From an uncultured delta proteobacterium (GTDB lineage: Bacteria > Desulfobacterota > Binatia > UBA9968): DNA of 64,000 nucleotides. The translations under genes were made by a program, and so were the position numbers. The stretch covers positions 32,001 to 96,000 of the forward strand of contig CAVUZH010000019.1 in assembly GCA_963745835.1 (NCBI GenBank), given 5' to 3'. The notes under the pieces were generated by a model, which was not told where the DNA came from, ran no database searches, and saw only the letters and a list, made by a program, of their open reading frames with translations. Positions 1 through 64,000 of this stretch are shown here, one piece after another. How positions within the stretch are numbered: position 1 is the stretch's first letter; each line of letters begins with the position of its first letter.

Positions 1-889
1 CCTGCCCGAGCTCCACGCCCTCGTAAAGTTGCTGGGCCAATTGCATGGTTCGTTTGGGCTGAAAACCCAACTTTCGCGCCGCCTCTTGTTGCAGTTTGCT
101 GGTGACAAACGGCGGCGTCGGATAGCGCCGTCGCTCCTTCTTCTCGACTTCGCCGATAATCCATGACGCGCCGTCAAGAGACTTGACGATCTCCTGCACC
201 ATGGGCTCGTTCTCGAGTCGGAATTTCTTGTTGTCTACCTTGTTCCCTCGCCATTGAACGAGCCGGGCTTTGAACGACGGCGGCAGACGTCCTTCGAGAA
301 GGGCTGTCAAAGACCAGTACTCTTGCGCGGTAAACGCCCGTATCTCCTTTTCGCGCTCGCAAACCAACCGCACCGCCACCGACTGTACGCGCCCCGCACT
401 GAGGCCGCGCCTGACTTTGTTCCAAAGCAGCGGGCTCAGTTGATAACCGACCAGACGGTCGAGCACCCGTCGCGCGATTTGCGCGTCGAACTTGTTGCGA
501 TCCAATTCGAGCGGATTCGCGATCGCCTCCTGGACCGCCTTCTTGGTGATTTCGTTGATCAAGACGCGATGAACGTTCTTGTGATTCTTGGCCACTTGAT
601 CGGCGATATGCCACGCGATTGCTTCGCCCTCTCGGTCGGGATCGGACGCAAGATAGATCTTCTCCTTGCCCTTGGCCGCTTTTTTCAAATCGTCAATGAC
701 TTTTTTCTTTGCCTGGATGACATGGAAGTCAGGCTCAAAATTTTTCTTGACGTCGACACCGAGTTTGCTCTTGGGCAGATCGACCACATGGCCTACGGAA
801 GCTTTGACTTGATAATCTCGGCCCAAATATTTTTCCAAGGTCTTGGCCTTGGCGGGAGATTCCACGATGACTAGATTTTTTGCTGGCAT
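1..889 (-). CDS. topA: DNA topoisomerase I, 5' part (runs off window start)
   Basis: Manual translation from ATG at 889 gives MPAKNLVIVESPAKAKTLEKYLGRDYQVKASVGHVVDLPKSKLGVDV...EREKEIRAF..EYWSL...PPFVTSKLQQEAARKLGFQPKRTMQLAQQLYEG. These are type IA Toprim and core motifs. Absent from the ORF track because there is no stop in the window. Confidence 0.97.
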   Translation of the reverse strand, partial: MPAKNLVIVESPAKAKTLEKYLGRDYQVKASVGHVVDLPKSKLGVDVKKNFEPDFHVIQAKKKVIDDLKKAAKGKEKIYLASDPDREGEAIAWHIADQVAKNHKNVHRVLINEITKKAVQEAIANPLELDRNKFDAQIARRVLDRLVGYQLSPLLWNKVRRGLSAGRVQSVAVRLVCEREKEIRAFTAQEYWSLTALLEGRLPPSFKARLVQWRGNKVDNKKFRLENEPMVQEIVKSLDGASWIIGEVEKKERRRYPTPPFVTSKLQQEAARKLGFQPKRTMQLAQQLYEGVELGQ

Positions 890-929
890 AACGCTCAACC
901 CATCCTTGTTGTCTAACACTATGAACAGT

Positions 930-2069
930 TTAACATTCCGCTGAATAGCGATTGCCCGGGAGTTGCTTGAGAAACCCCTGCAACTCAAGTTCCAAAAGAA
1001 TTTGCGACACTCTCGAAGCCGAGAAGCCACTGGCTTCGATCACTTCATCGATGTGCAACGAACGCTCTTGAAGCAAGTCAAAAATCTTGTGCGTTTCGGG
1101 TTGCGCATCGACCGGCAAGGTTCGCAGCGCCGCCGGTTGACGATCGCGCGCGACTAACTGCGGCGCGATCTCTTCGAGAATGTCATCGACGTTTTCAACC
1201 AGTTTGGCCCCCTGGCGAATCAGTCGATGGCCACCGCGACTGCGGCTTGAGCCCACTTCTCCCGGGACAGCAAAAACTTCTCTCCCCTGTTCCAGCGCGA
1301 TCGCAGCGGTGATTAACGAACCGCTCTTCTCAGTGGCTTCGACCACCACTACACCTGCTGAAAGACCGCTGATCAGGCGATTACGCGCCGGAAAATTGAA
1401 CGCCAGGGGCGGAGCGCCGAGCGGCAACTCGGAAATCACCGCGCCGTTCTCGCTGATCCGATGATAAAGCTTCCGATGCTCCGGCGGATAAGCTCGGTCC
1501 ACCCCCGAGCCCAGTACCGCAATGGTTCGGCCGCCAGCGTTGAGTGCTTCATCGTGAGCCACGCCGTCGATGCCCCGGGCCATACCGCTGATCACGGTAA
1601 AGCCCAGAGAAGCCAGCCCGCGACACAGATCACGAGCTACTCGCCGTCCATAGTGGCTCGCACTGCGCGTGCCAATCACGGCTACGGCCTTATCATCTTC
1701 TCGCCGAATCTCGCCCTTCACGTAGAGACAAGGAGGCGGGTCAACGATGCTGCGCAAACGAGCTGGATAGATTCCGCTGCCAAATGGGATGATTTTCACT
1801 CCCGCTTCTTCGGCGCGCTGCACCTCCTGCTCAACCTCATCCCATTGCGTGAAAGCTAGCAGCCCATCGACTGCTTTGCGGTCGATTCCTTCAATGGCAG
1901 AGAGTTCAGCGGCTGTAGCCGATAACGACTGGGTGGGATCGGCGAAGTGGCTGGCCAGCTTTTTAAAACTGATACAGCCTAACCCTTTGATCCGAGTCAG
2001 CGCAAGCCACAAAGCATGTTCACTGTGATCCGGCTTGGACAAACGACACCCCTCAAGAAAGTTACGCAT
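930..2069 (-). CDS. dprA: DNA-processing protein DprA/Smf
   Basis: AVAVIGTRSAS.YG, VISGMARGIDGVAH, FPARNRLISGLS, VVEATEKSGSLITA and C-terminal winged helix; conserved dprA-topA adjacency. Confidence 0.97.
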   Translation of the reverse strand: MRNFLEGCRLSKPDHSEHALWLALTRIKGLGCISFKKLASHFADPTQSLSATAAELSAIEGIDRKAVDGLLAFTQWDEVEQEVQRAEEAGVKIIPFGSGIYPARLRSIVDPPPCLYVKGEIRREDDKAVAVIGTRSASHYGRRVARDLCRGLASLGFTVISGMARGIDGVAHDEALNAGGRTIAVLGSGVDRAYPPEHRKLYHRISENGAVISELPLGAPPLAFNFPARNRLISGLSAGVVVVEATEKSGSLITAAIALEQGREVFAVPGEVGSSRSRGGHRLIRQGAKLVENVDDILEEIAPQLVARDRQPAALRTLPVDAQPETHKIFDLLQERSLHIDEVIEASGFSASRVSQILLELELQGFLKQLPGNRYSAEC

Positions 2070-2537
2070 GCCTGAATCACATTCGTTCCAGGTTTGTCAA
2101 CTGCCATGTAGAACGCTGGACAGCAGGATTAAAAAGGATAAGCGAAATTTCCGAGGAAGGCTAGAACTCGCTATTAGAGATCCGCGATAAGCTTCAACGG
2201 AATTCTGGTGTTGGCTAAAGCATGTTGAATTTGCGAACCTTTCTACAACATCAACAGCTTGATGCTCATAACAGAACGCACTTTGCTGCGAATGAGACAT
2301 CACAGAAGCAATCAGACACATTTCTGCACAAGTCGTATAAAGCCGACGCATCGCTGCGCTATGTGCGCAATCGGATCGCACCCTGTAAGATGATAGGAAG
2401 TATTACTGTCATTTAGCGCAAGCCGGCTCAAACGAAACTGACAACGTCGGCGTAGAAACTTCAGGCTTGCTGCAAAGTAGACTTCGTTTGGCCGCGCCGC
2501 TTGCCGATAGCCAAATGATACTTTGGCATTTCGTGAT

Positions 2538-3918
2538 TTATCTTCGTTGCTCGCGCCGCGCGCGCAGGAAGAGCCTAATCGGCGTGTGCTCCAATCCTAA
2601 GCTGTCGCGCATCTGATGAATCAAATATCTGCGGTAGCCTTCGCCGACCGCAGATGGCGTGTTCACAAATAGAGTGAAAGTCGGCGGGCGCGTGCCGGTT
2701 TGAGTACCGTAATAGAATTTTACCGGCCGTCCCTGGTTCAGCGGCGCGGGATGCGCTTTGACGATTGTCTGTAACGCTTGATTGAGAGCCGAGGTTGAAA
2801 TCTTGCGCTGATAGGCTTTGAGCAATCGGCCGGCGGTGTCAAGCATTTTTCTCACCCCAAAGCCGGTCGCAGCCGAGATAAATGCTACAGGAACATGTTC
2901 GAGGAATGACAATTGATAATAAACCTCCGCGCGATAGGCTTCGACGTCCTTGTCATCCTTAGCCGGTAAATCCCATTTGTTAATCGCCAGCAGTAGCGCC
3001 TTGCCGCGTTGGTACGCATAGGCCAAAATTTGAGCGTCCTGGTCAGTCACTCCTTCCGCTGCATCGATGACGTGAATGACAAGATCGCCTCGATCGACAA
3101 CCCGGAGCGCGCGTTGCACGCTAAACCGCTCAACCTTATCATCGATCCTGGCCTTGCGCCGCATACCGGCAGTATCGACGAGAATACAAGGCAGACCGTT
3201 TAGTTCGAAGGGCGTGTCCAGAGCATCTCGGGTGGTTCCAGGTTTTGAGTGAACGACGGAGCGCTCAAAGCCAAGCAAGCGGTTCGTAAGCGTCGACTTG
3301 CCAGCATTGGGACGGCCAATGATGGTTACGCACAGCGGCGCTTCCGGTTTTTCTTGCGCCATTTGATCGTTAGCTTCCGGCTCATCCGGAAACAGGCTGA
3401 CGATCTCACTCATAATGTCCGACACACCGATGCCGTGCTCCGCCGAGAGCGGGTACAACCGATCCAAACCCAAAGAATAAAACTCATACAGGTTGTCTTG
3501 TTTCTTGAGAGTATCGAGTTTGTTGACTCCGAAAAATACCGGCTTGTTGGCTTTGCGAAGCTGCTTGATGGCTTGTCGATCGATGCGGGTTAAGCCCGCC
3601 CTTGCCGTCAAGTAGAAAGAGAATCACGTCAGCTTCCGAGATGGCACTCCGGGTCTGTCCCTGGACCCGCTCTTCGAGACCGCCTTCAGCCTCGCTGTCC
3701 AGACCTCCGGTATCCACCAGCAGGAATTTCTTACCGGACCACTTGGCGGCTCCGTAATTGCGATCACGAGTGACGCCGGGAAGGTCGTGAACAATAGCTT
3801 TGCGCTCGCCGACCAGGCGATTGAAGAGCGTCGATTTGCCGACATTGGGCCTTCCGACAATAGCCAAGATCGGCAGTTTCCCTACGGAATCGTTCTGGCG
3901 CGGCGCCGGCTCGACCAT
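2538..3918 (-). CDS. der: Ribosome biogenesis GTPase Der/EngA (one +1 frameshift near 3585)
   Basis: GD1 ([18 protein letters not shown]) lies in ORF 3484-3918. NKLD, GD2 ([16 protein letters not shown]) and the KH-like tail lie in ORF 2538-3611. Total span is 3n+1. Confidence 0.93.
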
Positions 3919-3919
3919 C

Positions 3920-4843
3920 TTACAAACCCATCTCCGTTAAAGCGTAGGGATTTTGCGTCCAACCCTGATCGACCCGGATGAACAACTCCAAGTATATTTT
4001 GCAACCCAGCAAATTTTCCAGCTCTTCGCGGGCGCGCTGGCCGATCTCTTTCAGCATCGCGCCTCTTTTGCCAATTAGAATCGGCTTGTGCGACTCGCGC
4101 TCGGTGTGGATTGTCGCTTGAATCACAATCAGATTCTTCTCCTCTTTTTCGGTGAATTCATCGATGCTCACGCCGACGCCGTAGGGGATCTCCTCGTGGG
4201 TGAGCAAGAATACTTTCTCACGGATAATCTCGGCGGCAAGAAATCGCTCGCTCTGATCGGTAAACTCTCCTTCGGGAAAAAACTTCGGTCCCTCGGGCAA
4301 ACCTTTTTCGACCAGATCCAATACCAGGGGCAGGTTTTCTCCTTTGAGGGCGCTGATGGGAACAATTTCCTTTCCGGGCAACAGTTCCGCGCAACGTTGG
4401 ATCAGCGGCAGCAGCTTCCCCTTGGAAACCAAGTCGATTTTGTTCAAAAGGATCAATACCGGACTCTTTACGCCTCGCAGAGTTTCGGCAATTCTTTCGT
4501 CTTCCGGGCCGATTCTGCTGCGCGAGTCGAGCAGCCACAGCACGCCATCGACTTCATGCAGGCTCTGCAGGGCCACCTCGACCATGCGCCGGTTCATCAG
4601 CGAGCGCGCCTGGTGTATTCCCGGGGTATCCAGAAAAACGATCTGCGAGCGCGAGCTGGTTTTAATGCCGGTGATGCGATTGCGCGTCGTCTGAGGTTTG
4701 GGCGAGACGATTGCAACTTTTTCCCCGAGTAGATTATTCAGCAACGTCGACTTGCCGACATTGGGCCGGCCGACGATCGCAATGTAGCCTGATCGAAACG
4801 GCGGTTCTTTGTCGCTCTTTTTCTTTGCGCTTCCCTTTGTCAT
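3920..4843 (-). CDS. era: GTPase Era
   Basis: [44 protein letters not shown] and KH domain [12 protein letters not shown]. Start moved to ATG 4843 (MTKGS...). Confidence 0.97.
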
Positions 4844-4923
4844 AACTTCCGATCTATAAACTAGATTATGGCACGGTCCAATCAACGTTCAAACTCGCCG
4901 ATCTTCAAACCAGCTCGGATATC

Positions 4924-5517
4924 GTGCCGCTTAAACTCACACCTTTGATGAAGAAGCGGCTTACGCGCCGCGCTCAGGAAATGATCGCGCGCTCTCTGCC
5001 GCACTTTCCGGAATTGAACGGAAGAACGATCACCGTCGGATATACGCGCAAGCACCTGGGAAGCGCGAGCATCATTTATCGCGGCGGCAAAATCGTGCGG
5101 CTGATCATCCGCTTTAAAGTCCGGAAATTAACTTACCAGACGATCGGGCATGAGCTCACGCATCTGGTGCAGGCACTGGTGCGCGGTGACCGCCCGCATA
5201 GGGATTCAATCGATTTGCCGAAAATACCGTACGGCGAGAAGCCGTGCGACATCTGGACACTGGCACGTCACGAGCTCTTCTGCGACGATCCACCGACCTA
5301 CATCAAAATGCCCCGAATCATGCGCGAGCATTGGTTCGACTATGCCGAACCAGTGCGCAGATTGTGCATCGCAGCCATCGAACAGCGGATCACCCAGCGG
5401 CTTTACATTCACTGGCTTGAAACAGAAGTCGGCAAGCTGATCAAGGCTGCGCCCCGGCGGCAGTCGTTTCCAGCGCAGCTTAGCTTGCCGTTTGCCGATT
5501 CGAATAATCCAGACTGA
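4924..5517 (+). CDS. Hypothetical protein with HExxH motif (putative zinc metallopeptidase-like)
   Basis: TIGHELTHLVQ followed by GEKPCD; fills the gap between era and the AKR gene. Confidence 0.6.
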   Translation: MPLKLTPLMKKRLTRRAQEMIARSLPHFPELNGRTITVGYTRKHLGSASIIYRGGKIVRLIIRFKVRKLTYQTIGHELTHLVQALVRGDRPHRDSIDLPKIPYGEKPCDIWTLARHELFCDDPPTYIKMPRIMREHWFDYAEPVRRLCIAAIEQRITQRLYIHWLETEVGKLIKAAPRRQSFPAQLSLPFADSNNPD

Positions 5518-5520
5518 TAG

Positions 5521-6462
5521 TCAATACAGCTTTATCATTGCGTCTACTTCTTTGAGCTCTTCAGCTGTTAGCTGCCAATCGCTGGCTTTTACATTGCTCA
5601 CGACTTGTTCAGCCTTGGTCGCGCCGGAGATCACGGAGCAAACAGGCGGCTGCGCCAGTAGCCATGCCTGCGCCAGCTCATTGACGCCACGCCCCCGAGC
5701 CTTGGCCCAGGCCGCTAATCGACTGACTCGATCGTAGTTAAGCTCGGTCATGAGCTCTTGCACATTTCTGGTACTCGCGCCGCGAGAGCCCGCGGGCGCC
5801 GGTTTCCCTTGCTCGTATTTGCCGGTGAGAAAGCCGCCTGCCAGCGGGTAATAAGGAACGAAGCCCACTCGATGAGCGCGGCAGTAGGGTAACACTTCTC
5901 TTTCAACATCGCGCCGTAGCAAATTGTACTCGGATTGAATAACCACAAAGGAGGACCAGCCCTTCAATTCGGCCAAAACGTTGGCGTGAGCCAACTGCCA
6001 TGACGCATAAGCCGACGCGCCAATGTAGCGCACTTTACCCATACGAATGACGTCATCCAAGGCCCGCAACGTCTCCTCGATCGGCGTCGAGGCATCCCAG
6101 CGATGGGTATAATAAAGATCGATATGGTCGGTCTGCAGCCGGCGCAAACTCGCATCAAGCGCCTGCATCATGTGGTAACGCGATGCGCCCCAAGAGTTCG
6201 GATCGGTTTTTCTCGGAAATGAAAACTTGCTGGCCAAGACCACTTGATCCATGCGCCCTTTCAGCGCATGCCCCAAGGTTTCTTCGGATCGGCCTTCGGT
6301 GTAAACGTTAGCGGTATCGAAAAAATTTACTCCAAGATCGAGGGCTTGATTGATGATGCTGTCGACATCGGCTTGGCCTACTTCCTTTGAACCGAATCGA
6401 TTGGCGCCAAGTCCAATCGCAGAAACGCGCACCCCGGCATTGCCCAGCTGACGGTACTCCAT
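5521..6462 (-). CDS. Aldo/keto reductase
   Basis: MEYRQLGNAGVRVSAIGLG, FFDTANVY, SLRRLQTDHIDLYYTH, GKVRYIGAS, PLAGGFLTGKY. Confidence 0.95.
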   Translation of the reverse strand: MEYRQLGNAGVRVSAIGLGANRFGSKEVGQADVDSIINQALDLGVNFFDTANVYTEGRSEETLGHALKGRMDQVVLASKFSFPRKTDPNSWGASRYHMMQALDASLRRLQTDHIDLYYTHRWDASTPIEETLRALDDVIRMGKVRYIGASAYASWQLAHANVLAELKGWSSFVVIQSEYNLLRRDVEREVLPYCRAHRVGFVPYYPLAGGFLTGKYEQGKPAPAGSRGASTRNVQELMTELNYDRVSRLAAWAKARGRGVNELAQAWLLAQPPVCSVISGATKAEQVVSNVKASDWQLTAEELKEVDAMIKLY

Positions 6463-6491
6463 GGAATCTCCTTCAGGTGATTGAGAGAGAA

Positions 6492-6857
6492 TTATCTGTT
6501 TCGCAAGAACTCAGAGAGAGAGACGACATTACCCCGGCGAGTAGGTCCATGAGAACGACTCCTGCCGCACTTCCAGCATTCGGTGAATTGTCCTTCGATC
6601 TCCTCAGCGCAGGCGCCACAGGTCCATGGCTTCTTGACCGATTTCAACGGCGCCATGGTTTTTTTTAAAATCGATCTAGCCCTGACAAGCTGCTCATCGT
6701 CAACCCACAGTTCGGGCCAGCAATCGATGGGCGGGAGTTCGCCCGCGGCAGTGGAAAGATCAAGATTTTTGGTAACGCACGTAATACCGTAGGTGCCCAA
6801 AACGTTTCTCAAATGGCCGATCATCAGGGGATCTTTGGCGCAGTAAACCTTCTTCAT
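6492..6857 (-). CDS. DUF2007-type putative signal-transducing protein with C-terminal zinc ribbon
   Basis: GELPPIDCWPELWV and WTCGAC...EGQFTECWKCG. Confidence 0.8.
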   Translation of the reverse strand: MKKVYCAKDPLMIGHLRNVLGTYGITCVTKNLDLSTAAGELPPIDCWPELWVDDEQLVRARSILKKTMAPLKSVKKPWTCGACAEEIEGQFTECWKCGRSRSHGPTRRGNVVSLSEFLRNR

Positions 6858-6876
6858 TGATTTTCGATTACAATGC

Positions 6877-7215
6877 TCAGCCGCGCCGCAGCACCTCTTC
6901 TCTTAACTTCAAAACTTCTCCTAGCCAAAGAGAACGCTCCAGATGATCGCCATAACTATCGCCGGTCGATGGATGAACCAACACGGTTAAGCCTTGCCGG
7001 TTAACCATCAACCAGGGAACAACTCGGGCGAATTCGTCGTTTGCAAATAGCGCCTGATACATCGCCTTCGGATGAGGTCCAACGGGCTCGTCATGCCAGC
7101 TGCCAAGCTGAACATTGAAGTTCGCCAGCCCTGCGCGTACCCGCGCCGCCGCTTCACGGCTCGCCGGATCATAGTAGATATGCGCATGATAGCCTTTAAT
7201 CTCCCGCTGGCTCAT
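6877..7215 (-). CDS. DOPA 4,5-dioxygenase family protein
   Basis: YHAHIYYD, PVGPHPKAMYQ, WLMVNRQGLTVLVHP, DH...WLG. Confidence 0.92.
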   Translation of the reverse strand: MSQREIKGYHAHIYYDPASREAAARVRAGLANFNVQLGSWHDEPVGPHPKAMYQALFANDEFARVVPWLMVNRQGLTVLVHPSTGDSYGDHLERSLWLGEVLKLREEVLRRG

Positions 7216-7613
7216 AAAATGGCTCCTTGAGGCTTCCTAGTGTTGTACCAAATCTGCTCGCCGGATTCCAAACGGTGATCGCCATGTGACTATATATACA
7301 TATACGCTTATCGTCGCGAATTCAGTAACGCTACGTTGACAGCCAGCGGGCCTTTCAGGTAACTCTCGAGCAAGCTCCGGCATAAGGTAATGAGGATGCT
7401 GGCGGAACATATCAAAATGACCCGGCAATAAGCAAAACAAACCAGGCGATCTCAACAATCACATGCTCTTTACGTCTCACTGACACCATTCCGGCCAAAG
7501 CCGGGAATAGCTTGCGCGAACCGCACCGATGAATTTTCCGCAATCTAGATTGCGGATAGTAAAGAGGCCCGTTTCATCCCAATCCCGCAACCGACAATAA
7601 CACGAGGTGCCCC

Positions 7614-8663
7614 ATGCAGTTTTCAAAAGAAGTCCAAGAGTTGAATGATCTCATGCGCGGACGCTGGGTTTCGGGATTGTGGAATCTTGATCATGCGGAA
7701 CGGCCGTCCGCCCCCAAGACCCGAGTCCAAGCGCACCTTTGGAAGTGGCACGATGTTGTCGACAGCTTGGTCCAGGCCAAGGAGAAAATCACCGTTGCCC
7801 GCGGCAGTGTCGAGCGGCGCGTCATCCGGCTCGTCAATCCCGGTCTAGCGGAAACGGAAATGACCAGCCACACCATCCTGCTTTCTTTTCAGCTCATTCA
7901 GCCCGGCGAAGTCGCGCCGGCACACCGGCACACGATGTCCGCATTTCGATTCGTCTTGCACGGCCATGGAGCTTACACCAACGTCGATGGCCAGAAAATG
8001 GTCATGGAAGATGGCGATCTGATTTTGACACCACAAGGCTCCTGGCACGAGCACGCCCATGAAGGCGATGAAAACATGATCTGGATCGACGGGCTCGACG
8101 TCCCGTTCGTTCAAGCGCTGAATCAGATTTCTTTCGATCCCTATCCTCAGGGACGATTGCCGGTTCAGGAGCGGCCCGATGCCGAAGTCTATTATGGTCT
8201 CACACGTCCGGTTGGCGAGTTGACTGAACAGAAGCCGCCGCTGCTTCATTATCACTGGCGAGATACCTACAACTCGCTGCAACAATTAGCGCGCGCAACA
8301 ACGAACCCCTACGACGGCGTGGCGCTGGAATATGTAAACCCGGCGACGGGCGGTTCGACCTTGCCGACAATGTCGTGTCAAATTCAAATGCTGCGAGCGG
8401 GTGAAAAGACGAAGACTCACCGCCACACCAGCACCAGCATCTATCATGCCTTCCGCGGCAGCGGCACTACAATCATCAATGGAGAACCGTTTCATTGGGA
8501 AACGGGAGACACGTTCGTCGTTCCTCTATGGTCATGGCATGAGCACGCTAATCGGTCAAATAAAGACGAAGCCATTCTCTTCTCGATGCATGACTCGCCG
8601 ATTCTCAAAGCGTTTGGCCTGTACAGAGAAGAGGGGAAGGAAGATTCGGCTAAGAAAATTTAG
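7614..8663 (+). CDS. Gentisate 1,2-dioxygenase-like bicupin
   Basis: ERRVIRLVNPG, QLIQPGEVAPAHRHT, GDLILTPQGSWHEH, WIDGLDVP, YVNPATGGSTLPT, HRHTSTSIY. Confidence 0.9.
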   Translation: MQFSKEVQELNDLMRGRWVSGLWNLDHAERPSAPKTRVQAHLWKWHDVVDSLVQAKEKITVARGSVERRVIRLVNPGLAETEMTSHTILLSFQLIQPGEVAPAHRHTMSAFRFVLHGHGAYTNVDGQKMVMEDGDLILTPQGSWHEHAHEGDENMIWIDGLDVPFVQALNQISFDPYPQGRLPVQERPDAEVYYGLTRPVGELTEQKPPLLHYHWRDTYNSLQQLARATTNPYDGVALEYVNPATGGSTLPTMSCQIQMLRAGEKTKTHRHTSTSIYHAFRGSGTTIINGEPFHWETGDTFVVPLWSWHEHANRSNKDEAILFSMHDSPILKAFGLYREEGKEDSAKKI

Positions 8664-8761
8664 CAGGGAGTTGATTAATGCGCAGAACGAGATGGACTTC
8701 CTTTAAGTGTCGAAGCAACTAGCTGCGCGATGTCAGCTAATCCCAAACTCGGCGGCGCTGT

Positions 8762-8812
8762 TTAGCCAGCGATCAGTTCCTCCTGGGCTTCATCCAGGAT
8801 TTCGATCTTCAA
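8762..8812 (-). pseudogene. Truncated RelE/ParE-type toxin (16 codons)
   Basis: TTG start overlaps the antitoxin TGA. MKIEILDEAQEELIAG* resembles a RelE/ParE N-terminus. Confidence 0.6.
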
Positions 8813-9026
8813 GACACCTTGTTGCGGATCTCTACTTTGGCCGTTTCCCAAAGCTCAAATCGAGCCTTTCCATCTGCAATTCGCTCGACGGCGTTCATCG
8901 AGGACCTCTTCGTGCCAAGCAGGTGATTCAATGGATTCTGCAGAACGGGCCAGGTCCTCCCAAGGTGCCTCCATCGCTGCCAGTTTCTTATGGAGGGTCA
9001 TCTCTTTTAAAGGTAGATTTTGACAT
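8809..9026 (-). pseudogene. Addiction-module antitoxin (frameshifted)
   Basis: LPLKEMTLHKKLAAMEAPWEDLARSAESIESPAWHEEVLDERR, then after a frameshift RIADGKARFELWETAKVEIRNKVS*. Confidence 0.75.
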
Positions 9027-9068
9027 GGACTAATCATCTATCAGAGCCGGACAGATTCAAATCTCCTC

Positions 9069-9126
9069 GGCTAAACGTTCAGCTCAGCTGTCGCTATCCA
9101 GTGATCGGTCTAGCAATGTGTTAGCC
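9069..9126 (-). mobile_element. Degenerate attC site
   Basis: Minus strand GGCTAAC-ACATTGCTAGACCG...GCTGAGCTGAAC-GTTTAGCC has R'', an L'-like GCTGAGC and an R'-like end; the left arm is degenerate. Confidence 0.55.
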
Positions 9127-9246
9127 GATGTACATGTCATCGTGACGGCTTGGCGCCCGCTCATAGGTGACTCAAACCCTTGGGACCTCCAGAAGAAGGC
9201 TAGCGCTTTTAGAATCCCTAAAGCAGCCGCGACTTCCATCCCGACT

Positions 9247-9357
9247 TCAGGGGCGCACAACGTCAAAGCTCAGCCGCGGCGCGCCGTGTGCGCCAACAAC
9301 AGACGCGCAGAGAAGCGCAAGGATTGTAGCCAACACAAAGCATCTTGCAGATTTCAT
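9247..9357 (-). pseudogene. Deleted cassette gene: signal peptide fused to the right arm of an attC
   Basis: RBS AAGGAGG, then MKSARCFVLATILALLCASVVGA running directly into GCGGCTGAGCTTTGACGTTGTGC (L'-R' half attC, about 9255-9285). Confidence 0.6.
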
Positions 9358-9393
9358 CGCATCCCTCCTTTTGCTTACGGTTCTACTAGACTT

Positions 9394-9462
9394 GCCTAAC
9401 GGATCATGAGCTCAGCGGCGGACGCGCGAAGCGCGGCCGTCCGCTGGAGCGAATTGTTAGCC
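9394..9462 (-). mobile_element. Canonical integron attC site (69 bp)
   Basis: Minus strand GGCTAAC AATTC GCTCCAGCGGACGG CCGCGCTTCGCGCGT CCGCCGCTGAGC TCATGATCC GTTAGGC. The bottom (+) strand folds with an extrahelical G and T. Confidence 0.92.
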
Positions 9463-9565
9463 CGCTTCCGCGAATTCGCATACTAAGTGCAACACGGCCA
9501 AGCGACCGCTGGCAGCCCTATATAGAAGGAAGACGACCTGAGAGTCGTAGACTTCAGTCCCAATG

Positions 9566-10127
<562 letters not shown>

Positions 10128-10225
10128 GACGTGCTCCTGAAGCGGGCTAACTATTAAGTATACTGCCGAGTCGTTCGGCGGTGTATTTAGTAGCTCCAAA
10201 ATTTGAGAAGAGCAAAATCCGCTGC

Positions 10226-10254
10226 AATATCTTTAATAAGCCGGGTCCTGTCAA
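10226..10254 (-). promoter_or_regulatory. Possible sigma70 promoter reading into the cassette array
   Basis: TTGACA-N17-GATATT on the minus strand. Confidence 0.4.
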
Positions 10255-10568
10255 TCTCTTCGCCCGACAAACGCTGCCCGTTGGGCGGCATATCCAGATA
10301 TCAGCCCGCGGTGTAGCACGGTACCGCTCATCGAATCTCAACACGAACTCTTAAGAATTCAGTCTGCTTCTTCCTCTCCGAACTCCTTACCGTCTCATCC
10401 ACAACAGGGAATCACGAATCTCCTGCTGATAACGGCAGGCAGGATCAAATTCCGGATCAGGTTTCATCGTTTGTAGTTCATATATCTTGAAATTGAAACA
10501 TCAATAGCGAGCAGTTCGATTACTCGTGCTTAAGTGTCAACCTGATTAATTTGGTGTTTGGCTGCGCC

Positions 10569-11576
10569 TTATTTTTCTTCCTTCAGGCGCTTTAGGAATC
10601 CGCTATCTCGCAGCTCGGTAAAAAACCGCGGATCGTAGAAATCTTCCGCTTTGGCCGAGACCGCTTGGGGCACGGCTTTTCCGATTAATCCCAGAATCAG
10701 CTCGATTCCTTTCGGATCGACTTGGAGAGACGGTTCCATTGCCTTTCCTTCGGCCGTCATCGAATGCGTGAGTATTTCCTTGTCCTCCACCTTGGTGTAC
10801 TTCTGCACCACCTTGGCGGCGACTTCTGGATTCGTCAGGAAAGTGTGAATCGCTTCGGCGTAGGCGCGAGCAAATTTGGCCACCTCCGCTTGTTTGCGGG
10901 CGACTGTAGTCCGCGTCGACAGCAGCACGGTGGCGGCAAATGGAATCTTCAGCGCCGTAATATCTAAAATCACTTTAAAACCCAATCTCTGAGCAAAAAG
11001 ATCATAGGGTGGCGTGGTCGTGAAAGCGTCGATGGAGCCGGCCTTCAGAGCAGGGATGCCTTGGCTCGTGCTGCCCATCTGCACATAACTCAGGTCTTTT
11101 AATGGATCGATTTGAAAACGAGAGAGCGCGGCTTGTGTATACATATCCGGATTCGAACCGATGCGGTCGATGCCGAGCCGTTTGCCTTTGAGTTCCTGGA
11201 CGCCGGCGATCTCATTCCGGCCGACGATGGCCCCGACCATGGCGTTCTTGCTCTGGCCGATGATCACCAGATTCTTGGCGCCGCCAAGAATAGCCCGGAT
11301 CGGAGCAAAGCCGCCAATGATGCCGATGTCCGCTTCGCCAGAGAGAATCGACGTCGTTCCGATCGGACCCGAACCAATATAGACCAAACGAACGTCGGCG
11401 CCGTGTTTTTTGAAAAGGCCGGTCTCATTGGCGATCCACATGGGCGCCATAGAAACCACATGGGCGGTGTAAAATGCCGTAATTGTGGAAGACTGCGCGG
11501 CACTCTGTTTGGACGAGCCGAAAAAAGCGGCGAGAGCGATACTCGTTAGCGCCAGCAGCTTCTGCAAAGCAGTCAT
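10569..11576 (-). CDS. NitT/TauT (SsuA/NMT1-like) ABC substrate-binding protein
   Basis: Signal peptide, APMWIANETGLFKKHGADV, ELKGKRLGI; RBS AGGGAGG before ATG 11576. Confidence 0.88.
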   Translation of the reverse strand: MTALQKLLALTSIALAAFFGSSKQSAAQSSTITAFYTAHVVSMAPMWIANETGLFKKHGADVRLVYIGSGPIGTTSILSGEADIGIIGGFAPIRAILGGAKNLVIIGQSKNAMVGAIVGRNEIAGVQELKGKRLGIDRIGSNPDMYTQAALSRFQIDPLKDLSYVQMGSTSQGIPALKAGSIDAFTTTPPYDLFAQRLGFKVILDITALKIPFAATVLLSTRTTVARKQAEVAKFARAYAEAIHTFLTNPEVAAKVVQKYTKVEDKEILTHSMTAEGKAMEPSLQVDPKGIELILGLIGKAVPQAVSAKAEDFYDPRFFTELRDSGFLKRLKEEK

Positions 11577-11648
11577 TTCGAACCTCCCTTTTCGCGAGAT
11601 TTGCCTGAAACATGAAAGACGCTTCTTCAACAACAGGCGCTAAGATGG

Positions 11649-11849
11649 TTAGCCTTTTCCTGAACGCTGTTCCGCCGCAGAGTTCTTGTCCATGCACTCC
11701 GAGCAGATTCCTGATTGCTTTCTCCACCAGCCTTTGAAGAAATGCCTTCTGCATAAAATTCTTCGACACTGTTTGCATGCCGCGCCGCTCAACTCGCCAA
11801 AGCTTCGCTTGCAGATACCACACACTATCGGGGCTATTGAGAAGATCAT
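11649..11849 (-). CDS. Small Cys/His-rich putative zinc-finger protein
   Basis: CGIC...CKQC-x4-CRRH...CSEC in 66 aa. Confidence 0.6.
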   Translation of the reverse strand: MIFSIAPIVCGICKRSFGELSGAACKQCRRILCRRHFFKGWWRKQSGICSECMDKNSAAEQRSGKG

Positions 11850-11972
11850 GTGAAACTAATTTCTCCGTACACCTTCTCGAAGAATCCTTTGCTCTCGAGT
11901 TTCTTAACCAACTGTGATGGACGATTTCCGCCGCTTGGATGTTGGCTGCTTTGCGACCAGGATCAATAACGC

Positions 11973-14900
11973 TCAAACCTGCTCGCTCCGCCGCGGCCAA
12001 CTCCGGATCACGAGATCGAGAAGAAATAGAAACAGACCCAGGCCCGCAAGCGGCCACCAAGTTTCTTGACCGCGTCTGCCCTTGCCCGGGGTCGGCGTGT
12101 AGAGACGGGCGATACCGTCGTCGAGCTTATCGGCATCGATCATTTCTCCACCGGTCTCTTCGGCAAGGCGGCTGAGGAGCGCGGTGTTCGGCTTCAGTTC
12201 ACGGTATTCCTTCGGATACGGAGCAATGTAAGGAATCGTCCCCACCGGCTGGCCTGCTTCGCCCGACTCTCCTTCGGCATAGAGCGTCAATAAATGGATG
12301 CCGCGCTGTGATGGGATGAATTTGGTTTCGTACCGTCCCGGCGCGCTTTGCTGAAGAGCTTGCTCGAGGGTCGTTTTATTCGGCGTCGCGATGTTGCTCC
12401 TGAGCTTGAGATGATTTAGGAACTTGCCTTCTTTGGACAACAAGTCGGCAACGACTTTTACGGCCTCGCCATCTGGTTGTAATTCGGCGCGCATTCTAGT
12501 TTCAAGAAACTTGCGCATTGTATCGCGTGCCAGCTGGCTGGCCCATTGTGGAAAGCCAGGCCAAGTCACCCATTCTTTTCCCCAACGGCCGCTTAGATCC
12601 GAGGTAAACGCCATTACCCGCCCGACACCGTAACGCCACGACACCAGCAGAGGATCTTTGTCGGCGCTCATAAGCAGCTCAGAGCGCGGTTTCGCGTAGG
12701 TGAGAACGTAACCCCGCAGCGGCGGCACACTGGCTTGGCTGATGCCTTTCAGCGGGCCCACCGGCGCGACAATGCTGGGCGTGAAAAGTTTGTCAACGAG
12801 CAGATCGCGCGAGATCAGCAAGGTTTCCGCGGTAAAGATCTGCGGGATCGTTTGCGGGTCCAACGCCACATAGCCTCTGCCTTTGCCCTCTTTGGCAATA
12901 TCGGCCATGAGCTGGACGTCGGCATCACTGCCTACGGAAACGGTCGAAACGGTAATGCCGTCGCGAGCCATCCGCTGGCCGAGTCCCTGGAAATCCGCCT
13001 TGTCGGTGAGTCCATCGGAAAGAACAATCACGTGCTTGATAGCGGCTTGTTTGGTGGCAATGGCGCGATGCGCCTCCACCAAGGCTTTGTAGAGGTCGGT
13101 GCCGCCATCCGACTGCAACCCCGCAAGCTTTTCTGAAATCCATTCACCGTTGCCTACCGGACGAAACGGCAGCACCCAATCCCAGGCGGCATCGAAGCCG
13201 ATGATGCCCACCTGGTCGGTCGGGTTCATGATGTCGGCGGCCGCGACCGCTGCGGCCTTGGCTAAGTCAAGCTTGGTGCTGCCCTCCTGCCCCGCGCCCA
13301 TGCTGCCGGATTTATCGAGGACGAAGAGCAGCGCTACGTGAGGCAAATCAAGTCGCGCAGGCGGGCGCATGTCGACCGGAAGAACCCGCTCCAGAGCGGT
13401 TCGATAGTAGCCGCCGGCGCCATAACTCTGCGAGCCGCCAATGACCAACAAACCGCCGCCCAGATCGCGCACGTACTTTTCAATGTTTTCCATCTTGGCA
13501 TCCGTCAATTGAAAAGCCGGCACATTATCGAGCACCAAGAGATCAAACGAAGAAAGATCGGTGAGCGTCATGGACGTCTTTTCCGGCGCCGATTGAACTA
13601 CGGAATAACCCTGGACTTGCAGCGCTTTGGAGAGAAATTGCTGGCTGTCATTGTTTCCCGATAGGAGCAAAACCCTTGGCGCCCCTTTCACTTCAACCAC
13701 GCCTTGCAGCAAATTGTTTTCAGCAAGGGTATCGTCGCGCGACTCCAGGAGCAGTTCATAACTGTGGTTGCCGCGCTCGAACAAGCTTTCACGAAAGCTC
13801 ACCTGGTTGGTTCCGGATCGTAATTGAAGCTCCTGGTCGCGAATCAAGACACCGTCGCGCAATAGTTTGATGCGCGCCGGTGCGTCTCGAAGACTTTCGA
13901 TCTTGCCGGCGACTTCAAATCCTTCGCCGCTGTCCACCTGGCGCGGAGAGGCCAGATCGCTTAGATAGACTTCATTCCTGCCCCGCGACAGGCTTACCGG
14001 AAGGGTCCAGACCTGAGTACCGTGGGAACGCAGTAGGGGAATAATGCGCGAGGTCTCGCCGCGGTTTTCGTTGCCGTCGGAGATCAGAAGAATCTTGCCC
14101 TGACGCCCCTCGCCAATTTGCGCTAACGACGCCTGCAGGGCCGCTTGAATGTCTGTCTCTTCGCGATCCAACCGCAACGCCGCATCCGCGGCGGGAAATC
14201 TCTCGCGCGGCAGAAACTCCCATTCGGGCGTGCGGCCAAACACGACCATGCCGGTGCGCGTTTCCGGCTTGTTCGCGTGTCGGACGGCATCGAGCACCTC
14301 CCGCGCTTTTTCCCTGGCTTCCTGTCCAACGCTGCGCGAGAGATCGACATCGAGCACAACGTCCAGAGCCGTGGTTGATTGAAAAATCTTCGGATTAAGG
14401 AGCGCCAGGATCATAGCGACCAGTGCTGCCGCGCGTAGTGCGAGTGGAGAGAACGGCATTCGGCTACGAAAGGCCAGAGCCGATTCAATGGCGAGCACAA
14501 CCAGCGCCGCGACTAAGAGCGCCGGCCATAACGAGAACCCGGCGTCGAGATTTTGATTGAGCCCATTGTCCGCGTCCGCGGCCGTGACGCCGACGTCGAC
14601 ACGCGGCGCGATTTGCGACTCGCCTTCATCGAAAAGATTGATCGCAAAGCGGTTTTCTGCGGCGGAATTTCTGTAGGTATAGATACCCGCTTCGAAAGTA
14701 TCGGTGAATAGCAAGGGATTGGTCGCCGAAGTGAAAGTTTCTTTCCTGCCCGACGGCATCCTCAACTCGAGGTCGCCCTCGCCCGCCGGAAGCCGCAGCG
14801 AGATGGCACTACCGGATTGCGCGCCGCGCGCGGGAAATTCCACCTGCTGGGGCTGGAACCACTCCAGAGCATTATGAACCAGGACTGGAAATGCCACTCT

Positions 14901-16301
14901 CAGCGGTAGATCCGAGTCCATCAGAGCGAAGCCGATCACCAGCGCCCGGAGGTTTCCCTTTTCAATCGCGACAATTAGTGGGCTCTCCGGCGAACGAGCA
15001 AGAATGGTTCCTTCGCCGCTGAGGGCCAAGCGCAGTGATGCCTGCACATGCAGATCGCCGAGACTCAAACCTTCGGTGATAGGATGCTTTGTCGGTTGAG
15101 AAACGATGCGCGGCGTCTTGACCGCGCCGTGCAGCCGCAACGGCAAATTCGGCGCCAGTGTGTTGATCAAAATAAAATTTCCTTGCGTCAACTGAGGCGC
15201 CGGGACACTGTCGAAGATTACGACATCGTAGTGAGATGACGCTGCATTCGGATCCCATTCGGGCGCCGTGTTGACTTGCAGATGAGGAAAAAAACGGAAC
15301 AGATTGGCTAAAAACGGATTCCCCGGACCGACATAAAGAACTCGCACTGGCGGCGCATCGCTTAGCGCCAGATAAGCGCGATTGTCGGTGGCAAAGTCGT
15401 CCTCGATGTCGAGACGAGCGACCAGCGTTCCTTGGGGCGAGCTTTCAAGGGGATAGATCAAGATCTTCCGGCCGTCGGGCTCCAGGTCGATGACTTCTTG
15501 CACTGCGGTCTTTTCGCCCATAGCCAACGTCAGCGGAACACGCGCCGAGCTTGCGGTAAAGTTCTTCACGTGCACCATGACTTCGACCTGGGACCTGCGC
15601 TCGGGATGACGGCGCAATTCGAAGCCGACAATGCCGATGTTGTTATTTCCACCTTCGATTTTGATGAAACGAAGATGGCTCGCCGGGCGGCTATACTCTT
15701 CGGCGCCATCGAACGCGCCGTCACTGATCACCACCACCCGATCGGGGGTGTCCCGCTTGAGAAACGCATGAGCAAAAAGAATTGCTTCTTTCACGCGACC
15801 GGGAGCGTCAGTGGCAGTTATATCGCGCGCCAACTGGCGCAGCCTTCTCTTGTCGGCGGTAAACGGTTGGAGCAGCCGCGGCTGCGCGCCGGCGCCGATG
15901 ACCATAATCTTTTGATGCGACGCCAAGCCATCGATCAGTGATAGAAACTCGCGACGCGCCGCCTCGAACCGTGGCCCTGAGCTGCCCTTGGCCTTCATAC
16001 TGGCGCTCAGGTCCATGACCACCACGGTATCTCCCGATAATGCGCCGAAATGGCGCAATGCCGGATCAGCAAGGGCGGCGATGAGCATCGTCGCGGCAAC
16101 GATCTGTAAAATCAGCAGCAGATTCTTGCGCAGCAACCATCCCAGCCGAGTCGCCAACGGCTGCTCGTTGAGCACACGCTCCCAGAGAAACAGCGTGGTG
16201 GTGTCGAACTTGACCCCTTTCGGTTTAAGACTATGCAGCAGAAGAATCAGCGGGACAGCGCCGGCGAGAAGCAGTAGTACGTGCGGAAAACCCCAGAACA
16301 T
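11973..16301 (-). CDS. Large membrane protein with BatA-like N-terminus, multiple VWA domains and GATase-like domains
   Basis: BatA-like N-terminus, MIDAS-type motifs DLSASM, DLSRSV and DKSGSM, DDFATDNRAY and ENN Ig/CARDB-like segments, GGSQSYGAGGY, WRYGVGRVMAFTSD, C-terminal TM helix. Confidence 0.88.
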   Translation of the reverse strand: MFWGFPHVLLLLAGAVPLILLLHSLKPKGVKFDTTTLFLWERVLNEQPLATRLGWLLRKNLLLILQIVAATMLIAALADPALRHFGALSGDTVVVMDLSASMKAKGSSGPRFEAARREFLSLIDGLASHQKIMVIGAGAQPRLLQPFTADKRRLRQLARDITATDAPGRVKEAILFAHAFLKRDTPDRVVVISDGAFDGAEEYSRPASHLRFIKIEGGNNNIGIVGFELRRHPERRSQVEVMVHVKNFTASSARVPLTLAMGEKTAVQEVIDLEPDGRKILIYPLESSPQGTLVARLDIEDDFATDNRAYLALSDAPPVRVLYVGPGNPFLANLFRFFPHLQVNTAPEWDPNAASSHYDVVIFDSVPAPQLTQGNFILINTLAPNLPLRLHGAVKTPRIVSQPTKHPITEGLSLGDLHVQASLRLALSGEGTILARSPESPLIVAIEKGNLRALVIGFALMDSDLPLRVAFPVLVHNALEWFQPQQVEFPARGAQSGSAISLRLPAGEGDLELRMPSGRKETFTSATNPLLFTDTFEAGIYTYRNSAAENRFAINLFDEGESQIAPRVDVGVTAADADNGLNQNLDAGFSLWPALLVAALVVLAIESALAFRSRMPFSPLALRAAALVAMILALLNPKIFQSTTALDVVLDVDLSRSVGQEAREKAREVLDAVRHANKPETRTGMVVFGRTPEWEFLPRERFPAADAALRLDREETDIQAALQASLAQIGEGRQGKILLISDGNENRGETSRIIPLLRSHGTQVWTLPVSLSRGRNEVYLSDLASPRQVDSGEGFEVAGKIESLRDAPARIKLLRDGVLIRDQELQLRSGTNQVSFRESLFERGNHSYELLLESRDDTLAENNLLQGVVEVKGAPRVLLLSGNNDSQQFLSKALQVQGYSVVQSAPEKTSMTLTDLSSFDLLVLDNVPAFQLTDAKMENIEKYVRDLGGGLLVIGGSQSYGAGGYYRTALERVLPVDMRPPARLDLPHVALLFVLDKSGSMGAGQEGSTKLDLAKAAAVAAADIMNPTDQVGIIGFDAAWDWVLPFRPVGNGEWISEKLAGLQSDGGTDLYKALVEAHRAIATKQAAIKHVIVLSDGLTDKADFQGLGQRMARDGITVSTVSVGSDADVQLMADIAKEGKGRGYVALDPQTIPQIFTAETLLISRDLLVDKLFTPSIVAPVGPLKGISQASVPPLRGYVLTYAKPRSELLMSADKDPLLVSWRYGVGRVMAFTSDLSGRWGKEWVTWPGFPQWASQLARDTMRKFLETRMRAELQPDGEAVKVVADLLSKEGKFLNHLKLRSNIATPNKTTLEQALQQSAPGRYETKFIPSQRGIHLLTLYAEGESGEAGQPVGTIPYIAPYPKEYRELKPNTALLSRLAEETGGEMIDADKLDDGIARLYTPTPGKGRRGQETWWPLAGLGLFLFLLDLVIRSWPRRSEQV

Positions 16302-16305
16302 CTTT

Positions 16306-17343
16306 TTAGTTTACGCTGCTCGCTTGCCGCAGCGTTTTCAAAACGAATTCTTCGAAGGGAATTTGCGTCGTGGTGCGCAGGTAATCGATTTGGCGGCTGG
16401 CGCAAGTAGCCTCGATTTCACCGAGATAGCGGCGCAGTTCCTGCTGATAACGACGCACCAGTTCCGCATCCAAGAAAATTTTACGCTCATGCCCGCCTTC
16501 GACATCGCGCAAGGTAATGTCACCCGTGAGCGGGGGACTGCTTTCCTGTTCGTCGATGATGTGAATCAGCAGAATCTGATGTTTTTTCATCGCGAGTTCC
16601 TGGAGCGCGGCGCGCCAGCCGGCGGGATCGAAGAGATCACTGACGACGATCACCAAGCCGGCATGAGGAAACAGACGACAGAACGAGTGCGCGGACAGGC
16701 GCAAGTCGGTGGCGCCGCTGCAGGACAGGCCGCCGAGAAAGTTAAATAAACGCAGGATCTGCTTTCGTCCCCGCCCCAAGGTCAGCGGCGTGTGCAATGT
16801 GTTGGCGAAGGACGCGCCGCCAACCCGATCCAAGTTTTTCAGGCCGATGTAGCCCAACGCCGCAGCAACTCTCCTGGCATAGTCGATTTTTGTCGGCGAT
16901 CCTTGCGCCATCGAGCGGCTCGTGTCGACCAAGAGGTAGATATTCATTTCTTCCTCTGCGGTAAACACTTTCACCAACAGCCGCTCGAGCCGTCGGTAGA
17001 TGTTCCAATCGACATAACGTAAATCATCGCCTGGTTGATAGTTGCGGTAATCGGAGAACTCCAAGCTGAAGCCTTTTCGAGAAACCGCGTGCTCGCCTTT
17101 GGCGCCCGCCCAACTGAGCCGCTTGGCGACCAACCGAAGCCGCTCGATCTTTTTGAGGAATTCCGCGTCGAGGAAAGTCTCTGAGGATTCCTGCGGAGCC
17201 GCCGCCTGAGCGGGGTGCTCTTGCGCTGAGCGCGTTCGGAAAAGCGCGCCGGAGAACCGCATCGACGAGATAAGACCCTGTATGGATGCGCCGGACTGTT
17301 TGAGCCAATTTTGAAAATCCGCAACGCGAAATCCGTAATTCAT
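16306..17343 (-). CDS. DUF58 domain protein
   Basis: EFSDYRNYQPGDDLRYVDWNIY, LVDTSRSM, VVSDLFD; ATG 17343 overlaps the moxR stop. Confidence 0.92.
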   Translation of the reverse strand: MNYGFRVADFQNWLKQSGASIQGLISSMRFSGALFRTRSAQEHPAQAAAPQESSETFLDAEFLKKIERLRLVAKRLSWAGAKGEHAVSRKGFSLEFSDYRNYQPGDDLRYVDWNIYRRLERLLVKVFTAEEEMNIYLLVDTSRSMAQGSPTKIDYARRVAAALGYIGLKNLDRVGGASFANTLHTPLTLGRGRKQILRLFNFLGGLSCSGATDLRLSAHSFCRLFPHAGLVIVVSDLFDPAGWRAALQELAMKKHQILLIHIIDEQESSPPLTGDITLRDVEGGHERKIFLDAELVRRYQQELRRYLGEIEATCASRQIDYLRTTTQIPFEEFVLKTLRQASSVN

Positions 17344-18356
17344 TGGCTTTTCGCCGCAATCTCTGGAACCTGAGCAACGATCTCCTGGAGAATCCTTTCG
17401 GCACCGATGCCTTCGGCATCGGCTTCCAAGTTTAAGATCAGACGATGGCGCAGGCTCGGCAGCAACATCGCGCGAATGTCCTCGAAAGAGACGTTGGGTC
17501 TTCCAGCAAAAAGCGCCCGGGCTTTGGCGGCCAGAATCAAGCTCTGCAGTCCTCGCGGGCTGGAGCCGTACAGGACGAATTTTTGCGCCATAGCGGCGCC
17601 GTTGCCTTGCTGTTTTGCGGATGGGTACTGAGAACAAACCGCACCGCATAATCTTTGACAACTTCGGCCAAAGGGACGTCCCTGACCCACTGCCGCATTT
17701 GCAAAATCGCCGAACCATCGACAATCTCGCGCAGCGGCGCCAGGCGGCGCGGCGGTCGTCAGTTCGGCTATGCGGCTAAGTTCCGCATGCGTCGGAAATT
17801 CCAGTACCAGCTTGAAGAAGAAGCGATCTACCTGAGCTTCAGGGAGCGGATAAGTTCCTTCCATTTCGATTGGATTTTGCGTTGCGAGGACCATGAAGGG
17901 ATTTTCCAAACGATGCAGTTTGCCGCCGACCGTGACGTTTTGCTCTTGCATAGCCTCCAATAAAGCGGACTGGGTCTTGGGCGTGGCCCGATTGATCTCG
18001 TCGGCCAGGACGATGTGAGCGAATACCGGACCGCGCTGAAACTCAAAAACTTTTCTGCCGGAGGGATCGTCAGTGAGCATATTGGTGCCGGTGATGTCAG
18101 CCGGCATCAGATCGGGCGTGAACTGAATACGTGAAAAACTCAGACTTAGGATCTCACCGAGACTGCGCACCAGCAATGTCTTGCCCAAGCCAGGTACACC
18201 CTCGAGCAAGCAATGGCCGCCGCACACAAGCGCGATAAAGATATCTTCGATCAAGTCCTCGTGGCCAACGATGACCCGGGCCATTTCGGCCTTTACTTCA
18301 TCGAAGGAGCGCCGCGCGCTCTGCATACGCCGCTCGATCTCTGCAACGGATTCCAC
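17340..18356 (-). CDS. moxR: MoxR family AAA+ ATPase (compensating frameshifts about 17595-17745)
   Basis: LEGVPGLGKT, RIQFTPDLMPADITG, LADEINRATPKTQSALLEAMQE, ATQNPIEMEGTYPLPEAQVDRF, GSSPRG. An alternative frame over 17600-17740 restores ...VKDYAVRFVLSTHP. Confidence 0.95.
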   Translation of the reverse strand: MESVAEIERRMQSARRSFDEVKAEMARVIVGHEDLIEDIFIALVCGGHCLLEGVPGLGKTLLVRSLGEILSLSFSRIQFTPDLMPADITGTNMLTDDPSGRKVFEFQRGPVFAHIVLADEINRATPKTQSALLEAMQEQNVTVGGKLHRLENPFMVLATQNPIEMEGTYPLPEAQVDRFFFKLVLEFPTHAELSRIAELTTAAPPGAAARDCRWFGDFANAAVGQGRPFGRSCQRLCGAVCSQYPSAKQQGNGAAMAQKFVLYGSSPRGLQSLILAAKARALFAGRPNVSFEDIRAMLLPSLRHRLILNLEADAEGIGAERILQEIVAQVPEIAAKSQ

Positions 18357-18430
18357 GATTAAACTCCTTACACTTTCATCCGGCTATGCCGGCAGGTCAA
18401 GGATTTCCCGCAACGCTGTTATGAGCGTGG

Positions 18431-19870
18431 CTACTTTCCCGGATTATCGCCGCGCTGTTTGGTCTCCAAAGACAAAAAATATCTTCTAATGGTCTCCTTC
18501 AGCGCTTCGGGGACGCGCTCGGTGTTGAGCTCCTGTTCAGCCTGTCGCCGGTAAGTGGCAATTAACTCCTCTTGCGAAACTTCGGTCTTGCCCGCCGACG
18601 GTTTTCCCTTCAGGGCAACGCCGCTGCTGTTGCCCTCACCGATCATGCCTTTCAGCTGAGTCGCGGCTGCCGCAGGTAACTGTGGCGCCGGCTGACTTTC
18701 TTCTTTCGTTCCCGGCTCGCTGCCCGGCCGGTTACTGTTGCTCTTTGCTTTTTCGCCATCACCCGGGAGGTCCTGCTCGCCCCGTCCGGCAACGCGCGCG
18801 TTGGTTTCGGCCTTCTCACTCTGTCCCTGTTTAGCTAATTGTTCGAGGAACTGTTGAGCATCCAGTAGAGTGCGCCGGTCCAGTTCGCCAGTGACCTGTT
18901 TATCCATGGAATCGAGAAACGATTTCAGTTCATTTTGGCTCATCGAGCGGTTTGCCTGACCCTGCTGATCGAATTGGCGCTTGAGCTGCGGTAACGTCGC
19001 CAGCCGGTCCAATGATGATTGACTAAGTTCCCGTTCGCCTTTGGCGCTATCAGGTAGATTCAGCAGCTCCTGGGCTGCTTCCAGTTCAGCTTTGAGATCT
19101 TGCAGGCTTTGTCTGCTCTCCGCAGTGGCAAACGATCGCTCATTGCCGGTCGATTTTCCCATCGCTTCAACCTTGCTGCTCATCCCAGCAATCTCGTTTT
19201 TAAATTGTTCATCGGTGATTTTCGCCTCGATACTTTTCTGCGCCGCCTTTTCCAGTTCCCGGCCAACCTGGAGACTTTGGCGCAGCCCTTCGCTGCCGGC
19301 CTTTTCTTGAAGCTCACGGGAGAATTGCCGTAGCTTCTGCGCCAGACCCTGCTGCGCCAGCGGATGAACATCAGGTCTGAGGCGGACATCGACATCGAAC
19401 CAGAGAAGACCGGCCCACACCAGCAAGAGCGGAATTACCGCGTAGTCCTGCCAGCGCCGGGACCGGCCGAACAGTGATTTGGGATCGACCGTCTTCAGAC
19501 GCTCCGCCGCCTGCTTAAGAACCAGAAGCGCCGCGGGTCGATCCGCTTTAGTTTCAATTAGCTCCCAGGCGGTTATCGCCCGCTCATCGGAATGCAGTGT
19601 CTTATCGAGATCGGCCAGCGCCCGCGCCGAATCTTCCCGGCGCCACCGGCGAGCGACAAATGAAAACGGCGCTAACGAAAGAAAGATCGGCAGTGGTATG
19701 ACCCAACGTAGAAAGCTTGCCGGTAGCAGAAAATAGATTGGCAGTAACAACAATGCCGCCAATAGTGAATAGCACACCAAAGTGGCCAGTATCTCCTGCC
19801 TCCTTTTGCGCTTCTCCCAACCAAACAATTGGAGAAATTTTTGACGGAGGATTTCCGGCGCATCGTTCAT
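18431..19870 (-). CDS. Membrane-anchored coiled-coil protein of the MoxR-VWA operon
   Basis: N-terminal TM helices, ERAITAWEL, Q/E/K-rich coiled coil, C-terminal VPEALKETIRRYFLSL. Confidence 0.75.
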   Translation of the reverse strand: MNDAPEILRQKFLQLFGWEKRKRRQEILATLVCYSLLAALLLLPIYFLLPASFLRWVIPLPIFLSLAPFSFVARRWRREDSARALADLDKTLHSDERAITAWELIETKADRPAALLVLKQAAERLKTVDPKSLFGRSRRWQDYAVIPLLLVWAGLLWFDVDVRLRPDVHPLAQQGLAQKLRQFSRELQEKAGSEGLRQSLQVGRELEKAAQKSIEAKITDEQFKNEIAGMSSKVEAMGKSTGNERSFATAESRQSLQDLKAELEAAQELLNLPDSAKGERELSQSSLDRLATLPQLKRQFDQQGQANRSMSQNELKSFLDSMDKQVTGELDRRTLLDAQQFLEQLAKQGQSEKAETNARVAGRGEQDLPGDGEKAKSNSNRPGSEPGTKEESQPAPQLPAAAATQLKGMIGEGNSSGVALKGKPSAGKTEVSQEELIATYRRQAEQELNTERVPEALKETIRRYFLSLETKQRGDNPGK

Positions 19871-20613
19871 TGGCTCAACTCCTTACGTAGCGCCAAACGG
19901 TGGGCAAGCAGAGCCGAGCCGATGAACAGCAAATGGCCGGCGAAATGGACCGTGCTGGCGGGCCATTTATATCCGGCGATACCTAGCGGCGGAAATTCCT
20001 GCCGGGACAGAATCGACAAGAGGAAGGCGATGGGGTTGAGCGGCAGGTAGACGAGCAGTGAGAGGATCGTCAAGACAAAGAAAAACGAGCGAATGAACAC
20101 TTGGCGGCTTTCGGCACGGCGCTCCCATAACGTTAATGCGAACAACCCCCAGGTGGCGTAACCCCATGCATAGAAAAACAACAGCCCGAAGGTAAGCGCC
20201 ACCATCGAAACCGGTGTCCGCGCAATGGCGGCTGCCCAGATCAACAATGGCGCGCACAGGAGCAGAGAAAGCGCGACGTGCAACGATAGAAACAAAAGCT
20301 GCGCCTGAGCGATGGCGGCAATCGGTTGGCCGTTTTCACGATGCCAGCGTTTCAGTGTCCGGAATCTCCAGGAAGCAAACTCCTGATTCGCCACCCGCAT
20401 CGCGAAATAGATTGTGAGCAACAAGGTCGTCACCGCGGTGACCTTGAAAAGACTCGCCGAACCGCTCCACATCTGCGCATCCAGCGAGGGCAAGTAAAGC
20501 GACAGAAACTCGACCGGCGCAAGGATCACCAGAATATAAAAATAAACCGCGAACCCATGCCCCTCGACGAAAAAAATATCGATGCTTTCGCGCAAAACCG
20601 GATTGCTATTCAT
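19867..20613 (-). CDS. Integral membrane protein (ABC-2 permease-like)
   Basis: MNSNPVLRE start and about 6 hydrophobic segments; translationally coupled to both neighbours. Confidence 0.65.
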   Translation of the reverse strand: MNSNPVLRESIDIFFVEGHGFAVYFYILVILAPVEFLSLYLPSLDAQMWSGSASLFKVTAVTTLLLTIYFAMRVANQEFASWRFRTLKRWHRENGQPIAAIAQAQLLFLSLHVALSLLLCAPLLIWAAAIARTPVSMVALTFGLLFFYAWGYATWGLFALTLWERRAESRQVFIRSFFFVLTILSLLVYLPLNPIAFLLSILSRQEFPPLGIAGYKWPASTVHFAGHLLFIGSALLAHRLALRKELSQ

Positions 20614-22643
20614 TCATCCTCCGGCCCGGGCAATGGAATGATCGCCCGAAATAATGTGTAATCATGGGCGTAGATGCGCGAGTCATCGACACTAACCCGC
20701 TGTTCCGAGTCTTTTACCCAGCCGAAAAAAATCGCGGCGCCGGTGTTCCATCGCGACGCCTCACCGTCGCGCGGAAAAAAAGAAGAATGAAACAAGATGT
20801 CACGGGTTTTATCCTTGAAAGACAAATCACGCAGGCTGAGTGCATCGCCGCGGCTCGATTGATTTGCCTCAGGTGCCTCTCCGGCATTCAACGAAAAAAC
20901 TTTGCTCCATCGCGAACCTCGCGTGATTTCGTTCAGAGCATGACGCGCGCCGGGTAACACCAACCAGCAGTCCACAAGATCTTTGCCGCTTTGGTTATCG
21001 ATTTTCATCACCAGCTTATCGCCTTGAATGTCAAATTCCGCGCGCAATGGAAAGCGGTCGATGAAGCGCATGCGGAAGAGCCTATAATCCCACTCGCGCA
21101 GCGGTAAACGAAAGCGGCTGGAACCGCTGTCATCCTGCAGCAACAGCGCTTCTTGCGTCCGATCTTTCGCCGGGTTCGACACCGGCGCCATATCGAGCCA
21201 ACCACGAGCCAATTGAAGGTTGTACTGGCGGATTTGAGTTGAAAACATGGCCATGTTCAATTGCGCTTCCACGTAGCCGTCGGCAACACTATCAAGCACG
21301 GTGGAAGATAGAAGCACTCCGTCAGGGACATTACCGCCGCGGCTAAACAACGGATACCCCGCCGCCGCGGCAAGGCCGACGACTATCACCAGGCAGATGA
21401 TGATTTTGCGCGCCGGCAAACGACTCTTCTGCCACAGCCAGGCTAACGTACCGAGAGCCGCGAAATAACCGATCACGGCTAGCAACAAGGAACGCGTCGG
21501 CACATAAGTCGAGATAAATGATGGGCTGATGATAATCTGAGAAAAGATCGAATCGTCCCAACGGGTTCGCGGCGACAGCGCATCCTCGGCGACCGGAAGT
21601 ACAAGGTTGCGCAGAAGCTTGGGCAGACCGTCCCATTGAGCCATTGGAGGTCGTCCAAGATCGAGGGCAAAGTAGGTGATCCGGCCCTTGCCCCGGCTCT
21701 TCTCAACCAGAAGCGGAATTCCCGCCGATTCCAGGATAACTTTACCATCCAGCAAGCTTGAAACCTGTGTCCAGACGTCGGCTATCGGGGTTACCGGTTC
21801 ACCTTGGACATTTTGCGGAGCGAAAGAGATCCGTTCGCTGCCGGTGACCCGCACAGGCAGAAAGCGGCTGAGTGATGTCTCCTGATACAGCGCATGGTTG
21901 AGGCTGCCTATGATGACCATCCTACCGCCGGCGGTGAGCCAGCTTTCCAAGGCAAACAGCTGCGAGCGCGAGAGCTCGCGCAAGGATTGGTCATATAGAA
22001 TCAAGTGTGAAACGCCAAGCAGAGCTCGCGGATCCGAAGGTAGTTCGCTCAATGAAACAGCGACCAAGCGATTGGTCATCGCCGATCCCAAAGAGATCGA
22101 GAGGGAACTGGCTTCACTCACCAGCAGCATGACCGGCGACGGCGAGAAGTAGCGCCGCAGATCCAACTCGCGCGACGCGCTTCCGGCGGGGCTGTTAAAA
22201 GAGATCAGCAGCGGGCGGCTGATGAAATCGGGATCGACAGTAAGTTGAATGGTTTTCCGCGAATGGCCGGAAACGAAAAGATCCCTGCGATAATGAAGCG
22301 GATAAGGAACGCCGCTCTTGGCGGCGCCGCCTTTCCAAACCTGAACTTCCAAAAAGCCGTCGGCGGGACGGCCGGAGTTAGTGACTTCGAGTTCCAGCGG
22401 GAACGGACGTCCGAGCTGAAATACGCCGTGAAAGCCGACGCGCGCTTCGATCGATATTTCGGCGTAACTGGAAGAAGAGAAAAGAAAACTCGATAGAAAG
22501 CAGCCTATAAGAGCGGTTAATCGCCAGCGGGCCCGAAATGATTTAGACGGAAGGTTAGGCCGCGCCAAAACCGCCCGCCGCGGCCAACCTACTAGTTGGC
22601 CGCGGCTAAAAGCTTGAGCTGCCGTTCGGGCTGAAAAGGACAT
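20610..22643 (-). CDS. Exported/membrane protein with GATase-like domain (MoxR-VWA operon partner)
   Basis: Signal-like N-terminus, ALESWLTAGGRMVIIG, LLVEKSRGKGRITYFALD, two central TM helices. Confidence 0.7.
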   Translation of the reverse strand: MSFSARTAAQAFSRGQLVGWPRRAVLARPNLPSKSFRARWRLTALIGCFLSSFLFSSSSYAEISIEARVGFHGVFQLGRPFPLELEVTNSGRPADGFLEVQVWKGGAAKSGVPYPLHYRRDLFVSGHSRKTIQLTVDPDFISRPLLISFNSPAGSASRELDLRRYFSPSPVMLLVSEASSLSISLGSAMTNRLVAVSLSELPSDPRALLGVSHLILYDQSLRELSRSQLFALESWLTAGGRMVIIGSLNHALYQETSLSRFLPVRVTGSERISFAPQNVQGEPVTPIADVWTQVSSLLDGKVILESAGIPLLVEKSRGKGRITYFALDLGRPPMAQWDGLPKLLRNLVLPVAEDALSPRTRWDDSIFSQIIISPSFISTYVPTRSLLLAVIGYFAALGTLAWLWQKSRLPARKIIICLVIVVGLAAAAGYPLFSRGGNVPDGVLLSSTVLDSVADGYVEAQLNMAMFSTQIRQYNLQLARGWLDMAPVSNPAKDRTQEALLLQDDSGSSRFRLPLREWDYRLFRMRFIDRFPLRAEFDIQGDKLVMKIDNQSGKDLVDCWLVLPGARHALNEITRGSRWSKVFSLNAGEAPEANQSSRGDALSLRDLSFKDKTRDILFHSSFFPRDGEASRWNTGAAIFFGWVKDSEQRVSVDDSRIYAHDYTLFRAIIPLPGPEDE

Positions 22644-22682
22644 GATCCCTTTCCAGAAAGGCCCGCCCCACTACAGCACAGA

Positions 22683-23171
22683 TCAATCGATGTACTCGAC
22701 GCTTAAAATCTCGAATGAACGCACGCCCGTGGGGGTCTGGACCTGAACCTCGTCCCCCTCGCTCTTGCCGATCAAAGCACGGGCAACGGGAGAACTGATA
22801 GAAATTTTTCCGTTCTTGGGCTCTGCCTCATGATCACCGACGATTTGATATACCACCTTGTCACCGGTGTCGCCATCGGCGAGAGCGACCGTCGCGCCGA
22901 ATACAACCCGATCGCCGGATAGTGTTGAAATATCGATTACCTGAGCGCGCGCCAGGCGGTCCTCGATCTCGCGGATCTGAATATCCAGCAAGGATTGGCG
23001 TTCCTTGGCCGCATGAAACTCGGCGTTTTCAGAAAGATCACCATGACCCCTCGCCTCTTCGATTTCACGAACGTTTTTAGGACGCTCGACACTCTTTAGG
23101 CGCTTTAATTCGTCCATCAAAAATTGATATCCCCGAGTGGTCATCGGGACACGCTCATCCTGTGTTGCCAT
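22683..23171 (-). CDS. greA: Transcription elongation factor GreA
   Basis: ARGHGDLSENAEFHAAKERQ, VVFGATV, KISISSPVARALIGK. Confidence 0.98.
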   Translation of the reverse strand: MATQDERVPMTTRGYQFLMDELKRLKSVERPKNVREIEEARGHGDLSENAEFHAAKERQSLLDIQIREIEDRLARAQVIDISTLSGDRVVFGATVALADGDTGDKVVYQIVGDHEAEPKNGKISISSPVARALIGKSEGDEVQVQTPTGVRSFEILSVEYID

Positions 23172-23186
23172 AGATTAAACTCCTAT

Positions 23187-23222
23187 ACAAAACAAAACCT
23201 CTCGGGAATGGCTCCTGAGAGG
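23187..23222 (-). terminator. Intrinsic terminator directly upstream of the greA RBS
   Basis: Minus strand CCTCTCAGGA-GCCAT-TCCCGAGAGG followed by TTTTGTTTTGT. Confidence 0.7.
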
Positions 23223-23273
23223 CTCTCGCTCGATCGCTCCACCTTCCTACCCGTGAAGCGCCATTTTCTACGG

Positions 23274-23301
23274 ATGCTAGCATCCCCGACGGTTAATTCA
23301 A
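23274..23301 (-). promoter_or_regulatory. Putative greA promoter
   Basis: TTGAAT-N16-TAGCAT with extended -10 TGn. Confidence 0.45.
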
Positions 23302-23363
23302 CTCTCGCGAAGCACCCCTAACGGATCATCGCCATACTTGCGGAGGGTCCGTCGACGGAGGAA

Positions 23364-24341
23364 TCAGGCGCGTTTTACAGGGCCGAAAACATGGCAGGCG
23401 ACGCCATGAAAATCGGTATCGAAATCCAATGGCGGCTCCATCTGATCACAAATTGGCGCGCGGTAGGCGCAACGCGGATGAAAAGCACACCCCGACGGAG
23501 GATTCACCGGACTGGGCACATCACCTTGCAACAGCACCCGTTCCTTTTTTCCATCCATGTCGGGGATCGGCACGGATGACAGCAACGCTCGCGTATACGG
23601 ATGCTTGGCGTCCCGATAAATGGTATCGCTTTGGGCAATTTCCACCACTTTGCCCAAGTACATGATCGCTACCCGGTGGCTGATATGCTCGACCACCCGC
23701 AGGTCATGCGAGATAAACAGGTAGGTCAAATGCATCCTCTCTTGCAGCTCCTGCAACAGATTGATGATCTGCGCCTGAATCGAAACATCCAGTGAAGAGA
23801 CCGGTTCGTCGCAGACAATAAACTTGGGACCGACACCCAGCGCCCGGGCGATGCCGATGCGCTGCCGTTGACCCCCGCTGAACTCATGCGGGTAACGGTC
23901 ATAATGGTCCTCGCGCAAACCGACTTGACGAAGCAGTTCGATGACCCGGTCTCGTTTGGCCTTGCCCCTGGCGATCTTGTGAATTTCCAGCCCCTCGCCG
24001 ACGATATCACCGACCCGCATCCGCGGATTGAGAGACGCATACGGATCCTGAAAAATAATTTGCATCTGCCGCCGCATATCGCGCAGCTCGCGCTGCGACA
24101 TGGCCAATAAGTTTTTGCCTTCGAAGTAAACTTCACCATCGGTTGGTTCAATCAGCCGCAAGATGGCGCGTCCCAAGGTTGACTTGCCGCAACCGGACTC
24201 CCCGACCAGACCCAACGTCTCGCCTTGTTCGACCCTAAGATTGACGCCGTCGACAGCTTTAACCACGTCTTTGTTGCGCGAAAATAGCGCTTGGCCGACT
24301 GGAAAATGTTTTTTGAGATTGCGGATTTCTAACAGACTCAT
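23364..24341 (-). CDS. oppF: Oligopeptide/dipeptide ABC ATP-binding subunit (OppF/DppF)
   Basis: [62 protein letters not shown]. Confidence 0.93.
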
Positions 24342-24395
24342 AGTTACTACCAGAATCAGAAGAGGACGGAGAGGAGCCGCCGGGCTTGCCTTTTT

Positions 24396-25423
<1,028 letters not shown>

Positions 25424-25544
25424 TTACTCGGTCTCGCGCAGGCGAATCAAGCAACAAAAAGTGATTTGTCGAAACAACATATCATCTAAACCGCGCACGG
25501 CGAAGAGTGCGGCAGGATTTTGACCCAGCCGGCAAAATAAGCGG

Positions 25545-25572
25545 ATATTACTTGGGCTGGAGCTATTGTCAA
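25545..25572 (-). promoter_or_regulatory. Putative sigma70 promoter for oppD-oppF
   Basis: TTGACA-N16-TAATAT. Confidence 0.5.
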
Positions 25573-25766
25573 GTTAAGGAATGATATCAGCGGGGGCCTA
25601 GGTAAAATCACGCGTTCAGTTTCGCTACGAACCTCTTCTAGCGAAAGTGGTATCACAGATCTTAAGTTCACCCAGAACGCTCGAACCAGGATGATTGGCT
25701 GGCGAACAGCCGCAGATTCTCATTCTCACCTTCTATTTTCCATCAGCCGTACGCCTGCACGCATGT

Positions 25767-26795
25767 CTACTTCGCAGGGTAGGTCTTCGCCAGCTGATCG
25801 ATAAAACCGCTTTCATCTAACCGGCGCAGGATCCGATCGTCGATCATATCTTCTACCTTGACCTTGTCGAGAGCAGGGTTACGGATCTTCATCAACCGCT
25901 GGATGTTGCGCAGTCCCTCGATGACCGGGTAAGGTTTTCGTTCCACACCGTTGATCACGTCCTGGTAGCCATCTTCGGCTACCGATGCGTCCGCCAGTTT
26001 AAGACGCTTGGTAATGGTCGCGAGAACGGCGCTCTTATTTTTCGGCGCGAGACAAAAGGCTATGCTTTCCAAAAGTCCCTTCATGACACCTTCCATGGTC
26101 TCGCGCTGCTCTTGAAGGAAAACGCCGCGAGCCACCAGTCCCTGAGAGGAAAACGGAATGTTGGCCTTTTGCAGCTCGGCTAGGATTGTGAAGCCCTTCT
26201 GCTTCAATCGCCGGCTAAAAACTCCATCCAGCACCGTCACATCGATTTGACCGCCCTCAAGAGCCTGCGTGGCCACCGTTTGATCGCCGATCACGAGGAA
26301 AGTGATATTGTCCCTTTTAGCTTCTAGGCCCAAGTGCTCCAGTCCGAGCATGGCACCGAGCCAGACAGTTCCCGCCAGCGTCTGCACTCCGAAGCGTTTG
26401 CCGCGCAGATCTTTGGGCGTTTTGATGTTCGGGGCCGCGACCATGTCGTAGCCCAGACGATTAGTGAGGGAGCCGATGATCTTTAAATCGGCTCCGCCGG
26501 CTACCGCGGTCAGCACAGTGGTCCCACCCGTGTATGCGGCGTGCACGTCTCCCGCCGTTAGAGCTGCGACGAGGACCGGCGCCTGGCGGATAAAAATTGC
26601 ATTCACGGAAACGCCCTGCTTGGCGAAAAAGCCGAGGTCTTCGGCAACCCAGAGAGGCGCCACCCTAGCGTTCATCGCCGCGTGGCCGATCACGAACTTA
26701 CGAGGCGCTGATGCGGCCTGCAACGGGAAGCATAGGATCGCCAGCAGAAGTTTTGTTCCGACAAAGACAAGCATGATGCGCACTAACTCAGTCAT
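25767..26795 (-). CDS. NitT/TauT ABC substrate-binding protein
   Basis: Signal peptide, APLWVAEDLGFFAKQG, DLRGKRFGV, LDESGFIDQL; paralog of 10569-11576. Confidence 0.88.
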   Translation of the reverse strand: MTELVRIMLVFVGTKLLLAILCFPLQAASAPRKFVIGHAAMNARVAPLWVAEDLGFFAKQGVSVNAIFIRQAPVLVAALTAGDVHAAYTGGTTVLTAVAGGADLKIIGSLTNRLGYDMVAAPNIKTPKDLRGKRFGVQTLAGTVWLGAMLGLEHLGLEAKRDNITFLVIGDQTVATQALEGGQIDVTVLDGVFSRRLKQKGFTILAELQKANIPFSSQGLVARGVFLQEQRETMEGVMKGLLESIAFCLAPKNKSAVLATITKRLKLADASVAEDGYQDVINGVERKPYPVIEGLRNIQRLMKIRNPALDKVKVEDMIDDRILRRLDESGFIDQLAKTYPAK

Positions 26796-26910
26796 GCAAC
26801 GTACCCCTTTATGCTTGGCGCCAAGCAATCAAATTTCTCAGCCGGCCATGGTATCGATTCTCGTCTGCTTACCTTGCAGGCCCGCATCGACGACCGTGCC
26901 TTGCGCTGCT

Positions 26911-27681
26911 CTACTTGACGAACTGCTCCTTGGGAAAGTTCGCGGTGGCGACAACACCGCCATCCACGACTAAGGGATGGCCATAGATGAAATCAGAATC
27001 GTCGCTGACCAGAAACAGCGCAGCCTTGGCTTGATCCTCTGCCGTCCCCAACCGGCCGGCGAGATTCTCGAAAATCCTGCTGCCGGCAACGTCGTCGTCA
27101 TAGCCTACCGGCGAACCTGAACGGTTTGGCACCACGCAATTGACGCGAATCCTGTACGGCGAAAGCTGCACAGCCATGGCGCGGGTCAGGTTGATGACGC
27201 CGCCCTTGGCCGCTGCATAAGCAATGCCGTCGGTGCGACCGAGCATGCCAGAAGTCGAGCCGAAGTTGACGATTTTTCCGCCGCGCCCCTGTTTGGCCAT
27301 TTGCGCAGCAACGTGTTTCGTTACCAGATACGGCCCCTTCAGACTCACCGCAATCACTTTGTCGAACTCCTCTTCGCTGCTAGTGAGAATATCGGCACGA
27401 TCCGTAAGAGCCGCATTATTGATGAGGATGTCGATACCGCCAAAACGCACCACGACTTTTTGAACCATCTGTTGCACGTCACTTGCTTTGGCGACGTCGC
27501 AGAGCACAAGCATGGCTTCGTGGCCGCTGTTCTCGAGCTCCTGGACCACCGCCTTGCCGCGGCCTTCATGCATCTCTATGACCGCAATTTTCGCTCCCTC
27601 GTCAGCGAATAATTTGGCGATAGCCTTGCCGATATTTCGTCCGGCGCCGGTAACCACCGCCACTTGGTTATTCAATTTCAT
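26911..27681 (-). CDS. SDR family oxidoreductase
   Basis: TGAGRNIG, NNA, YAAAK. Confidence 0.95.
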   Translation of the reverse strand: MKLNNQVAVVTGAGRNIGKAIAKLFADEGAKIAVIEMHEGRGKAVVQELENSGHEAMLVLCDVAKASDVQQMVQKVVVRFGGIDILINNAALTDRADILTSSEEEFDKVIAVSLKGPYLVTKHVAAQMAKQGRGGKIVNFGSTSGMLGRTDGIAYAAAKGGVINLTRAMAVQLSPYRIRVNCVVPNRSGSPVGYDDDVAGSRIFENLAGRLGTAEDQAKAALFLVSDDSDFIYGHPLVVDGGVVATANFPKEQFVK

Positions 27682-27746
27682 TTGTTTCTCCTTCTGTCAC
27701 TCGAGCTCTACTGTGACTTAACAATTTTGAACGGCTCGTCTCGTGT

Positions 27747-28295
27747 TCAGATCCTGAACTCTTCCGGCGCGCTTGCCGTTGCGATATCGAACGTATTGAG
27801 CGTGCACGCAAGCATCGCATAGTAACCGACCGTGGCAGTGAGCTCGACCAGGCCGCGCTCCCCGAGTCGAGCATACAACGCCTGAAAGGTAGTTTCGTTG
27901 ACCCGGTGCGCGCGCAACAATTCGCGGACGAAACTGACGATCTGTGCGTCTTCGAAGGTGAAATCGGCGGCATCTTTGTATTGATGAACGGCGCGGATGA
28001 TATCCAGGGAAATACCTGCCTTCTGCGCGTGATTTACATGAGCGGCCCATTCATGCCTGCATTGAAGCTCACGGGCCGATACCAGCGCGGCCAGTTCTAT
28101 GATCTTCGGGTCCAAACTCGATTGGAAACGCACGTAACTGCCCAGATGCGCAGTGCGACCGGCAAGCTCAGGGCTGTGCAGGAGAGCCAGAAACGGTCCG
28201 CCGACTACGCCGCGGCTTTGCGCAATCGCGTCATAAATCGATTGGTGTTCCGGCTGCAAGTCTTCTTTCTTCTCAATGATAGCGATTCGGGCCAT
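27747..28295 (-). CDS. Carboxymuconolactone decarboxylase/AhpD-like protein
   Basis: GPFLALLHSPELA, HEWAAH, LVELTATVGYYAMLA. Confidence 0.88.
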   Translation of the reverse strand: MARIAIIEKKEDLQPEHQSIYDAIAQSRGVVGGPFLALLHSPELAGRTAHLGSYVRFQSSLDPKIIELAALVSARELQCRHEWAAHVNHAQKAGISLDIIRAVHQYKDAADFTFEDAQIVSFVRELLRAHRVNETTFQALYARLGERGLVELTATVGYYAMLACTLNTFDIATASAPEEFRI

Positions 28296-28594
28296 GGCTC
28301 TTTCTCTCCTTTAGCTGGTGCTATGCGAAATTTTGACTCTCCGCCGGCGCGTCTTTCGGACCATCATGCGCGCTGGACGCTTTGCCGCTTGTTTGCGCCC
28401 CCAAGCGGTTCTTAAGCCTTGCCTCTATGCGGTAAATTTCTTCTCTTTAGCCGTGTCACTACGCATTACTATACCGTTCCGCCGCTCCTGTGAAAGGCGA
28501 GCGGATTCGCAAGATCGTCGCAGCGCGCCTGGCGTCGATAACGGAAGTTGAATAAGAATTTGAACTTGGGACCGAATTAGCAGAAACAGCGCGA

Positions 28595-29659
28595 TCAGCG
28601 CAAGCCCCGCAGCCGAGGATCAAGGACCTCGCGCAAGCCTTCGCCGACGAGATAATAGGCGAGCACGGTGATGAAAATGGCAAAACCAGGAAACACCGCG
28701 AGCCACCAAGCAAAAGTCGTGGTACTGGCTTCCTGTAAAATAGAACCCCAGGTGACCAGCTCTGCAGGCACGCCGATGCCGAGGAAGCTCAGACTCGACT
28801 CCACCAAAATCGCACCGGCGATGCCGAGCACGACGGAAACAATGACCGGGGCCAAGGCGTTCGGCAAGATATGCTTGAACATGACTTTTCGATTAGCCAC
28901 TCCAAGCGCGATGGCCGATGTCACGTAATCCTGACTTCTGATTCGGAGAAACTCATTGCGAGTAAAACGCGCGATACCGACCCAACTGGTTGCCCCGATA
29001 ATTGCCATGGTCAGAAAGATGCTCGGCGGCAGCAGCGCTGCCACAGTGATCAGAAGAAAGAATGTCGGGATCGACAGCATGATCTCGAACAATCGCGAGA
29101 TCACCAGGTCCACCCAACCGGCAAAGTAACCGGCGATGGCGCCAAGAACCAGACCGATGATCACCGCAATCCCGACCGCAACAAAGCCGATCGAAAGAGA
29201 GATTCGCGACCCATGGATCATTCCTGCCATGACATCGCGTCCCAGCTTGTCCGTGCCAAGCCAATGCTTTCGCGAAGGCGGCTCGAGCGGCTCGAGTAAA
29301 TTGATGTTGGTCGGCCGATATGGAACGGGCGGAAAAAGCGCTTGAGCGCGGTCAAGTTTTTTGAAATCCACATTTAGCAACTCCGGCGGCCAATGACCGA
29401 GTCCAGCGCCAACCATGTAGCTGCGGAAAATCGGAAAGTAAGTTTTCTCGCCGTAACGCAGGTAATAGGGCTTGTCGTTGGCGAGGAAATCAGCAAACAA
29501 CGCCATGAATGCCAGAACACAAACGACGTAAAATCCCGTGATGGCGATCGGGTTGCTCTTAAAACGTTTCCAAACGTCGCGCCATAGCCCGCCCGACACT
29601 GTGATCTCGGCCATTGTCAGTTCTTCTGCAGCTGCTGGGTTGGTTTGCACCGTGCTCAT
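28595..29659 (-). CDS. oppC: Oligopeptide ABC permease (OppC/DppC)
   Basis: HWLGTDKLGRD, KHILPNA, ESSLSFLGIG, GEGLREVLDPR. Confidence 0.93.
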   Translation of the reverse strand: MSTVQTNPAAAEELTMAEITVSGGLWRDVWKRFKSNPIAITGFYVVCVLAFMALFADFLANDKPYYLRYGEKTYFPIFRSYMVGAGLGHWPPELLNVDFKKLDRAQALFPPVPYRPTNINLLEPLEPPSRKHWLGTDKLGRDVMAGMIHGSRISLSIGFVAVGIAVIIGLVLGAIAGYFAGWVDLVISRLFEIMLSIPTFFLLITVAALLPPSIFLTMAIIGATSWVGIARFTRNEFLRIRSQDYVTSAIALGVANRKVMFKHILPNALAPVIVSVVLGIAGAILVESSLSFLGIGVPAELVTWGSILQEASTTTFAWWLAVFPGFAIFITVLAYYLVGEGLREVLDPRLRGLR

Positions 29660-30687
29660 TGTTGTCGTCGACCAAAGACGATGCGCGGGTCCACTGCTGC
29701 AAGAAGCAGATCGGAGATCAGAATGCCGATCAGCGTAAGAAGCGCGCTCACCGTAAAGAGCGCCAGCACCGTGGGATAGTCTCGCGCCAAGACCGATTCA
29801 AAACCAAGCTGTCCAAGCCCGGGAATCGAAAAAATCGTTTCGATAATGACGCTGCCGCCAATCAGCCCCGGCAGGATGGATGCTAATATGGTTACCTGCG
29901 GGATCAGGGAATTGCGCAACACATGCTTGAAAATGACCCTCTTCTCCGAAAGTCCTTTAGCTCGCGCGACCTGGACATAATCCTGCGCGAGCACTTCCAG
30001 CATGCTCGCCCGCATATAGCGCGACAAGCCGGCAAAGCCATCGTACGAGAGCAGAACAACCGGCAAAAATATGTGCCAGGCGCGATCTTGGAGTTTTCGC
30101 CAGATCGGCCAGTTATCGGAGAAATCAATCGACTCCAAGCCGCCGGGCGGAAACAGATAGTAAAAATCCCCGCCACAAATAAACACAATGGCCATGGTCG
30201 CGGCCCACACCAATGGCACAGCAAACAAAATGAAAGCCGCCAACGTCGTGACCTGGTCGCCCCAGGAATTTGGATGGGTCGCCGAGTAGACGCCCAAAGG
30301 AATGGCGACTAGATAAACCACCACTATCGACCAAAAATTTAATTTAACTGTAACCGGCAGGCGCTCGGCGATCTTCGACCAAACCGACTGATTGTCTTTG
30401 AAGGATTCGCCGAAGCTTAGCGTGGCGATATTTTTAAGCCAGACCAGGTATTGGACGTGAAGCGGTTTATCGAGTCCGTACTGCGCGCGCCACTGCGCAA
30501 TGGCTTCGTCGACCGAGCCACGTTTCTCCACCGATATTCCTCCCCCTGCTGCTGCGCCAAGACCGCCTGCCGCGCGCAGTTCCGCGGGATCTCCGGGCGC
30601 AAGGCGCATGATAAGAAATCCGATGAGGGTAATGCCGATGAATGTAGGTACCATCAGCAACAGGCGCTTTATGAGATAGCCGGTCAT
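29656..30687 (-). CDS. oppB: Oligopeptide ABC permease (OppB/DppB)
   Basis: YLIKRLL, APGDPA, GLDKPLHVQY, ARAKGLSE, IETIFSIPGLG, DPRI; ATG 30687 coupled to the oppA stop. Confidence 0.93.
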   Translation of the reverse strand: MTGYLIKRLLLMVPTFIGITLIGFLIMRLAPGDPAELRAAGGLGAAAGGGISVEKRGSVDEAIAQWRAQYGLDKPLHVQYLVWLKNIATLSFGESFKDNQSVWSKIAERLPVTVKLNFWSIVVVYLVAIPLGVYSATHPNSWGDQVTTLAAFILFAVPLVWAATMAIVFICGGDFYYLFPPGGLESIDFSDNWPIWRKLQDRAWHIFLPVVLLSYDGFAGLSRYMRASMLEVLAQDYVQVARAKGLSEKRVIFKHVLRNSLIPQVTILASILPGLIGGSVIIETIFSIPGLGQLGFESVLARDYPTVLALFTVSALLTLIGILISDLLLAAVDPRIVFGRRQQ

Positions 30688-32459
30688 TGCGCAGCGATGC
30701 TGTTTGCGTATTTTTGTTGCGCCGCCGGCACCCACCAGTCGATGGGCTTGAGCCCGTCGGGAAAAACTTCGACGCCTTGGAAACGACGATGCACCGCCGA
30801 AACGGTTTTTCGGACGTGAAGAAACGTGTAAGGCTGTTCGTCATGCAGGATTTTTTGAAATTCTTTGTACAGCTCAATGCGCTTTTGCGGGTCGAACTCG
30901 CGGCGGTACTGCTCCAGAATTTCATCCACGCGCGGGTTTTTGTAACTAATCGCATTGGACCCTTTATTGGCCGCTTGAGAAGAGTGCCAGACCTGGTAGG
31001 CATCGGGCTCGGTCGTCGACATCGCCCAACCCAGCACGACCGCGTCAAACTGATGATTCTTGACGTCGTTGAGAAATATCGTCCAGTCCAACTGACGCAC
31101 GCTCGCCGCGATGCCATGCTTGTTGAGCTCGTCCATGAGCACCAACGCGATGCTCTCCCGTACCGTATTTCCAGCGTTGATTTTGATTTCAAAACGCAGG
31201 GGAATTCGGGTGCCGTCGATCACCTTGTCAAGCAGGCCGTCGCCATCGGTGTCTTTCCAGCCGGCTTCATTGAGCAAGGCGAGCGCTTTTGCGGGATCGA
31301 AAGGATAACTCACTAGAGTTTTGTCGTATTCCGGCCGAAAAAGATAAATATGACTGTCCACTACCTCGCCCAAACCGAAGAGCACGGTATCGACGATTTG
31401 CTTGCGATTGGTGAGATACGTCATTGCCTGGCGCACTCGTTTGTCTCGAAATATCGGATGATCGTTATTCCAACCGATATACGTGTAGGTGGGCGCATAG
31501 TACTCGTACTTTTTGAATTGACGCCGGAATCGTTCACTGCTGGTGCCGCGCACAACCTGCACCGGCTGTAAAGTCTCCATATAGTCCAAACTGCCGCTCT
31601 TGAGGCGGGTGAGCGCCGCGTCCATATTGTTGACTACGCGAAATTTAAGTTTATCGACGTGCGGCTGGTCGATTCCTTCTTTACCGTTGCCCCAGTAATC
31701 TGTGTCGCGTGTCAGCTCGGTTTCACTGCCGGTTTTCCAGTGATTGAACTTATACGGTCCCGAGCCTAGCGGATTGCGGTTGTAATTACGGTTAAACAGG
31801 TCGGCAAATTTCTTTACCTCAGCGGGTAATTTCGTCGGATCTTGCGATAGCTGCCGCACCGTGATCGAGCGCAAAAGATTCTCTCGGTCGTAGTAATGAC
31901 GCGGCATCACGATCACTCCACCCAGCACACTCTCGTTTAAAAAATAGGGTTCTCTGATGAAGAATCGGATCGTATAAGGATCGAGCAGCTGAGCATCGGT
32001 GACGGAATTGAAATAGACCCTTAGAAACGGCGCATTGACGAACGGGCACTTGATCGCCTTGACGCTAAAGAGGACATCCTCACCGGTAACCGGGCGCCCG
32101 TCCTGAAACCGCGCATCTTTCCGAATCTTGAAAGTATAGCTAAGTTTATCATCGGAAATTTCCGGTCTCGATTCCGCGATCAGCGGCTTCAACTCCAGAG
32201 TACGCGGGTCGCGGCTTAAGAGACCCTCGAAAATATAACCGTTGACTTCGCTGGAACCGGCGTCGTTGCTGGTGAGAGGATTGAGCTGTTCAGGATCGCT
32301 CAAGGAATGGATGATCAGCCAGTCGCCGTTGACCGGCGGGCCGGCGTTTTTGACATCGACTGTGGCTTGGGAACCGCCGTCGCTAATTTCGCCCTTGTCT
32401 CCGCACCCGATCAGCAGGAAACAAGATAATACGACCGCCAAGCCTCTCGTCAGAAGCAT
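30684..32459 (-). CDS. oppA: Peptide ABC substrate-binding lipoprotein (family 5)
   Basis: Lipobox LIGC, DPEQLNPL, FQDGRPVTGEDVLFS, GSGPYKF, FRDKRVRQAM. Confidence 0.92.
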   Translation of the reverse strand: MLLTRGLAVVLSCFLLIGCGDKGEISDGGSQATVDVKNAGPPVNGDWLIIHSLSDPEQLNPLTSNDAGSSEVNGYIFEGLLSRDPRTLELKPLIAESRPEISDDKLSYTFKIRKDARFQDGRPVTGEDVLFSVKAIKCPFVNAPFLRVYFNSVTDAQLLDPYTIRFFIREPYFLNESVLGGVIVMPRHYYDRENLLRSITVRQLSQDPTKLPAEVKKFADLFNRNYNRNPLGSGPYKFNHWKTGSETELTRDTDYWGNGKEGIDQPHVDKLKFRVVNNMDAALTRLKSGSLDYMETLQPVQVVRGTSSERFRRQFKKYEYYAPTYTYIGWNNDHPIFRDKRVRQAMTYLTNRKQIVDTVLFGLGEVVDSHIYLFRPEYDKTLVSYPFDPAKALALLNEAGWKDTDGDGLLDKVIDGTRIPLRFEIKINAGNTVRESIALVLMDELNKHGIAASVRQLDWTIFLNDVKNHQFDAVVLGWAMSTTEPDAYQVWHSSQAANKGSNAISYKNPRVDEILEQYRREFDPQKRIELYKEFQKILHDEQPYTFLHVRKTVSAVHRRFQGVEVFPDGLKPIDWWVPAAQQKYANSIAAQ

Positions 32460-32461
32460 CG

Positions 32462-33280
32462 CTAACCGCCCAGAGTCTCCAGCCGCAGTTCCTCAGCATG
32501 AGCCGGCTTTTCCTGTGTAAAGATTTCCGGCGGGAGCGAAGCATTGACCTCGGGCTGTTGATAGCGGATCTCAAGTTTTCGCTTCTGCAGACGTGCCTCA
32601 ATCTGGATCCTCGATGGAAATGGGCCGGTCGGCGTTGAAATATAATCCAAAAACTCGGCGCTTAACTCCACTGCGCCGGCGTCATTAAAGCGCTCCCATT
32701 TGGTCGGAACCGGGGTTTGCGCCTCGAATGTCACGGCATCTTGCTTGAGTCCGTTTGGCGAGAACACTAGAGCGGGACCCTCCTGCCGCAGCTGCGCGCC
32801 TGTGTCAACCGGCGGCAAGCCCAACAGTAACGCGGTCATTTCGGCTAGCTCGAGAGGAATTTGTGTATAGCGCAACAAATTTTCCTTGGTTCGCGGTCCG
32901 CGCACAAAGATTCCCTCGCGCGGGTGATATCCAATGATCTCTCGATCATTGACGGTAACGATCAAGACAGCGCCCAGAAAGGTCAGTGTTTCCAGCCGGA
33001 GCCGGTCCGGTCTCTGGACCAGAACTGCTTCTTGCACATTGCCCTTACCGTCCGGCCCGGCATAATCAAGCCGGGCTAAAGCGCGCAACGTGCGAAATTG
33101 TTCATGACGCTTGCTTAGGGAGTTGATCAGCTCGTCCGCTTGCCACTGTTTGGCCGGGAGCTGTGGCTTGGCTGCCGGCGGAGTAACCGTGGCACAGCCG
33201 ACAATCGTCGTGCAAACTGCTGCCAGCCACAGGAGATTCCGCACGCCACCGGATAACCCGCGCAGCCGAGACGCCGTCAA
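32462..33280 (-). CDS. LolB-like/DUF4292-like lipoprotein
   Basis: Lipobox IVGC, VLVQRPDRLRLE; lies downstream of a TPR lipoprotein as in TPR-lolB loci. Confidence 0.65.
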   Translation of the reverse strand: MTASRLRGLSGGVRNLLWLAAVCTTIVGCATVTPPAAKPQLPAKQWQADELINSLSKRHEQFRTLRALARLDYAGPDGKGNVQEAVLVQRPDRLRLETLTFLGAVLIVTVNDREIIGYHPREGIFVRGPRTKENLLRYTQIPLELAEMTALLLGLPPVDTGAQLRQEGPALVFSPNGLKQDAVTFEAQTPVPTKWERFNDAGAVELSAEFLDYISTPTGPFPSRIQIEARLQKRKLEIRYQQPEVNASLPPEIFTQEKPAHAEELRLETLGG

Positions 33281-35046
33281 ATTTTCTTCTCCAGGCGTTC
33301 GATCTTTTCACGGATTCGTTTGATTTGATCGTCCTCTTTGGATTTTTCGATCGCCTCCCGATAGCTCACCAAGGCACGATCGGATTTTCCAACTTTTACA
33401 TAAGCATCGCCGAGATGCTCGATTATGGTCGGATCCTCGACCGTGATAGCCACGGCGCGCTCTAACTGTTCGACCGCACTGGTGTAGTCACCCTTCTGAA
33501 AATATACCCAGCCAAGACTGTCGATATAAAAGCCGTCGTTAGGCTCAATTTGCAGCGCTCGCTGTATCAACTGTTCCGCTTCATCGAGCCGCACGCCCAT
33601 CTCCGCCCAGGTATAGCCGAGATAGTTAAGCGCCGCGGCGTTCTTCGGATTGAGCTCGATGGCCCGTGTCATGTTGGCGACGCTTTGCTCTTTGTTCTTG
33701 GCTTCATCGTGCAGCGCTCCCAATTGGAAATAGGCCTGATCACTCTTCGGATCCAGGACGATTACGCGCTCCATTGCCTCAATGGCTTTAGGGAAATCCT
33801 TGGCCTTCCGGTACAAGCTCGAAAGAAACGCATAGACTTCTTTGCGGTCGCTTTTCTTGCGCAGCACCGATTGAACCGAATCGATGGCTTTTTGTAACTG
33901 TTCGGTGCGCTCATAGAGATAGGCCATCTGCAAACGACTGTCTAAATACAAGTCGCTCTTCTCGGTAATTCTTGAAAACTCGGCCAGCGCCTTTTCATCG
34001 GCCTTTAATTCTACGTAGGTGGCGCCGAGATAGTACCGCGCCCGGTCGTTCTCAGGATCACCGGCCAAAACCAGATTGAATTCGGTAGCGGCCCGTTCGA
34101 AGTCGCCCTTCTCATAGAAAATGAGTCCGATTTTGATCCGCGTTTCGCGCGGATCCGCTTCGTTGCTTTTCAAATTTTCGAACTGCGCCAGAGCATCGTC
34201 CAATTTGTTTTGGCCGACATAGAGCTCGCCCAGCCGTTTTCGCGCCCAAACATTCTGCGCATTCAGTCCGAGGAGTTTTTGGTAGGTCTGAATGGCGTCT
34301 TCGGTCTTGCCCTGCAGTTCATAGACTAGCGCCAAATCCATCAGCACCGCTTCAGACTTGGGATTCAACTCCAAGGCTCTGCGGTAGCTCTGCTCAGCCG
34401 CTAGATAAAGCTTGGTCTTGGCGCGCACACGCCCGAGATAATAGTGACCCAGCACCGAATCGCTGTCGAGTTTCAGCAGATTATCGAGCATTTCGGTTGC
34501 TCGAGAGGTGTCGTCGTTTTGTAAGTAGAGCGCGCCTAAGTACAGCAGAGCCTCCTGGTTCTTCGGATCGAGTTTGAGAACCTCGTGGTATTCGGCGATG
34601 CCCTTCTGATTTTCCCCCAGGGATGAATAGAGCCCGGCCAGTAGCAAACGGTTTTCCAGGCTATTGGGATCCATCCGTCTTGCAGCCTCAGCTTCCACCA
34701 GCCCTCGTTTAAGATCGCCTTTCCTGACGTAAAGAGTGGCTAAGCGAAAGCGCAGGAACGCATCTTCGGGGTTGACCTCCGCAGCGCTCTCGAATTCCGC
34801 GAGAGCTTCATCAAATCTGCCATCGCCAAGCAGAAGGTTGCCCTTCATGAAATGCGAAAGACCTTTGGATTCAGCCGGGATCTCGACTCGTTGGTGCTGC
34901 ACGAAAGGGGCTTCAGAAGTTCCGAACAGCCCGTTGGCGGGAGCTTTGATCACGGGACTGCGGAAGGCGCAACCGGACAAGATCAAAATTCCGACAACGC
35001 TCCCGTAAAACCGTGTTCTCATCATCGACTTGGTTAACATACTCAC
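33277..35046 (-). CDS. Tetratricopeptide repeat lipoprotein
   Basis: LSGC lipobox; many TPRs; ALNYLGYTWAE, YIDSLGWVYF, IIEHLGDAY. Confidence 0.92.
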   Translation of the reverse strand: MSMLTKSMMRTRFYGSVVGILILSGCAFRSPVIKAPANGLFGTSEAPFVQHQRVEIPAESKGLSHFMKGNLLLGDGRFDEALAEFESAAEVNPEDAFLRFRLATLYVRKGDLKRGLVEAEAARRMDPNSLENRLLLAGLYSSLGENQKGIAEYHEVLKLDPKNQEALLYLGALYLQNDDTSRATEMLDNLLKLDSDSVLGHYYLGRVRAKTKLYLAAEQSYRRALELNPKSEAVLMDLALVYELQGKTEDAIQTYQKLLGLNAQNVWARKRLGELYVGQNKLDDALAQFENLKSNEADPRETRIKIGLIFYEKGDFERAATEFNLVLAGDPENDRARYYLGATYVELKADEKALAEFSRITEKSDLYLDSRLQMAYLYERTEQLQKAIDSVQSVLRKKSDRKEVYAFLSSLYRKAKDFPKAIEAMERVIVLDPKSDQAYFQLGALHDEAKNKEQSVANMTRAIELNPKNAAALNYLGYTWAEMGVRLDEAEQLIQRALQIEPNDGFYIDSLGWVYFQKGDYTSAVEQLERAVAITVEDPTIIEHLGDAYVKVGKSDRALVSYREAIEKSKEDDQIKRIREKIERLEKKI

Positions 35047-35146
35047 CAGAGTCGGTCAATGAACGACGCTCCAGCAAGCTTCATTCAGCGCGCCAACTAT
35101 GCTAATTCTGATTAATTCAGCGAGTGAAGTTTAATTAGTTGATTCT

Positions 35147-37162
35147 ATGGCAAAAAATCTTGAAAGTGCGGCCGAGAACGAGATTATCGCGCTGCGCCAA
35201 CAGCTTGAGAAGCACAACTATCACTACCATGTGCTCGACAATCCGTTGATCAGTGATGCCGAGTACGACCGGCTATTCCACCGCCTGATCGAACTCGAAG
35301 CGGCTCATCCACAATTTGCTGCGCCGAATTCACCAACTCAAAAAATCGGCGCGCCGCCTTTGGACAAGTTCAGGACGGTCCGGCATAGCTTGCCGATGTT
35401 GTCGCTCAGCAATGCCAACGATCAAAAAGATCTCACAGAGTTCGAAGAACGAATAGCCAGGTTTCTAAGGTCAACGGAACCGATCGAATACTTGGTCGAG
35501 CCCAAAATCGACGGTGTTGCCGTGGAGCTGGTCTATGTTGACGGCCGGTTCACTGTTGGCTCAACTCGCGGCGATGGCATCAACGGCGAGGATATCACGC
35601 TCAATCTCAAAACCATCCGCTCGATCCCGCTGGTGTTGCGCGGCGGAACCGGCCCCGCGCCAGAGCGGCTTGAAGTCCGCGGCGAGGTTTTCCTTTCGCG
35701 CGCGGCCTTCCAGAGAATGAATCGTGAACGCGAGGAAGCGGGACAACCGGTCTTCGCCAATCCGCGTAATGCCGCCGCCGGCTCGTTGAAGCAACTCGAT
35801 TCGACATTGACCGCGAAGAGGCCTCTGGATGTCTTTTTTCATGGGACGGGGGTCGTCGCCGGAACCAGCTTGGCGAGTCACAGTGAGTTTCGCGCGGCGA
35901 TTCAGGAGTGGGGCTTAAAGCCGGTGCCGTTTGCGCGTCTCTGCCGCGGCATTGACGATATTCTGAAATTTCGCGACGACATGGAGAGCCGGCGTGATGA
36001 ACTTCCGTACGAGATCGACGGCTTGGTAGTCAAAGTCAATCTTCAAGAGCTGCAACGCCGGCTCGGCGAAATCGCTCGCTCGCCGCGCTGGGCGATTGCC
36101 TATAAATTCAAACCGCGCCAGGCGACAACCCGCATCCTCGACATCCAACCCCAGGTCGGCCGCACCGGCACGTTGACTCCGGTCGCCAGCCTGGAACCCG
36201 TCGCCATCGGTGGCGTCATGGTGAAAAGCGCATCTTTGCACAACATGGATGAAATTAACCGCAAAGACATTCGCATCGGCGACACCGTGTTGGTCGAGCG
36301 CGCCGGCGACGTCATTCCTTACGTGGTGAAAGTGATCACCGAGAAAAGAACCGGGCAAGAGAAACATTTTTGCATGCCCGAGCACTGTCCGGTATGCGGC
36401 GCGGCAGTTTACCGCGAGGAAGGCGAGGCGGCTTACCGCTGCATCGGTATTTCGTGTCCGGCGCAGCTCAAGGAAAGTGTAAAATTTTTCGGTTCGCGCA
36501 ACGCTATGGATATCGAGGGACTTGGTGACAAGCTAATCGATCAACTGGTCGAACGGGGCGCGGTCAAAGATCTCGGCGATCTTTATAGCCTGACAGAAGA
36601 GCAATTGGCGAGCATGGATCGCATGGCGAAAAAATCGGCGCAAAACCTGCTCGCTGCTTTGCAACGCAGCAAGGATTCGACTCTCACTCGTTTTTTGACC
36701 GCTCTGGGCATTCGGCACGTTGGCGAAGCCACCGCGAAACTCTTGACCGAGCACTTCGGCGACCTGAATACGATTATGAATGCAGGGGAGGAGAAATTGA
36801 TGGAGGTGCGCGAGATCGGCCCGGAGGTAGCCAAAAGTATCGCGCGGTTTTTCTCCCAAGACGAAAACCGTCAAGTGATCGTTAAACTTTTAGAGGCCGG
36901 CATTCGCTTCAAGGCGGAGAGTATCAAACGAGGCGCTCTTTCCGGTTCGACGTTCGTCCTCACCGGTGGTCTCGAGACCATGTCGAGGGTGGAAGCGCAG
37001 CGCCGTATCGAAGCCCTGGGCGGCAGGGTGAGCAGCGCCGTCAGCCGCAATAGCAACTATGTTGTCGCTGGTTCGGAGCCGGGCTCCAAACTCAAGAAGG
37101 CTCGAGAGCTCGGCGTCCGAATCATCGATGAGCAAGAGCTGCTAAAGCTCCTGATAACCTGA
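35147..37162 (+). CDS. ligA: NAD-dependent DNA ligase
   Basis: [42 protein letters not shown] zinc finger, BRCT. Confidence 0.99.
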
Positions 37163-37474
37163 TTAGTAACGATCCCGACGGGGTCTGCCGGCACCTCCGC
37201 CGCCACCGAACCCAGACTCTCGCGGCGCCTGCGGACGAGCCTCGCTGACGACCACGTTACGTCCTTCGAAATCGGTTCCGTTCAGAGCGTTAATGGCGCG
37301 CTCGGCTTCAGCATCGGAACTCATCTCGACAAAGCCAAACCCTTTGGAACGGCCCGTGAACTTATCGGTAACGATACGAGCGCTGATCACCGAGCCGTGC
37401 TGCGCAAAATGCTGCTGCAATCTCTCTTCGGTCACCGAATACGGCAGGTTGCCGACATACAATTTGGCTCCCAT
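37163..37474 (-). CDS. RRM RNA-binding protein
   Basis: RNP2 LYVGNL, RNP1 KGFGFVEM, Gly/Arg-rich tail; RBS AGGAGG. Confidence 0.96.
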   Translation of the reverse strand: MGAKLYVGNLPYSVTEERLQQHFAQHGSVISARIVTDKFTGRSKGFGFVEMSSDAEAERAINALNGTDFEGRNVVVSEARPQAPRESGFGGGGGAGRPRRDRY

Positions 37475-37700
37475 CAGACCCTCCTTTTTGATTCACGAGT
37501 GCGCATTTGCGCGGATCGAGTCGCCAAAGGGCAGGGCCTAAATCGGTCTGGAGGACCACGGCACGGGCTCTTCGGTAAACCCTTAGAACCGGCGAAAGCC
37601 TATCGAAACTGCGGGGCGGTTGTCAAATAATTTTGCGGCCGTAATCGCTGAGTCAAACGGCTTGCGCCAGAACGGTGGCTGCGTTAGAAAACCGGCAGCA

Positions 37701-37988
37701 ATGCCAACCATTCCGTCCCATGCGCGTATTCGGTTGATTGTGAAAGGTCGAGTGCAGGGTGTCTATTTTCGTGCCTCCACAGCGCAACAGGCGCGGCACT
37801 TGAGCCTGACCGGCTGGGTCATGAATCGCCACGATGGTTCAGTGGAGCTGGTGGCCGAAGGGCGATCGGAAAGCATCGAAGAACTCATCGCCTGGTGCCG
37901 CCAGGGACCGCCAGGAGCTCGAGTCGATGAAGTGGATTTGCAGCGGCACGGCTTTCGAGGAGAGTTTAATGAATTTCGAATAAGATAA
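37701..37988 (+). CDS. acyP: Acylphosphatase
   Basis: VKGRVQGVYFR, LTGWVMNRHDGSVE, GPPGARV. Confidence 0.95.
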   Translation: MPTIPSHARIRLIVKGRVQGVYFRASTAQQARHLSLTGWVMNRHDGSVELVAEGRSESIEELIAWCRQGPPGARVDEVDLQRHGFRGEFNEFRIR

Positions 37989-38021
37989 CCGACCAGCAGC
38001 TCTCACGAAGCTCGTCGTAAA

Positions 38022-38050
38022 CAACAAGGGGGCACAAAGCCCCCTTGTTG
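38022..38050 (-). terminator. Intrinsic terminator between convergent acyP and the micro-peptide gene
   Basis: Perfect 12-bp stem CAACAAGGGGGC-N5-GCCCCCTTGTTG, continuing into TTT on the minus strand. Confidence 0.8.
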
Positions 38051-38074
38051 CAAGCTGAGATCAACTTCTGCGGA

Positions 38075-38197
38075 TCAGTCCCCTTCGGGCTTCTTGGGTT
38101 TGGGATCTTCGTCTTGGGCGCTCACGGGCGTGGCCAGATCGACGATCGAACTCACGACGGTCACTCCCAACAACAATGCAAAAAGCAATTTTTTCAT
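38075..38197 (-). CDS. 40-aa secreted micro-peptide precursor
   Basis: MKKLLFALLLGVTVVSSIVDLATPVSA|QDEDPKPKKPEGD; RBS AAAGGAGG; sigma54 promoter upstream and terminator downstream. Confidence 0.8.
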   Translation of the reverse strand: MKKLLFALLLGVTVVSSIVDLATPVSAQDEDPKPKKPEGD

Positions 38198-38274
38198 GTC
38201 AGCTCCTCCTTTCTAAATTTTCGAATCTAAAAGTTTGCGGAGTCCCGAATAGGCGATTGGTATTCGGCAGTAGA

Positions 38275-38290
38275 CGCAAGCGACGTGCCC
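38275..38290 (-). promoter_or_regulatory. Sigma54 -24/-12 promoter for the micro-peptide gene
   Basis: GGGCACGTCGCTTGCG versus consensus TGGCACG-N4-TTGC. Confidence 0.75.
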
Positions 38291-38363
38291 GCGAACCTCG
38301 GCTGATGTTCTTGGAATAAACGCGAATGTTCAGTGGCTTTGCGCCGGGCTCGGCAATTCTTTC

Positions 38364-38380
38364 CGTTGTAATATGCAACG
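38364..38380. promoter_or_regulatory. Putative enhancer-binding-protein site (palindrome 1)
   Basis: CGTTGTA-ATA-TGCAACG, a 17-bp imperfect palindrome about 75 bp upstream of the minus-strand -24 box. Confidence 0.55.
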
Positions 38381-38464
38381 CGCTAAGAGCCTGTGCGCCC
38401 CTGGAATAGTCTCAATTGCCTGAATAACCGCGAGAAATTTCAATGATTGTGAAAAACCACACGC

Positions 38465-38481
38465 TGTCGTAAGTTGCCACA
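38465..38481. promoter_or_regulatory. Putative enhancer-binding-protein site (palindrome 2)
   Basis: TGTCGTA-AGT-TGCCACA, a related 17-mer about 75 bp upstream of the plus-strand -24 box. Confidence 0.5.
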
Positions 38482-38553
38482 GAGTTCGTCGATATTTTTA
38501 TGCGAATATGCCGAGACTTTGATTTTTAACGCTATTGCGATTAGCGATGAACG

Positions 38554-38569
38554 CGGTATAGGCCTTGCT
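38554..38569 (+). promoter_or_regulatory. Sigma54 -24/-12 promoter for the two-component operon
   Basis: CGGTATAGGCCTTGCT (GG-N10-GC with TTGC). Confidence 0.6.
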
Positions 38570-38595
38570 CCTTCGATGACTGCAAAACTGCGCAC

Positions 38596-40128
38596 ATGAA
38601 ACTGGGAACCAAATTGATCGTCTCATTGGTCGTAATCATCATGGTGACGATGACTGTTCATGGCTACCTGAGTATTCAGCAGGATCGAGAAAACGCTATG
38701 AGAGAAATGCGGGTCGGCATGCGCGGTTTCTCCCGAGCCATTCACGCTGTTCTCCGGGATCTGTATGCCGATGGTCACAACCTTAATGCGACTCAGGAAT
38801 TCGCCAATACGGTAGGACCACGAGGAAACATCCACGGCCTGATTGTCTATAACGCGGATGCCGAGCGCGTAGCGGTCTCATCCTCGCTTAGGTATCCTGA
38901 CGATTTTGCCGAACTGCACCCTGCTGCCATTCTGGAACTGGATCCGCGACCAGCTCTCAGGGAACCCAACGGGGTAGAGGGTTATGTGCGCGAAAGTGGC
39001 ATTTTGGTCTACTACCGTATCGAGCCGTTTAGCGCGAGTGATGGCCAGATTGCCGGCGCCTTTGTCTTAGCGCGTCAAGGATCTCAGTTGATCAGCAACA
39101 TCGAAGCGCGACGTCAGCGAATCATCGGAACCAGCGCCGCACTGGTCATTCTTTTGTCTGTTCTCATTCTGATCATCGTACGCCGCAATATCACCCTGCC
39201 CATCAATCAGCTGGTGCAACGCGTTCGGGAGATCGGCCGCGGTCGTTGGGAGCAGCGCATCGAAATCAAAGGTCGGGACGAAATTGCCGCGCTGGCTGGA
39301 GAGTTCAACACCATGTCGGAAGAACTCAATCGGAGTTATTCCAAATTCTTGGAAGAGCAGCAACAAAAGCTAAAGCTAGAAAGAGATCTGCGCCACTCTG
39401 AACGCTTGGCATCCGTAGGCCACTTGGCCGCGGGTCTTGCCCATGAGATCGGCACGCCATTGAGCATCGTTCGCGGCAGAGCTGAATACCTGTTGCGCCG
39501 GCCGCGCAGCAGCGAAGAACTCGCCGGCAACCTCGAGGTGATCCGCTCGCAAAGCGACCGCATCACCGCCATCGTGCGTCAACTGCTGGAGTTTTCCCGC
39601 CGTCGGGAACCGATGTTTCGATCGGTCGACCTATCGGAGTTGATCAACCATGTGCGTTATCTTCTGGAACACCAACTATTCGACAAGAGCCTTAAGGTTG
39701 AGATCCATGTCGCGCCGAAGCCGTTGCTCATTCAAGCCGATCCGGATCTGCTCCAACAAGTGTTCATCAATTTGTTCGCCAATTCTCTCCACGCGCTTGG
39801 CCCCGAGGGAGCGATCAAAGTTCGCGCCTCATCCGCGCCCTCTATGAACGGACAAGGCGGCGTTCGAATTGTCTTTGAAGATAACGGGATCGGTATCGCG
39901 CCCGAAATCATTGATCATGTGTTCGATCCTTTTTTTACTACCAAGGATGTCGGCGAAGGAGCCGGACTCGGGCTGGCGGTAACCTACGGCATCATTAAAG
40001 AGCATGGCGGCGAGATTACCGTAGAAAGCGAACCTGGAAAGTTTACTCGCTTCCTCATCCATCTGCCTCAAGGACGACAGAAAGCAGCGCTGATTCAGGG
40101 CAATCTGGAAAATGGCACCCGACTCTAA
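38596..40128 (+). CDS. Sensor histidine kinase (2 TM, periplasmic domain, HAMP, HisKA, HATPase)
   Basis: RDEIAALAGEFNTM, LAAGLAHEIGTPL, QVFINLFANS, DNGIG, FDPFFTTK, GAGLGL. Confidence 0.96.
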   Translation: MKLGTKLIVSLVVIIMVTMTVHGYLSIQQDRENAMREMRVGMRGFSRAIHAVLRDLYADGHNLNATQEFANTVGPRGNIHGLIVYNADAERVAVSSSLRYPDDFAELHPAAILELDPRPALREPNGVEGYVRESGILVYYRIEPFSASDGQIAGAFVLARQGSQLISNIEARRQRIIGTSAALVILLSVLILIIVRRNITLPINQLVQRVREIGRGRWEQRIEIKGRDEIAALAGEFNTMSEELNRSYSKFLEEQQQKLKLERDLRHSERLASVGHLAAGLAHEIGTPLSIVRGRAEYLLRRPRSSEELAGNLEVIRSQSDRITAIVRQLLEFSRRREPMFRSVDLSELINHVRYLLEHQLFDKSLKVEIHVAPKPLLIQADPDLLQQVFINLFANSLHALGPEGAIKVRASSAPSMNGQGGVRIVFEDNGIGIAPEIIDHVFDPFFTTKDVGEGAGLGLAVTYGIIKEHGGEITVESEPGKFTRFLIHLPQGRQKAALIQGNLENGTRL

Positions 40129-41500
40129 ACTACACGCCGCTACGCGCGGCCGGATCCTGATTGTCGATGATGATCGGCAGATGTGCCAGCTGCTCGTCGA
40201 TGTGCTGGCCGAAGAAGGCCATCTCGTTGAAGCAGTGCATGACGGCCGATCCGCGCTGGAGAAGTTTCGCGCAAACGGTTGCGACTTGATGATCACCGAT
40301 TTGATGATGCCACGAATGCGCGGCACGGAACTGGTTAAAGAGGTTAAAGGGATCGATCCCGACGCGGTAATTCTTTTGATCACGGCCTTCGGCAGCATTG
40401 AAAGCGCAGTCGAGGCAATGAAAGCGGGCGCCTTTCATTATGTGACTAAACCGTTTCGCACCGACGAAATGATTTTACATGTGAGCCGCGGGCTGCAGCA
40501 GCGCCGGCTCTGTGAAGAAGTGCAGCGGCTTCGCAGTGAGATACTGGAGCGCAATAGTTTTGAGAACATCATCGGCAAGAGCGAGAAGATGCGGGAAGTT
40601 TTCTCAATCGTCCGGCAAACCAGCGATCTTGCCGCCAATGTGCTCATCCTCGGTGAAAGCGGCACCGGCAAGGAAATGGTCGCGCGCGCGATTCACCATC
40701 ATAGCTGGCGCGCCCAAGGGCCCTTTATACCGCTCAACTGCGCTGCCGTCCCGGAGACCCTGCTTGAGAGCGAGCTCTTTGGCTATTTGCGCGGCACGTT
40801 CACCGATGCGCGCAAAGACCGGCGCGGACTCTTCCAGGAAGCCAGCGGCGGCATCCTTTTTCTCGATGAAATCAGCGAGATTCCGATCAACCTGCAGGCC
40901 AAGCTGTTACGCGTCATCGAAGATAAGGAAGTGAGGCCGTTGGGAGCCAATCAGTCGGAAAAAGTCGACACACGCATTGTTTCAGCCTGCAACCTCGATC
41001 TTGAACATTTGGTCGAACAAGGCCGGTTCCGGCAGGACCTCTATTACCGGCTGAATGTTATTCGCATCGAATTGCCGCCGCTACGCGAGCGGTCGGAGGA
41101 TATTCCGCTTCTCGCAGAGCACTTCTTGCACAAATTTGCGCCTCAGGCGAAACGAGAGATAGACTCCATCGACCAGGAGGCGCTGGCTGCGTTGATGAAT
41201 TATCGCTGGCCGGGGAATGTGCGGGAGTTGGAGCACACCATCGAGCGAGCGGTGCTGCTTGGCAAAGAGATCAGCATCGGCTTGAAAGATTTGCCGTTGC
41301 AGTCGCAGGTTACTGATGGAAGTTCTGTGCCGCTCGCGGCCGCTGTGGCAAACGGATACACCCTTAGAGATCTGGAAAGAGAATATATTTTGCGGGTCAT
41401 CGAGAGCACGTATGGGAATAAAGCCGAAGCGGCTCGGATACTGGGCGTAGATCGGACGACCCTGTATCGAAAATTAGAAGAGTACAAGGTCAAGACTTAA
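40112..41500 (+). CDS. Sigma54-dependent response regulator (NtrC/ZraR family)
   Basis: REC domain, GESGTGKE, ESELFG, GTFTDA (GAFTGA-loop variant), FLDEI, FRQDLYYRLNV, WPGNVREL, Fis-type HTH. Confidence 0.96.
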   Translation: MAPDSKLHAATRGRILIVDDDRQMCQLLVDVLAEEGHLVEAVHDGRSALEKFRANGCDLMITDLMMPRMRGTELVKEVKGIDPDAVILLITAFGSIESAVEAMKAGAFHYVTKPFRTDEMILHVSRGLQQRRLCEEVQRLRSEILERNSFENIIGKSEKMREVFSIVRQTSDLAANVLILGESGTGKEMVARAIHHHSWRAQGPFIPLNCAAVPETLLESELFGYLRGTFTDARKDRRGLFQEASGGILFLDEISEIPINLQAKLLRVIEDKEVRPLGANQSEKVDTRIVSACNLDLEHLVEQGRFRQDLYYRLNVIRIELPPLRERSEDIPLLAEHFLHKFAPQAKREIDSIDQEALAALMNYRWPGNVRELEHTIERAVLLGKEISIGLKDLPLQSQVTDGSSVPLAAAVANGYTLRDLEREYILRVIESTYGNKAEAARILGVDRTTLYRKLEEYKVKT

Positions 41501-42329
41501 CGTTCCTGTCCTGATCCATAGCTAAGCCGTAGATCTGGCGTTTAGAATATCCGTATTTCTCGCCGAGCACTTCGGCGACCTCTTTCACCCGCAGCCCGTC
41601 GGCTAGGAGTTTCGTAATTTCCTCGCGCAGTGCCCCTTCGGAAGGAGCATGCAGGTCGGAGCAGCCTTCAATGATGAGCGTTACTTCTCCGCGAATCTCT
41701 CGCCCACCGACTTCTCCGATCACTTCGCTGATGCGGCCGCGGAGAAACTCCTCATGAATCTTGGTAACCTCGCGCGCCAGGACCATGCGGCGGTCGCCAA
41801 GAATTTCACGAATGTCATCGAGCGATTCCTTGAGTCGGTGCGGCGTCTCGTAGACGACCAGGCTATAGCGGTCGACACGAAGCTCTTGCAGCTTCGACCT
41901 CCTCTCCCGTTTTCGTGCCGGTAGAAATCCCCTGAAACTGAATCCGTCGGTGGGCAGACCGCTGGCGCTGAGAGCCGCGATCAATGCCGACGGACCCGGA
42001 ATCGGTACAACGGGAATGCCCATGCGAGTGGCTTCGACAACTAAGCGGTAGCCGGGATCGGCGATCGCCGGTGTGCCCGCGTCCGAGACTAGGGCGATGC
42101 TTTCGCCGCGCTCGAGGCGAGCGACCAATTGGGCCGTCTTGGCTCGTTCATTGTGCTCGTGATAACTGGTTAAACGCGTGTTGATGGTGAAGTGCCGCAG
42201 TAGGGTTTGTGTGTGCCGGGTGTCTTCGGCGGCAATGATATCGGCGCCCTTCAGAATTCGGATTGCCCGTAGCGTGATGTCTTCGAGATTACCTATCGGC
42301 GTTGCGACGATGTACAGAGTGCCGGGCAT
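41490..42329 (-). CDS. rsmI: 16S rRNA (cytidine1402-2'-O)-methyltransferase
   Basis: GTLYIVATPIGNLEDIT, AAEDTRHT, VSDAGTPAIADPG, AREVTKIHEE. Confidence 0.97.
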   Translation of the reverse strand: MPGTLYIVATPIGNLEDITLRAIRILKGADIIAAEDTRHTQTLLRHFTINTRLTSYHEHNERAKTAQLVARLERGESIALVSDAGTPAIADPGYRLVVEATRMGIPVVPIPGPSALIAALSASGLPTDGFSFRGFLPARKRERRSKLQELRVDRYSLVVYETPHRLKESLDDIREILGDRRMVLAREVTKIHEEFLRGRISEVIGEVGGREIRGEVTLIIEGCSDLHAPSEGALREEITKLLADGLRVKEVAEVLGEKYGYSKRQIYGLAMDQDRNVKS

Positions 42330-42456
42330 AAAGTACCCCTCAACTAACACACGACATAAATTTATTTCAAATTTGCGCTGCCTTTGAAAATATGCGGAAT
42401 TTATCCGTCTTTCATAGTAACATCTGGTTATCAATTCCAATAAGGGAGCAAATTCG

Positions 42457-42684
42457 ATGAGCAGCGAACCAGTCCTTATCTTCGGCCAAGATCTTTGACC
42501 CTATACTTCGGGAGCCCGTGAGGATTTCTCCCGTCGAAAAATTCCGTTCGAATACATCAACGTGCTCGAAGATGACGCCGGTCTGGCGCGTATGCTGAAA
42601 CACTCCAATGGCCGCCGCCAAATACCTGTAATCGTCGAGGCCGGCAAGATCACCATAGGTTTCGGCGGTAGCTGAGAGGTTTAA
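42457..42684 (+). CDS. Glutaredoxin-like selenoprotein (UXX-star type) with two in-frame TGA codons
   Basis: MSSEPVLIFGQDL-U-PYTSGAREDFSRRKIPFEYINVLEDDAGLARMLKHSNGRRQIPVIVEAGKITIGFGGS-U-EV*; TGA at 42496 and 42673; RBS AAGGGAG. Confidence 0.85.
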
Positions 42685-42726
42685 CGGCCGGCGGCGCTGG
42701 CAGGCATAGAGTCGAACGTTTATTTT

Positions 42727-43797
42727 ATGAATCACCAGGAAATCTTCGCGGATAAGATCGTCGCCGTCTTCGGCGGGAACACGGCTATCTCTTCTCTAAT
42801 ACCGCTCGCGGGGGATGCCTCGAGCCGGCGCTACTTCCGCGCTGTCATAAAATCCTCCGAAGCGCCAAAATCAGTGATCATCATGGAGCTCCCGGCTGGC
42901 AGTGCTCTGCCCCTCTCCAGTGAAGAGCTAGCCGTTTTCAAGCAAGCTCCTAAAGAATTGCCCTTCCTCAATATGCACCGATTTTTCAGCGGAATCGGTG
43001 TTCGGGTGCCCAAGCTTTACGCTCATTGGCAAAACGACGGCATTCTTCTGCTGGAAGATTTAGGCGATACAGCGTTATGGGACCGCGTCCAAGGCCTGCC
43101 CGAAGAAGAGGTCCTTAGCTGGTACGAAAAAGCCATCGACGAGCTTTTGATTCTACAAATCCGGGGCACAGCGGCCCGGGACGAAGACTGCGTTGCATTT
43201 CAGCAGCGATTCGATTTCCGGCTTTACATGTGGGAGTTCGAACATTTCCTCGAATACGGATTAGAGAAGCGGCCCGGCGCCCGGGTGGCCGGAACGGTAA
43301 TCGAGACGCTGCGAAGAATATTCTCGGACATAGCCCATCGCTTGGACCGCTATCCCAGTTGTCTAAACCACCGCGACTATCACAGCTGGAATCTGATGAT
43401 TCACGACGAAGCTGTGGCAGTAATAGATTTCCAAGACGCCTTGCTCGCGCCGCCGCAGTACGACTTGGCCTCGCTGCTGAATGATCGGATCACCGACAGT
43501 GTGATTAGACCCCATATCGAAGATCATCTTATGAGCTATTATTTACGCCAGCGCGGCGGTCTCGAAAATCGCGCTGTAGACGGTGACGATTTTCGTGAGA
43601 TCTATCTGCTCTCGGCGATTCAGCGCGATTTTAAGGTAGTCGGCCGGTTTTATTATCTCGATCTGGTAAAGGGTAAACCGGGATACCGGAAATTCATCCC
43701 GCCTACGGTCCGTCGATTGAAACGCAATTTGGCGCGCTTACCGCAGCTCGAACCGATCATCCCGATCCTGGCTGAGCACTACGAGGAGATGCGATGA
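42727..43797 (+). CDS. amgK: Anomeric MurNAc/GlcNAc kinase (APH family)
   Basis: LAGDASSRRYFR, LLEDLGD, HRDYHSWNLM, IDFQDA, YDLASLL; overlaps the murU-like gene. Confidence 0.85.
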   Translation: MNHQEIFADKIVAVFGGNTAISSLIPLAGDASSRRYFRAVIKSSEAPKSVIIMELPAGSALPLSSEELAVFKQAPKELPFLNMHRFFSGIGVRVPKLYAHWQNDGILLLEDLGDTALWDRVQGLPEEEVLSWYEKAIDELLILQIRGTAARDEDCVAFQQRFDFRLYMWEFEHFLEYGLEKRPGARVAGTVIETLRRIFSDIAHRLDRYPSCLNHRDYHSWNLMIHDEAVAVIDFQDALLAPPQYDLASLLNDRITDSVIRPHIEDHLMSYYLRQRGGLENRAVDGDDFREIYLLSAIQRDFKVVGRFYYLDLVKGKPGYRKFIPPTVRRLKRNLARLPQLEPIIPILAEHYEEMR

Positions 43798-44540
43798 AGG
43801 CGATGGTTTTGGCCGCCGGGCAAGGAACACGCCTGAGGCCGCTGACCGATACCCAGCCCAAAGCTCTGGTGCCGGTCGGCGGCCGGCCCATGATCGAGTA
43901 TTCGCTGCTGCTATTACGACACTATGGCATTCGCGATGTCGTCATCAACCTGCATCATCATGGCGAGCAGATCGAGAACCGGCTGGCCGACGGCAGTCAA
44001 CTTGGACTACAAATCAGTTATTCCATCGAGCCGGAGCTGTTGGATACCGGGGGCGGTCTGCTCAAAGCCAAGCCATTTTTGCAAAACGAGGCTTTCATCG
44101 TCATCAACACCGATGTCTTGATCGATTTGCATCTCGACGAGTTGCTAGAATTTCACCAAAAGCAACGAGCCGCGGCAACGTTGGTTTTGCGGCCTGATCG
44201 GGATGCGGACAGATACGGCTCGATGGACATCGACGAGCGAGATCGAATCTGCCGATTTCTCGAAACAAGAATGCCGACGCAGTCACCCGGGCCAATTCGC
44301 AAATTAATGTTCACCGGTGTACAGGTCCTCGAGCCGAAGGTCTTCGACTATATGGACTCGGAAACGGGAGCACATAAATTCAGCACGACCCGGCAGACTT
44401 ACCCGCGGATGCTGGCCGCCGGGCAACCTCTCTATGGTTTTTGCTTTGACGGATTTTGGCAGGATCTTGGAACCGCCGAACGCATCCGGCAAGCGGAGCA
44501 CAGCCTCGCGGGGGGCGAGGTAAGGCTCCATTACCTCTAG
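43794..44540 (+). CDS. murU: MurNAc-1-phosphate uridylyltransferase-like nucleotidyltransferase
   Basis: MKAMVLAAGQGTRLRPLTDTQPKAL, ELLDTGGGL, WQDLGT. Confidence 0.8.
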   Translation: MKAMVLAAGQGTRLRPLTDTQPKALVPVGGRPMIEYSLLLLRHYGIRDVVINLHHHGEQIENRLADGSQLGLQISYSIEPELLDTGGGLLKAKPFLQNEAFIVINTDVLIDLHLDELLEFHQKQRAAATLVLRPDRDADRYGSMDIDERDRICRFLETRMPTQSPGPIRKLMFTGVQVLEPKVFDYMDSETGAHKFSTTRQTYPRMLAAGQPLYGFCFDGFWQDLGTAERIRQAEHSLAGGEVRLHYL

Positions 44541-44552
44541 TAGGGTGGAGCG

Positions 44553-45089
44553 CTACATTCTGGATTGACCCATTGTAATGATCCCGCATGCGGCTCTGTC
44601 GCCGGCATTGCCGGTAGGATCGGAGACGTAATCGTCGACGCCGACATGAATCACCAACGCGCTGCCGTCTTTGTCAAAAACCGATGTCGCGCCGGGTTTA
44701 AGCGTCATGCCATCGGTGAAAGCCTCAAAACGGCCCGTGCCATCCTTGGCAACAAGCATATTGGGTAGATCCCCTGCATGAGCGCCCTCGGCACTTTTGT
44801 GACCGTGTTTTTTTTGCGCCGGATTGAAATGGCCGCCGGCGCTGGTAAAGGCCGGCGCCTCGCATTTACCGACCGCGTGAACATGAACCGCGTGCAAACC
44901 CGGAGTGAGTCCCTTGACATCAAGGTTGACTGTGACTCCGCTCCCGATCTCGCGAAACGTGGCCATTCCGACCGTCTTGCCGTCCTTATCCTTGAGTTCG
45001 GCAGTCGCTTGAGATGCCGGCTGGGTCGACATCGAACAAGCCGCCGACAAGCTCAGTAAAATGGTTGCGCACAATAATTTTACAAACAT
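44553..45089 (-). CDS. sodC: Cu/Zn superoxide dismutase (lipoprotein)
   Basis: HAVHVH, GGHFNP, KKHG, HAGDLPN, ALVIH, GNAGDRAACG; lipobox SAAC. Confidence 0.95.
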   Translation of the reverse strand: MFVKLLCATILLSLSAACSMSTQPASQATAELKDKDGKTVGMATFREIGSGVTVNLDVKGLTPGLHAVHVHAVGKCEAPAFTSAGGHFNPAQKKHGHKSAEGAHAGDLPNMLVAKDGTGRFEAFTDGMTLKPGATSVFDKDGSALVIHVGVDDYVSDPTGNAGDRAACGIITMGQSRM

Positions 45090-45129
45090 AACATCCCCCT
45101 TTGATTTCCTCAGAAGAATCTACCGGGAC

Positions 45130-45870
45130 TTAGAAAAAGGAGTCAACGAGCCGGCTCGAAACGTAGAAAATGGCAAACCCGAGCACCACCAGGAGAGTGA
45201 TCCAGCGCGATTTACCCGATTCGGAGAGCGGGACGAGCAGAGTCGCACCCACATAGATAAAGTTTCCGGCCGCGAATGCCAAGAGGACATCGGCAAAAAA
45301 CGGTTTAAGTTCCCAGGCCCAAAATGGCAGAACGACACCAATGATGGTGACAACCCCTAAGCTGCCACCGGCAACCATAGCGGACCAGCGGCTCCATCCC
45401 GCTGCACGCATGATCGCGGCGATCACAAAGCCCGCAGGAATTTCGTGCAGTAATACCGAGAGAAATATTAGTATTCCCAAATCGGTTTTGGCGATCATGC
45501 CCGCTCCGATAGCCAGTCCATCGATAAAGTCATGAACGTTGAATGCGACAAGGGATGCGAATCCGGCGGCGACCGGAAGAGGCACAGGGTGTTCATCTTC
45601 AGGCAAACTATGCAGGTGAACGTTGGTAAATTGTTCGATCAAGAACAGCGAGAGGTAGCCCACCGCCACATAGCCCGGCATCGACGGTCCCCGGGATAAG
45701 CTTTCCGGCAGCATCTCGAGCAGCGCCGCTGCCAGAATAAATCCACCACTTAAACCAAGCGCCGCCGCGGTAAAGCGGCGCGAGGGCTCGCGCTGGAGCA
45801 CCGCAAGAGCGCTGCCCAAGATATTGGCCAAGGCGGTTAACAATCCGAGCACGAGAGCGACACTAAGCAT
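45130..45870 (-). CDS. ZIP family metal transporter
   Basis: ALLEMLPES, HDFIDGLAIG, LHEIPAG; start placed at ATG 45870. Confidence 0.9.
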   Translation of the reverse strand: MLSVALVLGLLTALANILGSALAVLQREPSRRFTAAALGLSGGFILAAALLEMLPESLSRGPSMPGYVAVGYLSLFLIEQFTNVHLHSLPEDEHPVPLPVAAGFASLVAFNVHDFIDGLAIGAGMIAKTDLGILIFLSVLLHEIPAGFVIAAIMRAAGWSRWSAMVAGGSLGVVTIIGVVLPFWAWELKPFFADVLLAFAAGNFIYVGATLLVPLSESGKSRWITLLVVLGFAIFYVSSRLVDSFF

Positions 45871-46209
45871 CCGTCTCTTCTGACAAACTTGATCTTGGGA
45901 TGCAAATGATCGCTTAAGAAGGACGCTGACAGAGCGCCGGATTAAGCCAGAGAGGCTGTTCGGATTCACACAGCGAAGGGGTGCACGAGCACCGTCCCAC
46001 GCTGAGCTAAGCCGGCGGCAACAGCGACGTGAAGTCGTTAGGCGGTGTGGCGAGATGACCCTGTGGCCAAACGTCCAGCCTCGGTGATCGATAATGAACA
46101 CCCGGCGTTCTACAGATTGTACTTGCAGATTAATTCACTGAAGCCCAATGGTCATACCCTGGCCAGCTTTGTTTTCTCCAGACAATTTCCGCTAGTATAG
46201 ACCCCGTAC

Positions 46210-48204
46210 GTGCCACCTAAACAAAAAACCCGGAAAACTTCTCGACGACAAACGAACCGCCCTTCCGGCCCAGGCGCCACGGCGCCGCTAGCTGAATTGC
46301 TCACCGGGCCTAACCCGCGGCTATTTGAACGCCCAGTCGTTCTGATCCTCGCCATCTTCTCGCTTCATGCGTTTGGATTGTTGTCTCTCTTCGATGTTCT
46401 TCCCGGCCTATACAATCCTGATCCAATCATCGAACAGGACTGGGGTCTGCATTTTCATCATCTCAAATCGTTGGAGACCTTTTGGCAACAGGACAGATCA
46501 TCCTGGGGGTATAATCCCCTGTTTATGGCGGGCTACCCGTCCAACACCATCCAAGATCTGAGCATCAAGCTGTTCGAGTTCCTTGCGCTCGCTTTGTCCT
46601 TAATTGCTTTAACGCCGATCCAGTGGTTCAAGATCTCGGCGTTTATCGCAATGGCGGCGATTCCATGGCTGATGTATTTCAGCGCGCGCAATCTGTTCGC
46701 GGGCGAACAAATCAGAAATACCGCGGCCGTGGCGGCGGCGCTTCTTGGAACGATTTATTGGTGGAATTCACTGCCTCGAGAAATGTTTTTTTACGGCATG
46801 ATCGGTTATCCGACCGCTGCTTATGCCACGATCCTGGGAGTTTCGCTGTTTTACCGTTTAGCGAACCAGCAAACATCCTGGCCTGTCCACCTTGCCTGGA
46901 TGCTATTTGCCATCGCCATCCTACCGCTCCACGTTCAGTCTCTGATCATTTTTCTGCCTTGCATTGCCGCCTTGTTAATCGCGCGGCCCAGGCTGATCCA
47001 GCGCTACCTGGTACTATCAACCGTCGGCGCAGCAACGATTTCACTCGCGTTGAACCTGGTCTGGATAATGCCCGCCTTCATCCATCGGGGCGATGATATT
47101 TCCGGAACTATTGTCGAGCAGCTGGCGCTGTTCGTGAGCGCCGACCCACTAACGTTGGTGAAGGATTATTTCGCGCCGAAGAATTACTGGTCATTTCGAC
47201 AAAGTTTTTGGGAGAAAGGCGTTCGCTTGATGCTGCTGATTCTCGGCACAACAGGCACGGTGAAGCTGCTGCGCCGCGGCGACAAAAATCTTGGAATTTT
47301 GCTCCTTGCCGGTTTGATCAGTCTTTTCCTGATAACTTATTTTAGTTTTCTTATTCCGGCTCTTCAGGCATGGCAGCCGATGCGTTTTAAAGTTCCCTTT
47401 GATCTTTTTCTGGCCATTGCCACTGCTTACGCGCTTGCGGATTGGCTCATGGCAAATACAGCAGCATCGCGTGTCTATTCCTATACAGTTCCATCTTTGC
47501 TGTTGGCCGCGAGCGTCACTTTCCTGATCAATCTCGTCCACACCGAGTCTCAAGGTAAACTTAGGCTGCGAACTCTCATCCGTCCTGAGATCGCCGAGAT
47601 AGCGCGCTGGGTGCAACAAAACACGCCTGACGAGGCCCGCGTTCTGTTTGAAGAATCAGGCGACGAAACCGGTTTCGTGTACGACGGCATGTATTTATCC
47701 TCTTTCATTCCCCACTGGACCGGTCGCGCGCTGATCGGCGGGCCCATCAATCTCTACAACGATCGGCACCACTTCGCGGAATTTCACTCGGGCAGATTAT
47801 TGGGACGAGATATACAGGGTTTGACGGACGACGAGATCAAAAAGTATTTTCGGCTCTACAACATCGGCGCGATAGTTGCCTTTCACCCGGCCTCGATCAA
47901 ACGGCTACGGTCGATTCCCGGATTAATCACACTCGACCGAAGACTGGGGCCCGTGCATCTCATGAGGGTGAACCAGCCGTTGGATTGGTTTGTACAGGGA
48001 CAGGGGCAGATAATAGCCAGACTCAATCGCCTGGAAGTCTCGAGCAGCGGAGCTAAGGAAGTGATTTTGAAATACCATTGGCTGGACGGGCTGGTCAGCA
48101 ACCCGCCGGCAACCATCATCCCGATTATGATTTATGACGATCCGATCCCCTTCATCAAGGTGATCGATCCGCCGGGATCTTTTACGTTAAAAATCGGACG
48201 CTAG
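46210..48204 (+). CDS. Polytopic membrane protein, probable GT-C-fold glycosyltransferase
   Basis: Many TM helices; first loop EQDWGLHFHH...WGYNPLFMAGYP; soluble C-terminal domain WVQQNTPDEARVLFE. Confidence 0.6.
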   Translation: MPPKQKTRKTSRRQTNRPSGPGATAPLAELLTGPNPRLFERPVVLILAIFSLHAFGLLSLFDVLPGLYNPDPIIEQDWGLHFHHLKSLETFWQQDRSSWGYNPLFMAGYPSNTIQDLSIKLFEFLALALSLIALTPIQWFKISAFIAMAAIPWLMYFSARNLFAGEQIRNTAAVAAALLGTIYWWNSLPREMFFYGMIGYPTAAYATILGVSLFYRLANQQTSWPVHLAWMLFAIAILPLHVQSLIIFLPCIAALLIARPRLIQRYLVLSTVGAATISLALNLVWIMPAFIHRGDDISGTIVEQLALFVSADPLTLVKDYFAPKNYWSFRQSFWEKGVRLMLLILGTTGTVKLLRRGDKNLGILLLAGLISLFLITYFSFLIPALQAWQPMRFKVPFDLFLAIATAYALADWLMANTAASRVYSYTVPSLLLAASVTFLINLVHTESQGKLRLRTLIRPEIAEIARWVQQNTPDEARVLFEESGDETGFVYDGMYLSSFIPHWTGRALIGGPINLYNDRHHFAEFHSGRLLGRDIQGLTDDEIKKYFRLYNIGAIVAFHPASIKRLRSIPGLITLDRRLGPVHLMRVNQPLDWFVQGQGQIIARLNRLEVSSSGAKEVILKYHWLDGLVSNPPATIIPIMIYDDPIPFIKVIDPPGSFTLKIGR

Positions 48205-48256
48205 AGGCTGATTCAAACTCACCCATCGGGCGGAGCAAGGCCTGTTCAAAGAACTG

Positions 48257-50329
48257 CTACGGAGCCTTAGGTCCGCCTCTTCTGGCACTGATCAGCCTGA
48301 TCGCTTCCTGATAATGCTCCATCGCCTCTTCTCTCTTCCCCTGAGCTGATAGGACTCGGGCAAGACTCTCGTGTGCGGCGGCCAGGTTTGCATCGATCTG
48401 CAGCGCGCTTTTGAAGGACTGCGCCGCCAAATCGAACCGATTCTGCGCCGCGTAAACGCTGCCAAGATAGAACCGAGCCTCTGCGGATTGCGGCCTGAGC
48501 CGGGCGGCCTCTCGCAACGGAGCATCAGCTTCATAGATGTTGCCTTGCTTCGCCAGGGCGACTCCGAGATTGAAATGCGCCCTGAAGATCGCTGGATCGA
48601 GCGCGATCGCCTTGCGAAATTGCTCGATGCCGGCCTGCAGATCACCTCGTTCGGCGAGAAGCTGTCCAAGATTGCTCCGGACCTCAGCATAGTTTGGATA
48701 GATCCGCAGCGCCTCTTCGAAATGTCGTTGCGCTAAAGCAAATTGACCACGACCAGCATAGAGGTTCCCGATGTTGTAATGGGCGACTCCGTAGCTCGGT
48801 TCTACTTCGATGGCCTTGAGCGCTGTTTGGATAGCCTCCTCGACTTTGCCCTGTTTGTAATAGGCATTGGACAGGTTGTTATAACCCCCGGCACCCGGCC
48901 CGCTAAATTCGAACATGGGCCAGTTGGTGAATATTGCGCAGGCGCAGAATACAGCGATCGTTCCGAACAGCGGACGCCAGCGTCCGTCTTTATAGAAGTG
49001 AATCATTTGCATCAAACCCGCGCCGGCAAAAAGGACCAGCAACGGGACCAGCGGAAAGCGATAACGGCCAAATACGTAGAAAACGGCGACACTTGCTGCA
49101 AGCGCCAGGATCATGACGTAGAGCAGCCACAATCGACGCCACCGTCCGAGTAAAACTAAGAGGCCAACAGCGGCGAAAGGGGCCAGAACTCCAAAATGGT
49201 TCAGCCGACCGAGCACGCCAAGCAACGATGACCACTGCCGATAGATGTAGAAATCATCCGAATCTTCTATCTCTCGGCCGTTCCATACCAGGACCCACTT
49301 CTTGGCCAGCAATCGCAGCCAATCGAACGGCTGTGTTTTGACGTAATCGAACGACTTGCCTAACCAGTGGCTGGATACCTCACCTGGGGAGAGACTGCGT
49401 TGCAACTCTCTTTCGGCCAATCGTTTAGCGTCGGGGCCTTCGAGTTGCGGCTCGCCGATCATGGCCCTGATCGACTTGTAGGTTCCGTCAGCGGCTGGAT
49501 TGTTGCCGATATAGAAGTTCGGCCCCAATTGCGAGGTCGTCAGTTTGAATTCCCCCCCCACAGCGAGATTGCGCAGCCCGACCGGCAGGAGGACCAAAAC
49601 TAAGCCGGCGAAGAACAAGCCAATCCGGCGCAGCCGCGCTGTTGGCGATAGCGCTGCGGAAGAGAACGCGATCCAGCACGGCACCACCAGGACCAAAATA
49701 AGCGCGTTCTCGCGCGACAAGGCTAAGAGACCAAGCACCGCACCGACACCAAACCACTTGGCCGGTTTCATTTCGTCGCTGACGCAAAAAATGAGAAACA
49801 AAATGGCCGTAAGTAAGAACAAATCAAGAATACTTTTTTCGATCAAGCCGTCGAAGAACAGCGCCGGCCCATAGCCGGCAAGAATGAATCCCGAAATGAT
49901 CCCTGCGTCACGTGAGAACAACTGTTGTCCGATCAAAAAGATCAACGAGCATGAAAGCGCCCCAAGCGTAATCTGTACGAGCCGTGCTAACCAAAGAGTT
50001 TCGCCGAAAAAGAATTGTAAGATTCCGAGAAAATAGGGATACAAAGGAGCTTGGTAGAAAACTCCCGCGCCCAGCCAGTCCCCCGCCGCGATCCGCTGGC
50101 CCCACTCGTGGTAAGTCCTGGCGTCGCCGGCGAGATGATAGAAGAGCGGGATGGATTCGATTTGAAAAAGGTAAATAAGACGAAGCGCAAAGGCTATAGC
50201 GAAAATAGTGGCAAACCAGAAACGATTGGTGCCATGTAGTGAGCGGTTCAGGGATGCGGGAGGAGCCCCTTTGTCGATCTTCTGATCGGTCGATGATCGT
50301 TTTCGTTTTGGTGATGGCTTGTTTAGCAA
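48257..50329 (-). CDS. GT39/ArnT-like glycosyltransferase with C-terminal TPRs
   Basis: GDARTYHEWGQRIAAGDW, FYQAPLYPYFLG, NFYIGNNP, RYRFPLVP, about 6 TPRs; start uncertain. Confidence 0.8.
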   Translation of the reverse strand: MLNKPSPKRKRSSTDQKIDKGAPPASLNRSLHGTNRFWFATIFAIAFALRLIYLFQIESIPLFYHLAGDARTYHEWGQRIAAGDWLGAGVFYQAPLYPYFLGILQFFFGETLWLARLVQITLGALSCSLIFLIGQQLFSRDAGIISGFILAGYGPALFFDGLIEKSILDLFLLTAILFLIFCVSDEMKPAKWFGVGAVLGLLALSRENALILVLVVPCWIAFSSAALSPTARLRRIGLFFAGLVLVLLPVGLRNLAVGGEFKLTTSQLGPNFYIGNNPAADGTYKSIRAMIGEPQLEGPDAKRLAERELQRSLSPGEVSSHWLGKSFDYVKTQPFDWLRLLAKKWVLVWNGREIEDSDDFYIYRQWSSLLGVLGRLNHFGVLAPFAAVGLLVLLGRWRRLWLLYVMILALAASVAVFYVFGRYRFPLVPLLVLFAGAGLMQMIHFYKDGRWRPLFGTIAVFCACAIFTNWPMFEFSGPGAGGYNNLSNAYYKQGKVEEAIQTALKAIEVEPSYGVAHYNIGNLYAGRGQFALAQRHFEEALRIYPNYAEVRSNLGQLLAERGDLQAGIEQFRKAIALDPAIFRAHFNLGVALAKQGNIYEADAPLREAARLRPQSAEARFYLGSVYAAQNRFDLAAQSFKSALQIDANLAAAHESLARVLSAQGKREEAMEHYQEAIRLISARRGGPKAP

Positions 50330-50363
50330 AGATTCCTCGTCGCTTCGCTCGCTCGGAATGACA
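50330..50363. repeat. Short palindromic REP-like element
   Basis: AGATTCCTCGTCGCTTCGCTCGCTCGGAATGACA (ATTCC...GGAAT stem around GCTTCGC); single copy in the window. Confidence 0.45.
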
Positions 50364-50407
50364 ATCCGCTTTTCATTCGACCAAAAGGAAAAACTTTTCC
50401 CGCCGCG

Positions 50408-52315
50408 TCACGGCAGATTCCGCGGAGTCGTGCGCGACTTCATTATCCGGACCGCCTCCTCAATATGTTTGACCGCTTCCTCCCCATTGCCTTGCAACAG
50501 TAGTGCGCGCCCCAGGCCTTCATGCGCTTCGGCGAAGTCCTGCTTGAACTTTGTTGCCTCACGGAAATGCTTCGTAGCCGCCGCCAAATCGCCCTGGCGT
50601 GCTAAAACAGTCGCCAAGCCAAAATGAATCTCGGCCTGCTGCGGATTTAGCTGCAGGGCCTCATCGTACTTCAGTTTGGCGTTCTGAAGATCGCCCTGTC
50701 TAGCAAGTATCCGCCCCATATTGAAAATGGCTTGCGAGTATTTGGGATTAGAATCTATCGCTTTCTGCAGCTCGGCCAACGAGCCCTTAATGTCTCCTCG
50801 CATCGCTAGGAGAAGACCTAAATTGTTGCGAGTTTCAGCGTCATTTGGATTGAATCGGAGCGCCTCGCGGTAATGATCGATCGCTTCAACGTGATTGCCG
50901 CGTTTTGCTAGAAACCTTGCTAGATTATAATGGGCGATGCTGGTTTCGGGGGCGATGCGAAGTACATGCTGCCACAGAGTCTTGGTATCGCGCCACACAC
51001 CTACTTGATTCCATGTCAGCACACCCAATCCGGCGACGATACCCATAGCCACTGCGGCAGCGCTAACTCTCCCCAGGATGCCTTGATCCCACCGTTGTCC
51101 CTGCTGCCAAATTGTGAAAAAGACTCCTCCCGCCAATGCCGCCCAACTGAGGCAAGACAGATAGCTGTACCGATCGGCGACTAACTGCGGCCCGCTCTGT
51201 GCTATTCCCAACATCGGTGACACAACTACGATATAGTAAACCCAACACGCAAGCAGCGCCGGCCATCGTCGCCTGAGGAGATATAACGCTATCGTGATGA
51301 AGATCACCGCCGCTACTGAAACGAGAAACAGCGGCATCCAAGCATCGAAATCAAACGGCAACTCATAAAGGGGAGAGAGCCGGACAGGTAGAACCGATTT
51401 CCACAGATAAAAGCCGATGCCGTAAAACGCCTGTGCCATGCGGTAAGAAAAGAAATGTTGTTGATCCTGCTTTAGGGCGCCGGCCTCCTGCTGTGCCGCA
51501 AGAGCGATGAGGCCGAACAAAACGGCCAAACCCAGGAAGGGTAATTTTTCTTGCATAACGGTTCGCCCTGCCGGCTTGAACCAGGTTGAAAACCTTGCCG
51601 GCAATCTTTTCAGCGGATAGATATCCAACAGTAACAGCACGACAGGGAGGGTTATGGCGGTTGCCTTGGAAAACAACGATAGTGCATGAGCCATCACCGC
51701 TGCCGTTAACCACCGGCGCCGGGTTTGGTTGTGCGGATTTTCCTGGGCGCGCAAATAGAGTTCGATGCACGCCAGGAAAAAGAGCCCGGATAGCACATCG
51801 CGCCGTTCCGTGGCCCAAGCCACCGACTCGACTCGCAACGGATGGACGGCGAATAACAGCGCCCCGAATCCGGCGGCCAAACTTAGGCCCAGCCCCGGGC
51901 GCTCGGCGCTTATTGAAAAGACAGTGGAAAACAGGCGTCTGCAGATAAAATAAAAAAGCACCGCATTGGCGGCGTGCAGCATGAGACTGGTTAAATGATA
52001 ACCAAACGGCTCGGTGCCCCAAATCAAATAGTCCAATCCGAAAGTCGTCCAACTCAGCGGCTGATAGTGACCCATATGGAACGTGCTAAACATCCAGCGC
52101 AGCTGCTTCCACCCCAGACCGCGGTAGTATGGATTTTCCAGCAGAGTATTGTCATCATCCCAGTCAACGAATCCGTTTTGTAAAACAGGAAAAAAAACCG
52201 CGCAGCTCAACAAAACGATCGTCACGGGCGTGATCCATCGACCAGGATCGCCTTTAACGGCAGTTTCGACTGGCTTACTTGATTTCCGGCTGCTTGTGGG
52301 GTTATTGCTTTTCAT
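50408..52315 (-). CDS. TMTC-like (protein O-mannosyltransferase-like) membrane protein with TPRs
   Basis: GFVDWDD, HYQPL, GYHLTSLMLH, FAVHPLRVESVAWATERRDVL, ADRYSYL, VWRDTKTLW, TPRs. Confidence 0.85.
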   Translation of the reverse strand: MKSNNPTSSRKSSKPVETAVKGDPGRWITPVTIVLLSCAVFFPVLQNGFVDWDDDNTLLENPYYRGLGWKQLRWMFSTFHMGHYQPLSWTTFGLDYLIWGTEPFGYHLTSLMLHAANAVLFYFICRRLFSTVFSISAERPGLGLSLAAGFGALLFAVHPLRVESVAWATERRDVLSGLFFLACIELYLRAQENPHNQTRRRWLTAAVMAHALSLFSKATAITLPVVLLLLDIYPLKRLPARFSTWFKPAGRTVMQEKLPFLGLAVLFGLIALAAQQEAGALKQDQQHFFSYRMAQAFYGIGFYLWKSVLPVRLSPLYELPFDFDAWMPLFLVSVAAVIFITIALYLLRRRWPALLACWVYYIVVVSPMLGIAQSGPQLVADRYSYLSCLSWAALAGGVFFTIWQQGQRWDQGILGRVSAAAVAMGIVAGLGVLTWNQVGVWRDTKTLWQHVLRIAPETSIAHYNLARFLAKRGNHVEAIDHYREALRFNPNDAETRNNLGLLLAMRGDIKGSLAELQKAIDSNPKYSQAIFNMGRILARQGDLQNAKLKYDEALQLNPQQAEIHFGLATVLARQGDLAAATKHFREATKFKQDFAEAHEGLGRALLLQGNGEEAVKHIEEAVRIMKSRTTPRNLP

Positions 52316-52336
52316 TCAAGAATTATCAGGGAGCAC

Positions 52337-53779
52337 ATGGCATATAACAGTCTGCAAGACTTCGTACAAGTTTTAGAACGCCAAGGCGAACTCAGGCGCA
52401 TTACCTATCCGGTCAAAGCCGAGTTGGAGATCACGGAGATTGCCGATCGCGTGATGAAAAATAACGGTCCCGCGTTGTTGTTCGAGAACGTCGCCGGCAA
52501 ACAGATTCCGGTTTTGATCAATGCCTTCGGCTCGCATAAACGCATGGCTCTGGCCTTGGGGGTCGACGATATAGAGGAAGTTGCGGGTGAGGTTCAAAAG
52601 CTGGTGCAAACCAAGCCGCCGAAGTCATTCATCGACAAGCTGCATCTCGTTTCAGAACTGGTAAAACTCGCGGGCATCCCGCCAAAAATTGTGAGTAAGG
52701 GCGAATGCCAGCAGATCATTCACCGGCAACCAGACTTGAGCATATTGCCCGTGCTCACCTGCTGGCCGGGAGACGCCGGACCGTTTATAACCTTGCCGAT
52801 GGTTTTTTCAAAAGATCCGGGCAAAGGAACTCGAAACGTAGGTCTCTATCGGATGCAAGTTTTTGATTCGCGCACTACCGGCATGCACTGGCACTTGCAT
52901 AAAGTAGGGGCGCGCCATTATCAGCACCAGAAAGCGCAAAGCCGGCGCATGGAGTTGGCTGTCTGCCTCGGCGGGGACCCCGCCATGATCTATGCCGCCA
53001 CAGCGCCGCTGCCGGATCAAATCGATGAGGTACTCTTTACTGGTTTCTTGCGCAGGAAAGGCGTGCGACTGGTCAAAGGCGTAACCGTCGAGGTGGAAGT
53101 ACCGGCAAACTCGGATATCGTGATTGAGGGCTACGTCGATCCGGCGGAGCCACTGCGCCGCGAAGGGCCGTTTGGAGATCATACCGGTTTTTATTCACTG
53201 GCCGACGACTACCCCGTATTTCACGTCACCTGCATCACCCAGAAAGAACATCCGATCTACCCAACGACCATAGTTGGTCGACCGCCGATGGAAGATGCCT
53301 ACATGGGTAAGGCGACCGAAAGAATCTTTCTGCCGCTTTTGCGCCTGACTTTTCCCGAGATTGTCGACATGAATTTGCCCGTGCATGGAGTGTTCCATAA
53401 CCTGGCGATCATCTCGATCAAGAAAGAATACCCCGCCCATGCGCGCAAGATCATGCACGCTCTCTGGGGCATGGGTCAGATGATGTTTACCAAGATTTTG
53501 GTGGTCGTTGACCACGACGTCAACGTGCACGATCTTTCGGAGGTAACCTGGGTAGCGGGAAACCACATCGATCCGCAACGCGACACGGTTGTCGTCGAAG
53601 GTCCGGTGGATGTCTTGGATCATGCGGCCCCGGTTCTCGGCTACGGGTCAAAGATCGGCATTGATGCAACACGCAAATGGCGCAGTGAAGGCTTCGAGCG
53701 CGAATGGCCCGAGGTCATTGTCATGGACGAAAACACCAAGAATTATATCGATTCGATTTGGCAAAAACTGGGCATTTGA
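52337..53779 (+). CDS. UbiD family decarboxylase (menaquinone/futalosine-pathway type)
   Basis: GPALLFEN, RNVGLYRMQ, REGPFGDHTGFYS, VGRPPMED, GSKIGIDATRK. Confidence 0.93.
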   Translation: MAYNSLQDFVQVLERQGELRRITYPVKAELEITEIADRVMKNNGPALLFENVAGKQIPVLINAFGSHKRMALALGVDDIEEVAGEVQKLVQTKPPKSFIDKLHLVSELVKLAGIPPKIVSKGECQQIIHRQPDLSILPVLTCWPGDAGPFITLPMVFSKDPGKGTRNVGLYRMQVFDSRTTGMHWHLHKVGARHYQHQKAQSRRMELAVCLGGDPAMIYAATAPLPDQIDEVLFTGFLRRKGVRLVKGVTVEVEVPANSDIVIEGYVDPAEPLRREGPFGDHTGFYSLADDYPVFHVTCITQKEHPIYPTTIVGRPPMEDAYMGKATERIFLPLLRLTFPEIVDMNLPVHGVFHNLAIISIKKEYPAHARKIMHALWGMGQMMFTKILVVVDHDVNVHDLSEVTWVAGNHIDPQRDTVVVEGPVDVLDHAAPVLGYGSKIGIDATRKWRSEGFEREWPEVIVMDENTKNYIDSIWQKLGI

Positions 53780-53869
53780 AATGCGCTTTCACAACGTCCA
53801 GCGCTCATTGGCGATAAATTTGACTCTCGTTTAGCTTAGCAGCGCGCTGATTTCCAGGCTTTAACCGCC

Positions 53870-54760
53870 ATGCTCGTCGAAAAAATTCGCAGCTACGCAA
53901 GTCTCGTCCGCTTTTCTCATACCGTTTTTGCGCTGCCGTTCGCGTTTGCTTCACTGGTTCTTGCGTGGCCAAGCCATCCGATAACTCTGATTACGGTCGT
54001 CTGGATATTGGTTGCCATGGTCGGCGCGCGTACCGCTGCCATGGGTTTTAATCGTCTGGCTGACCGTAAATTCGACGCATTGAATCCGCGCACCAAGAGT
54101 TGGGAATTGCCGAAGGGAACGGTGAAGACTTGGGAAGCGGGACTTCTGACGATCGTCGCGTCGATCATCTTCGTCTTCGGCGCCTACCAACTCAATTGGA
54201 CTTGTTTCGTGTTGTCTCCTGTAGCTTTGGCGGTCGTTTTCTTCTACTCGCTCACTAAACGTTTCACCTGGACATCACACCTGTTCCTCGGAGTCGGTCT
54301 TTCGCTTGCGCCAATCGGCGCTTGGCTAGCGGTGGCTGGCCGGCCAATTGATTTGCGGGAATTGGTGATTCCACTTTGTCTCGGTTTGGCGGTGGTATTT
54401 TGGCTGGCGGGCTTCGACATCATCTATTCACTGCAGGATCGCGAATTCGATCGCTCGCACGGATTACACTCGATTCCGGTTAGGTTCGGTGTCACTTGGG
54501 CATTGCGCCTCTCAAGCTTGTTTCATGTCTGCACCATAGTTTTCCTCATCCTGGTAGGTGTTGCCGCTAAGCTGGGAATTATTTACTGGATCGGCTGCCT
54601 GGCAGTTTCTCTCATCTTGATGTGGGAGCATCGTATTGTCAGGCCTAACGATCTTTCGCGCATCAATCGCGCTTTCTTCGATTTTAATGCTTACGTCAGC
54701 ATCGGTTATTTCTTGATTACACTGGCCGATGTTTTGATCTCCGGCACCACCGTCGGATGA
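53870..54760 (+). CDS. UbiA family prenyltransferase (MqnP-like)
   Basis: HTVFALPFA, ARTAAMGFNRLADRKFDALNPRT, YSLTKRFT, GFDIIYSLQDREFD. Confidence 0.92.
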   Translation: MLVEKIRSYASLVRFSHTVFALPFAFASLVLAWPSHPITLITVVWILVAMVGARTAAMGFNRLADRKFDALNPRTKSWELPKGTVKTWEAGLLTIVASIIFVFGAYQLNWTCFVLSPVALAVVFFYSLTKRFTWTSHLFLGVGLSLAPIGAWLAVAGRPIDLRELVIPLCLGLAVVFWLAGFDIIYSLQDREFDRSHGLHSIPVRFGVTWALRLSSLFHVCTIVFLILVGVAAKLGIIYWIGCLAVSLILMWEHRIVRPNDLSRINRAFFDFNAYVSIGYFLITLADVLISGTTVG

Positions 54761-55551
54761 TCAGCCTCTCTCTCATCTCGACTCTAACCGCATTGGGAGT
54801 CCTGGGCGGCTTTTTTGCGGGTCTGTTGGGCTTCGGTGGCGGCGTGATGATGTTTCCTCTTTTGTACTATATTCCGCCGCTGCTCGGCCTCTCCCGACTC
54901 GACGCAAAGACTGTCGCCGCTGTGGTTATTAGCCAGGTATTTTTCTCCACCATTATCGGCGGTATGGCTCATTTGCGCCACCGGCGCGTGCACCGGCGGA
55001 TTGTTTTAGGAGCGGGTCCGGCTTCCGCGTTGGGCTCATTTACCGGAGCGGTCTTATCGGGCAGGGTTTCCGAAGATCTGCTGCTGGCGCTGTTCGGAAT
55101 CATAACCGTTCTTGTATTGGGCATGATGTTTCTGCCTCCACCCGATCATGCCCGAGAGGATCTTTCGCAAGAGCAGATAATGGTAACCCTGCTACCGCTG
55201 ATTATCTGTTCACTCGCTGCAGGGTCTGTTATCGGCCTCCTCGGTGCCGGTAATTTCGTTTTTGTACCCTTACTGATCTATGTCTTGAAAGTGCCTACAC
55301 GAATAGCTATCGGCAGCAGCCTGTTCATCGCCATGATGAATACCTCCAGCGGCTTTTTAGGGAAGCTTCTGACTGGCCAGATTCCCTTACTGCTCGCCTT
55401 CAGCGTGGTCATCGGAGCAACTATCGGCGCGTTACTCGGTGAAAAGGTCCATGGCAACATTTCCGCCAAAGCTCTTCGGCAGATTTACGGCATCATGGTT
55501 GCGGTTATCGCTGCCCGGGTGTGGATGACCCTACTTGGATTCGCTACTTAG
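54757..55551 (+). CDS. TauE/SafE (TSUP) family transporter
   Basis: GFFAGLLGFGGG, AIGSSL, about 8 TM helices. Confidence 0.88.
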   Translation: MISLSLISTLTALGVLGGFFAGLLGFGGGVMMFPLLYYIPPLLGLSRLDAKTVAAVVISQVFFSTIIGGMAHLRHRRVHRRIVLGAGPASALGSFTGAVLSGRVSEDLLLALFGIITVLVLGMMFLPPPDHAREDLSQEQIMVTLLPLIICSLAAGSVIGLLGAGNFVFVPLLIYVLKVPTRIAIGSSLFIAMMNTSSGFLGKLLTGQIPLLLAFSVVIGATIGALLGEKVHGNISAKALRQIYGIMVAVIAARVWMTLLGFAT

Positions 55552-55788
55552 GGGGAAAACCCTGATCATACTTCGGAATATTAGTTGACCTAGCGATCTA
55601 GCGCGCCAGTAGCCGGTCACTCATTGACGGCATCACGTCGCCCAGCATATCGCCTCATGATCAAATCTTTTGCCCTAACTGTGGACCACAATCTTAGCTC
55701 AGACCGCGGTCCCCGCGGTCTGACGGCTGGTTACGTGCATATTGTTTTTTTAGATGCGCAGGATTATCTTTGTTGATCAGGAGGAATT

Positions 55789-56421
55789 ATGAAAACCAGC
55801 TTTTCAATCGCCCTAATTCTGCTCCTTTCGGGTTGCGCCGGTTTTCAAGCCGCTCGAGAGGTCAACTCAGGAAGACAGGCTTACCTTATCGGCAATAACG
55901 AAGCAGCCTATGCACATTTCCAAAGGGCTGCGGAAGTGGACCCAACTTATGTTTACGGCACTGCGCTACGCCAGGGAGTCTGGAGTTACGTTGGCCGGGT
56001 GAATTACGATATGGGGCGGCTCCCTCAAGCGCGCGAGGCACTTGAGCGAGCGCTTGCCGCTAATCGTGAAGAAGATCTTTCCAGACTTTATTTCGGCCTT
56101 GCGCTAGCTCGAGAGGGCGATCGCCAGAGAGGTCTTAAGGAGATCGAAGGTGGCCTGCGTGGAGTGCATCAATGGTTGGAGTATGTGGATCAGAACCACG
56201 GCGCCTCGTTTGGCCGGTTCTGGGATCCGTCGCGCGAAATCCGCTCGGCCATTCAGACGGACTTAGCGATGATTTCCGGGAGAGATATCGACTGGCCTAA
56301 GCTTATCACCGCCGGTGAATGGGTAGGAAAGCAAATGGAACTCGAGAACGATCGTGCCAGACGCGACGAGACCTTGGAGCGAAACCGCGAGAGCGACAGC
56401 GGTGGCGGCGAAGAGCCCTGA
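55789..56421 (+). CDS. TPR-like lipoprotein
   Basis: Lipobox LSGC, RBS AGGAGG, TPR-like helices. Confidence 0.82.
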   Translation: MKTSFSIALILLLSGCAGFQAAREVNSGRQAYLIGNNEAAYAHFQRAAEVDPTYVYGTALRQGVWSYVGRVNYDMGRLPQAREALERALAANREEDLSRLYFGLALAREGDRQRGLKEIEGGLRGVHQWLEYVDQNHGASFGRFWDPSREIRSAIQTDLAMISGRDIDWPKLITAGEWVGKQMELENDRARRDETLERNRESDSGGGEEP

Positions 56422-56424
56422 AAG

Positions 56425-57054
56425 TTAATTGTAAATCTGATTAGCGTTTTGCACCCCGGCGTTCTTGTGAAAATTTTCCTCATCGTCCACGAGTGCTAGA
56501 AGCCGGTCATTGGTCTGGAGGATATTGTCTTTTTCCTCCGGACCTTTAGCCAGAAGAAAGGCAGAGCGCCGCAGCGCCCCACGGACCACGCCCCTGCTGT
56601 CCCAATTTTTGTGATTGTGGTATCCCTCCACCATCACCTTATGCGCCAAGGTGATACCGCCCTTGAGCGAATCCATTCCTTTCTCGTTCTGTCCCAAGCG
56701 CATTTGGGTTAGTCCCAGCGCAATCCACGCGACCTCATTGTCTTTGTTGAGCGCCACTGCGCGTTGCAAGATAGCAAAGGCGTCCTGATACCGTCCTTTT
56801 CGATAATAAGCCCGGCCCAGGTAGGTCAAGCTATCCTTGTATAAGGGATCACGGCTGACGACGTACTCCAAAGCCTCCACCGCCCGGTCCATGTCGCCGC
56901 CTTTGCCGCGAAAGAATTGATCCCGCCCCTCTTCATATCGGCCGCCGACTCCAAATCTGGGGATCGCATGATTGCAGCCGATCAGCGCCACCAAAAGAAT
57001 CAGCGTGAAAAACGAAAACAGAACATTTCTTCGGTCTATGACTAAACTTTTCAT
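56425..57054 (-). CDS. TPR-like lipoprotein
   Basis: Lipobox LIGC; TYLGRAYYRKGRYQDA; start moved to ATG 57054 because the longer ORF crosses a terminator. Confidence 0.8.
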   Translation of the reverse strand: MKSLVIDRRNVLFSFFTLILLVALIGCNHAIPRFGVGGRYEEGRDQFFRGKGGDMDRAVEALEYVVSRDPLYKDSLTYLGRAYYRKGRYQDAFAILQRAVALNKDNEVAWIALGLTQMRLGQNEKGMDSLKGGITLAHKVMVEGYHNHKNWDSRGVVRGALRRSAFLLAKGPEEKDNILQTNDRLLALVDDEENFHKNAGVQNANQIYN

Positions 57055-57160
57055 GGATACTTTGTTCCTTTTGGGCTTGCTCGCGCTCGTTACAGACGCG
57101 GGTTTGTTTTCGAAATAATACGGCGTCACTCCGAATTTGCAAGAAGTAGCTAGTGTGAAA

Positions 57161-57198
57161 CCAAAAAAAAGGGGAGTCATTTCTGACTCCCCTTTTGG
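57161..57198 (-). terminator. Intrinsic terminator of the porin gene (probably bidirectional)
   Basis: AAAAGGGGAGTCA-TTTC-TGACTCCCCTTTT with an 8-T run on the minus strand. Confidence 0.9.
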
Positions 57199-57217
57199 TT
57201 GCAAGCGTTAAACGCGC

Positions 57218-58734
57218 TTAGAACGTATAGCGCCAGTTTAGGAACAGTGTCTGCCAGTCGCCGCCTTTACCGTTTCTGCAACCGGTAGCAGGGGTAACGT
57301 TTGGCGTCTTGCAAACGTCAAGGTTATGGGCCGCCTGGTTGGCCCCGTTGCGCAAGTTCGACGCATCGTACCAGAGCCAGTTAACGCCAATGCTCATGCG
57401 CGGCGCGACAAAATACCAGATGTCCGCTTCCCGCAAGAGAATCCGGTTGCGGTGGAACTGGTTCAGTTGAGCGCTACCGCCGGCAGCCACGATGCTAGCG
57501 CAGGTAATCCCGGTGTTGCCGTTACATCCCACCTCCATGTCGACTCGCTCAAAATGACCGCCCAAAAGAATCGATCCCGCCGTATTCGCAGAACCGGTTA
57601 GGAAACCCTTGGGGCTCCATATGAACAGGTCGGAACCGACCAACCAACTGTCACCTTTCTTGTGCCCTCTGGTTCCGCCATCATCTTCACTTCTCTGGCG
57701 ATGGGCCATGGCGCGGAAGGTGACGGGACCAAGATTCCAGACGATGCCAGGGGTCAGACCGATATGCCAGCCGTCGCCGATGCTCCCTGCGCCGCTGTCG
57801 AACAATGTCTGGCGGCCGCCGTCACCATGATCCTGGATCCGATAACGATCGCACCCGTTATTTAGCGCGCGGCCATCGTGGTTACAGAACCATGCGCCCA
57901 TCTCGAAGGTTAGACCCTGGATAAAGAAACTCTTCAGTTGCGAAAACGGCTGAACGCTCAAATAAGTATTGAAATCTTTCTTATCGGTGAAACTGCTCAA
58001 GTCCGTCATCACTCTCGCCGAATGAAGCCATCCCGAGTTGGAAACGGCCGATCCGTCCGGTGAAGAGCGGCCTGTCGTCCCAGTTCAGGATGATACCCTG
58101 ACCAGCGCGGCCGGTGTTGAAACCGTTGTTGCGTGTGTGCAAGTCGTATTCAGCCTGTGCGCCTACGGCGCCGGAGCCCTGGCGCGCAGTGCTCATGCTG
58201 CCCGAAACTTCCATGCCAAGCTGCACGGTCGGCATGAAGGGATTAAGGTTTTCCAAATGGACGTTTACAACGCCGCGTTGCAGTATGGAGCCGACCTCGT
58301 CTCCAGTTGAGTTCTTGGCGTTACCGGTGCCGAAACCATCCATATCGAATGTTGCCTCGAGCTCCCACAAGCAGTTGTTGATGCAGAAAAAGAACCCCGG
58401 CCGGAAACGACGGCCCATGATCTCGCCATTGGTACGGCCGACGTGCTCGCGCCCTTCTTCGAACAGCATGCGGAAGTGAGTTTCGATCGTCGGGTCGGAA
58501 AGACCAGGACTTGTCCGCAGCTTCAATGTTGAGACCGTTACCCGGACGGTAACTAAAACTCGGCATAGCGGCTGCCGCTTCGGTGGCCTCTTTCTTCAAC
58601 TCGATCTGCTGCTCTTTTAACTGCAACAGCTCTTGCTCAAGCGCCTGGATCTTTTGATCGACGTTTTGCGCAAGGGCCGGGGCAGCCAGAAGGAACGCAG
58701 ATAGCATTCCCAAGCCCAAAAACCTCTTCTTCAT
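57218..58734 (-). CDS. Outer-membrane beta-barrel, OprO/P-like porin; +1 frameshifts near 58493 and 58001
   Basis: RBS AGGAGG; signal MKKRFLGLGMLSAFLLAAPALA; coiled coil QKIQALEQELLQLKEQQ; RRFRP; C-terminal LFLNWRYTF; three consecutive ORFs, span is 3n+2. Confidence 0.78.
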
Positions 58735-59702
58735 TTTGCCTCCTTTTTTCCTTATAGCTTTTTGCTGCAAATTTTCGGGGACAAGAAGCAGCCTCTACAA
58801 GGCTTCCTGCCACACCGCAGGTTGTACTTGAAATGGGCCAATCCCATCAATACGCGAGTAGTATGATTTTGATGCTAAACAACTGCCGAGCCGACTCGAT
58901 TATACGACTTAAGACCTAAAAAGAGGCGAATAAACAAATTTCTGCGAGGGTTCTGCTGCAGTATCTAAAGAAAAGATATCAAAACGCACCAAATCGTTAG
59001 CAACTCAAAGATCAACCAAGCAAATTTTTTAAGGCCGGGTAAAAACGGCTGTTTCTCTATAGACACTGTCAGCGCAAAGCCGTGAGCCATCGGCTTAGGC
59101 ACCTCGGCGAGTTCGTCGCGATCCACAATTCACTAAGTCTTTAGATTGACATAAGAACTGAGCCCTATTGGACGCTAAAGTCGAGACTAAGGAGAAGATT
59201 CGGGAGCTTTGAACATCTGACGGATCAATTCGGATTCTAGCGGCTCAATCAGGGTCACCTGAAGCAGGTTGAGCGAAGCGTTGCGCCTAGTGCGCCGACG
59301 GCAACATACGGTAAGTGGGCGTTCGCACGATCAACTGACAAGCTCGTAGATGTTCGAGCGATTTGCTATGGCCGGAACAGTTTGCTTCACCAGCATGGCT
59401 GTGGACTGCCACTCGTATAGGCTCGACAAAAATCTGCACTGACCGATCGTGTTAACGTGAAGACGTGTCGATTTGGAGTTTCCAATTGTTGCCGCCGGGA
59501 TCCACTCCTTCTATCTTGTGTGTCTCTTGTATCGCTGAATGGTGTCCGCTTACTACTTGATGATTTCAGATATTCGAAGCGCAGTTCATGCGGGTTAGAT
59601 GTTAGACGATTTTTGTTGGTTGCGTGTTTCCAAGCTGGTTGTAAGCCGTTGCTGTTGCCAGCAGCACAAGCAAGCCCAGGGGAACGCACCCGCACAATAA
59701 GC

Positions 59703-59730
59703 TTGACTCTGCCTCCGGTGGGCATATTAT
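59703..59730 (+). promoter_or_regulatory. Putative sigma70 promoter for bamD
   Basis: TTGACT-N16-TATTAT. Confidence 0.5.
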
Positions 59731-59757
59731 GGAAAAACCTCATTCGATAGGTGAAAC

Positions 59758-61629
59758 ATGAAAAATAAGTTTCCGCTCGCTTTCCTCGCCGTCGTCATTG
59801 GATCATCGGGTTGCTCGTCGCTTTCGATGCCGTCCGTGCCCTGGTTCAAATCCGCAGCTCCCGTGGATCCGACTGCCGAGGCTTTATTTGCCGAAGGCAG
59901 CCGCTATTTCAATGAAAAGAAATACGCCCGCGCAATCGACGTTTTGCAAAAGCTAAAAACGGGACATCCGTTCAGCCCACTGCTCACCGAGACCGAATTG
60001 AAAGTTGCCGATGCCTACTATCTAAACGAGCAATATCCGGAGGCGATCACCGCATTCAAAGAGTTTCAGAGCCTTCACCCAACCAATGAAAATATTTCTT
60101 TTGTCCTCTTGAGGCTTGGACAAGCCCACTTGAACCAGTTCAGTTCGACCGATCGCGACCAAAAAAATACCGAGATCGCCAAGGGATATTTCGAAACCGT
60201 TATTACCAGCCATCCAAAGTCGCCCCACGCGCCGGAAGCCGCAGAGAAGCTGGCCAAATGCATTCAGTACCTTTCAGAGCACGAGTTCAACGTCGCGATG
60301 TTTTATCATCAGCAGGAAAAATATCCTGCCGCGAGAGATCGCTTCGAAGAAATTGTCCGTAAGTACAAGGGAACGCCAACTGCGATAAAGAGTCTCTATT
60401 ACCTGGGAGAAAGTTACAGAAAAGAAAAAAACTCCATAAGAGCTTCTCTCGCGTACGAAGCATTGATTCAGCATTATCCGGAAACCAAATTCGCAGTCGA
60501 GGCGAAAACTCAGCTGGCGCAACTGGATAAAGAGAAACAAGATCCATTGGCATTGCTGTTGATGCGAGACCGTCGCCCGGGCGCCGCTCTACCGGCGGAA
60601 ACTAAAGAAGAGCCGGCCCTTAGCAAACTGAAGGACCTAAATCTCGTAGCAAAAAAAGACCTGGTGTATGAAGAACCGGGAGCCGAAAAGGGAATGCTGC
60701 GCCGCGTGGCAGACAAGTTAAATCCCTTCTCTTCATCCGATGAGCCAAAAGATGAGCCAAAAGAAAGCGCAACGGAACTGCTGGTCAGACGCAAAGAAGC
60801 TGAGAAAGAGTCCAGCGGTATTTTCGCATCGCTCTGGCCATTCGGCAAGCAAAGCTCGAATGCGAACAGCAAGCCCAGCCAGAACACTGGGCTCGTAGGT
60901 CACATCGACGAATCCTTAAAGCAAAAGGGTATCGAAAACGCCGGACAGGCAACTTCAACTCCGCCGGTGGCGGATCTACCGAAGAGCAACGAGGCGCCTC
61001 CGCAAACAATGGACACTGGTGTGCTTGTGGGTTCGATCGATTCGAATCTCAAGAAGAGCGGTAAAACTTCCGAACTGCCACCGGCCCCGGAGGCAGCGGC
61101 GGCATTCAAAGATGTGGCTGCCACTCAAAACGCTGCGGTCAAAACAACCGCTCCAGCACAAAGCCCGGTCAGCAGCGGACTTTTGAGTAGTATAGATCAA
61201 AAGCTAAAATCACAGGGAGTCGAGCCATCCCGATTCGAATTGCCGCCTTCCCCAGCTGAGGTTACGGAAAGCGCGGTTAAGAATACTCCTCCAGTGAAAG
61301 TCGAATTAGAGCCGAAGGTAAGCGCGGAGAAAGGGCCATTGTTCCTGGCACCAGCGGAGCTTCCGAGCAGCGCCACAAGCAACCGCGCGGATGATGCGAA
61401 TACTAGTAATGCCAAGCCCGACGTTGCGGAAAAACCTCAGCCTGCCGACAGGATAGCTCCACGTAATCTCGTCCGCGGACCTACTCAATCGCAACCCGCG
61501 AATCGAGCAACAAGCCCCGCTGAACAGAAAAAGGCGACGCCGGACGAAGAAGAAACCAAAGGATTATTTGACCACCTGCGGGACGATGTTGAGAGCGTCA
61601 GTAAAATCTTGAATCCGTTTCGCTGGTAG
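59758..61629 (+). CDS. bamD: Outer membrane protein assembly factor BamD with long C-terminal extension
   Basis: SSGC lipobox; HPFS, ADAYY, FQSLHPTNENI, DRDQKNT, LSEHEFNVAMFY, AARDRF; about 360 extra residues. Confidence 0.88.
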   Translation: MKNKFPLAFLAVVIGSSGCSSLSMPSVPWFKSAAPVDPTAEALFAEGSRYFNEKKYARAIDVLQKLKTGHPFSPLLTETELKVADAYYLNEQYPEAITAFKEFQSLHPTNENISFVLLRLGQAHLNQFSSTDRDQKNTEIAKGYFETVITSHPKSPHAPEAAEKLAKCIQYLSEHEFNVAMFYHQQEKYPAARDRFEEIVRKYKGTPTAIKSLYYLGESYRKEKNSIRASLAYEALIQHYPETKFAVEAKTQLAQLDKEKQDPLALLLMRDRRPGAALPAETKEEPALSKLKDLNLVAKKDLVYEEPGAEKGMLRRVADKLNPFSSSDEPKDEPKESATELLVRRKEAEKESSGIFASLWPFGKQSSNANSKPSQNTGLVGHIDESLKQKGIENAGQATSTPPVADLPKSNEAPPQTMDTGVLVGSIDSNLKKSGKTSELPPAPEAAAAFKDVAATQNAAVKTTAPAQSPVSSGLLSSIDQKLKSQGVEPSRFELPPSPAEVTESAVKNTPPVKVELEPKVSAEKGPLFLAPAELPSSATSNRADDANTSNAKPDVAEKPQPADRIAPRNLVRGPTQSQPANRATSPAEQKKATPDEEETKGLFDHLRDDVESVSKILNPFRW

Positions 61630-61957
61630 GCAAGTCTAGACCCGAGTTAAGCGCTCCCCCTTTTGCCGTAACGACCCTGTGGCTGCGGGATTTATGCAAC
61701 TGTCCGGTTAAAAAAACCGCGGCGTTCGTTACGGCATTCTCTTCAGCATCCGACCGAAGTTTCCCCTCGCCAAACAGAACCGACTTTAGTCTTCGACCAC
61801 TGTGCAAGTCGGACGGATATCATCCCCATGCACGAGTACGGTCGGCGGGCAGCAAAGAATCGGCGATTAACCTCGCGCGTTCGAAAGCCAGCTCGGGGCG
61901 CTTACCGAATGAACGGTTTTTTATGACGGTTGCGCTTGTCTGAAGAGCTACAAATGG

Positions 61958-64000
61958 TCAGGGGTTACGCTGCCCTGGATTTTCCACTCCGAGTTTAGCG
62001 CCCAGTGCGGCCGTTGCGGCATCGGCTGGAGCACCTTTATCACCTCCGCGCAGTCTCGCAGGAAGGCTAACCAGAAAAGTTTGGCCCCGTTCGAGATAAA
62101 GATACATGACTGGAGTTATGTAGAGCGTCAGGATCTGGGATACCAGCAGACCGCCAACTACAGCGATCCCCAAAGGCTGTCTGGCCTCAGCGCCCGCGCC
62201 CCAGCCTATCGCGATGGGTATCGCGCCAACAATTGCGGCCATGGTTGTCATCATAATCGGCCGAAAGCGCACTAACGCCCCTTCATAGATGGCTTGGGCT
62301 GGGCTTTTGCCGTCGTTGCGTTGTCGCTCGAGAGCAAAGTCGATCATCATGATGGCATTTTTTTTCACGATACCGATCAACATGATCAAACCGACGAAAG
62401 CATAAATGCTCAGATCCATCTGCAGCAGGTAGAGGGCAATCAATGCACCAAGACCGGCGGAAGGAAGACCGGAAAGAATAGTCAGGGGATGAATAAAGCT
62501 CTCGTAGAGAATTCCCAAAACCAAGTAGACCACGAACACGGCCAGCGCCAAGAGGAGCCAGAGACTCTTGATCGACGATTGAAACTCCTGGGCGGTGCCT
62601 TGGAAGGTGGTGCTGATGGTTCCAGGTAAATTCTCCCGGGCCAACCCGTTGATAGTCTCCACCGCGTCTCCCAAAGCAACTCCTTCTCTTAAGTTAAACG
62701 AAAAGGTTACCGACGGCAGCTGTCCAGAATGATTTACCGATAGCGGCCCAGCGGAATAAATAAGACTCGCCAACGCTCCAAAGGGTACCATCGGTTGGGC
62801 TGTAGCGGTTTGGCCGGTGGTCGATCGAATATACAGCTGCGACAGCGCTGACGGATCGTTTTGGAATTTGGGATCTAGTTCGACGATCACCTGATATTGA
62901 TTATTTGGCGTGTTGATAGTCGTAATCTGTCTCGTGGCGTAGGCGTTCCAAAAAGCCTCTTCAACTTGTCGAGGAGAAATGCCTTGCGCCGTAATCCCCA
63001 TCGTAGCCATCTTGTCGCGGTCGATCACAACCTGCAACTGCGGGTTTTGGAGCTGCAGGTCGCTGCCTACATCGCGCATATCCGGCAGCGCTCTGAGCTT
63101 CTCTTCAAACGAGGCTGCATGGCGATAGAGTTCAGGGGCATTGGGACTTTGCAGCGTAAATTGATACAGACTTCGGCTTAGCCGGCCGCCGACTCTAATG
63201 ACCGGCGGGTTCTGCAACGATACGCGAATACCGGGGACTCGCGCCAACTTTGGCCGCAACTCACGAATCAACTCATCAGCAGAAAGCGGGCGTTCGGAGC
63301 GCGGCTTGAGCTTCATAAATATCCGACCGGTGTTGCCCGTGAGACCCGACCCGCCAACCCCAACGCTGGAAAAAAAAGACTCGACATTTTGATCCTCGGC
63401 GACAATGGCAGCTAATTCTTGCTGATACTGCACCATTTGTTCATACGAAACGCCTTGGGCGCCTTCAGTATTGATAATCACTTGTCCGGTATCTTCACTT
63501 GGAATGAAACCTTTGGGGACCAGACCGAACATGTAGATCGTCGCTAGCAGGACGACCAATGATGATACCACGGTCGTCACGTGGTGCCTCATGACCCACT
63601 GCAGAGTCACTTCATACGCTCTGTTCATGCCGTCCAAGCACCGCCCGAGAAAACGGTAAAGCCGGCCATGCTTCTGCTCCGAAGGCGGGCGCAGATAGCG
63701 GCTACACAGCATCGGAGTCAGGCTTAAAGAAATGAAGCCCGAGACAAGAATCGCTACACAGATGGTGACAGCGAACTCGCGCAAGAGCCTGCCAAGCATA
63801 CCGCTCATGAACAGCACTGGAATAAAGGCGGCCACCAGAGAAATCGTCATGGAAACAATCGTGAAGCCAATTTCTTTGGCTCCTTTAACCGCCGCGTCGT
63901 AGGGCCGCTCGCCCTCTTCCATGTGACGAACAATGTTTTCCAGCACGACGATCGCGTCATCGACCACGAAGCCCACGGCTAGGGTAAGCGCCATCAAGGA
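61958..64000 (-). CDS. RND efflux permease (AcrB/MdtB/MdtC-like), 3' part
   Basis: GFVVDDAIVVLENI, SLSLTPMLCS, LYESFIHPLTILSGLPSA, GIVKKNAIMMIDFA, RFRPIMMTT; continues past the window end. Confidence 0.96.
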   Translation of the reverse strand, partial: SLMALTLAVGFVVDDAIVVLENIVRHMEEGERPYDAAVKGAKEIGFTIVSMTISLVAAFIPVLFMSGMLGRLLREFAVTICVAILVSGFISLSLTPMLCSRYLRPPSEQKHGRLYRFLGRCLDGMNRAYEVTLQWVMRHHVTTVVSSLVVLLATIYMFGLVPKGFIPSEDTGQVIINTEGAQGVSYEQMVQYQQELAAIVAEDQNVESFFSSVGVGGSGLTGNTGRIFMKLKPRSERPLSADELIRELRPKLARVPGIRVSLQNPPVIRVGGRLSRSLYQFTLQSPNAPELYRHAASFEEKLRALPDMRDVGSDLQLQNPQLQVVIDRDKMATMGITAQGISPRQVEEAFWNAYATRQITTINTPNNQYQVIVELDPKFQNDPSALSQLYIRSTTGQTATAQPMVPFGALASLIYSAGPLSVNHSGQLPSVTFSFNLREGVALGDAVETINGLARENLPGTISTTFQGTAQEFQSSIKSLWLLLALAVFVVYLVLGILYESFIHPLTILSGLPSAGLGALIALYLLQMDLSIYAFVGLIMLIGIVKKNAIMMIDFALERQRNDGKSPAQAIYEGALVRFRPIMMTTMAAIVGAIPIAIGWGAGAEARQPLGIAVVGGLLVSQILTLYITPVMYLYLERGQTFLVSLPARLRGGDKGAPADAATAALGAKLGVENPGQRNP

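Follow-up and report, generated by a model that had tools for sequence, protein, structure and literature searches.

A conserved gene for a predicted exported micro-peptide lies divergent from a sensor kinase/NtrC-type regulator operon in Candidatus Binatia

The micro-peptide gene and its transcription unit

The DNA analyzed here is a 64-kb stretch (hereafter the window) of a Candidatus Binatia MAG. Its minus strand carries an ORF of 40 codons plus stop with an ATG start (38075-38197), divergent from the genes of a PDC-sensor histidine kinase and an NtrC-type activator. The encoded precursor consists of Lys-Lys, a hydrophobic stretch, a predicted cleavage site and a charged, Pro-rich tail. A purine-rich Shine-Dalgarno site (38203-38213, minus strand), which is located 5-8 nt before the ATG and kept across the alignment, provides a very strong ribosome site. 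Downstream, the transcript is ended by a hairpin terminator (38022-38050) with perfect 12-nt arms (38022-38033 and 38039-38050) and a 5-nt loop, which was flagged on the minus strand by a terminator scan and is common to the convergent acylphosphatase gene. Together with the promoter described below, all elements of the complete tiny minus-strand transcription unit suggested by the original prediction (promoter, ribosome site, ORF and terminator) could be confirmed.

Conservation of the ORF, a check proposed at that time, was examined in relatives. The ORF was intact in all of them, including all 15 loci of a first set with available flank, in which it was found beside a kinase ortholog. Differences at codon positions 1, 2 and 3 numbered 4281, 2715 and 7415, respectively, the third position thus carrying most of them. 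In addition, 287 database relatives were identified, every one of which was named hypothetical; longer entries among them were only over-extended gene calls. Profile searches of the 40-aa product gave no Pfam or NCBIfam match. Because the ORF is intact beside kinase orthologs, differs mostly at third codon positions and has 287 relatives, it is, as judged from comparative sequence data, a real and conserved gene that forms a monocistronic sigma-54 unit for a predicted exported micro-peptide. RNA-library contigs also cover the ORF; since the promoter and enhancer region is covered as well, these contigs may represent DNA carry-over.

Predicted export and processing

Codons 1-27 (38117-38197, minus strand) are predicted to encode a Sec signal peptide with a cut after Ala27, and codons 28-40 (38078-38116, minus strand) a mature 13-residue peptide that is acidic and Pro-rich and starts with Gln. 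The predicted site was compared among the 118 database relatives that carry the cleavage motif. Position -1 was Ala in all of them, position -3 was Ser in 113 (Thr in two, Ala in two and Val in one), and position +1 was Gln in 92, Asp in 24 and Glu in two. The cut leaving a Gln-first peptide of 13 residues, as proposed before, is therefore placed at a site whose -3/-1 pattern holds in 118 of 118 sequences. The length of the precursor was nearly fixed, with 30 residues up to the cut in 107 of the 118. The predicted mature part comprises 13-23 residues in relatives and is rich in Pro, Glu and Lys, with conserved motifs at both ends (Gln-Glu-Glu-Pro at the start and Lys-Pro-Glu-Lys-Pro near the end); Cys, His and Trp are absent from it, and the tails have no predicted fold.

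The genome of the window encodes signal peptidase I and Omp85 proteins, which indicates that the host is a diderm. With its basic n-region (Lys-Lys), hydrophobic core and small residues at -3 and -1, the precursor is consistent with a signal peptidase I substrate, and the micro-peptide is probably exported and cleaved.

The adjacent kinase and regulator

The sensor histidine kinase (38596-40128, plus strand) is composed of a first transmembrane helix, a single periplasmic PDC/PAS-like domain (about residues 28-175), a second transmembrane helix, and HAMP, HisKA and HATPase domains. The closest structural matches of its sensor domain were those of WalK. The regulator gene (40112-41500, plus strand) shares its first 17 nt with the end of the kinase gene. 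It encodes an NtrC-type enhancer-binding response regulator with a receiver, a sigma-54 AAA+ domain (Sigma54_activat, E 8e-69) and a Fis-type helix-turn-helix (HTH_8). Thus, domain matches agree with the earlier assignment of a sensor kinase/NtrC regulator pair. The sigma-54 contact loop of the regulator is G-T-F-T-D-A in the window and G-A-F-T-D-A in the majority of orthologs, a departure from canonical GAFTGA of one or two residues; Phe-Thr is retained, and Asp takes the place of Gly5 in 17 of 17 cases.

Promoters and enhancer-like sites

The micro-peptide gene is preceded by a sigma-54 type promoter with -24 GG and -12 GC elements (38276-38289, minus strand), which is an exact GGCAC-N5-TTGC. 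No other match was found in the 64-kb window; with about 0.77 matches per window expected by chance, the motif carries no significance by itself. What lends it weight is its conservation: a motif of this type was kept in 15 of 15 first loci and in 85 of the 86 orthologous loci whose upstream flank could be used, which substantiates the near-consensus promoter proposed earlier. The second predicted promoter, a sigma-54-like GG-N10-GC facing the kinase, was found at 38555-38568 on the plus strand, 28-41 nt before the kinase ATG, and was present in 13 of the 15 first loci.

Palindromes had also been reported between the two promoters, and such sites could be located there. An exact GTTG-N7-CAAC (38365-38379) lies ~85 nt upstream of the peptide promoter and is enhancer-like; its chance expectation is 0.84 per window, and a strict model of it recovered only 14 of the 86 loci. 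A conserved 48-nt enhancer-like block (38438-38484), to which the regulator may bind, contains two imperfect palindromes (38448-38461 and 38464-38482) and was kept in 83 of the 86 loci. In the window's own genome, this locus gave the sole match to the block (E 3e-8; next best 0.84). The arms of the intergenic palindromes are only 4-5 nt long, and for that reason they are absent from the repeat scan. The rpoN gene was identified on the same contig (Sigma54_DBD, 210.5 bits). The micro-peptide promoter is thus probably activated by the adjacent regulator. No further regulon member was detected in the window's genome by what was a weak regulon search.

Distribution and replacement by a lipoprotein

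Of 90 genomes from the family, 43 contained a kinase ortholog, always as a single copy, and the micro-peptide was found in 27; it was not found in eight examined family genomes without a kinase ortholog. In 85 of the 86 assessable kinase loci, the peptide-facing motif was accompanied by at least one micro-protein gene, the only exception being a decayed locus. The micro-peptide is therefore strictly linked to the kinase and the NtrC-type regulator. The neighbouring genes occur in conserved order: ligA, an RRM protein gene, the acylphosphatase gene and rsmI.

The nature of the micro-protein varied among relatives. Sixty loci contained the peptide only, 18 a lipoprotein instead, and seven had both genes under one promoter, so that lipobox-containing micro-ORFs occurred under the peptide-type promoter in 25 of the 86 loci. 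The alternative product carries a lipobox and has a Gly/Ser-rich mature part of ~20 residues, for which no Pfam match was obtained. Loci without the peptide are spread over at least three separate kinase clades. This variation between peptide, lipoprotein or both is reported here as new. The kinase-facing motif followed the locus type: it was present in 43 of the 60 peptide-only loci, 1 of the 18 lipoprotein-only loci and none of the seven two-gene loci, and thus appears to be conserved in the window's clade only and missing from most lipoprotein-type loci. Whether the sensor domain co-varies with the kind of micro-protein encoded was examined, as had been suggested, and nothing convincing emerged. 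The fact that a lipid-anchored micro-protein can replace or join the peptide favours local action in the envelope.

Possible function of the micro-protein

The module is best explained as a self-contained envelope signalling system of one Candidatus Binatia family. We tentatively favour a ZraP/zraSR-like module whose dedicated output would be one or two tiny disordered envelope proteins acting locally, most likely on the kinase. The membrane kinase, through its periplasmic PDC-type sensor, would phosphorylate the NtrC-type activator, which would bind the conserved palindromic sites between the genes and, together with sigma-54, fire the promoter to yield a monocistronic mRNA of ~250 nt. The 40-residue product, presumably strongly translated, would leave via Sec and be cut by signal peptidase I after the invariant small-x-Ala, freeing a disordered acidic peptide rich in Pro, Glu and Lys (13 residues, 13-23 in relatives) into the periplasm. 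In the window's clade, the activator would also drive its own operon from the second sigma-54-type promoter. The micro-protein may be the dedicated output of the system, perhaps the sole one, and would remain local in the envelope, where its likeliest target might be the kinase's own periplasmic domain. It could then serve as an accessory or feedback partner, following the logic of ZraP on ZraS, MgrB on PhoQ and QseG on QseE; by this analogy, action on the adjacent kinase is a speculative proposal. A difficulty for it is that a two-component system with a self-tuning target only would lack any output; should the regulon really be this small, a further role of the peptide would be required.

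Other explanations should be weighed against this reading. The peptide or its lipoprotein variant might be a pure bulk effector, made in quantity on a stress signal with no specific partner and no feedback, and acting as a small, protease-resistant, charged and disordered periplasmic solute or as a surface coat. At 1.5-2.5 kDa such a solute would exceed general porins; osmoregulated periplasmic glucans are likewise too big for them. The very strong ribosome site would suit this role, as would the low-complexity tails of 13 to ~56 residues, which lack Cys, His, Trp and a predicted fold and whose two compositions are apparently interchangeable. Moreover, no other regulon member was detected in the window's genome, which would make the micro-peptide the system's output. 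However, the regulon search behind this argument is weak, and the conserved end motifs and nearly fixed precursor length suggest more than bulk properties, so that a pure bulk effector appears unlikely, if worth keeping in view. The product might also stay uncleaved as an N-in, C-out membrane micro-protein like MgrB, its helix packing against the kinase transmembrane helices and its short tail staying at the membrane surface. The first 30 residues are indeed conserved as much as the tail, with invariant or near-invariant small and polar residues (Gly13, Asn15, Ser19, Pro26 and Ser28) spaced along one helix face; the alternative product of relatives is lipid-anchored to the membrane, and the sensor most closely resembles that of WalK, a kinase controlled by membrane partners. 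On the other hand, the strongly hydrophobic core spans only ~11 residues, the polar residues after it, which include Pro at -5, and the invariant small-x-Ala form a classic signal peptidase I context, and the product matched neither MgrB nor another family in Pfam. We consider an uncleaved product quite unlikely.

A further idea, which strikes us as distinctly improbable, is that the soluble Pro/Glu/Lys peptide and the lipid-anchored Gly/Ser micro-protein are natural ligands of the PDC sensor in a closed periplasmic loop of a diderm. The sensor might recognize the acidic C-terminus as a dicarboxylate-like group, and the cell would sense how much of its own secreted peptide is present, or whether it is intact, as a measure of periplasmic volume, leakage or proteolysis, or of cell density if the peptide escapes. 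A sequence-specific ligand is disfavoured because two such unlike tails serve the same conserved sensor. The pheromone-type reading touched on originally, in which a diffusible autoinducer is sensed by the adjacent kinase in a quorum-sensing loop, is weakened by our results and seems very improbable. Its appeal lies in a precursor of ~40 residues and an auto-activated receptor operon, which recall ComC/ComDE and Phr logic, in a loop that seems closed, and in the Gln at +1, which could cyclise and stabilise a secreted peptide. Nevertheless, a lipid-anchored product, which replaces the peptide in 18 loci, cannot diffuse; the neighbouring genes listed above include no exporter or processing gene; and the mature part is of low complexity and conserved across genera rather than diversified into pherotypes, with the leader equally conserved. 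Likewise, a charged peptide of at least 1.5 kDa has no evident route through the outer membrane, no plant/bacterial-type glutaminyl cyclase was found in the window's genome, and the one paper found that describes quorum sensing by a small protein in a Gram-negative carries a retraction mark. Finally, a short monocistronic sigma-54 transcript of ~250 nt adjoining its activator, with a 7-bp hairpin at its predicted 5' end (38245-38267), could be read as mainly a regulatory RNA with a secondary ORF, for which glmY beside glrK and qrr1 beside luxO are precedents. This is extremely improbable given protein-level conservation with synonymous drift, a leader that outside the genus is not conserved save for the ribosome site, and no Rfam match.

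Accessory proteins known to tune kinases are either folded (ZraP, CpxP and QseG) or membrane micro-proteins (MgrB). If the favoured reading, a locally acting kinase partner, is true, the mature micro-peptide, with its 13-23 disordered residues for which a ~20-residue lipopeptide can stand in, would be smaller than any kinase partner of this kind described so far. Were the peptide a genuine ligand, a PDC domain that senses a peptide in a diderm would be a rare finding, and were it nothing more than a bulk solute of the envelope, it would represent a novel type of stress output. To our knowledge, almost nothing is known about signalling in the uncultured soil lineage Binatia. The module is compact (~3.5 kb, three genes with their own promoters and enhancers), and its logic should therefore be testable in a surrogate host.

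Comparison with known systems

The limited collection of literature searched on this topic contained no description of such an arrangement, in line with the earlier view that it is undescribed. In Gram-positive pheromone loops (ComC/ComDE, AgrD/AgrCA and Phr), a precursor of ~40 residues is likewise encoded beside an auto-activated kinase/regulator pair. In contrast, the system found here has an NtrC-type regulator, a diderm host and no dedicated exporter or protease gene, and its mature part is conserved and of low complexity, with a lipid-anchored alternative.

MgrB is an uncleaved membrane protein whose gene is not beside phoPQ. It is described as a 47-aa regulon member that inhibits PhoQ (PMC2789325; 10.1101/438515). 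The present system resembles MgrB/PhoQ-PhoP in having a protein of <50 residues in its regulon, and the kinase feedback known for MgrB is proposed here. However, mgrB does not depend on sigma-54, Pfam reveals no relation between the sequences, and cleavage to a soluble peptide is predicted for the micro-peptide.

QseG is a full-size protein encoded inside its operon. According to one report, this lipoprotein interacts in the periplasm with QseE, a kinase that has a sigma-54 activator as its partner (PMC6075780). The lipobox protein of relatives is comparable to QseG/QseE-QseF (GlrK-GlrR) in being genetically tied to the kinase, with an interaction proposed. Its mature part has only ~20 residues, the gene encoding it lies divergent and has a promoter to itself, and Pfam, the sole comparison made, revealed no homology to QseG.

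The closest likeness in layout is to zraP/zraSR of Escherichia coli and Salmonella, in which a kinase and NtrC-type operon is divergent from a gene for a small exported accessory protein. Divergent sigma-54 promoters controlled by the cognate activator were described for zraP and zraSR, and ZraP was named a repressor of ZraSR (PMC4987338). Such promoters occur on both sides here too, the kinase-facing one in part of the family only. However, ZraP is a folded zinc-binding periplasmic chaperone, whereas the predicted product here is a disordered peptide of 13-23 residues without metal ligands, and the 40-aa product has no Pfam or NCBIfam match, including to the ZraP/CpxP/Spy family. The kinase (202.7 bits) and the regulator (394.3 bits) score far below the curated cut-offs for ZraS (479 bits) and ZraR (760 bits), and the sensor differs from ZraS in being a WalK-like single PDC domain. 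Thus, the zraP/zraSR-like divergent layout with a non-folded product, as originally pictured, fits our data.

Conservation and distribution of the micro-peptide gene

To better characterize the micro-peptide, we examined its gene and the neighboring kinase in related genomes. Of 41 related genomes, 17 had full-length kinase orthologs (58-100% identity); these 17 all belong to the window's family, and the 16 genomes of two sister families had none. An upstream flank was available for 15 of these loci, and each of the 15 carried a divergent ORF of 40-49 codons and similar build. Profile searches revealed one copy of the micro-peptide in 27 of 90 family genomes, no paralog in the window's genome and, in a phylum-wide sample of 399 further genomes, no convincing match; three weak matches elsewhere in the phylum lay inside ORFs of 487-921 aa. 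It should be noted that the 27 peptide-bearing genomes include the unpublished G018 and G072, and that 43 kinase-bearing reference genomes include G018, G072 and G051; G018 contributes one row to alignment A1, and our conclusions are independent of all three. In a large protein collection, 287 relatives were found, all unnamed or annotated as hypothetical. Twenty-three longer entries were upstream over-extensions or one read-through, and thus no fused form could be identified. Pairwise differences among 25 family members were 4281, 2715 and 7415 at codon positions 1, 2 and 3, respectively. This bias and the origin of the longer entries support a genuine, conserved gene. No match to the micro-peptide was found in Pfam or NCBIfam, and the ESM Atlas provided no usable neighbor.

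The gene order ligA, RRM protein, acylphosphatase, micro-gene, kinase and regulator was conserved around the module, indicating vertical inheritance rather than mobility. Two flanking genes, encoding an RRM-type RNA-binding protein whose tail is rich in Gly and Arg (37163-37474, minus strand) and the acylphosphatase (37620-37988, plus strand), were syntenic with the module in most family members. Among named records, near-identical loci came from MAGs labeled Candidatus Binatia or, under an older label, Deltaproteobacteria.

Locus layout and regulatory DNA

The 40-codon micro-peptide ORF (38075-38197, minus strand) is flanked by the acylphosphatase gene, which is convergent, and by a divergently oriented operon encoding a histidine kinase of 510 aa (HAMP, HisKA and HATPase domains) and an NtrC-type regulator of 462 aa (receiver, sigma-54 AAA+ domain, AAA lid and Fis-type HTH), whose genes overlap by 17 nt. 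Alignment of the intergenic region revealed five conserved islands: a kinase-facing GG-N10-GC motif (38555-38568, plus strand), a 48-nt block containing a pair of imperfect palindromes (38438-38484), a GTTG-N7-CAAC palindrome (38365-38379), an exact GGCAC-N5-TTGC promoter motif on the ORF's strand (38276-38289, minus) and a purine-rich ribosome site (38203-38213, minus). A perfect 12-bp hairpin is present at 38022-38050. By chance, about one promoter motif and one GTTG-N7-CAAC palindrome would be expected per 64 kb (0.77 and 0.84, respectively), and therefore the regulatory case rests on position and conservation and not on the motifs themselves. No sigma-70 promoter was found by a scan of 37900-38700, and Rfam gave no match in 37000-39000. 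Where the micro-peptide mRNA is predicted to begin, there is an inverted repeat (38245-38267) of 7 bp with 9 nt in the loop, which was kept only within the window's genus.

We then pooled 86 loci, comprising 25 genome loci and 61 of 80 metagenome loci with at least 600 nt of flank. The peptide-facing motif was kept in 85 of them and the 48-nt block in 83, counts that are not independent since metagenome loci are often near-duplicates (77 distinct kinase sequences in 85 rows).

An alternative lipoprotein micro-ORF

The peptide was absent by profile search in 20 of the 61 metagenome loci. In such loci, the promoter, its distance to the kinase unchanged, would drive instead a lipobox-bearing micro-ORF of 40-53 codons, whose mature part is about 20 residues long, Gly/Ser-rich and charged at the end, and which has no Pfam match. 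These lipoprotein micro-ORFs were present in L143-L152, L180, L183-L202, L215, L218-L227 and L230-L231 (for example, L143:690-827 and L188:720-851, both minus strand). Among the 86 pooled loci, 60 had the peptide only, 18 the lipoprotein only and 7 both in tandem under one promoter, in either order; the window represents the peptide-only state. The single locus with neither (L145) retained a 5'-truncated lipoprotein remnant without promoter on the peptide-sense strand, approximately 220-330 nt from the kinase start, and one peptide-only locus (L017) also had an apparently frameshifted lipoprotein copy between the promoter and the intact peptide gene. Both remnants could represent real decay or assembly error.

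A kinase ortholog was detected in 43 of the 90 family reference genomes, one copy each. Among those without a peptide match, 11 were of the lipoprotein type, 2 had a diverged peptide (one behind a lipoprotein-like ORF) and 4 ended too near the gene for assignment. In a tree of the kinase N-terminus, loci lacking the peptide were spread over three or more distinct clades, which requires a minimum of five changes of the label. Thus, judged by sequence, the constant feature is a locus, putatively under sigma-54 control, that encodes one or two tiny, predicted exported and disordered proteins, always beside the kinase.

The kinase-proximal motif was present in 43 of 60 peptide-only, 1 of 18 lipoprotein-only and none of 7 two-gene loci. 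In L016, L017 and most lipoprotein-type loci, approximately 210-300 nt from the kinase start, the promoter that faces the peptide has a palindrome, GCAATTGC, in its -12 region. The opposite strand therefore also reads as GG-N10-GC, and such a single site might serve both directions where the kinase-proximal motif is absent. The window's genome has further sigma-54-like motifs upstream of ORFs for small lipoproteins, close to 640264 and 1223139 on contig C3 and close to 193302 on contig C25. Two of these lipoproteins are paralogs of about 75 aa and one is Gly/Ser-rich with 89 aa; the last was considered and rejected, as no large kinase or activator ORF was located nearby.

Predicted export of the micro-peptide and properties of the sensor

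The window's genome encodes rpoN, two Omp85-family proteins and signal peptidase I, indicating a sigma-54-proficient diderm. The cleavage motif was present in 118 of the 120 best database relatives. In these 118 sequences, position -1 was always Ala, position -3 was Ser (113), Thr (2), Ala (2) or Val (1), and position +1 was Gln (92), Asp (24) or Glu (2); the stretch ahead of the predicted cut was 30 residues in 107, and the predicted mature part had 13-23 residues (median 15). The predicted mature part is composed mainly of Pro (32%), Glu (23%), Lys (12%), Asp (10%) and Gln (9%), whereas Cys, His and Trp are absent. Members of the window's genus carry the shortest version, of 13 residues, and tails of about 25-56 residues occur in a few lineages. 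Conservation of the leader equals that of the tail, and hence the micro-peptide may, less probably, remain as an uncleaved, membrane-anchored form. A search for a glutaminyl cyclase of the plant/bacterial type (PF05096) found none in the genome, which is 97% complete, so pyroglutamate at the peptide start stays speculative.

A structure model of kinase residues 1-260 (mean pLDDT 77) showed a first transmembrane segment that continues as a long helix, a PAS/PDC-type domain of five strands, a second transmembrane segment and HAMP. In structural comparisons, its sensor came closest to the extracellular domains of WalK and to further PAS/Cache sensors; when solved structures were searched by sequence, only the HAMP part of the kinase found a match. 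The top-scoring models were AtoS/ZraS for the kinase and AtoC/NtrC/ZraR for the regulator, all far below curated cut-offs. The sigma-54 contact loop of the regulator (40789-40806, residues 227-232), canonically GAFTGA, was G-(A/T)-F-T-D-A in 17 of 17 orthologs, with Asp fifth in all and Thr second in the window's genus. A complex prediction with two kinase N-terminal chains (1-215) and the 40-aa precursor scored 0.01, had no controls and counts neither way. The original prediction had proposed peptide-sensor co-variation as a check, and no sound co-variation of sensor residues with micro-protein type was found: one of two candidate columns reflected an Arg shifted by one position, the other followed phylogeny, and both were discarded. 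In three genomes of the genus (G001:C256, G004:C294 and G006:C24), a paralogous kinase match contained one in-frame TGA inside an open frame of about 900 aa, which could reflect two adjacent genes or a recoded stop.

Transcription and regulon

Four metatranscriptome runs, available as contigs only, were aligned to 37500-39299. RNA-library contigs covered the micro-peptide ORF (38083-38233) with no mismatch, and also the promoter and enhancer region (38206-38546 and 38272-38479), which makes them ambiguous for transcription from the sigma-54 promoter, as DNA carry-over is possible. Contigs from runs X15 and X17 span 38206-38546 between the genes, which would be explained by DNA carry-over or by activity of an unseen promoter. 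When half-sites were counted ahead of 243 sigma-54-like motifs in the genome, nothing emerged, not even this locus, and the test was thus too strict. Profile searches of the same genome with the enhancer blocks placed only this locus above noise (48-nt block, E 3e-8; next 0.84), which weakly hints that the regulator may have few other targets.

Possible roles of the micro-proteins and comparison with known systems

A diffusible pheromone appears unlikely: a lipid-anchored alternative takes the place of the peptide in relatives, no exporter is linked to the locus, and the tail is conserved and of low complexity. On the other hand, the fact that two unlike tails serve one conserved sensor, together with a regulon of possibly one target, keeps alive the suggestion that the micro-proteins work in bulk as envelope effectors rather than as ligands.

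Full-text searches of an open-access collection found no description of the family or of the arrangement, in agreement with the original prediction, and a term search of a Desulfovibrio sigma-54 regulome paper revealed no similar case. The zraP/zraSR-like layout that had been predicted was borne out by the divergent sigma-54 motifs at the locus. As outlined in one account of zraP/zraSR (PMC4987338), divergent sigma-54 promoters allow the activator to control both the operon that encodes it and an accessory protein, small and exported, that feeds back, and the layout of our module matches this system. MgrB (PMC2789325, 10.1101/438515) and QseG (PMC6075780) are described as a small and a lipid-anchored kinase partner, respectively. 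By analogy with this layout and these precedents, our favored reading of the module is a self-regulated envelope sensor whose dedicated output would be a locally acting micro-protein, with the kinase itself as its most likely target.
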